Assembly (NCBI GenBank): GCA_951406725.2 | Contig: OX597818.1 | Span: 115,630,001-115,694,000, forward strand | Length of the DNA stretch: 64,000 nt | Direction: 5' to 3' | DNA from: Octopus vulgaris | Taxonomy: Eukaryota | Shown here: in pieces, positions 1-64,000 of the stretch | Layout: the number at the start of each line of letters is the position of its first letter | How positions within the stretch are numbered: the stretch's first letter is position 1 | Position numbers and translations under genes: made by a program | The notes under the pieces: model-generated | The model's database searches: none | Told to the model about the DNA's origin: nothing | The model's input: the letters and a program-made list of their open reading frames with translations, nothing else

Positions 1-158
1 CATGTGTTATCACGTAGCTTTGGGATTTCAATAACATAATTCTTTACTTTTAGAATGACACTGTTGGGTAGATATGAGGGCCCAGATAAGGCTGGTTCGA
101 ACATAAAATACTTGTTGGATATCGTCATCATCATTTAACATCCATTGTCCATGGATCA

Positions 159-280
159 ACCAAATCCACTGACATGGCTTTGGTCAGCCCAGGGTTATAG
201 CAGAAGACGCTTGCTCATGGAGCCACACAGTGAGACTGAACCCAGAACCTTATGGTTGGTAAGCAAGCTTCTTACCACAC
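159..280 (-). mobile_element. SINE family A, 5' (tRNA-like head) half, degenerate
   Basis: Reverse complement matches the head of full copies (e.g. 30612-30775): ...ccaaatccac...gactgaaccc...ggtaagcaagcttcttaccacac. Confidence 0.75.
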
Positions 281-974
281 TGCATGCAGTTTTATACTGC
301 ATCGTATCGTTTTACAGTTTTATTTATTGTTTTATGCTACATTATTCTGTCATCTTATTTGAACAAAAAGCTAAAATGCAAAGCAAAAAATCTAAAAATA
401 AAGTCTATTAATTTGAGTCATAAAAACATGGAGATTATCATGACAATCAATAAATCTATGGAGCTGAGAATACATTTGTAATGATTCCACTCAAAACAAC
501 ATGCTTGTGACATCATAACATCGGTATCTGGCTTACTGTCTCTATTGGCTTCTTGAGAAGATTTTTGTTGGTAGTGGTGAAGGCAGTGGTGGTGTTGGTG
601 GTGATGGTGTTGCTGTTTGGTTTTATTTTTTGGTGGATGAAAGAAAGACAGGAAAGTGGGTAGTGTAATGCATTCGTCAAATATATTAACTTATGCTTTT
701 TCTAGCCATTTAGAAGGAAAATGGGAGTGAAAAGAGAGGAAATAGGAAGAAGAAAAATAAACAAAAGGACAACAGAACATTTGAAAAGAGAAAAAAATAT
801 AAAAAGGAAGGAAAAAAACAGAAGAAAGAAAGTAGAGGCTTGCATATATATATATATGATGTATGTGCTGGGTGGACCCATAGTCATGATGGGTATATAG
901 GGCTTCGTATATATGTACCCCAGCATCATCTTGATGGTGTGTGCTGCTCTCTCACACAGTAATAGTAATAATAA

Positions 975-1190
975 TGATAATCCTTTCTACTAAAGACAGA
1001 AGGCCTGGAATTTGGTGGGGGAAGGGACTGGTCAATTACATCGACCCCAGTGTTCAACTGGTACTTATTTTATCGATGCCCCAAAGGATGAAAGGTAAAG
1101 CTGGCCCCTGGAGGAATTTGAGCTGGGAATATAAAGATGGACAAAATAAGCATTTTGCCCAATACACTAACGATTCTACCAGTTCACAAG
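975..1190 (-). mobile_element. SINE family C copy, degenerate
   Basis: Contains gaccccagt...aactggtacttattttatcga...aaaggatgaaagg...gaatttga, as in the copies at 26028 and 49175. Confidence 0.75.
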
Positions 1191-1292
1191 AAGGAGAAGA
1201 AGTTCTTTGAAATTGTCCTCCACGTTTTGGACCACAAGGGCTCAAGACATGGAGGACGATATCAAAGGATGAGTTACAGGACACAAAACAAA

Positions 1293-1590
1293 ACATCATC
1301 ATTGTTTAACGTCTGTTTTCCATGCTGGCATGGGTTGGATGGTTTGACTGGGAACCGGCAAGTCAGGAAGCCACACAAGGCTCCAATCTGATCTGGCAAT
1401 GTTTCTACAGCTGGATGCCCTTCCTAACGCCAACCACTCCGAGAGTGTAGTGAGTGCTTTTTATATGCCACCGGCACAGGACCAGTCAGGCAGCACTGGC
1501 ATTGGCCACATTCGGATTGTACCTTTTATGTGCCACCAGCACGGTGAGCCAGTCAGGCGGCACTGGCAACAAACCACACAAGAATGGTGC
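1293..1590 (-). mobile_element. SINE-like family B copy ((GAT)n tail; three internal modules)
   Basis: catcatcattgtttaacgtc...ccatgctggcatgggttgga...tttctacagctggatgcccttcctaacgccaaccactc followed by repeated tgccacc(g/a)gcac modules. Confidence 0.85.
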
Positions 1591-1675
1591 CATGCAAAAA
1601 CAAAAAATACAACAGATGGAGTTTCCATCGATCAGAAAATCAGAATAGAGAACCCAGTAGAACTATTGGACTCAG

Positions 1676-1852
1676 TTTGTCCTCAGCAGTTAGAGCCCAT
1701 GTTTCACTGCCATGTAGCATGGCTGTTCATTCACATGCGTCATACAGTCTACCTTTTATTCTGAGCGTGAGGCCCTTTGTCACCAGCAGAGGTAGGAGCT
1801 CTCTGAACTTCGCCCAGGCTATTCTTATTCTGGCAGCTACACTTTCAGAGCT
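1676..1852 (-). mobile_element. RTE-clade LINE fragment (post-RT region)
   Basis: Translates to SSESVAARIRIAWAKFRELLPLLVTKGLTLRIKGRLYDAC...MLHGSETWALTAED, the typical RTE RI..AW..F / LYGSETW region. Confidence 0.8.
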
Positions 1853-1869
1853 ATACACACACACACACC

Positions 1870-1917
<48 letters not shown>

Positions 1918-1984
1918 AACAAACTGGAGGAAAGAACTCCTTCAAATTCACTGGTATACCATATAAATATTGCTATAATTCAAT

Positions 1985-3012
1985 AATGAAGATAAATTAA
2001 ATATAGAGATATTCTATTGACAATCCAATAATTTATTTATATTACAATATTACATTAAATACTAGGAATATAATATATAACATAACATAATATTATATAT
2101 GTAATTATAAAAACTGTAAAAGTCCAACAAATTGTTTCTGCTTATATATATGTTTTCTGATATACATTATCCCAGTTTAATTATGTATAAGTCACTTCAG
2201 GGTCAATTGGTTCAGAATGACGAAATCCCATCTGGAAAGGACAGCTGGATTGTAAAAATTAATTCAAATGTCTGTGTTATGAGCAGTGAGTGTTAATTAG
2301 TCAATCTTACATCAATTACAATTAAAATACAACAGAAACATTTTAACTGGCGATACAATCAAGGAAGTTCAATTCACAACCATCAAAATTCCCTTTGTCT
2401 CATCTCAAACACATACCAATTGAAAGCCTTTTATGTCCAAGATAGTCTCTTGTTATCACAACATACAATAATAATATGTGTGTGTGTATAAATGTATATA
2501 ATTAAGTATCTAATTCTTTTCCTAAGTGTAACTACAATAAAAAATATATAAACAATTACATCTTCAATACAACTCTTTTATCTATTTAAATTAGTTGGTA
2601 TAAAAAAATTATTGTTTAAATTAACTAATAATAATCTTCTTTATTATTTTCTCATGGGGATAATTACGTATTAGATATGAACAGAAACCTAATGACTATA
2701 TATATAAGCCGAAACAATTTGTTGGACTTTTACGGTTTTTATAATTATTTATATCATCATCATCATCATCATCATCATCATCGTTTAGCGTCCGCTTTCC
2801 ATGCTAGCATGGGTTGGACGGGTCAACTGGGGTATGTGAAGCTGGAAGGCTTCGTCAGGCCCAGTCAGATCTGGCAGTGTTTCTACGGCTGGATGCCCTT
2901 CCTAACAAACTAATATTATGTTATATATTATATTCACAGTATTTAATGTAATATTGTAATATAAATAAATTACTGAATGTCGATAGAATATCTCTATATT
3001 TAATCTACCTTT
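1985..3012. mobile_element. Penelope-like remnant with inverted terminal-repeat copies, flanked by (TA)n
   Basis: ~1985-2150 is the reverse complement of ~2695-3012 (the latter split by a SINE B); a degenerate hammerhead motif lies at 2122-2204 (-). Confidence 0.55.
2755..2905 (-). mobile_element. SINE B, 5'-truncated, nested in the right inverted arm
   Basis: (cat)n + cgtttagcgtccgctttccatgctagcatgggttggacg...ggatgcccttcctaac. Confidence 0.85.
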
Positions 3013-3315
3013 ATATATATATATATATATAACTTGTAAACAAGGGCAAAAGAAAAATTATTTCTATGCCAATATGCTGATAACAGACTTTAAATCGTCA
3101 ATTTCCACATTTCATTATACATTCACTACAAATACACGTTGTGCTGAAATCGAGGAAATATATATACAACAGGCTACTTTCAGCTTCCATCTACCAAATC
3201 CACTCACAAAGCTTTGGTCAGCTTGAGACTATAGTAGAAGACACTTGCCCAAGGTGCCATGCAGTGGGCCTGAACCTGGATATATACTTTATAAAAAAGC
3301 AGCAAAAATATCACA

Positions 3316-3359
3316 AAAACCGTTACTCAGTTTCACATTCCCATTCGTCGGACAGTTTT
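3316..3359 (-). ncRNA. Minimal hammerhead-ribozyme-like motif, CCGACGA core variant
   Basis: Minus strand: aaaactgt CCGACGA atgggaatgt GAAA ctga GTA acggtttt; stem I aaaactgt/acggtttt. Confidence 0.55.
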
Positions 3360-3391
3360 GGTTGAGAATGGAACAAAAATAAGGTTTTCTA

Positions 3392-3431
<40 letters not shown>

Positions 3432-4054
3432 CACACACATATATAAGCATATAAGCACAAACACACACAGGCAACATAAGACCAAAACATAACCCCTAAA
3501 TTCATCCCACTATATCTAAGACCATGACAACCCATATCAGCATGAAAAAGCAAATGCAGATGGTAATACTGATGTGTGCATGTGTGTGTATGTATGTATG
3601 TATGTATATGTGTATGTATATTGATTAATATATATATATATATATATAAATATATATACATACATACATTAATCAATATACACACACACACTCTTACATA
3701 TGACATACATCCACAAAATTCTTGGACTGAATTTATTAAGGAATATGCTGCAAGATTATTTCCTCTCAGGAGAAGCAAACATGAGTCATTCTTGTGTCTG
3801 TGAGCAAACTCTGGACATGTTTAGACACGCACTGCCAATAAACGGCGGGAACAATCATATTTATTATGTAGTTGTCTACAAATAGTTCCATCACTGCTTC
3901 ACTGTGGATGAACTGAGAGATGGAGTGAAGAGGAATGATGTCACTGAAGCTTACATCTTAATAAACAAGCCAGGCAGGGAGCATCTATATGGTCAGACAA
4001 CCTGTTAGAAATAGCAGCTAAATAATATTTTATACATACATGCACACATACATA

Positions 4055-4252
4055 TTTTATTTCTGATTTGTTTCAGTCACTGGACTGTGGCCATGTTGAA
4101 GGACTTAGGTCAAGGAAATCGACCTCTGTATTTATTTTTTTGAAGCCTGCTATTTACATAATTGTTCTGTTGACCACTTTTGCCAAACTGCTAAGTTATG
4201 GGGACATAAAGACACCAACACCAGTTTTCGAAGGAAGTGGAGACAAAAGCCT

Positions 4253-4283
<31 letters not shown>

Positions 4284-4414
4284 CACATATATACACACAC
4301 AAGCATTATTGTTATCTGTGGAGTAATATCTGTAGTAAAAAGAATAAGCTGTCTTTGGCTGCTATTTCTAAATTTTCGGTATGTGGTGAAGCAACTTGTT
4401 GATTAACCCTTAAT

Positions 4415-4446
<32 letters not shown>

Positions 4447-4650
4447 GAACCACCAATGCCAACATGATGATGATATATGAATTCACACAAGAGACTTCTA
4501 CACAGTTTTCATCTACCAAATTCACCCATGAGATATTAGTCAGCCTGGGACTATACTAGAAGATATTGGCACAAGAGGTCATACAATGGGACTGAACCTG
4601 AAACCACAGGTTTGCCAGGTGTGCTTCCTAACAACACAGCCGTACCTATG
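4055..4650 (-). mobile_element. SINE A, old copy, split by sequence inserted in its internal microsatellite
   Basis: Tail half 4055-4260 (tgtttcagtcactggactgtggccatg) and head half ~4490-4650. Confidence 0.65.
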
Positions 4651-5020
4651 AAATGTAATCTAAAAAATTCTGATGCAAATATAGAATTCTTTTATCTACC
4701 TTTACATTTGAACGGTTGTACCAAGACAACACAGGTACCTATATATGTTTGCTCACCCTGCTAGAAACAGCAGCCAAATTTTCCTTAACCCACGCCTATT
4801 ATCTTAACAACAAAAGTGCCGAATACTCTAAGTCTGAGGTACACTTATTCCTGAAATAAAGATGAGACAGTCATGGTTGGAATACTTGGGATCATATACC
4901 TGTTGGATCAGACTAGCCATGAACTAAATTACAAGAACAACAACACTCTTGTAAAGCAAGGCAATGAAATGGCAGAGTAGTTAGAATATCAGACAAAATA
5001 GTAGGCAATATTTATTTTGG

Positions 5021-5240
5021 CAAAGGCAGCGAGCTGGCAGAATCATTAGCACGTCAGACAAAATGCTTAGCAGCATTACATCAATCTGCACGTTCTGGGT
5101 TCAAATTCTGCCAAGGTTGACTTTGCTTTTCATCCTTTTGGGGGGTCGATAAATTAAGTACCAGTTGAACACTGGGGTTGATGTAATTGACTAGCACCCT
5201 CCCCCAAAATTCCTAGTTTTATGCCAAAATTTGAAACCAA
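5021..5240 (+). mobile_element. SINE C copy
   Basis: aaggcagcgagctggcagaatcattagc...gttctgggttcaaattctgcc...tttcatccttttggggggtcgataaattaagtaccag. Confidence 0.85.
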
Positions 5241-5635
5241 TATTTATTCCGATACCTTGTATCATGAGTTCAAATCTTGCTGAGGGTCAAGTTTTCCTTT
5301 TATCTTCCCAAGGCCAAAAAATACAGTATCAAACAGGTGTGATGAACTGCAGAATTGTTTAAGTGTTGGGTGGGATTCTTTACAATATTTACTCCAGTTT
5401 AAATTCCAGTATGGCCTACTTTGGTGGTAAACTTATCTAATTGCATAGATTAGCAGTACCACCTGGCCTGTGGGTGCCTTTAGGAAAGGAGTCCACTCCT
5501 ATTGCAAGCATTAAGACCAGTTCTATGGTTTGTAGAAACCTTCCACCCTCTCTCCTCACAGTCTCAGAAAACTTGTGAAGGATCATGGACTCTGCCCTTC
5601 TTCCTAACTAAGCAATAAAAAAAAATGTATTCTAT

Positions 5636-6005
5636 TGCTTACCAACCACATGGTTCTGGGTTCAGTCCCACTGTGTAGAACCTTGGGCAAGTGTCTTCTA
5701 CTATAGCCTCAGGCCAACCAAAGCCTTGTGAGTGGATTTGGTAGATGGAAAGTGAAAGAAGCCCATTGTATATACGTATATGCATATATAAATATGTGTG
5801 TGTGTTTGTCTCCCCAACATCGCTTGACAACTGATGCTGGTGTGTTTACATCCTCATAAATTAGCAGTTCGGCAAAAGAGACCGATAGAATAAATACTAG
5901 GCTTACAAAGAATAAGTCCTGGGGTCGATTCGCTCGACTAAAGGCAGTGCTCCAGCATGGCCACAGACAAATGACTGAAACAAATAAAAGAAAAGAAAAG
6001 AAAAG
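5636..6005 (+). mobile_element. SINE A, near full length
   Basis: B-box-like GGTTCAGTCC, internal TA/TG microsatellite, tail gtgctccagcatggccacagacaaatgactgaaac. Confidence 0.9.
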
Positions 6006-6237
6006 ATGACAAACATCAACAAGTCTGTTCACCTGAAGTGAATTTTTAGCATGGAGATCCTGAGAAAGAAAAATTTTTTAAATACAGACATCACCTCAAA
6101 ACCAAAACAAAAATAAAATTTGAAAAAAAGGAAAAAAATTCCAGAAGACATTGTTGCTTGCTAAGTGCAGCTGTTTGAATTGAAATGGATCTTTTTAAGA
6201 AATCCTAATTACTGGCAAAAATTAGAAATATTTATAT

Positions 6238-6560
6238 CTGTGCTGGTGGCGTGTAAAAAGCACCATCCAAACGTGGCCGATGCCAGCACCGCCTTGACTG
6301 GCTTCCGTACCGGTGGCACATAAAAAGCACCAACTGATCGTGGTCAGCCTCCTTTGGTCCCTGTGCTGGTGGCACGTAAAAGGCACCCACTACATTCTCG
6401 GAGTTGTTGGCGTTTGGAAGGACATCCAGCTGTAGAAACACTGCCATATCAGACTGGAGCCTGGTGCAGCCTCCTGGCTTCCCAGACCTTAGTCGAACCG
6501 TCCAACCCATGCCAGAATGGAAAACGGACATTAAATGATGATAACGATAATAAACGATGA
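6238..6560 (+). mobile_element. SINE B with three internal modules
   Basis: Three ggtggc(a/g)(c/t)(g/a)taaaa(a/g)gcacc-type units, then ggacatccagctgtagaaac...ggaaaacggacattaaatgatgat. Confidence 0.85.
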
Positions 6561-6931
6561 CCCTACATTTTAATTATGTTAATCCCTGATCATCATCAGA
6601 TGTCTCAATTTCATAAAACAAATTTTAAAAAATTAAGATAATAAATAAATCTGATTTTAATTTTTAATAATCAGATTAAAGCCATGAAGTGGCAGAATCG
6701 TTAAGACTGAGAGATAGAATGCCTTGTGGTATTTGTTGTGATTTTCTGTGTAGTGAGTTCAAGTTCCGCTGGGGTTAACTTCATCTTTCATTTTTTCTGG
6801 AGCCAATAAAACGGTACCAATATTGGGAGGAGGATTGGTAGAATTGTTGAAGAATGTAAGAATAAAAGAATATAGTCCAGATCATCATCCAAAGCTTTGT
6901 GAGTGGATTTGGTAGATAGAAACTGAAAGAT

Positions 6932-7487
6932 GTTTGTGTGTGTGTGTGTGTAAGAGAGAGCGAGACTGTGTGCGTGTGTGTCAGTGTATGTGTGTGTGTG
7001 TAAGAGAGAGTGAGACTGTGTGCGTGTGTGTCAGTGTATGTGTGTGTGTGTGTGAGTGAGTGTCAGTGTGTGTGTATGTGAGAGAGAGGGTGCATGTGTG
7101 TGTGTGTGTATATATGCGTAAGAGAGAGGGAGACTGTGCGTCAGTGAGAGAGGATGCATCAGTGAGTGTGTGTGTGTCAGTGTGTGTGTGTGTGCATGAG
7201 AGAGTGTATGTGTCAGTGTCTGTGTGAGAGTGTGTGCATGTGAGTGTGAAGATGTGTCAATGTCTGTGCGAGAGTGAGAGAGACTGTGTGCGTGTGTCAG
7301 TGTGTATGTGTGTGTGTAAGTGAATGTGTCAAAGTGTGAATGGGGGGGGCGATGTGTGGGGGGGTCAGTGTGTGTGTATGTATGTGTGAGTCTGTGCATG
7401 TGTGAGTGCCTGCATGTGTGTCTGAGTGTGTGAGTGGGAGTGTGTCCGCATGTGTGCGTGCATGCACATATATATGTGCGTGTGTGT
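6932..7487. repeat. Complex (GT)/(GA) microsatellite
   Basis: Interrupted tgtgtg/gagaga runs with a recurring gagactgtgtgcgtgtgtgtcagtg subunit. Confidence 0.9.
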
Positions 7488-7764
7488 CGTAGGAGTACTT
7501 TAAAGGAAACTAATTTTTTTCAAGTTCATAGAAACAATTTCATTGTTTTTCCATATTTTGACTTTTTCTTTTTTATGGAGGATGGGCTTAAAGAGGTAAG
7601 TTTTCAAAGAGGCAGGAACTCTACAACTTGAAGTACTTACAAAGTCTTACAAAAGAAAACTTAGAAATGTTTATCAAGACTTTTTTTTTTTCCATTTTGT
7701 ATTTTTTTAAATTTTAAATTATAAAAGAACAAAGGTTATCTTATCTGTATATATGTATGTGTAT

Positions 7765-7925
7765 AGGTGCAGGCATGGCTGCGTGGTAAGAAGCTTGCTT
7801 CCCAACCACATGGTTCCAGGTTCAGTTCCACTGTGTGGCACCTTGGGGAAGTGTCTTTTGATATAACCTCAGGCCGACCAAAGCCTTGTGAGTGGATTTG
7901 GTAGATGGAAACTGAAAGAAGCCTG

Positions 7926-7967
<42 letters not shown>

Positions 7968-8165
7968 TTTGTGTGTCAGTGCTTGTCCTCCCAACATCAC
8001 TTGACAACCGATGTTGGTGTGTTTACATCTCCATAACTTAGCGGTTCAGCAAAAGCGACCGATAGAATAAGTACTAGGCTTACAAAGAACAAGTCCTGGG
8101 GTCGATTTGTTCAACTAAAGGCGGTGCTCCAGCATGGCCACAATCAAATGACTGAAACGAAAGAA
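7765..8165 (+). mobile_element. SINE A, full length
   Basis: A-box-like TGGCTGCGTGG, B-box-like GGTTCAGTTCC, internal (GT)n, tail ggcggtgctccagcatggcc...gactgaaac. Confidence 0.9.
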
Positions 8166-8236
8166 TATAGCCATAGTTGTGTTTATGCAAACATATACAC
8201 ATATATATATATATGCATATATATATATACACATAA

Positions 8237-8267
<31 letters not shown>

Positions 8268-8268
<1 letters not shown>

Positions 8269-8425
8269 CATCATCATCATCGCTTAACATCCACTTTCCA
8301 TGCTGGCATGGGTTGGACAGTTTGACTGGGGACTGGTGAGCCAGATGGCTGCACCAGGCTCCAATCTGATCTGGCAGAGTTTCTACAGCTGGATGCCCTT
8401 CCTAACGCCAACCACTCCAAGAGTG
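8268..8425 (-). mobile_element. SINE B, 5'-truncated
   Basis: (cat)n-cgcttaacatccactttccatgctggcatggg...ggatgcccttcctaacgccaaccactcc. Confidence 0.85.
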
Positions 8426-8469
8426 TTAAATCAACAAATGTTACATAAAGTGGTTTGTTTTACTCCTGG

Positions 8470-8870
8470 CATTTTTCTTGATCCTCAAGCAAGCAAAGGT
8501 CACCAGCTTGGAAGCCATTTTACTTGAGACATGACTTCGTTGGGCAGGGCATGTTGACAGGATGAAAGACCACCACCAACCCAAGATCATCATGTACATT
8601 GAGCTCACTACTGGCCACCACAACAGGGGTGCACCAAAGAATCATGACAAGGACTGCCTAAAGCAGTTCTTTAGTGTATGTCACACTGATTACCATGAGT
8701 TTCCATTCTAACACCTGACCATGTCGCTTGGTGCCATACTGTCAGTGATGTCGTTTCCTCCTTTGAGATCTCTCGCAGTGCCTCTCTTGAAGACAAACGT
8801 CAGAGGCAAAAAAATAACGTAGCTGCATCATCAGACCCTGGAAAACCAAACCCCTGTCATCACTACAATC
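8470..8870 (+). mobile_element. RTE-clade LINE 3' fragment, decayed
   Basis: Translates TSLEAILLET*LRWAGHVDRMKDHHQPKIIMYIELTTGHHNRGAPKNHDKDCLK and later LEDKRQR; the LRWAGHV.RM motif is typical of RTE C-termini. Confidence 0.8.
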
Positions 8871-9754
8871 GGAGTATGCAGATGGCATGGACAACAGCCA
8901 CGATCATAGCCCATCATGCTTTATGTGATAAGTATGAATTGCATTCATGTAAATTGTCTGATGGGGGTCTCTAAAGGTCACAAACACCATCTCTGCTTTT
9001 TCCTTGTAACAACATATCTAAGAAGATAATAATACTTGTTTGTTCCCAGAAAAGGATCTACATAGACTTCTTGTTATTGCCCATTAGCTGTTGTCATTTC
9101 AGGATAAGCAGAAAAACTACTCAATTCGTCCACACTAATAAAGAACAGATGCTTTGGAAGTGAATTTCAGCACTTGACAAATATTTCATGAAATACTTAA
9201 AACTAACACGGATTTTAATGATCAATAGAAACAGACGAGCCAATGAGGAAGGCCTATGCTCTCTCGTAACCTACTTGTAATAGCAACAAAACAACCCACA
9301 AATTACACATGTTATGTTATAGAAGACATACAAGAACAGGGTCCACCAATCAGGGCAGAGATTTAATCAATCTACAATGACCACACTTCAATACAAGTAA
9401 AAGCAACTTAAAGCAACTTAAATTCTGATGATCTTTCAATAACTGGTGTTTTTTCAATAGTTATTAACCACTCTAAGATTGAATGTCTCAAATGCCCTAG
9501 TATGCTGAAATGTTTTCTGGTGCTCAAATTACAAGCACTGCACTAGAAAAAAAGTCCTGAATAGCAAAGTTATTAAATGTTGTTACAAGTGTTAGCAAAG
9601 AGAAAGCAGTTCACTGCCTGTGAGTCATTTCAACATACATGCAGCGCATTGCAATAATGCAAACCAGAGATTAAAAGAGTTACACAAACACACACATATA
9701 TATGCATGTATATGTATATGTGCGTGTGTGTGTGTATAAATATATATATATATA

Positions 9755-10073
9755 GTGTACATAATGTAGGTGGCTTATTAGCAATTAGAACCTAAAGACA
9801 GATTTATAAACATCAGTGGTGACAAGGATACAAAGTAATACCAGCATTGCTAGAAATAAGAGTCAAAACGGTTCAATTAGCCATGAAAATCACTATCTTC
9901 GACAGGAAGCAAGAAAGCTCCGTACTGCACTGAGACATACTTCAGTAGGGAATTTGTCTCAGTACAGTCCGGAGCTTTCTCGCTTCCTCACTTTCATCAA
10001 CTTATTAAGATAGTGATTTTCGTGGCTAATTGAATTGGTTTGACTCTTATTTCTAGCAATGCTGGTACTACTT
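9755..10073. mobile_element. TA-embedded element with 67-bp inverted arms (Penelope-like remnant?)
   Basis: 9833-9899 is a near reverse complement of 10007-10073; (TA)n on both sides. Confidence 0.5.
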
Positions 10074-10080
10074 ATATATA

Positions 10081-10122
<42 letters not shown>

Positions 10123-10481
10123 ATACATATGCCCCTGAGGTCACCAAGTTAACTTGCAAGGCAAGACCCCACAACATTGAAGGAGGCAAAAATATATAGA
10201 GGGACAGGAACAGGTTTCTTGTTGAAGAGGAGAAATATGGCTTCCCTAGCTACAGAGAGAGAGAAAGAGAGAGATGGTGAGGGTGCTTCCTGATAGTTCA
10301 AGATGAATATAGAGACAGAGAAAGAGGAAAGCCTACATCTATCCAACCATCTCTCTCTCTCCCATATATGCACCAATACCTGGACATCCTTGTTACTTAT
10401 TAGCCCTTAATACCAGACTGACTTGGTGTCTCAACTTTTCTTTCCTCCGTCTTCCCTTCCTTGGATCTTTCCTTTTCCTAT

Positions 10482-10516
10482 GTTTCTGACGAAGAGCTCC
10501 GCTCGAAACATTAAAT
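10482..10516 (+). ncRNA. Minimal hammerhead-like motif in a Penelope-like terminal repeat (~10410-10605)
   Basis: gttt CTGACGA a gagc-tcc-gctc GAAA catt aaat; core and stem II intact, stem III/cleavage triplet decayed. Confidence 0.6.
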
Positions 10517-10619
10517 CCTCCTTCTGTCTTTCCTTTCCTGAGTGTCCAATAACACTATACTTGTTCCACATCCTCGTGTTGTGTTTTCATGTTTGGATTA
10601 ACTTATATATATATGGCAG

Positions 10620-10858
10620 GTAAAAAGCACCATCCGAATATGGTCAACGCCAGTGTTGCCTGACTGGCTCCCATGCTGGTGGCATATAAAAAGCACCCAC
10701 TACACTCTCAGAGTGGTTGGCATTAGGAAGGGCATCCAGCTGTAGAAAACCTACCAGATCAGACTGGAGCCTGGTGCAGCCAACTGGCTTGCCAGTCCCC
10801 AGTCAAACCGTCCAACCCATGCCAGCATGGAAAGCAGACATATAATGATGATGATGAT
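10620..10858 (+). mobile_element. SINE B
   Basis: aaaagcacc modules, ggcattaggaagggcatccagctgtagaaa, tail gcatggaaagcagacatataatgatgatgatgat. Confidence 0.85.
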
Positions 10859-10859
10859 A

Positions 10860-10880
10860 ATACATATATATACATATTTT

Positions 10881-10916
<36 letters not shown>

Positions 10917-11135
10917 TAGAGTGTGTGTATATATGTGTATGTGTGCATGTATGTGAGTGTGTGTGTGTGTGTTTCTCTCTCTATATATATATATATATTT
11001 ATGCATGTGTGTGTGTGTGTATGTATGTATGTATACATATATATTTATGCATGTGTCTGTATGTATGTATATATACATATATATTTATGCATGTGTGTAG
11101 GTATTTATACATATATATATATATATATTTATGCA

Positions 11136-11171
<36 letters not shown>

Positions 11172-11310
11172 CATACACACATACACCCACACATTGTATA
11201 CAGATATATACATGTCTACACATTACTTGTGGGTAATTGGTTATTTACATATGTATGTGCACATGTATACATATATACATACATACACACACACACACAA
11301 ACACACACTA
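10860..11310. repeat. Compound TA/TG/CA microsatellite
   Basis: Directly visible; includes a recurring atatttatgcatgtgt subunit. Confidence 0.9.
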
Positions 11311-11669
11311 TACCAGCTTGGAAAATAAACATTAAACGATAATGATGCTATATACACAAACCAACACAAATACTGAAGCATAATAGACGGAATTATTCGT
11401 TTAAATTTCTAAACAAAGCTACACCAGAACAGCTTTTAATGAGCATTTTTTAATGAGCTTTTATTAATAAGTTTGATTTTTTTAATTTAATTAACGTTTT
11501 TTTTTTTTTTTGAGATAATAAAATTGTCAATATGAAATTTTCCAAAAAATCAATATGATCAGATATCAACACAATCCAATATTCCGCCCACACAACAACA
11601 AACACATAGACACACAGACATATATGTGTGTATCGCCCACACAACAACAAACACATAGACACACAGACA

Positions 11670-11711
<42 letters not shown>

Positions 11712-11777
11712 CATACATGTTGATACATGCCTACACAGAATATGGCCACTAAATGATGATGAGACACAGGTATAAAT

Positions 11778-12181
11778 ATTCTTTTCTACTCTAGGCACAA
11801 GGCCCGAAATTTTTGGAGGTAGGGGAGCCAGTTGAGTAGAGCAACCCCAGTACCTAACAGGTACTTAATTCATCGACCGCGAAAGGATGAAAGGCAAAGT
11901 CGACCTCGGCGGAATTTGAACTCAGAACGTAATGGCAGACGAAATACCTATTTCTTTACTACCCACAAGGGGCTAAACATAGAGGGGACAAACAAGGACA
12001 GACAAACGGATTAAGTTGATTATATCGACCCTAGTGTGTAACTGGTACCTATTTAATCGACCCTGAAAGGATGAAAGGCAAAGTCGACCTCAGCGGAATT
12101 TGAACTCAGAACGTAGCGGCAGACGAAATACAGCTACGCATTTCACCCGGCCTGCTAACATTTCTGCCAACTCGTCACCTT
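11778..12181 (-). mobile_element. SINE C dimer (two bodies, one head, two different tails)
   Basis: Body aaggatgaaaggcaaagtcgacctc...gaatttgaactcagaacgta occurs twice; junction gaaata-cc-tatttc at 11941-11954. Confidence 0.85.
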
Positions 12182-12936
12182 ACACTTGTATAAATATTGA
12201 AACTGTACTATATGTGTGTGTGTGTATGTGTGTATGCACACACACACAGAGAATTATACAATTTTCAGCTTGAATAATTTAAAATAAGTATATAATTTAT
12301 TATTAACTTCAATGTCTCTTTTTTTCTTTCACTTCCCCCTCACACATTTCTAATTAAATTCTAGCCTATTACACAATAAAATTCCATTTAATCAGCTTCC
12401 AGTGTTATATTTTCCCAAATAAATTCTCCCTCACTCCCACTCTCTCTCTCCTCACCTCTCTCTCGCTATACTAAAATAGTCTCCAACACTGCTTAACATT
12501 TAGATAACTATAAGCAAACATTATTCACTGTGATATGCAACAATAAATATTAATCAAATTTTAAATCCAACTCAAAGAAAACAATTCTTAAATATCAAAT
12601 GTCTATCTGCTTCAAGACACAATCATTTCAGCGTCCTACCTTAGAAATAGAGTCAAGCCAAAGTTACCAACGGAATTTCTCAGCCTCGCTTCATTTCTTG
12701 CTGTCTGGGATATTTAGAATAAATGTTATGGTCACTGTGACCATGCTCCAAGTATTACTATAAAAATCCTGTGAGATATTTTTCCACAAGTAGCCTGATC
12801 ATGAGACAATCTTAACAGGATTCAGATGAAAAGGGGGAAAAAAATAATAGATTTTGCTATCATAATAAACCTTTTTAATACCAAACCACTTGAGACTGTT
12901 CCAAGATACAAACTTTTAGTTTTAAAATGATATGAT

Positions 12937-13163
12937 TTAACCCTTTAGTATTTAGATTACTCCATCAAATATGATGTTTATTTATTCACATTGTTTGGAA
13001 TTAATCTGCATAATCTTATAGCTTTGAGATTTGGATGATATGATTGTTTATTTTGAGAATGACATAGTAGACTGGGTGTCAGAGACCAAATCTGGCTAGT
13101 CTGAACATAAACCTGGTAAAATATTTTGGCCAAATACAGTCAGTTTAAATGCTAAAGAGCTAA
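12937..13163. mobile_element. TTAA-type (piggyBac-like) MITE, decayed
   Basis: ttaa-ccctttagtattta ... taaatgctaaagag-ctaa; related copies at 25204-25813, ~47300-47810 and 1-120. Confidence 0.6.
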
Positions 13164-13261
13164 AGTCTTCCATCAAATTTCATGTTAATCTCAACACAAG
13201 CTTAATAACAACAAAGTACATTTAGCCATAATAATTCTAGGACCATTCAAGTCTCTTAAGT

Positions 13262-13580
13262 CATCATCATCATCGTTTAATGTCCGTTTTCCATGCTAGC
13301 ATGGGTTGAATGGTTCGACTGGGGTCTGGGAAGCCAGGAGGCTGCACCAGGCTCCAGTCTGATCTGGCAGTGTTTCTACAGCTGGATGCCCTTCCTAACG
13401 CCAACCACTCCATGAGTGTAGTGGGTGCTTTTTACGTGCCACCGGCACAGGGGCCAGAGGAGGCTAGCAAACAACCACGATCGGTGGGTACTTTTTATGT
13501 GTCACTGACACAGACGCCAATCAGGCGGTGCAAGCATCTGCCACATTCGGATGGTGCTTTTAACGTGTCACCGGCACGGG
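13262..13580 (-). mobile_element. SINE B with three modules
   Basis: High similarity to the copies at 18931 and 31225. Confidence 0.9.
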
Positions 13581-14264
13581 AGGTGTCTCTTAAGTATTTC
13601 CATAAAAATCATTTAAGCCAAAAGGGATTTCTGAACAAAATCTAAGAAAAACACAACTTTTTGTATGTATTAGGGGGTGAGTTCTGCCATCCCCTAATAA
13701 TGTAATGTGTCAAAGAAGCTGGCTAAGGCAAATTTAAAACAGACAGCGTTGTCTTTAGGCAATGTAAATATAAACTACGCCTTTTAAGAGCTGTCCTTAG
13801 CTTTGTAATTAAAGCAACATGATTATTTGCAGTTGAATAAATATGTTTTGACTCAACTTATTTTTTAGTGTGTGTGTGTGTGTTTCCATTGCAATTTAGC
13901 CCAAGGTCAACCATAATTAAGCAGATACATGATCAGAAGTATTCTAGCAGTAATCATCCTACCTTCTATTCAGACAAAGTGTATGTAACACTATATTACT
14001 GTATGTATCCTGCTATTTTCAAGCAAGTGTGGTATGATTTTGAAGGATATTTGGCAGCTATTTCCAGCAGTTGAAGTACTCATGCAGAAGTTGGTTCATT
14101 GTTTCATTAACATGGGAGTTAGGAGTGGACTTCACTGAATCCAGTTCAAATACAGAATAAATTGGCCTCCTCTGGATGGCCACAACACTAGATTTTTCCT
14201 TTTGTTCATGTCAACCAATTTACTCCATTTGCAAACAGTTCACACTCTCAATGAAGCACATCAC

Positions 14265-14399
14265 TAATTTCCTCAAATTTCCTTAAATTTCCTCAAATTT
14301 TGCTCAATTTTCCTCAAATTTTACTCAAATTTCCCTCAAATTCTCCTCAATTGTCCTCAAATTTTTCTTAATTTTCCCTCAATTTTCTTAAATATTCCT
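14265..14399. repeat. Degenerate ~10-11-bp minisatellite (aaattttcctc)
   Basis: About 12 imperfect copies visible. Confidence 0.8.
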
Positions 14400-15529
14400 A
14401 TTTACTGAATCCAGTGAAGAACATTATACATATGTTGTTGCTTTCAACAAAGTTAACCCATGTTGAATTTGAACTTGGAACCGAAGCAGGCAAAACTAAA
14501 TCATGTAAACCCCTTAAACCAGAGATCTACTCTTCTGGTTATACTAGTCCTTTAATATAACAACTTGATGTGATATTATTCAAAAATCATTTATCAACTA
14601 TGAAATTACATAAAGTTAAAGTTTGATTTCCTTTGGAGGGGATGGGGTACAACTTAACAAGGGATAGAATCCAAAACTGAGCACTTTTCACAGTAATATT
14701 TTTCATCTTTACATGTTAAGCATAGATTTTGCTGCCCTAAGCTTGAGCTATTGAATTTCTAAGACTAACATTCCCATCAATATCACCATTTAATGTCCAT
14801 TTTAACATGCTGGCATGGTTCTGAGAGTCAAGCCAAGCTCCAATGCCTGCTTTGGCCTGGTTTCCACTGCTGGATGCCCAGCCTAATGCCATCCACTTTA
14901 CAAAGTGCACTGGGAGATTTTTACATGACACCCGCCTTTAATATATTAAACACTCTACCAGAGAAAAATATAAGTATCGATCATATACAAGAGTGAGTTT
15001 GTTGCAATTAATGAAAACCAGAAATAACATCTACAATCATGTTTATATCACTGAGTCACTTCAAGTAATGATCAACTCATTTAGCAATAACTTCAAAACT
15101 TAGCATTTATTAACATTTAGCATTCTTTATTGTAAATAGAATTTTAAGCTTTCACCATTTATATTGACTATAAAAAAACAGTCTAATATTGGAAGATATA
15201 AAACCTACATGCATGTGCACCAATACCCTTTTTTTTTCTCTGTAGTAAGTTCATATGCCCCAATATTAGACTACATTCAGTAGCCAATAATATACAGTGA
15301 AAACTTCATCATTTAACGTCTGCCTTCCATGCTAGCTTGGGTGGTACAGTTTCACAAGAGCCAACCAGGTAGAAGCCTGCACCAGACTTCTGTGACTGTT
15401 TTGGCAAGATTTTTACAGCTGGATGCCCTTCCTAACACCAACCATTCAGCAGAGTGGATCTAGTGCTTTTTACGTTGAACAAGCACAGGTGAGGTCAGTA
15501 GTGCTTTTTGCATGGCATAAGTACATATA

Positions 15530-15755
15530 TTTACTCTTTACTCTTTTACTTGTTTCAGTCATTTGACTGCGGCCTTGCTGGAGCACCACCTTTAGTTGAG
15601 CAAATCAACCCCAGGATTTATTCTTTGTAAGCCTAGTACTTATTCTATCGGGATCTTTTGCCGAACCGCTAAGTTATGGGGACATAAACACACCAGCATC
15701 AGTTGTCAAGCAATGTTGGGGGGACAAACACAGACACACAAACATATACACACAC

Positions 15756-15809
<54 letters not shown>

Positions 15810-15970
15810 CGGGCTTCTTTCAGTTTCCTTCTACCAAATCCACTCAAAAGGCTTTGGTCGGCCCGAGGCTATAGTAGAAGACACTTGCCCGAGGTGTCAC
15901 ACAGTGGGACTGAACCTGGAACCATGTGGTTGGTAAGCAAGCTAACTACCACACAGCCATTCCTGCGCCT
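15530..15970 (-). mobile_element. SINE A, full length
   Basis: Tail (ctcttttact)-type repeat, cagtcatttgactg hairpin, internal (TA)n, head ending accacacagccattcctgcgcc. Confidence 0.92.
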
Positions 15971-16694
15971 TTACAAAAAATTTTCACTCATTATCATTTA
16001 ACTTACACCAAAAACGCACATATTTAGCATACTTTATTTTCCAGGATACAAGTTGATGTAGTATATAGTGTAAATATTCAAACACCACCACTGTCTTTCC
16101 AAATCCTACTGCATTTCACATGGAATTTTTGGTCCTCCCATGTTGTGTTTTGGCACATAAATTGACCTCCTTTTTTTGGCTGTAAAATTTGATCAGAAAA
16201 ATTCAACTTGCATGTTGGAAAATGCCTGTTATTCAATGCCAATATGGCTTGCATAAATAAGTCTGCTAGACAATAAACCTTCCAATCAGCATGATCTTGC
16301 ATCACATCGTCTCATCCCAAAGGCTTCATCATTTATTATGCAAACTCACCACACCATCCCAAGATTTCTTTACCCCCACACTTAACCCCACTCCATGGAC
16401 TTTTTATCATCTCGTAACATATTTCCATCTATCGTGCATGCTCCATTCACATTATGTATCCAAAAACTGGAATTATTTCTTTTACAAACATCAAACAAAT
16501 TCCTATACATATACATATTGGTTGATTCCATTGCTTCCTCATCTCATTTGTATTCGAAATATCATTGATGCTGACGTTGAATAAACAACAGAATATTTAA
16601 TAAAGCTTCTGATAATTCTAATCAGGAGATCTCGTATAACAGAACTTTGGAATTAAATTGGAAAATTTCATACATACTGGATAGATATAAAGAG

Positions 16695-16814
16695 ATAGTT
16701 ATGCACACACACACACACACACACATATGTGCATGAGTGTGTATATATAAGTATATATACATGTATGTGTGTGTGTGTATATATATATATATAAAAATAA
16801 ATATAAGAGAATGG

Positions 16815-16860
<46 letters not shown>

Positions 16861-17190
16861 AACATGTGTGTGTGTACATATATTTATGTGTGTATACACA
16901 TATACCTCAAAAATAAATACACACACACACACGTGTGTGCATGTGAGTATATATACATGTGTATGTATATATATATACGTATGTGTATATGTGTGTACAT
17001 GTATGAACATATATATGTATGTATGTGTATATGTGTGTGAGTATATATATCTATCTATCTCCCTCTCTCTATATATATATATACATACAAACACACATAC
17101 ATACATACATACATACATACATACATACATACATACATACATACAAACAAACAAACAAAACACACACACATATATACATACATACATATC
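16695..17190. repeat. Compound CA/TA/CATA microsatellite
   Basis: Directly visible. Confidence 0.9.
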
Positions 17191-17552
17191 TCAAAAATAA
17201 ATACACACCACATTTTCAAAAGATTTGGTTCTAGAAACAACGTAATGTAATTTGAGGCATTTATATGCTTAATCTAGCATTTAATAAGACAAGCCTCGTG
17301 TATAATACATTAGCAAATGCTGAGCACTAGGTACTGTCCACACAGGTAAAACAGCTTACTTCTGAGACGTCATTGCATGTTTATCTACACACACACACAT
17401 ATATGTGCAGACAGATAAAACTTGATAGCTTCTGTTCCATGAACGCAAAGCTCACCAATGCATTGGAAAATCAATGCAAATAGCAAATCCAATTTTAATA
17501 TTTAACATTAATTCTTATGAGAGGCCACTTGAAAGAGGGTGTATATATGCTA

Positions 17553-18102
17553 CTAGCAGCTAAGCCTGGTTTCACCCGGTCGGTTTGGATGATGTGGCTG
17601 TGATCATTTTCGGTTAAGGATATGTGAATGAAAATTAAGTTCAGACCTGTACATGATAGGTCAACCTGGTAGAAATAGCAGCCAAATCTCCCTCAAAAAA
17701 CCCTACTGTCTTAATTGGACAATTCTGCCCGTTATGTAGTTTGAATGAGAAACAGTAACTAAAGATTAAGATCATTAACCCCACAAAGAGGTGAAAGAAG
17801 AGAGCGAAAATTTTGGCTGACTGTCATCCTGTACACCCCTTGTTGCTAGCGAAATGGTATATGCCGGCTGTGTGAGCATTTGTTTCAATGGTGGAACAAA
17901 CAGGGAAATTCCATTAGTAAAAGTTTCAATTGATTTTCTCGGTAAGTATGGAGGCTACAACAAAAATAGAAACCGCATTCCAATCCATGCAACCATCTCC
18001 ACATGTGTGCCATTTTTCACGTGAATCCACCCAGCCGTTTGGCTGTGAACCTCAAGACAAGAAAGAATACAACGATCGCCCATGTCCAATTTGTATTATA
18101 GA
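17553..18102 (-). mobile_element. Non-autonomous Helitron
   Basis: Minus strand starts TC(tataatac), ends with hairpin ccggg-tgaaa-ccagg about 8 nt before CTAG; sits between A (17552) and T (18103) with no TSD. Confidence 0.7.
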
Positions 18103-18685
18103 TAAGTAAGTATCTTCTTTCAATTATACAGTTTAAGTTTTTGAAATTGCAAACTGAGGTTTAAGAGCTCAGAGTCTTCACAGATGGATATGTCATCACT
18201 TAACATTCGTTTTCCATTCTGGTATGGGCTGGATGATGGTTTGACAGGATTCTGCAAGCTACAATGATTGTGATGAGCTTCATGGCCAGCTTTGTCAAAT
18301 TTCCTACAGTTGCATGCCCCTCTTAACACCCATATTGTATTGGGTGCTGTTTTTTTTTTTTTTTTCATGCCACTAACACTAGTGAAGTTGGCAGGTAAGC
18401 TGAGACACACAGACAGTGAGTAGTACTCGTCAATCAACAGCGTTCCACATTTGCTATTCCATGCTGGCCTGAATGGGTTGAGTTTTCTGAGGCAATATTT
18501 TATGGATGGATGTCCTTCCCAAGGCCAGCCCTTTCAGTTGCTTTTTATTACAGGCTTAGAAAAATAAGTATTGGGGTTGATTTGTTTGACCACATTTCTT
18601 CAGGGCAGTACCCCAGCATGATCACAGTCCAAGGACTGAAACAAGACACACAGACATACACACACATAGATACACTGGTACCCAT

Positions 18686-18920
18686 ACCGGTGGCATATAA
18701 AAAGCATCATTTGAATGTGGCTGGCTGCCATGCCGGTGGCACATAAAAGCACCCACCGCACTCTTGGAATGGTTGGTGTTAGGAAGGACATCCAACTGCA
18801 GAAGTTATGCCAAATCAGATTGGAACCTGGTGCAGCCTCCTGGCTTGCCTGTTCTTAGTCGAACCTTCCGACCCATGTCAGCATGGAAAGCAGATGTTAA
18901 ACGATGATGCTGATGATGAT
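18686..18920 (+). mobile_element. SINE B (left member of a tail-to-tail pair)
   Basis: Two modules plus tail gcatggaaagcagatgttaaacgatgatgctgatgatgat. Confidence 0.85.
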
Positions 18921-18930
18921 GCCATACACA

Positions 18931-19315
18931 CATCATCATCATCATTGTTTAACGTCCGTTTTCCATGCTAGCATGTGTTGGACAGTTTGACCGGGGTCTA
19001 GGAAGCCAGGAGGCTGCACCAGGCTCCAATCTGATCTGGCAGTGTCTCTACAGCTGGATGCCCTTCCTAACGCCAACCACTCCGTGAGTGTAGTGGGTGC
19101 TTTTTACGTGCCAGGGGAGTCTGGCAATGGCCACAATTAGTTGGTGCTTTTTACGTGCCACCGGCACAGAAGCCAGTCAAGTCAGCGCTGGCATCGACCA
19201 CGTATGGATGGTGCTTTTTACATGCCACCGGCACAGGTGCCAGGGGAAGCTGGCAACGGCCACGTTCAGTTGGTGCTTTTTATGTGCCACCGGCACAGAA
19301 GCCAGTCAAGGCAGC
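18931..19315 (-). mobile_element. SINE B with four modules (right member of the pair)
   Basis: Four ggtgcttttta(c/t)(g/a)tgcca units. Confidence 0.9.
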
Positions 19316-19854
19316 GCCATCCATTCTATGTCAGCATGGAACACTGGAACATAAACATTAAATGAGGATGGTTACATGTGTGTATATGTATGTATGCATT
19401 CAGTTAAATATATACAGATGTCTATGAATGGATATACATACAGACTGATAGCTAGAGAGAGAGAGAGTGAGGGTGAGAGAGAGAAGCATAACTTAGGAAA
19501 CAAAGTTTTACATTTCACTTCAAAAATAGAAAATTCTAAATTTGAGTGGACTTGCTGTTCTAATTTTAAACAGAATCACCTAATTCCACCTTATCATTTG
19601 CAAAACCTACATTCCCGAAACATATCTCTCTGCATCCCCACAGCACAAAAAAAAAGAGAGAAAATATAAAACTGTGTCAAAATAACTTGATTTTACTGAT
19701 AGTCAGACTTGCAAGATGCCCTCAACAGACTTCCAAGCAATTCAGATGTTTACAATACTGATTTACATGAAGAGGGTCCAGTAAAGTATGTCATAACTCT
19801 CCAGGGACATGCACTTTGAAAGTCTGGAGCATAACATGCCACAACCACTAAATT

Positions 19855-20175
19855 CATCATCATCATATTTAACGTCCGCTTTACATGCTGGCATGGGTTG
19901 GATGGTGTGACTGAGGACTGTCAAGCCAAGAGGCTGTCACCAGGCTCCAATCTAATTTGGCAAGGTTTCTACAGCTGGATGCCCTTCCTAATGCCAACCA
20001 CTCAGAGAGTGTAATGGGTACTTTTTACATGCCACCAGCATGGGAGCCAGTCAGGTGGCACTGGCATCAGCCACTCGAATGGTGCTTTTTATGTATCATT
20101 GGCACAGGTGCCAATCAGGTGGCACTGGCGTCAGCCACACTCAAATGGTACTTTTTACATGTCACCGGCATGGGT
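19855..20175 (-). mobile_element. SINE B with three modules
   Basis: Same tail and modules as other B copies. Confidence 0.85.
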
Positions 20176-20264
20176 ACTAGACCAGCACCCATATACATAT
20201 AGTAATACCAAAAATTTATCCAATTTTTTGTTTTGATGTTGTGAGTGTGTGAATATATATGACA

Positions 20265-20410
20265 GAATTAAAATTACACCAAGGTCGACTCTGCTTTTCA
20301 TCTTTTCGGGGTCGATAAATTAAGTACCAGTTGCATACTGGGGTCAATCTAATCAACTGGCCCTGTCTCCAAAAATTTTGGGCCTTGTGTCTAGAGTAGA
20401 AAAGAATATA
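20265..20410 (+). mobile_element. SINE C, 5'-truncated
   Basis: aaggtcgactctgcttttcatcttttcggggtcgataaattaagtaccag...ggccttgtgtctagagtagaaaagaat. Confidence 0.8.
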
Positions 20411-20964
20411 CATGATAGAATTGCAGCTGTTAAGAATTTACTATTAGGCATTATACCTGGTGTATGCATGTGTGTGTGTGTGTGCGTGTGTGCATGTGTG
20501 TGTGCATGTGTGTGTGCATGTGTGTGTGCATGTGTGTGAGTGTGTGTCTCTCTCTCTCTCACTCTCTCTCAGGGCATGATTACTATCACTTAATAGCCAA
20601 AAATTAAAACAGACTCAAGGAATTACTGCCAAGCAAGACCAAAGTTAAAGATTGTAGAGAGACCAAGAGAAGGAACTCTCCATGACACAAAACTCAAGTG
20701 ACACTTACGTCGGAAGTGAACAATTGAGAGAGAAAGAACTTATGCAAATTGACACAAAGTCTTTTAAAAGTCATTAGAGATGAATTCTATTAGGAATTAA
20801 GAAAAGTCTAAATCCTGGTTAACCCTTTTGTTACTATTTTTCTTTTAAATGTCCGCTGCCTTTTCTTCAATCAATTTTGAAAATAATTGTGAATTTAGTA
20901 AAATAGCTTTGTTATTATTAAGCTGATAGGCGCAGGTGTGGCTGTGTGGTAATAAGCTTACAAA

Positions 20965-21638
20965 TGGGCAAGCGGCACAGAAGGTGCATGTCCCTGCTCC
21001 CATAGCCTCTAAAAGAAAGACGAAAAAGAGGAGCAGAGGACAGTCGGCGGGTGCCCCTGTGCCGCCGACTGAACCACTGGTGAAATGTGTACCACCAGTA
21101 GAAAAGGCTCCATCAGTGGGAAGTATGCCACTAACAGAGCAGCTTGAGGCCCCTTCATGTGAGGAGGAGGAGTTTGTCCTCTTTTATCACGAGGGAGGGC
21201 CTGTGAGAGAATTTTTGGACAGCCTGGGCGACCGAGACCATAGATACTCAGACTGCATTGGCAGTCCAATATGGCCTCCGCAGGTGGTTGTGGAAGTAAT
21301 AGGACATAAAATTCTTTCAAGAGTCAAAGAGACCTTTGACAAGAAAGAGTTTGCTTTCCTCCTCACGGACCCCGACTTGTCAGTGCAGAGTTGTCGGCAG
21401 GCAGCAAGTCAACTTGCTTGGGGGCTCCGATGAGGAGGATTGACCTTCACTTTATTGATTTGTATTGATTTTTTGATCGCAAAGGAAAAATTTGTATTCG
21501 AGGGCTTGTTGGTCAGTGGGCGCTGACATCCCTCTCACCTTTATCATTATGTTTTCATTTCATCTCATTTTGTCTACGTCCAGCCCACAAGCTTCTTACT
21601 CTGTGTAATGCCCTCGTGGAAAATTATATGAAATAAAG
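20965..21638 (+). mobile_element. TSD-flanked retro-insertion with an open ~155-codon frame of unknown product
   Basis: 11-bp direct repeat aagcttacaaa at 20954-20964 and 21639-21649; frame open to TGA at 21433; ~200-nt T-rich tail ending AATAAAG; GC content higher than flanks. Confidence 0.65.
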
Positions 21639-24043
21639 AAGCTTACAAAGAATAAGTCCTTGGGTTGATTTCTTTCACCGCATTTCATCCAAAATGTTTA
21701 ACAATATTTCATCCATTGAGGATCACTTTACTTTTCATTCCTCGGAGTCGATAAAGTAAGTATCGGTTGAGCACTTGAGTTGAGTGTATGCTTGTTATTG
21801 TACACTTAATTTTGTTACCAAGCAATGTAGAGCTAGATTCTTCTTACAAGCCACAGAAAGAGAAAAATGGTACCACAATTAGTATGTTATTCTTATTCAT
21901 AGCATAATATCCAAAACACACCCAACAGTGTGTCTCAATGACTCAATCAGTCAGTTTTCCAAGAAGATTAGGTTACTGACCTCCTTCTTGCTCGATGAAG
22001 ATAAAAACACTAGTAAATTGACAAGTTACAGCCAAACAAAACCATGAAAGCCAGGCAACAAACAAGGAACCTCTATGTGGTCAACTGACATGCTAGAAAT
22101 GCCAGACAAATCTTCTTCAAAGCACAGCTATCATCTTTTAAAAATGCAAACATACTGGTTAATGTAGACTTTGATACACAATACCTGAAAACCATAATGG
22201 GATTGTTACAACTGGAATGCTTTTGAGTACAGGTCTGTTCAAGCAAGGATGACCTGGGGCAAAAAAAAAACCAACAAAACCTAAAAATTCCATGCTGTTT
22301 AAGTGCCATTTTATCATAGAAGTCATTAAAGAGTGAACATCGAATGACCTGCCATTTTAAAGTAACCGTACATGAGAGGCCAAAGTATCAATAACAAAAG
22401 AATAATGACATTTTCCTTATAAGCTACCATTGTTCTTTTGGAACTAAACTGAGTTCCAATTTCCCAAAAATAATGGTTTCAAGTTTTGGCAAAAGGCCAG
22501 CATTTCTTTTTCTGTTTTTTTTTTTTTAAGGGTTAGCTGATTACATCAACCTTAGTGTCAACTGGTGCTTATTTTATTGACCCCAAAAGGATAGAAGACA
22601 CGATCAACCTCAACAGAATTTGAACCCAGCATTTCAAAGAGCATAATAGGGAGAGTTTCTGTTTCACCGAAAGGGCTTTTTTTTTTTCGGGGGGGGGAGG
22701 GGGGGGCTGATAAAACAGTCACAGAGAGTGGACCTTTGTTTGCAGGTCAAATTAGTGTAAACAGATGCAGCTACTAACCAACCCAGCAGATCAAGGCCTT
22801 CATAGAAAATATGGCAAGGAATACCAAATGCTTACAACGGTGTGAACCAAAGGCAACAAACTAAGATCTTGGTAGTGTTTTAAACCTGATGGAATCTATT
22901 GCTATGGTAACCTGTTTATCAACAGATATTATATCAACAGAAAAAAAAAACAACAAAAAGAAACTGTATTATTTTTTGATGAAGACCACATATGAAAAAT
23001 CAAATTTTAGAAAATGAAGAGAGTCAATGACTATTGTAAAGGTTCAAAGATGCAATGAAAATTTTAGGAAAAATGAATAAGTAAATGAGTGGAAACATTA
23101 CCAGTGTGTGTGTTAAATAATAAGAGACTAAAAGAGAATGACTATCCCCAGACACAACAAAATATGCTTCAACATATAAAGAATCTTGCAAACCAAATCC
23201 AAAAATGAAAGAAAATGGAGAGTTATACAATTTTGAAGAAGGTTATTAAAAATTTCAACTTAACAAGAAGTGATTGACAGTAGAATAACCATAACCTACT
23301 GCTGCTAAAAGGGATGCTTTAACCCTTTTATGGCCATATTTCTCATGAAGTACACGAAGTTTGAATAAATTTTGAAAAACCAAGAATTTTAAGGGATTGA
23401 GAAAAATAACTTTTTTTTTCAGAATTGAGATGATATTTGGAATGTAACTAAACAAATGGTTCTGGTAGCTGCTGCAAGTGCCGCTGGCCATTCTCAGCAG
23501 CAATGCCTTTGCAATTATGTCCACAAGGCACAGCTGAACACACCATTTGGTCTGCGGTGTACAACCCAGAACTCCCTCCCCGCCAACTTCTGCTGCTTAA
23601 TTCCCCTCTTTTTGTTTATGTTTCTCTGGTGAGGGAGTTATGGGGGGGGGTTCTCAATAATTTGATAGTTTATTCTTTTAATGTTGTCTTTCTTTCTTTC
23701 CTTCCTGTAAGAATATGTTGTTAATAAAATGGGGTCTTTGACTCAAAGTCACGATGGAAAGTTTTAATTAAAAAATGGACATTTGAAAATAAGAGGCTTG
23801 ACATCATAAAACCAGAATAATCTCCAATCAAAGAACTAAGATCAACACTAAAATTTGAGAACCAACAGATTGCATTCTCCCTCTCTCTCAATACACACAA
23901 TGACAACACACCTGAATGCTCGACTGAAACAGGAAAAAGAAGGGCATACATTAAGCAGGCAAAAAACAGAAGACAGAGAAATAGAGATTGGTAAAGAGAT
24001 ACCAAAATATACTGCTGTATAAAATGCCTTTTTTCTTTCTTAA

Positions 24044-24265
24044 CCCTTTCGTTACCAACTCGGCTGAAACCGGCTCTGGCTCTTTAGTACAAATGTCTGG
24101 TTTTCAAAAGTTCTGAATTAAAACCTTCCACCAAACCTTAGTCACAATTTATGTCCCTAACTCTAGCTTAATGATAACTAAGTTATTTTACTTAATTCTT
24201 TCTTATATTTAAAATTTATTGAAAGAAACACAGAGCATCTCAAAATAAATACAGTAACGAAAGGG
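24044..24265. mobile_element. TTAA-type (piggyBac-like) MITE, intact ends
   Basis: TTAA-ccctttcgttac ... gtaacgaaaggg-TTAA: perfect 12-bp TIR and TTAA duplication. Confidence 0.9.
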
Positions 24266-24576
24266 TTAAATGTAACAAAAAAATTGTTGTTCATCAAATG
24301 TGATGTATTATGGATGGAATACCAAGAGCCTGAGGAACATATTAAACTTGTTTTTTACCACAAAAAAAAAAAGGATTTGCCTTAAGCATAAGTGCGTTTT
24401 ATATATACTTGCAAATACAGTAGATATACAGCAATTTAGAGGAGTGACAGAAAAAAAAAATGTTTATCAGAATTTCTTAAATAATTTAACTATTAGTGAC
24501 AGAAGTAGCTTTTGTAACAAATATTAATTAGCACTTCCAATCTAACTTGGTGTTGTAAACAACTTAAAGACATTAT

Positions 24577-24975
24577 TACTCCTTTTACTTGTTTCAGTCA
24601 TTTGACTGCGGCCATGCTGGAGCACCACCTTTAGTCGATCGAGCAAATTGACCCCAGGACTTATTCTTTGTAAGCCTAGTACTTATTCTATCGGACTCTT
24701 TTGCCGAACCGCTAAGTTATGGGGAGGTAAACACACCAGTATCGGTTGTCAAGCGATGTTGGGGGGACAAACACAGACACACAAACATATACACACACAT
24801 GCATATACATATATACGACAGGCTTCTTTCAGTTTCCGTCTACCAAATCCACTCACAAGGCTTTGGTCGGCCCGAGGCTATAGTAGAAGACACTTGCCCA
24901 AGGTGCCACACAGTGGGACTGAACCCGGAACCATGTGATTTGTAAGCACGCTACTAACCACACACCCACTCCTCT
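24577..24975 (-). mobile_element. SINE A, full length
   Basis: Near-identical to 15530-15970. Confidence 0.92.
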
Positions 24976-25032
24976 GCCCATTATGAACAACATCCAAGTG
25001 TGGTTGGATGTTCCAATTAATATTCTTAAATT

Positions 25033-25177
25033 TGGCATTAGGAAGGGCATCCAGCTGTAGAAACTCTGCCAGATCAAGACTGAAGCCTGGTGCAGCCATC
25101 TGGTTCGCCAGCCCTCGGTCATTCATCCAACCCATGCTAGCATGGAAAGCAGACGTTAAACGATGATGATGATGATG
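25033..25177 (+). mobile_element. SINE B, 5'-truncated
   Basis: ttggcattaggaagggcatccagctgtagaaac...gacgttaaacgatgatgatgatgatga. Confidence 0.85.
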
Positions 25178-25238
25178 AGACACCAGTGGAAGGAGTCCAT
25201 AATTTAACCCTTTAGCATTCAGATTATTCAGTCAAATG

Positions 25239-25614
25239 ACCTTTATTCTCTTGAAAAACGCCACCGCCGTGGTGATCTCATTCTCGCCCACAACATCATA
25301 AGCGGAAAGTGTAACCTCTCGAAAGAGCTGTTCTTCACTCCTGCTCCAGAGCGTCGGCTGCGGGGTCATTCCGAAAAGCTCTACCTGCGACGATTTCATC
25401 TCAATCGAAGGAGAGGAGCTTTCTCCGTCCGGGTTGCGGATCCGTGGAACAAGCTGCCAGACGAGATGGTGAAGATGCCGACGACCGCTTTGTTCAAAGC
25501 CTCCCTGGACCTCAAGTGGCCTGAACTCTTTACATGAACACCACCCTGTACTTAACTCCATGTCCCCCTACATGGCCTTGCTATTTGCTTTTGAGCCAAA
25601 TTAACTAACTAACT
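25239..25614 (+). mobile_element. CR1-clade LINE 3' end, inserted in a TTAA MITE
   Basis: Open frame DLYSLEKRHRRGDLILAHNIISG...RLRGHSEKL...RRGAFSVRVADPWNKLPDEMV...FKASLD*; (CTAA)n tail; aaatg duplicated at 25234-25238 and 25615-25619. Confidence 0.9.
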
Positions 25615-26027
25615 AAATGTAATGCTTATTTATTCACATTAATTTGCATTAATCATGTATTATCTTGTTGCTTTGAGACTGTGACAATGCTACTGTTCAA
25701 TTTTAAAATGATATTGTCGGGGTAAATGTAAGCGGTTAGATCTGGCTAATTTTAACACAGAACAGGTAGAATATAATGAGATGGATATAGCCTGTTCAAA
25801 TGCTAAACAGCTAAGAAACAGAATAACCAAATTCAGAAAATATTATTATATATTATAAATGGTTGGTATAGCGTGGCTGAAAATTCATGATTTCTCTTGG
25901 GAAAGAAAGAGCAGTGGTCTCATGTTGCCTTTTATGGGTTTATTTAATTTACTCTGCATAATTACACTTTGTAAAAAAAATATGAAGAAGTGGACAAGCT
26001 GAAGTTGCTACAGGTAAGACAAACATA

Positions 26028-26235
26028 GATTCTTTTCTACTCTAGGCACAAGGCCCGAAATTTGGGGGGAGGGGGGGCCAGTCGATTAGATCAACCCCAG
26101 TACACAACTGGTACTTAATTCAAGGATGAAAGGCAAAGCTGACCCCGGTGGCATTTGAACTCAGAACATGAAGACAGACGAAATACCGCTAAGCATTTCA
26201 CTCGGCATGCCAATGATTCTGCCAGCTTACCTCCT
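26028..26235 (-). mobile_element. SINE C monomer
   Basis: Head-to-tail match to family; flanked by taagacaaa repeats. Confidence 0.85.
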
Positions 26236-26244
26236 TAAGACAAA

Positions 26245-26547
26245 TGAGGCACATGGTCTAGTGGTTAGAGCAGCCGACTCGTGGTCGAGGGATCACGAGT
26301 TCAAATCTCAGACCAGGCGATATGTGTGTTTATGAGCGAAACACCTAAGCTCCACGCAGCTCCGGCAGAAGGTAATGGCGAACTTCTGCTGATTGTTTCG
26401 CCACAACTTTCTCTCACTCTTTCCTCCTGCATCTTGCAGCTCACTTATGACGGACTGGCGTCCCATCCAGGTGGGGAACCTATACGCCAAGGAAACTTGG
26501 AAACCGGCCCTTATGAGCCAGGCATGGCTCGAGAAGGAACAAACAAA
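26245..26547 (+). mobile_element. tRNA-derived SINE family D, full length
   Basis: A-box TGGTCTAGTGG, B-box GAGTTCAAATC, (AAAC)n tail, 11-bp TSD cttaagacaaa (26234-26244; 26548-26558); second copy at 50425-50700. Confidence 0.9.
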
Positions 26548-26639
26548 CTTAAGACAAACATATATTATCAAGAATGGTGAAGAAAAAAGTCCTAAGGACA
26601 TACATAGACCTATTTCTACATGTAGTTGGGTGACCTAGA

Positions 26640-26900
26640 ATATCAACTGTCAATGCTGCAGGGATGTGGGTCCTTAAATGAATGCTTTCTGATATTGATA
26701 GAAAGACAGGCTTTGAAATACTTAGATTAGCAGAAACCAGAAAAATTCTTGACAACATAAGGAGACAATAAGCAAAGTTCATTGGACGCAATATAAGAAA
26801 AGGCTTTGAACAATTGGTGATAACAGGTAAAATGAAAGGAAGAAGAAGCTGGGTGGGGGACAGCGTTATCAGTTGGCTGACAGGGACAAGAACATTGTGT
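26640..26900 (+). mobile_element. RTE/BovB-like LINE C-terminal fragment, decayed
   Basis: EILRLAETRKILDNIRRQ*AKFIGRNIRKGFEQLVITGKMKGRRS resembles the RTE FGHI.R...LE..I..GK..G.R motif. Confidence 0.6.
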
Positions 26901-27736
26901 GGGGGATGGGAGTGGGTGGTCATACAGGATGACCAACATTGCCAGATCGGATTGAAGCCTGGTGCAGCCTCCTGGCTCACCACTCCTCAGTCAAACCATC
27001 CAACCCATGGCAGCATGGAAAGCAAATGTTAAACGACAATGATGATGATGATGATGACAGTCACATTTGACAGGGTCTGGACTCGGTCTGATGGGAGGGA
27101 ACATTAAAAATCAACCATTATATAAGATTATGGTTACTATTGCAACACCAAACCTGACACAAAGTGACGGAATATATAATGACAGACTAACAGACAGACA
27201 GATGGAAATTCAGAGACAGGCAAGCTGAGAGTGACTAAAGACCAAAATAAACAGAAGCAGTTACCGAGAGAAATATATAAAAGATTAGAAAAGAGAATGT
27301 CATGAAAATAAATACATGAATATATAAGAAAAAAAGTGGCAAAGATAAGCAGTGAAAACCATGATAGGAAGACAGTTTAGCGCAGGAAATGCATAAAGAT
27401 TGAGACAACGTCTTCCAGATCACGAAAAGAGAGAATTTGAAACTAATTTGAGTTAATATACCACAAGAGGAAAGAGAAAAAGAGAAGAAAGGAAAAGATA
27501 AAGCAAACAAGATATTCGTATAACCTGTATCACATGACCTGCATGAAAAAATATCCGAGGAAAAGCAAAAAGAAAAACATACAACAAAGAAGACAGTGAA
27601 AGGAAATGTCAGAGTGTAAAAAGTGAAAGTAGAGTTGTGCGACAAAATGGTCAAAGAATGAAGTACGCAGTGACAAAGCGATGATTGATTGAATGAATAC
27701 GACTATATTATTGAATTTTTTTTATATCTGTTTGGT

Positions 27737-28135
27737 AGGCATGGCTGTGAGGTAAGCAGTCTGCATCTCAACCATGTGGTTCCAGGTTCAGTCCCACTGA
27801 GTGGTACCTTGGGCAAGATTTTTCTACTATAGCTTCAGGTGAGCCAACACCTTGTGAGTGGCTTTGATAGACAAACTACAAGAAGCCTGTCATACACATG
27901 CACATGTGTGTGTATGTGTGTGTTTGTACCCCACCACCACCTGACAACTGGTGTTGGTGTGTTTACATCCCTATAGCTTAGCTGTCAAGCGAAAGAGACA
28001 GACAGAATAAGTATCAGGCTCTAAAGAGAAAAAAAAAAGGTGCTGGGATCAATTCGTTCAACTAAAATTCTTCAAGGTGGTGCCCCAGCATGGCCACAGC
28101 CTAATGGCTGAAACAAGCAAAAGACTAAAAGATAA
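27737..28135 (+). mobile_element. SINE A, older subfamily
   Basis: Head plus tail ggtggtgccccagcatggccacagcctaatggctgaaac. Confidence 0.85.
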
Positions 28136-28641
28136 ATGACCTGATCTTAGATTGTGTTGTAACTGAAACCATGATAGGATGGAAGTGCCATGTAAATGCT
28201 TTTCCACACACACACACACAAACACACAAACACAAACACGCATACAAACACACACACAAACAAACACAAACACAGAGTCAAAGGCTTTTATATTTTGTTT
28301 TTTAATAGCATTCCAACATAAATACAATAATAGTATGTATGTGTGTATGTGTGTGTGTGTGTGAATAATGTGTGTGTCATGATTCAACCACTAATTGTTA
28401 TTAGATTTTGACATGTTGCCTATTAGTTTTAGATTTTGCTCTTACAGTCATAAAACAGAAAGTCTGCATTGTAGACTTAGTATGGAGCGGTAACACTAAC
28501 CAGTGACTTCTATAAGTACAAACCAGCTTGCCAGTAACGGGTTCGAATATGCCTCAAGCACATCTGAACTGATAACACGTTTGTAGACTCAAACAGAAAG
28601 GGAATAATCTATCGTCAGAGAAAACTTAATTCTATAGAATA

Positions 28642-29028
28642 CTAGCAGTATCACCCGGCGTCAGGCTTGTTTCAACCCTTTAGAATTGGAATTTTTGAAA
28701 AGTAAGAATTTTGCATAATGTAGCTTGTTATTCTCTTTAAGTGAACATTTTTCTGGTTGAAATACACCGAAAAATGGCAACACAGCAGTCAAAAAATCGT
28801 AAAAAATTTTTTTTCATAGAAAAAAAGCACCTTTTTGATGTAAATAATTTTTGGTGTTAACATGGTCTGATTTGAATTTCTTTCTTCTATGGAAGGAAGA
28901 GCAAGCCTTTTTCTATCATACTCTCAATTTTGGTCAACTTGCACCGCAGGGTCTCAGAGGAGATAGTGTTAGTTGAAGGCTACAAAACCTGCCATACGCA
29001 GACAATTTCAGATTTATATAGAGTGAGA
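28642..29028 (-). mobile_element. Non-autonomous Helitron (second family)
   Basis: Plus strand a|ctagcagtatcacccggcg (minus-strand 3' CTAG with partial hairpin); other end atttatatagagtgaga|t (minus-strand 5' TC). Confidence 0.6.
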
Positions 29029-29859
29029 TTTAGGCTAAAAAAGAAATTGTGAATAAGAACTATAAATAACATCAATATCATGATAACATGTGCAAGACAT
29101 TTTTTAAGAGGATACAGACATATGAACTGTAACAAACTTTTTTGCTTCCATTACTCAGGCAGCTACCATACCAAATAGGGGGCAGCTGTAATCGTTTCAT
29201 CCATGCAAGAACTATTTTCTTTGAGGTTTGGAAGTTTATATTCTGCCGTCAGTAAAAGGGGTTTATGACAAAGACTTTTGCCTCACAAACAGCCCAACTG
29301 AAGACTGGTCCCACATGGTAAGATGAACAATTTGTTCCAAGCAGCTGCAAGAGATTGTAGTGTTGAGCTCAAGCCTTCATGTGAGTGAAACTTAAGAGGA
29401 AGATGCATTCTATGGGGCTGACCTTGTCCACCATGATATACACTACACCATCACCTGGCACAAAACCACTCCTCTCAATATTACTTCCTGCCCTTCAGTT
29501 GAGGGGCCTTTGTCTTGCAGGTTTCTTGAAGACCTCACTGGTGCTGGTGCCACATAAATAGCACCCAGAACACAATGTAAAGAGGTTGGCATTAGGAAGA
29601 GCATAGAAACCAGCCATAGAAACTGTGCCGAAATGGATAGCCGGGCTTGGTGCAATCCTCTGGCTCGCCAACTCCTGTCAAACCATGAAACCCATTCCAA
29701 CATGGTAAACAGGCATTTAATGATGATGAAGACAGAATCATCAGTGTTGCTCTTATGACAAAATGGATCAAATGACTTGCCCCAAGCCACACAACATTTT
29801 CCAGTAACCATAGAAAGAGTTTACTAACAAAATATTATCAGAATTATTTAAAACAGGAT

Positions 29860-30056
29860 TACTCTACTCTCTTTTACTGTGGCCATGCTGGAGCACCACC
29901 TTTAGTTGACCAAATCGACCCCAGGACTTATTCTTTGTAAGCCTAGTACTTATTCTATTGGTCTCTTTTGCTGAGCAGCTAAGTTACGGGGGACATAAAC
30001 ACACCAGTATCCGTTGTCAAGAGATGTTGGGGCGACAAACACAGACACAAACATAT

Positions 30057-30087
<31 letters not shown>

Positions 30088-30258
30088 CATATATACGATG
30101 GACTTCTTTCAGTTTCTGTCTACCAAATCCACCCACAAGGCTTTGGTTGGCCCGAGGCTATAGTAGAAGACACTTGCCCAAGGTGCCACACAGTGGGACT
30201 GAACCCGGAACCATGTGGTTCGTAAGCAAGTTACTTACCACAGAGCTACTCCTATGCC
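29860..30258 (-). mobile_element. SINE A
   Basis: Family match; tail hairpin deleted. Confidence 0.9.
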
Positions 30259-30611
30259 TAATAGTTAAAAAAAAAAAAATAAAACTAGCTCAGTGATCTT
30301 TTCAATGATGTTACCATTAAAATTTGCTTTGTATGATAGAATATTGAATATATAGCATAAATCTCTCATAATTCTGTTATAACATCATTCTGAAGTAAAC
30401 TTGATTGAATTTATCCAAAGGGAGCAACATTAATTTGTAATTAACAATCTTTTCATTCCATAAGTATTGATGATGTTGTTGTTCTTGTTTAGCTCCAGGT
30501 CAACTTAATCAAGCAAACCAATTATCAAAGACATTCCAGTTTTCCCCTCCATTCAAAATTTTTAAGGATATCCTGAATCACATTAACAAATGTGTTGCTT
30601 CATCAGCTTCA

Positions 30612-30790
30612 TAGGCACAGGAGTGGCTGTGTGGTGTGTAGCTTGCTTACCAACCACATGGTTCCAGGTTCAGTCCCACTGTGTGGCACCTTGGGCAAGT
30701 GTCTTCTACTGTAGCCTTGGGCTGATCAAAGCCTTCTGAGTGGATTTGGTAAACGGAAACTGAAAGAAGACCATCGTGCGTGTGTGTGTG

Positions 30791-30822
<32 letters not shown>

Positions 30823-31073
30823 TATATATATATATATATGTATATATATGTGTGTGTATATGTTTGTGTGTCTGAGTTTGTTCCCCCCAACATCGCTTGA
30901 CAACCGATGCTGGTGTGTTTACGTCCCCGTAACTTAGCGGTTCGGCAAGAGAAACCGATAGAATAAGTACTAGGCTTACAAAGAATAAGTCCTGGGGTCG
31001 ATCTGCTCGACTAAAGGGGGTGCTCCAGCGTGGCCACAGTCAAATGACTGAAACAAATAAAAGAAAGAATAAA
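30612..31073 (+). mobile_element. SINE A, full length
   Basis: ggcacaggagTGGCTGTGTGG...GGTTCAGTCC, internal TA/TG microsatellite, tail ggccacagtcaaatgactgaaac. Confidence 0.92.
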
Positions 31074-31224
31074 AAGCTGTAATATGATGTGATGGATATT
31101 CGGCTGCTATTCCTAGCATGTCAAAGGGACCTAGGTACAGGGTCACAAATTTTTGAATAATGGTAGGGGAAACAGATAAACTGATACCATTGCTTGTTCC
31201 ATAATTATTTTATTGATCTCATAT

Positions 31225-31590
31225 AATCATCATCATCTAACGTCCGTTTTCCATGCTAGCATGGGTTGGACGGTTCGACCGGGGTCTGGGGAGCCAGAAG
31301 GCTGCACCAGGCTCCAATCTGATCTGGGAGTGTTTCTACAGCTGGATGCCCTTCCTAGTGCCAACCACTCCGCGAGTGTAGTGGGTGCTTTTTACGTGCC
31401 AGGCAAGGCTGGCAACAGCCACGATCAGTTGGTGCTTTTTACGTGCCACCGGCATGGAAGCCAGTCAAAGCGGGGCTGGCATTGGCCACGTTCGGATGGT
31501 GCTTTTTACGTGCCACCGGCACAGGGATCACAACTGCAATTTCCATTGATTTTTTATGCTGATGTACTTGACTCAATAGGTCTCCTCAAG
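31225..31590 (-). mobile_element. SINE B with three modules
   Basis: Family match. Confidence 0.9.
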
Positions 31591-31907
31591 CACAGGGTCG
31601 AAATAGTGTTTCTTTACTCGCCACCTGCACAGGAATCAGTCCAATGAAAGATAAAGTTGACCCCCTAATGGTAATTGGAGTCAGAACATAAACACTCTAA
31701 GGCATTTTGTCTGGACGGCACTCAACCAATTCTGTTACTCTACTGACCATCATTCCTTAAATACTAATGTTAAACAATGCAAATAAGGAAGCACTTATGT
31801 AGTCACTTGACCCACTAAATATAACAGTCAAATCACTTTCAAATCACACAATCACTGTCTTAAAAGGGAGAAGGACACATCAAATAATGTCATTCTAGAT
31901 AGCCACT

Positions 31908-32298
31908 ATACTCTTTACTCTTTTACTTGTTTCAGTCATTTGATTGCGGCCATGCTGGAGCACCGCCTTTAGTCAAGCAAACTGACCCCAGGACTTATTC
32001 TTTGTAAGCCTAGTACTTATTCTATCGGTCTCTTTTGCCGAACTGCTAAGTTACGGGGACGTAAACACACCAGCATCGGTTGTCAAGTGATGTTGGGGGA
32101 ACAAACACAGACACACAAACACACATATATATACAATGGGCTTCTTTCAGTTTCTGTCTACTAAATCCACTCACAAGGCTTCAACCGGCTTGAGACTACA
32201 GTAGAATACACTTGCCCAAGGTGTCACACAGTGGGACTGAACCCGGAATCGTGTGGTTGGTAAGCAAGCTACTTACCACACAGCCACTCCTGCGCCTA
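31908..32298 (-). mobile_element. SINE A, full length
   Basis: Family match including the (ctcttttact)-type tail. Confidence 0.92.
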
Positions 32299-32689
32299 TA
32301 AGATGGGAGTCCCATAAGTGGAAAGCATTTGATCATAGATTTGCCTGACAAAGGTGATGTAGGGTCAGCTAAATAACAACAACAACAACAACAAACAATA
32401 CAAAAGCCAATCAACTTAGTAATGAGCATCAAGTATTTATGAGTGTGTAGAAACAGGCATTGCACATGTGAATGTGTGCATGTAGGTGTGTGTGTGTATA
32501 TATTATGTATATGTGTGTATGTATGCATGTATGTGCATCTATGTTTGTACAACAGTGTTCATGTGTAGTTTGTGGTAGATCCTAAGGCAATTCTTTTCAT
32601 TCTATCTGCAGCTGCTTTGAATCACTACCTTCATTTCTTATAATTGAAAACGGTGAATGTGCTGCATGCATAATGTATAGGCATCTGGG

Positions 32690-33655
<966 letters not shown>

Positions 33656-35899
33656 CCTTAAATCCTTAAAAATGTTTTAGCCCGAAGGCCGCGGCCATGC
33701 TGGGGCACCACCGCTGAATGAGCTACACTAGTTTGTGAATCCACCTCTGATACGTGGCACTTGATCAACAAGGGAGTTCGATGCTGCTGCCCGCATCCGT
33801 GTCTCCTGTCGTGAGGTAGGTTCATCTGGGACTCCCAACAAGAAGAGATCCAGTTTAGTTTTAAAGAAACCCACATCCACACCATGTAAGTCTCTCAGGC
33901 ATTTAGGGAGGATGTTAAAGAGCTGTGGTCCTCTGAAACCCAAGCTGTTGCAGTATCTGGACCTGTATTTTGATGGTGATGTTGGAATCCTTGGCACCAC
34001 GCAGCGGCGCCCCGTTCTGCGGTTGGAGTAACTTTGAATGCCAAAGTTTGGGACAAGACCCTCCAGGATTTTCCAGATGTATATCACTGCATATCTCTCC
34101 CGCCTCCGCTCCAGGGAGAAGAGGTTTAATACCTTCAGTCTTTCCCAGTAGCTGACATTTTGCATTGAGACGATTTTCTTTGTGTAGCTTCTCTGAGTTG
34201 CTTCGAGTTCTGCTGTTTGTTTTATATTGTGTGGTGACCAAAGTTGGGAGCAGTAGTCCAAGCGGCTGAGGACAAATGTTTTCCATAGGACCATCAGTGT
34301 CTCCTTCTCTCTTGTTCTGAAAGTTCGGAGAATCCATCCAGCTAGCCGTCTGCATTTTATCACCAGATTAGCAATATGCATTTGGAAAGATGCATCATTG
34401 CTCATGTCAATGCCCAGGTCACGCACTGATTTTGACTCAGGGATTGCAATTCTTCCTGGGCCAGTGTATCCAGTCTTCACGTCATTTACCTTTGTGTGCC
34501 AGTAGCGCAGGGCCTGGAACTTACCTGCATTAAACTGCATGTTGTTGTCCTCAGCCCACCTGTATATTGTGTCCAGCTCATGTTGCAGATGCGCAATATT
34601 TTCAGGGTTTTGTATTGCGTGGGAGACTTTTGTGTCATCTGCATAGCTAGCAAGGGTGGTCATCGTAGCAACTGAAGGCATGTCTGAAAGGGCCACTATG
34701 AACATCAGTGGCCCCAAGACAGTGCCCTGTGGGACACCGCTTGTTATTTGCGTTTCCCTGGAGGTGGCTCCATTGCTCACAACTGCCTGTTTTCTGTCTT
34801 TTAGGAAGTTGTGCAGCCACTCTCCAAGTTTCCCGCCTATGCCGAGACCACGCAGTTTGTGACAGATCATACCATGGTCGACTTTATCAAAGGCTTTTGC
34901 AAAGTCAAGATATATTACATCCACATTTGAGCCATTTAGTAGCTGTTTCAACACCCAGTCATAGTGTTGCAGGAGCTGTGTTAGGCAGCCTCTACCTGGT
35001 CGAAATCCATGCTGGGTGTCAGACAGTAAGTCATTTTCTTCAAGGAACATGATTAGTTTCTTACGGACTATTCGTTCCATGACTTTGCTGATGTGTGAGG
35101 TCAGAGAGATAGGCCTATAATTTTTAGCATCTGCTCTGCTACCTCCCTTATGGATAGGGCATATTACCCCCTCTTTCAGTTTGACTGGGAGCTTACCACT
35201 TGCAAGAAAGCTCTGAAAAAGAAGCTGTAGCGGTTTTGCAAGGGCTCGTTTGCACGATTTGAGAAGGATCGCTGGGAATCCATCAGGTCCAGCAGCTGAG
35301 TTTGTGTCAATCTCATCAATGGCTAGTGTGATATCATCTTCTTCGATGTTGATGTACTCAATTTTTGTCTCTTTGGCCGCTGGTAAAGTGGCAAAGAATT
35401 CTTCTGGGTTGTTTACTTGCCTGTGTCCTAGAGGTGTAGTGAACACACTTTGGAACTGTTCGTTCAGTATTTCACTTATCCTCGTGGGATTTCCTGTGAG
35501 AGAGCCATCTTTTTGGAAGAGAGGTCCTATTCTCTGGTGCACTGTGGCTGTCTCTTTGGCAAACTTAAAGAAAGCTTTAGGGTTTGATTTTATATTTTCT
35601 ATTACCCAAGCTTCTTTATCTGCTCTCTCCTTTTCATGGGACTGATGTAGACTTTTCTCAGTTTCCATTAGCATTCTTTCGAGCCGAGACTTCTCACCAC
35701 TTTTGGTGTGCTTGCTCAGGCGGTTTGCAATCCTTGTCCGTCGTCTCATAAGAATCCTCCTTTCTCTAGGGATCCTGTTTTTATTCTTGTGTGTGCTGGC
35801 CCTGCACATTGGGACATATTTGTCACATATGGCTTGTATTATGGACATGAAGTGTTTGTGTTTCATGTTTATGTCCGGTGTGGAGAGACATTCAGGCCA
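33656..35899 (-). mobile_element. CR1-group non-LTR retrotransposon, 5'-truncated, inserted in (TA)n
   Basis: RT-bearing ORF, short 3' UTR with ggtggtgccccagcatggcc + cUUCGg hairpin and (TTTAAGGA)2 tail; TA repeats abut both ends. Confidence 0.95.
33728..35899 (-). CDS. LINE ORF2 portion (linker + reverse transcriptase + C-terminal domain, 723 aa; no start codon or endonuclease)
   Basis: Uninterrupted frame with [69 protein letters not shown] motifs. Confidence 0.9.
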
Positions 35900-37415
<1,516 letters not shown>

Positions 37416-37617
37416 GAAGTCTTTGGACAGATTCCTTCAAGAAATCCCGGATAAACCCCCTACACCCGGATATGTCTCTGTAAACAATAACTCTCTACTT
37501 GAGTGGGCCATAGTGCCCAAATTCTGACTTGAAAGACTTCACCAGGTGGTGCTATTAAGTTAGACATGGCCTGGGCCAATAATGGCCGAAACCTATCAAA
37601 GTATCAAAGTATCAAAG
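37416..37617 (+). mobile_element. 3' end of a second, distinct CR1-group LINE inserted in (TA)n
   Basis: [36 protein letters not shown] (37417-37527) parallels [15 protein letters not shown]...NSLVDQV of the first LINE; 3' UTR ggtggtgc...catggcc, hairpin ggcca-ataa-tggcc, gaaac, (TATCAAAG)3. Confidence 0.8.
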
Positions 37618-39415
<1,798 letters not shown>

Positions 39416-39429
39416 ATTAATTAATAATT

Positions 39430-39837
39430 AATTAATTATAATTATGCTGCATTTATTTCTAAATGCTGTATTTGTTTTCCGTGTGAGTTTGGCGCGCTGT
39501 TGGTTGGGGCATTTGAATTATAACGTCGGATGTAATCAATTGAACCACACGCGTATTTATCGTTATGGTAAAATCTGGCGTGTGATTGAGTGGATTTCAT
39601 CCAGATAGTCTTGGCTGACGAGCTACAAATGGATTATTGTAAGTAATATTACATTTAATTCATTAATAGCGAAACAATTGTCCCAAAATAATCTGTATTT
39701 TTGTTATTTTTTAGTTGCCCTGTCCGTGTGAGCTAACAGTCGTACTGGCTTTCATGGGAAACATGTATTTTCGTGGTTGAAACCTTTTGGATTAACTGGT
39801 GCTAGAGTGATCAATATAGTGACCACTCTCTTATATT

Positions 39838-39840
<3 letters not shown>
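39430..39840 (+). mobile_element. Penelope-like terminal repeat between TA runs
   Basis: ~410-bp CpG-retaining unit bounded by (TA)n and containing a complete hammerhead. Confidence 0.6.
39611..39686 (+). ncRNA. Type I hammerhead ribozyme, canonical core
   Basis: ttgg CTGACGA gcta...tagc GAAA caatt GTC ccaa: stem I ttgg/ccaa, long stem II, palindromic stem III acaattgt, GUC triplet at 39680-39682. Confidence 0.8.
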
Positions 39841-39891
<51 letters not shown>

Positions 39892-39911
39892 GGAGGGAGG
39901 GAGAGAAAAAG

Positions 39912-40265
<354 letters not shown>

Positions 40266-40279
40266 ATATAGATATATGT

Positions 40280-40600
40280 ATTTGCTTGTTTCAGTCATTA
40301 GAGTGCAGCCTTCAAAAATTTTTAATCAAATCAATCAACCCCAGTTGTTCTTTTTAAAAGCCTGGTATTTATTCCATCAGTCTCTTTTGCTAAACTACTA
40401 AGTTAATGGCACACAAACACATCAACGCCACTGGTCACACACACATATGTATACACGACAGGCTTCTTCCAGTTTCCATAAACCAAAACACTCTCAAAGT
40501 TTTGGTCAACCCAAGGGCAGAGTAGAAGACATTTTTCCTAGGTGCCATGCAGTGGGACTGAACTCAAAACCCTGTGGTTGAGAAGCAAACTTCTTACCAC
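40280..40600 (-). mobile_element. SINE A, old copy
   Basis: Family match, diverged. Confidence 0.75.
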
Positions 40601-40779
40601 CACCACCCCCCACACACACACATACCTTAGTCTCTCAGACCCACCAAACCCTTGCTCTCTCTCTCTCCCTCTCCTGCTAGTTGGGTCACTAACAAACTAT
40701 TTAATCAGATGCTGACCCCTCCCCCTGCACTGGGTTTGATAGACCTCACCTCTTAAATAGTCCACCATGAAGTGTGGAA

Positions 40780-40940
40780 TTCAGAAAGTCTTGATGGAAT
40801 GCCAGTGTTAATATTGAGTGGCCTTCTTATGATATGAGCAAACCATTTCACTCTCTTTCTTCTTATTACCTCAGTAATGTTGCATGTCATACAAAGAACT
40901 TCCCCTGTGGGAATATTTCTACACTTTAAGTATCTCATGG
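40780..40940 (-). mobile_element. RTE-like C-terminal fragment, decayed
   Basis: EVLCMTCNITEVIRRKRVKWFAHIIRRP resembles I...I..R.L.W.GH..R. Confidence 0.5.
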
Positions 40941-42051
40941 CTGTATTCACAAATGGTGGGAAGTAGGTGACTGAATTAGATGCTAGAATTGCAGTTCCAG
41001 CCTTTCATCTTCAGAAGAGGAGACGTTGGTAAAAAAGCCAATCTTGCTATCTTTAATTTGGTTTTATGCCTATCGTTATCAGTCTTGAGTGCTGGGTAAT
41101 GAATTGAAAAGGGTACGATTGTGAACACAAGCAGCTGAAATGGGATTCCTCTGAAGGGCCTCTGGAATCATGTTATTTGACAGGGTGCAGAGTTTAGAGA
41201 TCAAAAAGCCTCGACTTCTAACAGCAGAAACAGCCGTAAGCTAATGAAGTGCATGGCACAATTACTTATTCCTTGGTCGTTTGAATTTTTTCTTGGCCTT
41301 ATTTCTGCCATATCCTTTCAAAATTTCTCCTAGGTATTACCCATTACAATTTGTCTTGGCCTAACAGCCCTTTATGTCTGTCTTCATTGATTGTTTACTC
41401 TATACGTCCTACCTCTGGTGCTGTTTGTTTCTTTCAAAGCCCTTACTTTCCACAAGTTTTATATTTTTAAAATTTCTGGATGCTGCTGTCATATGAAGTT
41501 TTCCTGTCTTGTCATTAAAAGCACGAAACAAGGAGTAATATCACAGTCAACAACTGAGGAGGGGTTAAACTTCTTTTGGTATTTTGTCCCGTACTTATCT
41601 CTCATTGTGTGTTTACATATTTTTCACTTGTTGGTGATATCCTGTTCTTAATGTGTATTTTTTCATTTGTATTTAGGTCTGTGCCTGTGTCTGATATACG
41701 GAGAGAAAGTAAGAGAGTAAAACACGAATTTTGGCCACCATTCAAATCAAATGATCTGCAGTGCTTCAGGTGAGTCACAAGTATTGACCTGAAGGAACCA
41801 TTAGGGTGTGTGTGTGTGTGTGTGTGTATGTTTGTTCCCCACCGCCTCTTGACAATCAGTGTTGTATCATTTACCTCCCCATAACTTAGCAGTTCAGCAT
41901 AAGCGATCAACAGATTAAGTACCAGGCTTAAAAAATAAGTACTGGGCTCAATTCCTTCAACCAAAACCCTTCAAATCAGTGCCCCAGTATGGCCACAGTC
42001 CTTTGACTGAAACATTACGTACTATCTTTATAAACGGTAGCATAAACTAAA

Positions 42052-42088
<37 letters not shown>

Positions 42089-42249
42089 GCTGCGACCATG
42101 CCAGCATTTGTTCGTCCATAATAAATCTAAAAGTACGTTATCCAATGTGACATTCCATTTGTTATGTTGAGGTATGATTTGAGGGAGATTTATTTAACTG
42201 CTATTTCTAACATGCTGAGCAACAGCGTTGAGACTTCTTCGTTGGATCG

Positions 42250-44530
42250 GTGAGGAGGCTAAACAGGGGTGGAGGAAAAGAGAGAGGCGAGCGGCAAAGG
42301 GAGTGGTGGGAGGAATGATGAAAAGAAACAATAATGGTGAGAGTGGGAGAAAGATAGCGAGAGAGTAGAAAAGGAGAGAGAAGAGTCATAAGGGAATAAA
42401 AAGAATGAAAAAATAGAGGGAGAAAGGGGGAGAGAAGGATGAAGAATGCAAGAAGAGAAACACATGACCAGAATTGATACATGACAATTAGGGTGATGAT
42501 GATGATGATGATGACGACGACGACAATGGCTATTTGTCATCATCATCGTCACCATTATTATTATTATTATAGGGTAACACATTGAAATATGACGTTGTGA
42601 CATTCATGCTGTCTCCAAAATTATTGAGGTACAGCGCAGTAAATTCATTCTGAATGAAGGAGAATCAAAATAGGTTGTGACGTTCCAATGATGATGGCGG
42701 CGGAGAGTGTGATAGCGATGATGGAAGCGATAATGGTGGTGATGGTGGTGACGACGGCGAAGGCGATGATGAAGAAAACGGATGATTATAGCAATGATGT
42801 CGATAACGATAGAAGTGATAACAGCAATGACGATAGCGATGATGATGACAACGACGACGACGGGAAACAGAAACGAACCCAAACGACGAACACTTGCTGA
42901 ATATCAGTGAAGAAATTAGAAAAATTGGAGGAGAAATACTTGAGAAAGAAAGAAAAGACAAATGATTGAATGAAAGTGGCAAATAAAAGAGGATGAGAGT
43001 CAGATAAGTTGATAACAGCAAGGATGATGATGACGACGATGTTTATATTGCTGACAAGTGGTAGCAGAGGTAATAGAGATAGATGAGTGATGATGGTTGG
43101 TGGTGGGAATAAAGTTAATGAGTGATGGGATGGCGGGAAGGAGGAGGGGGTACGACACTTGATGATGATGGTGGTGGTGATACGGGAATGATGGTGGGAG
43201 GAGGGGAGAGCATAATGATAATGAAGAACAATAATGATTTTGACTGGCGATGATGATGATGATGTATGTCGTTGAATAATGGTAGTGGTGGTGGTGGTAA
43301 TGATGCTGACGACGAAGGTGAACGTCGCTGAGCAATGATGGTGACAGCGATGATCATATTATATATTGACCACGAATGACGATTAAGTCGAATACGAAAA
43401 TGATAGTGGAACTTCAACAAGAACAATACAGATGCCTCTACATCGTTTCAACAACGAGATGAAGTGAAATAACAAAGAAATGAAATGAGAGGAGAGCGAG
43501 TTGAAACGAGAGTTGTTGCTGTTTAACCCTAAGCCAGCCTTGATTGTGCCAACCTATGATCAAAGGGTATCGCAGCGGCGGCTATAAAGTTATCTATTCT
43601 GCGATATTGCATCTAGGACCACTTTATTCAATGAGCCATTATTTTTTAAGACAGTAGGGTGTCGTTTGATGGAGATGCGGCTGCTATTTCTAGCACGTTC
43701 GGTGACTGCGAAGTGGCTACCTCGATGGCTTGTATGAGTGAAGGTTAGAAAGATCACTTGCTAGCGTGATCAATATGGGCAAGTGGATTATTGCACTGTT
43801 TTCGTTTATTCGTTTAATGTCGTGTGAACACAATGACGTATTGATGATAATACAGTAAAACAGACAACACTGACAATGTACAAGGGAGAGAGAGAAAGGC
43901 ATATATATATATATATATATACCCATACATACATAAATACATAGAGAATGGGATAGAAAGACAGAGAGAGAAGGAGGAGGCTAAGAGAGAGATGGAGGGA
44001 GAAAAGCAGATGATTTAATGAGGAGGAGGAGGTTGAGATGATAGGAATGATTGAATGGAGAAAGTAGAAAGATGTTGAGTGTGAATGGAAAAACATGAAA
44101 AACTGGAGTAGAAGGAGAGGGGTAGCTAGACAGTAAGAGAGAGGGGGAGTCGGAAGAATGAAGAGAGTAACAACACTAAGAGTAGGATATAGAAAGGAGT
44201 GTAAGGAGGGGGAGAGAAAGATGGCATGTATTAAAGAGAGCGTGCTGTTAGAAATTAATGGGAGGCGGGGTAAAGTACATGAACGAGGGAGAGAGGGAGA
44301 AAAATTAGTTGAATCAACAGACTTCAAGGAAGACGACGGCAGATAATATATACAGAGGATGTGTATGTAGAAGAGAGAGTCGTGGAAGGAGTGAGTTGAG
44401 AAGCGGAGGGGAAAAAAAAGACGAAAAACAAAAAAAAACGATGAATGAGTGAAAGAATAAAAGAGAATGAGTCTTTGAATTAGTGAGTGACAGGTGAAGG
44501 GATGGGGGTTAAATGGAGTCAGAAACAAGC
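42250..44530. repeat. Purine-skewed low-complexity region (GA-rich, (GAT)n/(GAC)n/(GGT)n)
   Basis: Plus strand dominated by G/A over ~2.3 kb, interrupted by an old repeat at ~43513-43720. Confidence 0.8.
43513..43720 (-). mobile_element. Old dispersed repeat with (AAC)n end (SINE-like family F)
   Basis: Motif ctagaaatagcagcc(a/g)...atctcc-tcaaa..accctactgtctta recurs at ~4000, 4760, 14040, 17670, 31100, 31810, 42180, 49950. Confidence 0.6.
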
Positions 44531-44923
44531 AAATGGGAACAAAGTGTTTATATGAAATAAAGATTTAAAAAAAACGAGGTAACACGGGGAAAATATACAA
44601 TTATATATACACATATATACACCCAGTTCAGTGGAAAAGACCTCTACCGTGTAAATAGGTGTAAAGAGAGAGATTCTGTAAAGTACAGAGATATATATAT
44701 AATCAATGGAAATTATACAGAAAAAAAGGAATTATATATATATAATGCGGGTGTATATGTATACATGTGTGTGAATACATGTATAGTTATTTAGATATAT
44801 GTTTATACGCATACACACGTTTTTATGTTCATTTATGATAAAAAAAATAATTGTACATTAATCTGATGGGTTACTCTACACTTTTATGGAATACGAATTC
44901 CTTCTTAAACAAAAATATTACTT

Positions 44924-44973
44924 CTGACAGCGACTTCGAAGTTTCGGCCAGTTAACCCATCGTCGGACTGCAG
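44924..44973 (-). ncRNA. Hammerhead-like motif, CCGACGA core variant
   Basis: Minus: ctgcagt CCGACGA tgggttaactggcc GAAA cttcgaa GTC gctgtcag; palindromic stem III, GUC triplet, stem I with one bulge. Confidence 0.6.
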
Positions 44974-45273
44974 TGTGTATGTGTGCGTGTGCAAGCGTGG
45001 TAGTGTGGTAAGAAGCTTGCCTTCCAACCACATGGTTCCAGGCTCAGTCACACTGTGTGACACCTTGGGCAAGTGTCTTCTACTATAGTCACGGGCCGAC
45101 CACAGCATTGAGTGTATTTGGTAGACGGAAACTGAAAGAAGCCCATCGTGTATGTATATATATATATATATATAAATACATAATAAATTTTAAAAAATCG
45201 AAGAACCAACACAAGATAAGGACATGGTACATGCAAAGTATTAGCAGACACTCAGGGAATGGAAAGAAAGATA

Positions 45274-45310
45274 GCTTTACATTTCGAACACAATGCTCTT
45301 CTTCAGAAAC
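45274..45310 (-). ncRNA. Minimal hammerhead-like motif in a TA-embedded Penelope-like repeat (~45178-45378)
   Basis: Minus: gttt CTGAAGA a gagca-ttg-tgttc GAAA t GTA aagc. Confidence 0.6.
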
Positions 45311-45377
45311 AGGAGATGGAGAGAAGTCCAAGAGAAAAAGAAGATGGAGGAAAAATATCGACGATTCCCATGTGGTT

Positions 45378-45427
<50 letters not shown>

Positions 45428-45548
45428 CAGGGTGTCCCAAAAAAATGTATACACATAGTGGTTCAGCAAAAGAGAAGGATAGAATAAGTACTAGGCTTAC
45501 AAAGAATAACAAATTATTTAAGGTGTGTATACATTTTTTTGGGACACC

Positions 45549-45551
<3 letters not shown>
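45428..45551. mobile_element. 124-bp Tc1/mariner-type MITE
   Basis: Perfect 28-bp TIRs cagggtgtcccaaaaaaatgtatacaca, TA on both sides. Confidence 0.9.
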
Positions 45552-45612
<61 letters not shown>

Positions 45613-46394
45613 CCCCACAACCAATGCTGGTGTGTTTATGTCCCCCGTAATCTAGCGGTTTGGCAAAAACAGAACGATAGAATAAGTACCAGGCTTACAA
45701 AGAATAAGTCCTGGGGTCGATTTGCTCGACTAAAGGCAGTGCTCCAGCATGGCCACAGTCAAGTGACCGAAACAAGTAAAAGAAAAGAAGAATATATATA
45801 TACATATACGCGCATCACATGCACCTAGATCAGTGGAAAAGACCTTTATTGAGTGAAAAGTATGACAGACACACTGTAAAGTATTGTTACGAACATAAAT
45901 CAATAAAACATGGGAAATATGCAGAGTAAAAGAAGAGGAATATCTCTCACTCTCTCTCTAATTATATATACATATATGTATAAATATATCATCCTCTTCA
46001 CTGGACTTGTTGGACAAGTCATGCAGAGTATATTGTAACACATCTTCTAGAGGTCGATGCCCTTCCGGTCACCAACCCTCATCTATCTCCAAGCAAGGTA
46101 ATATTTCCCCCCCTGTTTTTTCCATGGAAGACTGGAAACAAACAATGCTGCTTGTGAGGATAATGATACTCGTTAACAACCATCATGTGATGACAGGTCA
46201 AAGGTACACACACACACACACACATATATATAAAGAAGTCTATCATATATATACATATATATATATACACACACACACACACATATTTACACTATATTCT
46301 TTTATTTGTTTCGGTCATGTGACTGTGGCCATGCTGGAGCACTGCCTTTAGTCGAACAAATCGACCCCCAAGACTTATTCTAACCGATTATGGC

Positions 46395-46590
46395 CTCCTC
46401 TGGTCCCTGTGCCGGTGATACGTAAAAAGCACCCACTACACTTACGGAGTGGTTGGCATTACAAAGGGCATCCGGCTGTAGAAACACTGCCAGGCCTGGT
46501 GCAGCCTCCTGGCTTCCAAGACCCCAGTCGAACCATCCAACCTATGCTAGCATGGAAAACGGACATTAAACAATTATGATGATGATGATA
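46395..46590 (+). mobile_element. SINE B
   Basis: Module + gggcatccggctgtagaaac + (GAT)n tail. Confidence 0.85.
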
Positions 46591-47440
46591 TATACAAGAG
46601 GTATTGGTATCTAGAAGACCCAAAGAGTTCATAGTTTTGATAGTGATTCAAGTGAGGAGTCTAATGGTGTGGGACCTGAATTAGCAAGCATATATATATT
46701 AGACAAATATACATAATATCCCAGAAACAGGTGTAAGATTATATCTATATCTTTTTCTTTATAAATGTCCTGAAAACTCATAGCCTTGGCTTTGTTATCT
46801 CATTTTGTCTTTTATATATATATATATATATATATATGAAGCTTTACATATTGTTGTATGGTTATCGACTGCTATTTCCAGCAAACATTGATGCCTTGTT
46901 GTGCCATTATTTCCTATTTATAATTCTACCTTTATGATGCTTTATTTAGCTGGAAAATAACACTATTGTATTGTAATGATATTTATAATTTTTATATATC
47001 TAAATTTGTGTATATCTATGTGTGTGAGTCTGTTGCCCAACACGGTTGTCAAGCAGTGGTGGGCGACAGACTCACACATCACTGCTTGGCAACCGGTATT
47101 GGTGTGTCTAAATCCCCACTGAACCATTTTGAAGGATTGACTCTAGAGAGAATTAAATGAGTGAAGTTCTAAATAAACCATTTTATTGGGGTTAAAACAA
47201 TAAAAATCTCTCAGATTAATTATTCAAGGCTTCTCTACATTTTATTGTATTGCATCCCTGATGAGCCAGCATCACTAAACATTATAGTGATCCGCACAAG
47301 TTAATCCTTTAAAATTTAAACCAGCTATATCAGACCCAAATATTCTGCCTTATGTCCAGTTTAGCCAGATCTGGCTTCTCACACTTACCCTACCGTGTCA
47401 TTCTAAAAAGAAACTATCCCATCATCGAAATCTCAAAGCT

Positions 47441-47757
47441 ATGCTGGTGGCACGTAAAAAGCACCATCTGAATGTGGTCGATGCCAGCGCCCTTCGACTG
47501 GCTCCCATGCCAGCAGCAGGTGAAAAGCACCATCCAAATGTAGTTGATGCCATTGCCACCTGACTGGCTCCTGTGCCGGTGGCACGCAAAATGCACCCAC
47601 TACGCTCTTGGAGTGGTTTGTGTTAGGAAGGGCATCAAGCCGTAGAAACATTGAAAGATCAGATTGGAGCCTGGTGCAGCCGCTGGTTTTTCAGATCTCA
47701 GTCAAACCGTCCAACCCATGCCAGCATGGAAAATGGACATTAAACGACGATGATGAT
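47441..47757 (+). mobile_element. SINE B with three modules, nested in a TTAA MITE
   Basis: Family match; flanks match the reverse of the 12937-13163 MITE. Confidence 0.85.
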
Positions 47758-47979
47758 ATGAATAAAAGAGGATGACATTTCACAAAACAACCTGAATGCC
47801 AAAGATTTAAAAGTTATTCATATTCATAACTTATGTCAAAGATGTAGAAAATGTCTCCAAAGTTAACTGCTCACAAGTTAGTTATTTTGGTACATGTGAA
47901 AATGATATTGCTGAGAAAACATCTAAAAGGAGTTAAACTTGGGGCTCTCTTAATGAGTTCTACCATTAAACTTGCCTTT

Positions 47980-48835
47980 TATCTTTGACTTGTTTCAGCC
48001 ATTAGACTGTGGCCTTGAACAATTTATAGTCAAATGTATCGAGCCAGGTACTTTTTTTATTTTTATCGATATCTTTTGCCGAACTGCAAAGTTACAGGGA
48101 CATAAATACACCAATACCAGTTATCAAGTGGTGGAGGGGAGAGATAAACACAGACACAGATACATAGATATATGGGGAGAGTTTGCGATATATAGATATA
48201 TATATATACATATGATGTACATTGGTTTATGTGTTTCTTTGCTGTAGCATTATTAAAGTTAGTGTTTAATCCTATCTATAAATTGATTGAATGAATGAAT
48301 GTGGTCATTAGGCATTCACTTTTATATTATTCTATGGAAGACGGTAGGGATTATAATTTCTGTATGACTTAATGGATTGGTCACTGTTTAGTTACATATT
48401 TAAGAGTTGGTAGTAATTTACTTATAGAATTTATTTATCGATACGGATGTACATAGGGTAAATGTGTTTGAATATTGTGGTTTCTTTGGTTTGTTTGTTC
48501 CCAAACAACATTTATTTTAGTGCTGTTGACACTGCCAGATTGAATGGTACTGACCAGGTGTCGAAACCATAATGATATCTGTGGGGCAGCTGATGATGGT
48601 GATATGTTGGATTGTTGGTATGGCTGTTTTTATATATGTGGAATAGTATTATAACACATTCTTTTGATATAAATATATATATGATGGGCTTCTTTCACTT
48701 TCTGTCTACCAAATCCACTCACAAGGCTTTGGTCAGCCCGAAGCTATAGTAGAAGACACTTGCCCATGGTGCCATGCATTAGGACTGAACCAGGAACCAT
48801 GTGGTTGGGAAGCAAACTTCTTACCACACAGCCAC
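47980..48835 (-). mobile_element. SINE A split by a ~450-bp insert (~48215-48670) in its microsatellite
   Basis: Tail half 47980-48160, head half 48680-48835. Confidence 0.75.
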
Positions 48836-48939
48836 TTTAAAAAATTATGTAAACAAATATAAATGAATAATCTAATGAGACAGACATACATAACGATCTT
48901 TTTTTTTTTTTAAGTGCAGAAAGAAAATAAACATTATTT

Positions 48940-49555
48940 GATCTTTTACTTGTGTCAGTCATTAGACTGTTGGGTATGCTAAGGTACTACTTTGAGGAAT
49001 TTTTAGTCCAATGGCCTGACACCAGTATTTATGTTTTTAAAACCTGGTACTTATTTTATCAGTATCTTTTGCCAAACTGCTAAGTTACAGGCTCATAAAC
49101 ACACCAACACCAGTTGCCAAGCAGTGATGGGGATAAACACATACACACATATATGATGGGGTTTTTTTTTTTAGTTTCTTATTTCTTTACTGCCCACAAG
49201 GGGCTACACACAGAGGGGACAAACAAACAGATTAAGTCGATTATATTGACCCCAGTGCGTAACTGGTACTCAATTTATCGACCCCGAAAGGATGAAAGGC
49301 AAAGTCGACCTTGGCGGAATTTGAACTCAAAACGTAACAGCAGACGAAATACCGCTAAGAATTTCGCCCAGCATGCTAACGATTCTGCCAGCTCACCACC
49401 TTTTTTTTTTTAGTTTCTGTCTACCAAATCCACCTTCAAGGTTTTGGTTGGCTCAAGGCTGTAGAAAAGTACTTGCCCCAAGTGCTACGCAGTGGGACTG
49501 AACCTGGAACTATGTGGTTCGGAAGCAGGCTTCTAACCACACAACAACACCTGCA
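48940..49555 (-). mobile_element. SINE A with nested SINE C (49175-49400)
   Basis: SINE C flanked by ttttttttagtttct duplication. Confidence 0.8.
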
Positions 49556-49996
49556 CAGATTATTCATGCTTGGTTTTCATGTTTCATTGTTTTGATGGCA
49601 ATGCCTGCAGAAACAGTGATGCCAAAGTATCATGGCCTTACCTTTCCATCAGTGGTATAGATAAGACAGATTGTCATCATGGGTAACTGATGGTCTTTCA
49701 CAAAAAGCAAAATGTTACTCTGGTCAGTACCTTAAAGAGGAACTTTCAGCTTTGACCAAAGGAGCCTCCTACTTTCTTCCTCCCTCCCTCCCTCCCTCTC
49801 TCTCTTTCTGTAATTATGTGCAAGAGTGTGTTAATCATTTGTATGTCTGCTTTTTATTCAAGAACTACGAAATGAATACCCACAAAAGCAGATATAAATT
49901 TATTTCACCACCTCACAGAGAAAATATGCATAACAACCCTTTTGAGAAATAGCAATCAAATCTCCCTTAAAGATACACCTGTTCATCATTCAGAAT

Positions 49997-50248
49997 CAGG
50001 GCTGTGGAGTTGGAGTCGTGGTGTCGGAGTTGGAAACTATTAAGGAGGAGTCGGTAAAACTATGCTGACTCTGATACACAATATCTTTATTCTTTCATAT
50101 AAACCAGTTATAACATATAGGCCTGCTCAGAGTATATGCTTTATGAGAAATGTAGATCATAATCACTTACTTACATAAAGAGCAGTCAGAATCAGAGGTG
50201 CCAATAGTAGAGGAGTCAGAGTCAAAGTTTTTTGTTTTGACTCCACAG
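49997..50248. mobile_element. hAT-like MITE with GGAGTC subterminal repeats
   Basis: Left end cagggctgtggagt, right end gactccacag (partial TIR), multiple ggagtc/ggagtt units. Confidence 0.55.
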
Positions 50249-50424
50249 AATAATGAGGACCATTTTGTCATCCTTAAAGATGACTGATGGCTTGCACAGT
50301 GATGACTTATTTCAAGTGAAGAAGAGTTGTGCAGCATCGACCTCACTTTCTCATCCATGACCATCTTCAGTCCAGTGGCAAGACAAGGTCAAGTTAACTA
50401 AAGATGGAGACAGATGCAATGGAT

Positions 50425-50700
50425 GTTTGTTCCTTCTCAAGCCATGCCTGGCTCATAAGGGCCGGTTTCCCGGTTTCCTTGGCGTATAGGTCCGTCGCAG
50501 GCAAGCTGCAAGATGCAGGTGGAAAGAGTGAGAGAAAGTTGTGGCTAAAGAGTCAGCAGAAGTTTGCCATTACCTTCTGCCGGAGGCAGGTGGAGCTTAG
50601 GTGTTTCACTCATAAACACACACATCGCCCAGTCTGAGATTCAAACGCACAATCCCTCAACCGTGAGTTCGCTGCTCTAACCACTAGGCCATATGCCTCC
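50425..50700 (-). mobile_element. SINE D, second copy (internal deletion)
   Basis: Reverse complement of 26245-26547. Confidence 0.9.
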
Positions 50701-52163
50701 ACATACAGTGGATGACCGAGATGTCTCACTTGCTTCATCTTGTTCTCTGCACTCCACAATGCATTGCTGCAGCCACCCTTCCCATTCATTGAACCATAAA
50801 GATTTCTTCTGCCAAGTCCACTGAGTCTAGTCTTCACATGCAAAGGTGGCCAAACCATGGTGCTCTAATTAGCCCATAGCTGGGGCCTTGACTGATGCTA
50901 ATATTCAGTGGAGGTCGGGGTCAAAATAGACTTGGGAACTATTGTGGCTAAGAAGTGATCCCATATTCCTCAAATCCCTGGATCATTCATTCATTCATAC
51001 ACACAAGCTATACAGCAATACACATGTAGGGTACACTGGGTATTGTGAACAATTTTTAATTGGCCACAAATGTAAGATGACATAACATAAGTGACATGTG
51101 GCAAACTTACAATTTCTCATTTCTCTTTCAAATGTGTCATCAACATTAATATGGCAGACATCAATCTGACAGAGGAAATGAAAAGGCATGTCACACATGT
51201 AACTCTGGCTGTCACCACAGGAACTCAGAGTACCAGCTTCTTCAACATAACCAGATCTTCTGTATAAAAGATAGGGAAAGAGCTCACAATCTCTGGCAGG
51301 GGATGTTTCATTCTTGGCCAAGAGAAAAGAACATTATGAACAAATAAGACCTTGTCAGGATGGTCAGTCATTCAACAAGTCCAGGATATCACAATGGCAA
51401 TGCCAACAGGTTGTTGAGGTGCACAACCAAGCTGCCCAAGGCGCCAGGGCCCACTATCAGACATGTGGTGCTAAAGGACATCAGGTTCAAAAGCTAAATG
51501 ATGAGAAGAGGACAGCTGATGTACAGCAAGATTAAGGAGAACCCTGTGACCCTGTGGCACTCCAACAGTATGTCACTCCTCCCCCAACTCCCTTTTGAAT
51601 CCCTTCATTTCTGAATCACTGTAGGAGACCAGTGTGATACAGTTCCAAAGACTTGTTGGGGTGGCTGTCATAGATAGGGCGAATAACAAGGTAACTTCAT
51701 TGACACTGGTGCCACAATGAAATGCACCCAGAATGCTCCACAGAGTGGTTGGCAAACAAATGGAAACAGTATAGAATTGAAAGCACTCTTTAGTCTTGTT
51801 GGGGACATGAGCAGCTCTCTGTAAAGTGATTGTGGCTATAAAGTGAACCAAAATGGGGAAACCAAGTAAAAAGGTTTAAAACACATGAAATATTAGCAAT
51901 CTGTATACTTAAAGCATGTATATACTGAAAGCCTTACTAAACTGTGGTATTCATTTTGAGATATCCCTTCAAGACATATAGTGTTGAAACACAGAAAAAT
52001 AGCAGCTGGAGAAGGCCTTAATGCAACATGAAATAAATAAATAAATATATATATATATATATACCATCATCAGTTCCATGTTGGCATGGGTTGGATGGTT
52101 TGGCAGGAGCTGGCCAGACTCCATGTCTGCTTTGGCATGGTTTTCTACAGCTGGATGCCCTTC

Positions 52164-52577
52164 ATTATTTCTTTATTACCCACAAAGGGATAAACATAGA
52201 GAGGACACACAAGGATGACAAAGGGATTAAGTTGATTATCTCGACCCCAGTATGCAACAGGTACTTAATTTATTGACCCCGAACGGATGAAAGGCAAAGT
52301 CAACCTTGGCGGAATTTGAACTCAGAACATAACAGCAGACGAAATATCTATTTCTTTACTACTCACAAGGGGTTAAACACAGAGGGAACAAACAAGGAGA
52401 GACAAAGAGATTAAGTCGATTACATTGACCCCAGTGCATAACTGGTACTTAATTTATCGACCCCGAAAGGATGAAAGGCAAAGTCGACCTCGGCGGAATT
52501 TGAACTCAGAACATAACAGTAGAAGAAATACTGTTAAGCATTTCGCCCGGCGTACTAACATTTCGGCCAGCTCGCTA
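52164..52577 (-). mobile_element. SINE C dimer inserted in a SINE B-related copy
   Basis: 13-bp TSD ctggatgcccttc (52151-52163; 52578-52590); internal junction gaaata-tc-tatttc at 52341-52354. Confidence 0.9.
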
Positions 52578-52774
52578 CTGGATGCCCTTCCTAACACCAA
52601 CCACTTTGCAGAGCGTACTGGGTGCTTGCAACACAGCACCAGCTTGGGTGCGTTTACATACCACTGGTACAGGTACTTTTTACATGGTACCAGCACCCAT
52701 GAGCCTCGTGGTTAGGAATGCTCAGCTAGAGAGGGATGTAAGGGACAAACCTGAATACAAGGACAACCACGCTT

Positions 52775-52980
52775 TTTCTTAGCTTGACATGACTTCTCAA
52801 GCACAGCAAACTGCCAGGAGTCTCGGTCCCCTGTCACCCCTTCTGTGAGACCCAACATCAGTAGATCCACTCTCACCACTTCATCCCATGTCTTCCTGGG
52901 TCTACCCCTTCTACATGTTCTCTCTACAATTAGGGATCAGCACCTCTTGATGCAACTGTCTTCATACGCATTACATGACC
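52775..52980 (-). mobile_element. RTE-clade LINE C-terminal fragment
   Basis: GHVMRM...RGRPRKTWDEVVRVDLLMLGLTEGVTGDRDSWQFAV (frameshifted). Confidence 0.8.
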
Positions 52981-52999
52981 CCTACCTGTACAGCCTTCC

Positions 53000-53415
53000 C
53001 TAGGCAAGGCTGTGTGGTAAGAGGCTTGCTTCCCAACCACATGGTTCCAGGTTCAGTCCCACTACAGAGCACCTTGGGCAAATGTCTTCCACTATAGCTT
53101 TGGGCCCACTAAACCTTGTGTGTGGATTTAGTAGAAGGAAACTAAATGAAGCACATCACGTATGTATGCATGTGTCTATCTATCTATCTATCTATGTGTG
53201 TGAGTTTTTGCATGTGTTCATCCCCCACTACTGCTTGACAACTGGTGTTGGTGTGTTTATGTCCCTGTAACTTAGCACTTTGGCAAAAGAGATCAATGAA
53301 ATAAGTAAGAAGCTTTAAAACAAAATAAGGACTGCAGTTGAATCATTCAAATACAAATTCTTCAATGTGGTGCCCCAGCATGGCCGCAGCCTAATAACTG
53401 AAACAAGTAAAAGAT
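53000..53415 (+). mobile_element. SINE A, older subfamily
   Basis: Head plus tail tgtggtgccccagcatggccgcagcctaataactgaaacaagtaaaaga. Confidence 0.85.
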
Positions 53416-53583
53416 AATACATAAACACACAAACATGTGTGTGTGTGTGATATTTCCCACATGAACTACGATGAAAAAAAATACGAGAAAGATACGGTAT
53501 GTATTTTTTTGGGTGCAGGGATTCCTTGAGACATGCAATTTATTTTAAGGGTTACACAAGGGTGAAACGATTGAGAAACCCTA

Positions 53584-53795
53584 CCCTAGATCTTTGAGGC
53601 CCCTGGAAAAACCAATGCACTGGGTCCTTTTTAATGATAGCAAGTCTCAGCATACATAGATTAGAATTGGGGCCCTAGACTTGTGAGGCACCAGGGCAAA
53701 TCAATGCCCTGGGCCCAATTTGATATCAGCAAGCTACAGCATGTATACAATTACAGTTTGGGCCCTGGAAATGTGAGATCCTTGGGCCCAGTGTG
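53584..53795. repeat. Diverged tandem repeat, ~89-90-bp unit, ~2.4 copies
   Basis: ccct(a/g)ga anchors at 53584, 53673, 53763 with colinear similarity. Confidence 0.7.
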
Positions 53796-54413
53796 TTAAT
53801 GTCTTCAGCCACACTTCCTATACATATTTCTTAGCTAATTAACACACACATACATACATTACTAAGCAACTCGTACACACATTGATAATTAACACTGTAG
53901 CACATAGACTCAGTTAATTAAGTCATGTTCACTGAGCTAATCTACATACCAACATGTACACACATACAGTTAATCAACACAAGCAAGTGTTAACCTGCTC
54001 ATCAATAAATACACGGGCACAGCTATACAATACCCCAATACAAGCATACTTTTTTACTCCAGGCACAAGGCCCAAAATTTTGGGGGAGTGGGGGCAGTCG
54101 ATTAGAGCAACCCCTGTACGCAACTGGTACTTAGTTTCTTGACCCTGAAAGGACAAAAGGCAAAGTTGACCTCGGCAGAACCATACACACACACATCAAC
54201 ATGTATAGACATGCCAAAACAATAGTACACACATACTAACATAAATGTATAGACCTGAAAGCAATCATACCTCAGAACAAGCTTGTATATACACACACAC
54301 ACATATATAGATATATATATATATAGGGAGAATTCACAAAAAAAACAAGACGATGACAGGTGGTGTAGAAAACAAACAGATGTATTAGTATAACGCTCGG
54401 GAATAGAAAAAGT

Positions 54414-54449
54414 CTTTTACGTTTCAAGCCTACACTCTTCTGCAGAAAG
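54414..54449 (-). ncRNA. Degenerate minimal hammerhead-like motif in a Penelope-like repeat (~54326-54510)
   Basis: Minus: cttt CTGCAGA a gagt-gtag-gctt GAAA c GTA aaag; core deviates from CUGANGA. Confidence 0.45.
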
Positions 54450-54961
54450 GGACACAGAAAGAAACAAGGAGAGAAAAAAATGTGTGTAGTGGCTACCGAT
54501 CTATCATGGCAACTGATATACATACCTATACACACACAAACATTGGCTCAAATATATACTTGCATCAACATTAACAGATATACAGACACACTAACACAAA
54601 TATAAATTCCAGCACAAACGTATGCATTCATACAGATAAACACACATACATACCAACACACACACACACACTTTCTGTGAATATGTGTGTATTATTAAGA
54701 TATTGTTGAACTTCGATGAAACATTACGAATGAATGACTGCTTGTATGAGGGAGATGTCCATCTACAATTATCACATGATGTCAAGATAACAAACACACA
54801 CACACACACACACGTATATGATGGGCTTCTTTTAGTTTCCTTCTACCAAGTTTACTCACAAGGCTTTATTTGACCCAATGCTAAAGTAGAAGACACTTGT
54901 TGAAGGTGCCATGCAGTGGGACTGAACCCCAGTATTCCTTCCAGGGGCCCTATTATCAATT

Positions 54962-55234
54962 CCATAATCTTTTCAAATGGCTAATAATAAAGGTAGGAGA
55001 GTCCAGTTTGCTGGACATTGTTGTAGAGCTGAAAAAGAAGTAATTTCTACTCTTCTCCTCTGGAAGCCATCTACTCGCAATACTAGAGGGCGCACACTCT
55101 CCTACCCTGATGTAATCTCCAGGGATACAGGCATCCAGCAACAGGACCTCCGTAATGCCATGATGGACCGTGAAGTCTGGCGTAGCATGGTAAATTCCAT
55201 TGCCTCGACCACGGTCGAACAATGATGATGATGA
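54962..55234 (+). mobile_element. RTE-clade LINE 3' end with (GAT)n tail
   Basis: Open frame KGRRVQFAGHCCRAEKEVISTLLLWKP...RGRTLSYPDVISRDTG...AMMDREVWRSMV*; attatcaatt repeated on both sides. Confidence 0.85.
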
Positions 55235-55943
55235 TTATCAATTTTTTTTTCAACAATCTGCATATGCCATGAGGTTTCCAGACATGAGTCTTGCTCACGC
55301 GTCAAGTTTAATCAAAATCGAAAAAACGATGTAAGAGGGGTCAGCTCACAACTCCACAAACACACCCATAGACAGAATTTCCCACATATGTAGTAGATAT
55401 ATATATTATATATAAATACACACACACACACGATAGGCTTCTTTCAGTTTATATTTACAAAACCCACTCACAAGGCTTTGGTTTCGCCCAAGACAATAGT
55501 AGCCCCAAGTGCCATGCATCAGGATTGAACCATTGTTTTACTGTCGACTCGACAGCTTGCACGTGTCAGATAGAATTCACTGAGGCAGATTTTCTACAGC
55601 TGGACACCCTCCCTGTCACTAACCGTCACTTGTTTACGACCATCACGTGATGTCAAGACAAGCAAACACACTCACATGAGCTGATCTCAGTTTCTGTCAA
55701 ACAAATCTACTCACAAGGCTTTGGTCAGCCTGGGGTTATAGAAGACGTGTGTGTGTGTGTGTAAGGCAAGTAGTCGAAGGTCAAACAACTGCATACTCGT
55801 CGTAGAAACCGACGGAGATCTATATGTATGTGTGTGTGTATATATATATGTACATATATATATAGATATATATCCCTATACGGATCTTTTCCTTTTGTGT
55901 GTATACACACACATAACTTATGGTAGCTCGCATTTAAATTTTT

Positions 55944-55989
<46 letters not shown>

Positions 55990-56087
55990 GGAGTAAGCAG
56001 ATAAATGTGAAACAAGGTGGGGAAAAAAAAGAGTACTCAAATACCAGAGGTAGAATAATATGCTTTATTTAAAAGCAGCAGAAATAT

Positions 56088-56141
56088 AACAAAAACTGTT
56101 GCTCAAGAGTTTCACGATCCCGTTCATCGGACAGTTTTGTT
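56088..56141 (-). ncRNA. Hammerhead-like motif, CCGATGA core variant, in a Penelope-like repeat with an inverted partial copy (55988-56220)
   Basis: Minus: aacaaaactgt CCGATGA acg-ggat-cgt GAAA ctcttgagca acagtttt; inverted copy at 56166-56219 retains GAAActctgaGTA. Confidence 0.6.
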
Positions 56142-56219
56142 AAAATGGAACAGAAATTTCCGTTCACGGGAACGTGAAACTCTGAGTAACAGCTTTAGTT
56201 ATACTTCTGCTGCTTTTAA

Positions 56220-56263
<44 letters not shown>

Positions 56264-56702
56264 GAACACAAACATACATGCAAACACATACATAACAAAC
56301 GTACACCCACACAGCTCTTCAGCAGGTCTGCAAGTAGTGCAACAAAATAATACTTGTTGCATGAATGGGAATGGTTACGTCTGTACGTAGTTTCGTGCAG
56401 TGACTGCGAGAACATCACAGGGGTAAAAAAAAAAAAAAAAAGCTTCCTACTGACTAGGCCAAAAGGCCTCAACCATTCCTTGCTAATATTAACGCTGTTC
56501 AGCACCAGTAAACGAACGTGGTTGACCTCCAGTCAACAGCCAACGAAGGGAGTGTCCCACAGAGCAAGCTCTATGTAAATTTAATGATAATCATAAAAAA
56601 TCACACATATTTATATTTATATAAATAATCTCTCTCCCATACACGAGTCAGAGAAAAACAGGCACTCGTATCTTAGGTAATAGACTGGGTATATTGTGCC
56701 AG

Positions 56703-56736
<34 letters not shown>

Positions 56737-56737
56737 T

Positions 56738-56789
<52 letters not shown>

Positions 56790-56944
56790 GTTCTGTCTGT
56801 TGGTGTGGTGATGATGAACATCAGACACCAAGAAAGCATTTACATGTGTGTCTGTGTGTGTGTATCGAAGTGTAGAGTATTATATTCACGATACGAGCGA
56901 TCGTACCAATCGGTTTTACAATAGTGGTTCAATGCACACACATA

Positions 56945-56983
<39 letters not shown>

Positions 56984-57454
56984 CGTAAATATTAACAAGT
57001 GAAACCAATTGGTACATAGGTAGTCGTTTTTTATTTCGTATATTTTCATGTCTTGCTTATTTTTACACTTTGGTTTTTTTGCTGAGATTTTTTCTTGAGG
57101 ACACATTCTTCGTGGTAAATGGCGATTTGACGTCTATGTTTAGCATATAGGCTGTCCACTTTTAGTGGTCAGTCCTCTAAATTTTGTGTATATATATATA
57201 TATATACACGCATAAAATGCACATATACTCACACACACATACGAATCATTATCATTGTTTTACATCTGCGTTCTGATGTTGGCATGGACGAGATAGGTTT
57301 TCCGAAGACATGTGTTTTGGCTGAATGGCCTTCCTTCCTTATCACTCCTTACAACGCATCGAGACATGATGTTCCCAATATAAATATCAGATACGTGCGG
57401 TTGTGCATGAGTATATAAGCGTATACATACATATGCACGTGTGTATGTGCATGT

Positions 57455-57509
<55 letters not shown>

Positions 57510-58560
57510 CATATGTAAGTGTATAAAATTGTATATGAACACGTAACCCACACCACACACGCATCCTCATCATCGTATAATCCACATTTCCATGTCTGCA
57601 TCGGTTCGTTGAGGAAGATTTTCTATTGCCAGAGGCCCTTCGTATAGTCAACCCCCACCTGTGTCACAAGGCTGTCTTTGGAAAGCAAATTCCCTACCCA
57701 AATAACAACCATGCCTACAAATACACACACGGGTAACATTTAGTTGTGTGAACGCTTCAGCTTTGAAAGGGACAAGGCAAGAATATAGAAACGGTAACGC
57801 CATTTGGTTTTAGGAAAGGCATCCAGCTGTAGAAACCATGCCGAGATGGAACATACCAGAGACACATGGTCCCCTCCGTCCGTCATGAAGGGCAGTAACT
57901 CGAAATAAAATCCTGCCCGGATCGTGGCGACCTATCCAACCCACGCAAGCATAGAAAGTGGCTGTAAAATGATGATAATGATAATGTGCACGTATGTTGA
58001 TACATACGTTTTCCTTATATCATTATCGCCTTTCGCATGTGTGTATATGTATGTATATATGAGAGTATGTCTGGTTACACACAAACATATACATGCCCTG
58101 CTGGCTGGCTGAAAATATACTACTCAGCCTGTTGGCTTAAACATTCTTTCAACTCATTGATATTTGTGTCTGTCTTGTGATATATACACGTCCAGATTAT
58201 GCATGTCTATCACTCCTAGACACACACACGTATGAATACACACATACAGAGAACAAGGTGTGTGAATGAGAGGAGAGAGAGGGGGGGATCGGTTAGCAGT
58301 GTTTTTGACAATCGATAAAACAGTTTTGGTGAAACGACAATGAATAGAGTAAATGGGAAATAAGAAATCTGCTGCTTTCACTATGATTAATAATAATTTC
58401 ACTCTCATGTTGATCTAGACGTTATTGGTTAGGCCTCCGCTTTTGCGAACAAGTCTTTATATACGGTTGTTCTTAAAATTCACACACACTCACGTATATA
58501 TAATATATAATGTCCATGTTTGCACAAATATATAGACAATTGTATATGAACACACAGGTA

Positions 58561-58603
<43 letters not shown>

Positions 58604-58633
58604 GAAATTATTGTATACAGTGCTCAGGTGCAC

Positions 58634-58674
<41 letters not shown>

Positions 58675-60331
58675 GTATTAACACAGTGCTATACAGACAC
58701 TAAATATACTATAGATATATAAGAACACAGACATTATAAATTTACCAATTAACATATAGACAGACAGACATAGATAGATAGATGATAGATAGACAGACAG
58801 ATATTACCACGGACTATAGGCTTATTTACATATTAGAACAGCGTATAGGCTTATATATATATATATTAACACAGGATATATACAGATATAAATAAAAAAT
58901 ATATACACACACAGTTATATACACTTATCACAAACGAACATTATAAACATATATTAGCAGACATAGCGATGTTAGATATATTAACACACGTACTCAAATA
59001 TGAACAGAAATATTCAAGTACGTATTTACACACACATAGACAAATATGTATTAGCACAAATAACACACACATTGTATGTGTGTGTGTGATTTTACAATAG
59101 ATTTTATCTTTATCGATTAGCATGTTTAGTGTTATGTGCGCCCACACATACATGTATGTATGTATATATCTACAAAAATATACATGTAATACACACATAC
59201 ATACAATGACAACTTGTATGTTATACATACACACACGTAAGCGGATATATATATATGTGTGTGTACGTAGACATTCATATACATCTTCATATTTCGTCGA
59301 TTTGTACATGCGCATAAATACATGTGTGTATATATATTCATATATTTGCGTATATTCAATCGGATGTTGAAAATAAAGGTCATTCATCTTGTTTATTGAA
59401 CATGAAAATGCATAAATAAATATGACAATTTTTTTTTTCATGTTCAATACCAAATCGTATAAAAGAAAATAAAAGGGGAGGAGGTAACCGGAGGGTTTCT
59501 GGCCCCCAACCGTATACCTGTCACCCGGTACCTGAAACCCTATAGTTTAATAAATATAGTATCTGCCGGTGGACATTATACTGGGGTGGGTATATATATG
59601 ATATTCTTGACCTGAACAATGTAAGAAAATCGATTGTAAGAGTAATTATATATGTATATATTACATACACGTGATGCCTGTACGTATATACGTGAACCAA
59701 TATCAAGTTTCTAATTAAATGTCCAGTAATATTCAAACAACGGGAGAATGGACAAATGTTTGTAGTATGAAAGTATTTGTGAGATAAAATATTTGTGTGT
59801 GTATTAATAGCGAAAAACTGACAGATGCTCCATGGAGTAGAACACGCCTCCCTTATTTCGTTAGATAAATATTATGAAAGAGATTCCGATATGAACACTC
59901 TTGACTTTTAAAGAGATGAGGCTTACTAATGAAGAGGCAGAACAGTAAACAGGCAAACGATTTTTCTTTCGGAAACAATACGTAAAATGGCAAATAGTGA
60001 TTTGTGATAAAAGATCGAACATCGAATTGTGAAAAAACAAATGCAGCAAAGATGTCAGCAACATAAGAGAAATAAAGAGAATATATATGTGTGTGTGGTG
60101 TGAGTGATTGGGAAATATAACTTAGATATAAGGTTTATATTAAATAAGGTTTATATTAGATAAGGTTTATATTGGTACTGATGTACTTGTTAAGATCTAG
60201 TTCTTTCATACCGTTTATATTTCACTTCGTTTTATTATAATTATTATTATTATTGCTGTTATTTTGTTTCTCTTTCTTTCAATGGAAGAATAAAGAGTGT
60301 GGAGTGGGGTGAGGGATAGATAAAGACTTAC

Positions 60332-60540
60332 CTTTCAAAGGGTATAATAATGATGATAGTAATAATAATTCCATAGGTAGGTGGTTGAAGAGGCGGGGTC
60401 CATCCCCACAAGTCGTGAGACGTTCATAATAACAAAACACCTTTAGTGAAAGATGTCTTGTTTCAATGTGTGTGTCTCTCTCTCTCTCCTTTGCAAGAAT
60501 CTAAGATTTGAAGTGTTCCAAGTAGCGCCGTCTTGCGGTG
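60332..60540 (-). other. Putative first exon of a minus-strand host gene
   Basis: Consensus donor AG|GTAAGT at 60332/60331; ATG at 60374 gives MELLLLSSLLYPLK; non-repetitive CpG-retaining context. Confidence 0.35.
60525..60535 (-). promoter_or_regulatory. YY1-like motif near putative transcription start
   Basis: Minus strand CAAGACGGCGC, one mismatch from CAAGATGGCG. Confidence 0.25.
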
Positions 60541-61615
60541 ATTAGAAATGCACCACCACACAACCGCGCCCACTCTACAAGACACAATAATAATAATAAT
60601 AATAATAACAATGGCACAGAAAAGCTTTTGATAATAGCAGCAATGACATCGATAAAGAAGACGGCTAAAACCGTCGATTGTGTTTATTTGTTTAGCTATA
60701 GAGACGAATGTTTTTATGTAATATATACATATTCCACATAGTATCCAGTTGAGCGCCTGTAGAGGAATCTAGCGTACATCCATTCGAACAGGTTTGGATT
60801 GAAATACTTAATTAAAAGGCCTGATGGCAAATAAGCAGGTTCGAGATTTGCCAGTATCAAGGTAGGTAACTCTGGATGCTATAGTATTACTCTCAAGTTT
60901 GTCGCTTACTATTTAAATATTTAAATATTTGTGGGAGCAATCGGTTTCATTTGCTTCACTTTCGTTTCATTTTTTATTTAGATTTGCTTTTACGTTTTTA
61001 TATCACATGCTAACTACAGAAAGCGGACCAATGAAAGGAAATGACTATAGACATTTTTGCGTTTATAAAAATGAGATAGTGAAAGTAAGGAAGTCAAATG
61101 ACTAGGTTATTAGCGAAAGATTTTTTGATAGTTAATAATGTACATTATTGACTACAGTACAAAATAATGATTGTGTAGTATTAATTATGTCCATTATTAG
61201 ATACCAACAACATTAGAAGCAATAACAATCTTAGAGAATAATAACAGAGTAAATGTAAACATCAAATATAGTTGTATAAACAACAGTTTTAATTGCTACA
61301 CGGACTATTACAAGATGTAATATCTATAATCACAACACTTGATTTCACATACCGAGAAATCATGAATTGCTTTCAAAATTAAATGGGAAAGATATAATAT
61401 ACGTAGCAGGCCACTAATGAAATAATTTATGTTCAGTGTTACTCTTTGTAATTATTTTACTCAATGGTTGATGCTCTTGAGAACAGCATCAACTCGTACT
61501 CCAATACTTTTAGTTTCCTTGCCACTCTGATCGTGGCTATCACTGATCACAAATAAAGCAATTGATTCTAGCTATTACTGTAGTGTGCGTGTGTATACAT
61601 ACACATATATATAAA

Positions 61616-62819
61616 CAGGGTGTGTAAGATATTTGAGGACAGATTTATGTTTATAAAAAAAAAACATATAATAACAGATAATAACTTTATTTATTAAAAA
61701 ATGCTATGAGGATAGAAATTAACTTTTTCTATAATGCTATTCAATAAAGCCACCTTCAGCTTACAACCGCTTCTATACATGGTCTAAATCATGTACATGC
61801 TTGAATTAGGTGGTCCTGGTCCATTTTGAACATTACTCTGACTATGGCAGCTTTCAAAGAATCTTTGGTGTTATGGGCGTGTTCATTGACCTTTCTCTCA
61901 ACAACGCTCCACATGTAACAGTCCAATGGATTGAGATCTGGGGAATTAGGAGGCCAAATGTTTTGGGTTATGTGATCATGAAAATTTTCAGCCATCCATT
62001 CCTGTGTTACCAAAGCCATGTGTGATAGTGTAGAGTCTTACTGAAACACCCATGGCCTTCCATTGCATATACTGTCTATTCAGAGATTAACAATTATTTT
62101 CAGGACCTCAATGTGAGCGGTAGAATTAACTCTAAGGCCTTGTGGAAAGAAGTAAGGAGGTATCACATGTCCTTCATTGCTGACAACCCCTATCACCATG
62201 ACAGTTGCAGGAAATTTTGTATGCATAACACTTGGAACTTCAGAAGGATCTGCACATAACCATCTTTCATTTCTTCGGTTAACTTTTTGATCTTCGTCGA
62301 AGTTTTTCTCGTTTGATAAAAAACAAATCAAATCTTCTGCTGCGTTTTCAGTTTGTTTAAGAGCCTTTTAGATCTGATGTAGTGATTTTCTTTTGTTTTT
62401 TCTTACAAATTGACCTTTCCTTATCATATAAGACTTATATCTGACTATTCCTTCTGACACATGGAGATTTTTTGCAATTGACCTCATAGACTTTTTGAGG
62501 TTGTAATCAATGATTTGTTGAACTTGTTGGATAAATTCAGGTTTTCTGATGATTTCAGAGCGTCTAGAATACTTTTCATCCTTTCATACTTGTGATATGT
62601 TTCCATCTTCAGTCACTAGCTCCTTACAAACTTTGTAGATGAAAGATCTGGCAACTTTTAAAACTCAAGATATTTCTAAATCACAATACTCAGCCTTTCT
62701 AACAGCAATAATAGCATGCCGCTTCACTTCTTGAGTAAGCTGAGGGTCTACCATTATTATTTTCTGAAATAATGCAATGACCCCAAAAAGCTATGTCCTC
62801 AAATACCTTATGCACCCTG
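61616..62819 (-). mobile_element. Full-length decayed Tc1/mariner-superfamily transposon, DD37D (maT) type
   Basis: 26-bp imperfect TIRs cagggtgtgtaagatatttgaggaca / tgtcctcaaataccttatgcaccctg; TA at right end; 1204 bp. Confidence 0.9.
61737..62754 (-). pseudogene. DD37D transposase pseudogene
   Basis: LSNEKNF (FSDEK decayed), VMVIGVVS, FQ*DS, WPPNSPDLNPLD with 37 residues between second and third Asp; ends AEGGFIE*; stops and frameshifts. Confidence 0.85.
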
Positions 62820-62902
62820 TATATATATATAGAGAGAGAGAATCGGTCAGTTGTTCACAAGTGCACAACGAAAAGCATACTCTAAAATATTTTGAACAGT
62901 GT

Positions 62903-63131
62903 TAATTAATATAGTTGTTGGTTATGGCCAGTCAGGGAGTTACCATTGATTTTGTACTTATAATGCTCTTAGTGATACAGGTAACTCCTCACACTTGCTT
63001 GCCAGAGCCACAGAGAGATCATGTGTCTCTGGCCACCAGGTCTAATAAGTCACCTATATTGCTAAGAGAATTATAGGTGCAAAACCAATGGTAAGTCCCT
63101 CACCAGCCATAACCAACAACTATATTGATTA
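62903..63131. repeat. Long imperfect palindrome (foldback/MITE-like)
   Basis: ~85-bp arms taattaatatagttgttggttatggc... / ...gccataaccaacaactatattgatta plus an inner hairpin. Confidence 0.8.
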
Positions 63132-63373
63132 TGTGTGTGTGTGTGTGTGTATCAGTCTTCGACAACCTGTGGCCTGCAAGACTTTCTGAATGGTATGCCT
63201 GAGAAAAAAATTACCTCAAATTTTTTTAATAGCACAGCTTGCTGATCAGCAGGAAAATTGGCTTGCTCACTTAGCTTATGCAGTGATATCATTCAAAAAC
63301 TAAAACGATGCAAAGCGCATTGTGACCAGCAAGGTATAACACCATCCAGTTGCCTTGTCAATCACATGATCAT

Positions 63374-63409
<36 letters not shown>

Positions 63410-63413
<4 letters not shown>

Positions 63414-63563
63414 ACGGGCTTCTTTTAGTTTCCATCTGCCAAATCCATTCACAAGGCTTTGGTCAGTCTGAGGCTATAGTATAAGACACTCATCCAAGGT
63501 ATCACACAAAAGGACTGAACCCGGGACCATGTGTTTCAAAACCAAACTTCTTACTACACAGCC
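63410..63563 (-). mobile_element. SINE A head half
   Basis: Family match. Confidence 0.8.
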
Positions 63564-63587
63564 AGCAGACTCATTTCTTTCAGCAAT

Positions 63588-63750
63588 AGGTACAGGAGTG
63601 GCTGTGTGGTAAGTTGCTTGCTTACCAACCACATGGTTCTGGGTTCAGTCCCACTGCGTGGCACCTTGGGCAAGTATCTTCTACTTTAGCATCGGGCTGA
63701 CCAAAGCCTTGTGAGTGGATTTCGTAGATGGAAACTGAAAGAAGCCTGTT
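63588..63750 (+). mobile_element. SINE A head half (interrupted by mariner)
   Basis: ggtacaggagtggctgtgtgg...ggttcagtcccactgcgtggcacc. Confidence 0.9.
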
Positions 63751-63767
63751 GTTTATATATATATATA

Positions 63768-64000
63768 CAAGGGTGAGTCAAAAAGTAATGCCATTTTGTT
63801 CAGGACAAGTATAATTACCAACACAAGAACATGTAAGATACATCAAAATGAAGCTGGTCCTCTGTGGATCACATCCCTACTTCTCATCATAGTCACCGTT
63901 TCTCTCAATAGTAATGTTCTACTTTCAAATGAGAGCATGTATCCCTGCCCCGTAAAATTCTGTTGACTGTTCTTTGAGCCACTTCTTCACTACAGTTTTC
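63768..64000 (-). mobile_element. Mariner-like transposon, 3' end (continues past window)
   Basis: TA-caagggtgagtcaaaaagtaatgcc TIR-like end; minus frame KTVVKKWLKEQSTEFYGAGIHALI*K*NITIERNGDYDEK* matches mariner C-termini. Confidence 0.8.

What the first reader, a model, noticed from the sequence alone, without database searches (positions are those of the whole stretch)
33656..33715. LINE-SINE partnership: shared 3' motif, covarying hairpin and 8-mer tail
Seen: LINE 1 ends GGTGGTGCCCCAGCATGGCC-gc-[ggcc TTCG ggct]-AAAAC...(TTTAAGGA)2. SINE A ends GGCGGTGCTCCAGCATGGCC-g-[cagtc AAAT gactg]-AAAC-(AGTAAAAG)n; the older SINE A at 28078-28115 has GGTGGTGCCCCAGCATGGCC-a-[cagcc TAAT ggctg]-AAAC. LINE 2 ends GGTGGTGC...CATGGCC-tg-[ggcca ATAA tggcc]-GAAAC-(TATCAAAG)3. 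Stem sequences differ but pairing is kept, and LINE 1 has a cUUCGg tetraloop. Known: CR1/L2-type LINEs recognise a 3' stem-loop plus short tandem repeat, and partner SINEs carry this tail. Inference: this LINE lineage mobilises the dominant SINE here, and loop/8-mer identity may act as a family-specific address.
Basis: partly seen in the sequence, partly recalled or inferred. Interest (0 to 1): 0.75.

Follow-up and report, generated by a model that had tools for sequence, protein, structure and literature searches.

The report
Two-hairpin tail links SINE and LINE
The abundant short repeat (SINE) of this probably-octopus genome ends in the same tail, predicted to fold into two hairpins, as a group of related jumping genes (LINEs) that sit in (TA)n repeats, and it likely borrows its copying enzyme from a branch of that group not present in this window: a new example of a well-known hitch-hiking arrangement.

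Summary
LINE 1 and LINE 2 belong to a radiation of about a dozen related APE-RT (CR1-like) LINE families. The 'conserved motif' is itself a predicted hairpin (SL1, with a purine mismatch 4 bp below the loop) directly before the covarying hairpin (SL2). Covariation holds on the RT tree. The SINE tail matches LINE 1 at 36 of 54 positions but a LINE outside the window (LINE 4) at 48 of 54, including the identical 8-nt terminal repeat; its older sister LINE 8 matches 46. SINE subfamilies changed terminal repeat in step with that lineage. No LINE with the SINE's exact SL2 loop was found, so the loop is a doubtful address; the repeat fits better. The 'older SINE' hairpin at 28078 is a private variant. 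Young LINE copies abut (TA)n, and 9 of 50 LINE 2 copies are cut at the base of SL1. The scan's earlier notes on this genome concern Tx1/SINE pairs; none matched this sequence. New member of a known kind; mobilisation untested.

The parts
33656..35899 (-). LINE 1: 5'-truncated (2.24 kb) copy of a very young APE-RT LINE family; open RT frame 35896-33728, then a ~70-nt 3' tail
   Evidence: Open frame of 722 codons, Pfam RVT_1 E 5.5e-30; 40 of 40 scored genomic hits ~100% identical; 1252 exact tail matches; longer copies carry endonuclease + RT (L182)
33691..33714 (-). LINE 1 SL1: predicted hairpin formed by the 'conserved motif'; G.G mismatch 4 bp below a 4-nt loop
   Evidence: MFE and centroid structure; pair counts
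33679..33690 (-). LINE 1 SL2: 4-bp predicted hairpin with UUCG loop
   Evidence: the older subfamily LINE 1b has the full 5-bp stem
33655..33670 (-). LINE 1 terminal 8-nt repeat (2.1 copies), running into (TA)n
   Evidence: TRF; same in 30 of 30 loci read
32703..33655 (.). (TA)n array at the 3' junction of LINE 1 (inferred target)
   Evidence: TRF period 2, 480 copies
35899..39415 (.). (TA)n array holding the 5' junction of LINE 1 and the whole LINE 2 fragment
   Evidence: TRF period 2, 1758 copies
37415..37617 (+). LINE 2: ~200-nt 3' fragment of a second young family; SL1 37543-37573 (enlarged loop, longer stem), SL2 37574-37587, three 8-nt units 37594-37617
   Evidence: 2082 exact tail matches; longer copies encode RT 33-44% identical to LINE 1; fold; 5' end read by eye
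28076..28133 (+). Tail of an old SINE A copy: SL1 28076-28095, SL2 28097-28110 with a private double change at pair 4
31909..32297 (-). Full-length young SINE A copy (~390 nt; 5' limit approximate); SL1 31948-31967, SL2 31933-31946, terminal repeat 31909-31928
5943..5990 (+). SINE A tail
8120..8165 (+). SINE A tail
15530..15590 (-). SINE A tail
24575..24629 (-). SINE A tail
29860..29900 (-). SINE A tail lacking most of SL2
31016..31074 (+). SINE A tail
45735..45790 (+). SINE A tail
46295..46346 (-). SINE A tail
53366..53420 (+). Tail of an old SINE A copy

Best explanation
SINE A and about a dozen related APE-RT LINE families of this genome share a ~55-nt 3' tail predicted to fold into two stacked hairpins followed by a short terminal repeat, and SINE A is likely copied in trans by the LINE 4/LINE 8 branch of that group rather than by the LINE 1 or LINE 2 of this window. 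Inferred mechanism, by analogy with eel UnaL2 and zebrafish ZfL2: ORF2 binds the tail, with the near-invariant SL1 (purine mismatch 4 bp below the loop) as the group-wide handle; the endonuclease nicks TA-rich DNA; the terminal repeat anneals to the nick and primes reverse transcription. Shown: sequence sharing, pair conservation, repeat identity, (TA)n junctions, truncation hotspot, relative ages. Inferred: folding in vivo, protein binding, trans-mobilisation, which element gives specificity. The main SINE burst (2-4% non-CpG divergence) falls between LINE 8 (~80% between copies) and LINE 4 (~99% between copies), so its driver was probably a member of this branch that I did not sample.
For: Young SINE tail versus family-majority LINE tails, identical of 54: LINE 4 48, LINE 8 46, LINE 3b 43, LINE 1c 42, LINE 6 41, LINE 1b 38, LINE 1 36; last 20 nt 20 of 20 with LINE 4, 18 with LINE 8. 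All 30 LINE 4 loci read end in the SINE's repeat (A-run length varies in a few) and most lie behind an RT ~70% identical to LINE 1. LINE 4 and LINE 8 group on the ORF2 tree (support 0.96). SINE repeat type changes with subfamily: 7-nt unit in 14 of 33 old copies, LINE 8-type unit in 14 of 34 middle copies, LINE 4-type unit in 41 of 61 youngest copies (rest other or tied); 41:7 against 8:14, Fisher p 1.2e-4. Short-form SINEs share LINE 8's SL1 loop. Two-hairpin MFE in 7 of 8 tails folded; 92% of cells paired, covariation 0.252 against 0.150, 0 of 500 shuffles; on the RT tree the SL2 closing pair changes on both sides 3 times with 12 of 12 paired, reached by 0 of 439 control column pairs. 13 of 50 LINE 2 copies end within 20 nt of the anchor, 9 of them at the 5' base of SL1. 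Contig depth in four public runs rises several- to ~500-fold over the LINE 4 tail at 88% likeness, with SINE-like loose ends.
Against: No LINE with the SINE's exact SL2 was found among 126, 190 and 32 pattern hits (44, 30 and 30 loci read). The SINE's SL2 stem equals that of another family, LINE 6, not LINE 4. SINE and LINE 4 loops differ (AAAU against GGAU), whereas in zebrafish L2 the loop is the strict determinant (PMC4176376, passages). Ages do not overlap well: LINE 4 copies were selected by an exact 33-mer and are ~99% alike, younger than most SINE copies. SINE copies abut (TA)4 in only 23 of 95 cases against 23 of 30 for LINE 4 (11 of 29 for LINE 8; background 8%). A similar repeat also ends some copies of old family LINE 5, so the repeat may be ancestral rather than diagnostic. 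Most SL1 pairs never vary, so SL1 rests on folding, one stepwise pair, the basal pair and the truncation hotspot.
Confidence: 0.7

Rival explanations
1. Promiscuous use: SL1 and the SL2 stem are a group-wide signal, and any active family (LINE 1, 2, 3, 4, 6) can copy SINE A; the SINE merely inherited its repeat once from an ancestor of the LINE 4/5/8 type.
For: SL1 is almost invariant across families; the SINE's SL2 stem equals LINE 6's; no exact-loop partner found; one chimera joins LINE 1b upstream sequence to a SINE tail (L178).
Against: The SINE repeat changed twice and each later state matches the LINE 8 then LINE 4 state; none of 134 SINE tails read shows the LINE 1, 2 or 3 repeat (read by eye). 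LINE 1, 2 and 4 are very young, yet SINE copies as young were not seen in the sample (minimum 0.6-1.2% non-CpG).
Confidence: 0.17
2. The true partner is an unsampled or extinct family carrying the SINE's exact SL2 loop, and the loop is the family address as in zebrafish L2; LINE 4 and LINE 8 are only its relatives.
For: Age gap between LINE 8 and LINE 4 where the SINE burst lies; each LINE family has its own loop; loop strictness in ZfL2 (PMC4176376, passages). My patterns demanded a fixed upstream word that LINE 8 itself lacks, so such a family could be missed.
Against: One search had no upstream demand and gave only LINE 4 point variants (6 of 30 read) and SINE copies (24 of 30), but it tested only the C-G form of pair 4. 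No such LINE in 980 kb of random sequence, which holds few LINE ends.
Confidence: 0.1
3. LINE 1 itself (the element in the finding) drives SINE A.
For: Shares SL1; young, intact ORF2 copies exist.
Against: Lowest tail match of seven families tested, 36 of 54, different loop, stem and repeat; far younger than the SINE burst.
Confidence: 0.03

Closest known systems
Eel UnaL2 with UnaSINE1/2 and zebrafish ZfL2-1/ZfL2-2 (PMC1636434: passages and section 16; PMC4176376: abstract and passages)
   Same: ~60-nt shared 3' tail, stem-loop plus short terminal repeat, no poly(A); a flexible mismatch inside the stem; family-specific loops
   Different: L2 clade, one interrupted hairpin; loop is the strict determinant there. 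Here two stacked hairpins, the SINE loop differs from the best partner's, and nothing is assayed
Bivalve CR1 / CR1-Zenon LINEs with V-, CORE-, Meta- and Deu-SINEs (PMC4824008 section 11; PMC4758252 and PMC11481361 passages)
   Same: Mollusc SINE tails of 35-61 nt at 72-95% identity to CR1-type LINE ends, with predicted stem-loops and compensatory changes; several SINE families per tail
   Different: Bivalves, not cephalopods; (TA)n junctions, a two-hairpin tail and repeat turnover were not in the passages I read; CR1-Zenon is described as ORF1-less with poly(A) (PMC13343379 passage), unlike these LINEs
Microsatellite-targeting APE LINEs (Waldo, Mino, Kibi, Koshi; PMC3812793 passage names Waldo, the others recalled)
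   Same: APE-type LINE copies found almost only inside one microsatellite
   Different: Those are R1/Tx1 clades (recalled); these are CR1-like and use (TA)n
Octopus SINEs OK, OR1, OR2 (Ohshima and Okada 1994; seen only as citations in PMC4824008, PMC4758252, PMC3531059); tRNA-Core and tRNA-Deu SINEs of octopus (PMC8967140 passages)
   Same: SINE A is probably one of these dominant octopus SINEs (inference from abundance and recalled CORE-like and Deu/Nin-like segments)
   Different: Identity not tested; no partner LINE named in what I could read

Membership tests
Stringent SINE/LINE pair | Shared 3'-terminal sequence of ~40-60 nt at the very end of both elements | tested here: met
   48 of 54 with LINE 4, 46 with LINE 8
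Stringent SINE/LINE pair | Same terminal tandem repeat | tested here: met
   Met for LINE 4 (30 of 30 loci; last 20 nt identical)
Stringent SINE/LINE pair with LINE 1 or LINE 2 as partner | Same terminal tandem repeat | tested here: not met
   Different units
Stringent SINE/LINE pair | Conserved stem-loop with compensatory changes | tested here: met
   (computational only)
Stringent SINE/LINE pair | Loop shared between SINE and partner | tested here: not met
   SL2 loop differs from LINE 4 (2 of 4 positions alike) and from all families found; SL1 loop equals LINE 8's
Stringent SINE/LINE pair | Overlapping periods of activity | tested here: inconclusive
   SINE burst lies between LINE 8 and LINE 4; LINE samples biased by query
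Stringent SINE/LINE pair | Trans-mobilisation by the LINE protein | not testable with these tools
   needs a cell assay
CR1 group of LINEs | ORF2 with AP endonuclease then RT | tested here: met
   Pfam Exo_endo_phos(_2) and RVT_1 in LINE 1, 2, 4; shared with many clades
CR1 group of LINEs | RT groups with reference CR1 elements | tested here: inconclusive
   No named reference elements held. Nearest named hits: Argonauta hians 63%, stork RT proteins 33-36%; that bird APE-RTs are mostly CR1, and the RT motif match, are recalled
CR1 group of LINEs | Short 3' UTR ending in a short tandem repeat, no poly(A) | tested here: met
CR1 group of LINEs | ORF1 of a described type | tested here: inconclusive
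   Upstream frame interrupted in the two copies read; weak zf-CCCH hit E 0.005, under cut-off; 'CCCH' has 0 occurrences in PMC4120745
tRNA-derived CORE/Deu SINE (OR1/OR2 type) | tRNA-related head with Pol III boxes | tested here: inconclusive
   Rfam gave no tRNA match on one head; box-like segments seen by eye only; the planned tally was not completed
tRNA-derived CORE/Deu SINE (OR1/OR2 type) | Central conserved domain and identity to a published family | not tested
   No reference sequence available; source papers not held
Microsatellite-targeting LINE | Copies lie in one microsatellite far above background | tested here: met
   (TA)4 within 45 nt of the 3' end: LINE 1 29 of 29, LINE 2 27 of 30, LINE 4 23 of 30, LINE 6 16 of 25, LINE 8 11 of 29; background 1599 of 20000
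Microsatellite-targeting LINE | Endonuclease cleaves that repeat; array predates insertion | not testable with these tools
   needs empty-site comparison or an in vitro nicking assay

The most novel reading that the evidence does not exclude
A (TA)n-homing CR1-like radiation uses a bipartite tail in which a near-invariant hairpin is the shared handle and the terminal repeat, not the hairpin loop, is the family address; the dominant octopus SINE kept its hairpins and updated its terminal repeat twice to follow successive members of one LINE branch, and RT often stops at the base of SL1, leaving ~55-nt tail-only insertions.
Probability: 0.3. Interest if true: 0.65.

Novelty: new member of a known kind. 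Interest (0 to 1): 0.42.

Why it matters
It names the likely engine of a SINE with roughly 300,000 copies (extrapolated from 119 tails in 1.0 Mb outside the window), a main component of octopus genomes. Several young families with intact ORF2 (LINE 1, LINE 4 read here) share SL1 but differ in SL2 loop and repeat, which gives a natural swap series for testing how a CR1-type protein picks its RNA; the papers I read give assay data for L2, R1 and R2 but none for invertebrate CR1 tails. The (TA)n link may bear on the very long TA arrays of this genome. The principle itself is textbook.

Tried and rejected
LINE 1 and LINE 2 as partner: rejected on tail identity and repeat. The 28078 stem as an older subfamily: rejected; 32 exact genome-wide matches to that form, and the 24 SINE copies among 30 read come from mixed subfamilies. 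LINE with the SINE's exact SL2: not found. The decayed LINE in L058 as partner of old SINEs: its search returned a mix of families, nothing decisive. Rfam on a SINE head: no tRNA hit. ESM Atlas gave no answer. Expression: no RNA holder listed for LINE 4, so nothing is concluded. A read-depth control on the LINE 1 tail gave no result. Truncation hotspot in other families: only 20 unselected tails held; 5 true short ends among 16 LINE 3/3b/4 tails after removing 2 that were another subfamily, 0 of 2 for LINE 1: too few. Target-site duplications and the SINE 5' junction were looked at by eye only and remain open. Earlier scan notes searched by sequence: nothing. Papers not held: Albertin 2015, a PMC id recalled for Gilbert and Labuda 1999.

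Full report
Setting. The window is G000:C5:115630001-115694000 of a 2.8-Gb genome. The nearest named relative of the LINE protein is from Argonauta hians, 63% over the RT region, so the host is probably an octopod; this is inference.

Observation. All tails are as described. The shared motif has 12 matches in the window against 0.03 expected. LINE 1 (33656-35899, minus) keeps an open RT frame and belongs to a very young family: 40 of 40 scored hits are ~100% identical, 1252 exact tail matches. LINE 2 in the window is a ~200-nt 3' fragment; its tail has 2082 exact matches and longer copies encode an RT 33-44% identical to LINE 1. Longer copies of LINE 1, 2 and 4 carry AP endonuclease and RT.

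A radiation, not one LINE. Loci from searches and 980 kb of evenly spaced genome stretches yielded further families with the same tail plan, which I label LINE 1b, 1c, 3, 3b, 3c, 4, 5, 6, 7, 8. A tree of the last ~400 nt of ORF2 (191 anchored ends, 142 distinct, the four young families capped at 4 copies each, copies with N or (TA)8 upstream left out) groups LINE 4 with LINE 8 (0.96), and LINE 1c, 1b and 1 in series. Each family has its own SL2 loop and terminal repeat.

Structure. This is the MFE in 7 of 8 tails folded, z from -1.6 to -3.1; the eighth, a decayed LINE 8 copy, folds otherwise. LINE 2 keeps SL1 with a larger loop and longer stem. RNAalifold recovers both stems. On 16 representative tails 92% of cells pair, covariation 0.252 against 0.150, 0 of 500 shuffles; the two measures that count pairs or types are not significant (36 and 273 of 500). 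With the tree (12 families; LINE 2, one LINE 8 row and both SINEs left out) the SL2 closing pair shows 3 coincident changes with 12 of 12 paired, matched by 0 of 439 control column pairs; the basal SL1 pair shows 2 with 9 of 12 paired, matched by 2 controls; SL2 pair 4 shows 1. Most SL1 pairs are invariant and so uninformative. Published RT-binding hairpins carry a bulge or mismatch 4-6 bp from the loop (PMC5135761, passages) and a purine mismatch hinge in L2 SINEs (PMC1636434, section 16); SL1 has that feature, which is why I infer it is the main handle. Independent hint: of 50 LINE 2 copies chosen by a pattern inside SL1's 3' half, 13 end within 20 nt upstream, 9 of them 1-3 nt before the SL1 stem, 4 end between 26 and 200 nt (two of these are internal indels rather than ends), 33 run further.

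Partner. SINE A gave 134 tails in 1.064 Mb, 15 in the window. The young SINE tail matches family-majority tails at 48 of 54 (LINE 4), 46 (LINE 8), 43 (3b), 42 (1c), 41 (6), 38 (1b), 36 (1); the last 20 nt are identical to LINE 4. LINE 4 has 529 exact tail matches, ends in the SINE's 8-nt unit in 30 of 30 loci and has an intact 1090-codon frame in L184. LINE 8 is old (best hits 76-84%), has the SL1 loop of short-form SINEs, and its second repeat unit differs by one base. SINE subfamilies follow this: old long form mostly a 7-nt unit (14 of 33), middle form mostly the LINE 8 unit (14 of 34), youngest forms the LINE 4 unit (41 of 61); undecided copies are 11, 12 and 11; 6 copies unclassified; 41:7 against 8:14, p 1.2e-4. 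Subfamily calls were made by simple motif rules. In four public runs, contigs at 88% likeness pile up on the LINE 4 tail with SINE-like loose ends, and the LINE 4 body is present with 0-4 differences per piece; this shows sequence likeness, not expression.

Against a neat pairing. The SINE's SL2 stem equals LINE 6's, and its loop (AAAU, older UAAU) matches no LINE found. Non-CpG divergence of the youngest SINE groups is 2.4-4.2% (9, 15 and 19 copies), the middle group 8.9% (10), the old group 21% (40), while LINE 4 copies are ~99% alike (selected by an exact 33-mer). So LINE 8 fits the middle group in age and LINE 4 postdates most of the youngest; a member of the branch between them is inferred, not seen. 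The 28078 stem is 1 of 119 scorable tails; 32 exact matches genome-wide, of 30 read 6 are LINE 4 variants and 24 SINE copies of mixed subfamilies.

Target. (TA)4 lies within 45 nt of the 3' end in 29 of 29 LINE 1, 27 of 30 LINE 2, 23 of 30 LINE 4, 16 of 25 LINE 6, 11 of 29 LINE 8 and 23 of 95 short-form SINE copies, against 8% of random windows. In the window both LINEs are embedded in arrays of about 1 and 3.5 kb. The repeats run into the array through a shared TA step (read by eye), which fits priming by microhomology. Whether arrays predate insertion is untested.

Known and new. Shared tails, stem-loops and terminal repeats define stringent SINE/LINE pairs (PMC3747384, PMC4176376, PMC1636434, passages), including CR1 pairs in bivalves (PMC4824008 section 11; PMC4758252, PMC11481361 passages). 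Octopus SINE content is dominated by tRNA-Core and tRNA-Deu types (PMC8967140, passages). Nine searches listed no paper naming a LINE partner for an octopus SINE, and 'octopus' does not occur in PMC3747384, which tabulates such pairs. Repbase, Dfam, SINEBase tables, Ohshima and Okada 1994 and Albertin 2015 were not seen, no supplements were opened, and any of them may already hold this pair. CR1 membership rests on domain order, tail type, weak named hits and recalled motifs. Earlier scan notes on this genome deal with Tx1/SINE systems and an ORF1-only element sharing a SINE tail; I did not test them.

Verdict. Real and well supported as a shared, covarying tail; partner best assigned to the LINE 4/8 branch; new member of a known kind with three features worth a specialist's look (two hairpins, repeat turnover, (TA)n homing with SL1-base truncation). 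Interest 0.42.

Noticed in passing
L122:8930-9200 (+) and L029 (minus strand, ~1250-1330): A second short element with a different head and body ends in the same two-hairpin SINE tail but then a poly(A) run instead of the 8-nt repeat: tail shared between SINE families.
   Followed up: partly
L046, L052, L055, L066: 4 of 50 LINE 2 copies have the same 5' junction in which a few added bases are the reverse complement of the SL1 5' arm, suggesting cDNA fold-back at the hairpin base.
   Followed up: partly
L182:950-8000; L102, L103, L106, L017, L018: Different families (LINE 1, 2, 3, 4) stack inside the same (TA)n array, as LINE 1 and LINE 2 do in the window.
   Followed up: partly
L184:4545-4697 (+); L182:~4590-4680 (+): Upstream of ORF2, LINE 4 and LINE 1 carry a C-x7-C-x8-C-x3-H motif; weak zf-CCCH hit under Pfam's cut-off. 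LINE 1's 5' part is a long CT-rich tract.
   Followed up: partly
G000 C1 70-74 Mb and C2 55-60 Mb: LINE 4 copies cluster in these intervals among the first 100 places listed.
   Followed up: no
L184, L185, L095, L096, L108: Several LINE 4 loci hold a second, inverted piece of the same family next to the main copy.
   Followed up: no
L178 and L161: Chimeras: LINE 1b upstream sequence joined to a SINE tail (L178), and a SINE body joined through a LINE 7-like linker to the tail (L161); possible template switches.
   Followed up: no
window 49200-49400 and 52160-52580: Another abundant SINE-like repeat, nested in itself; resembles the Deu/Nin type (recalled) and shares a block with the SINE A body.
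   Followed up: no
window 45427-45555 and ~61615-62825: TA-flanked elements with terminal inverted repeats (a ~130-nt one inside a SINE A copy, and a ~1.2-kb one), Tc1/mariner-like by eye.
   Followed up: no
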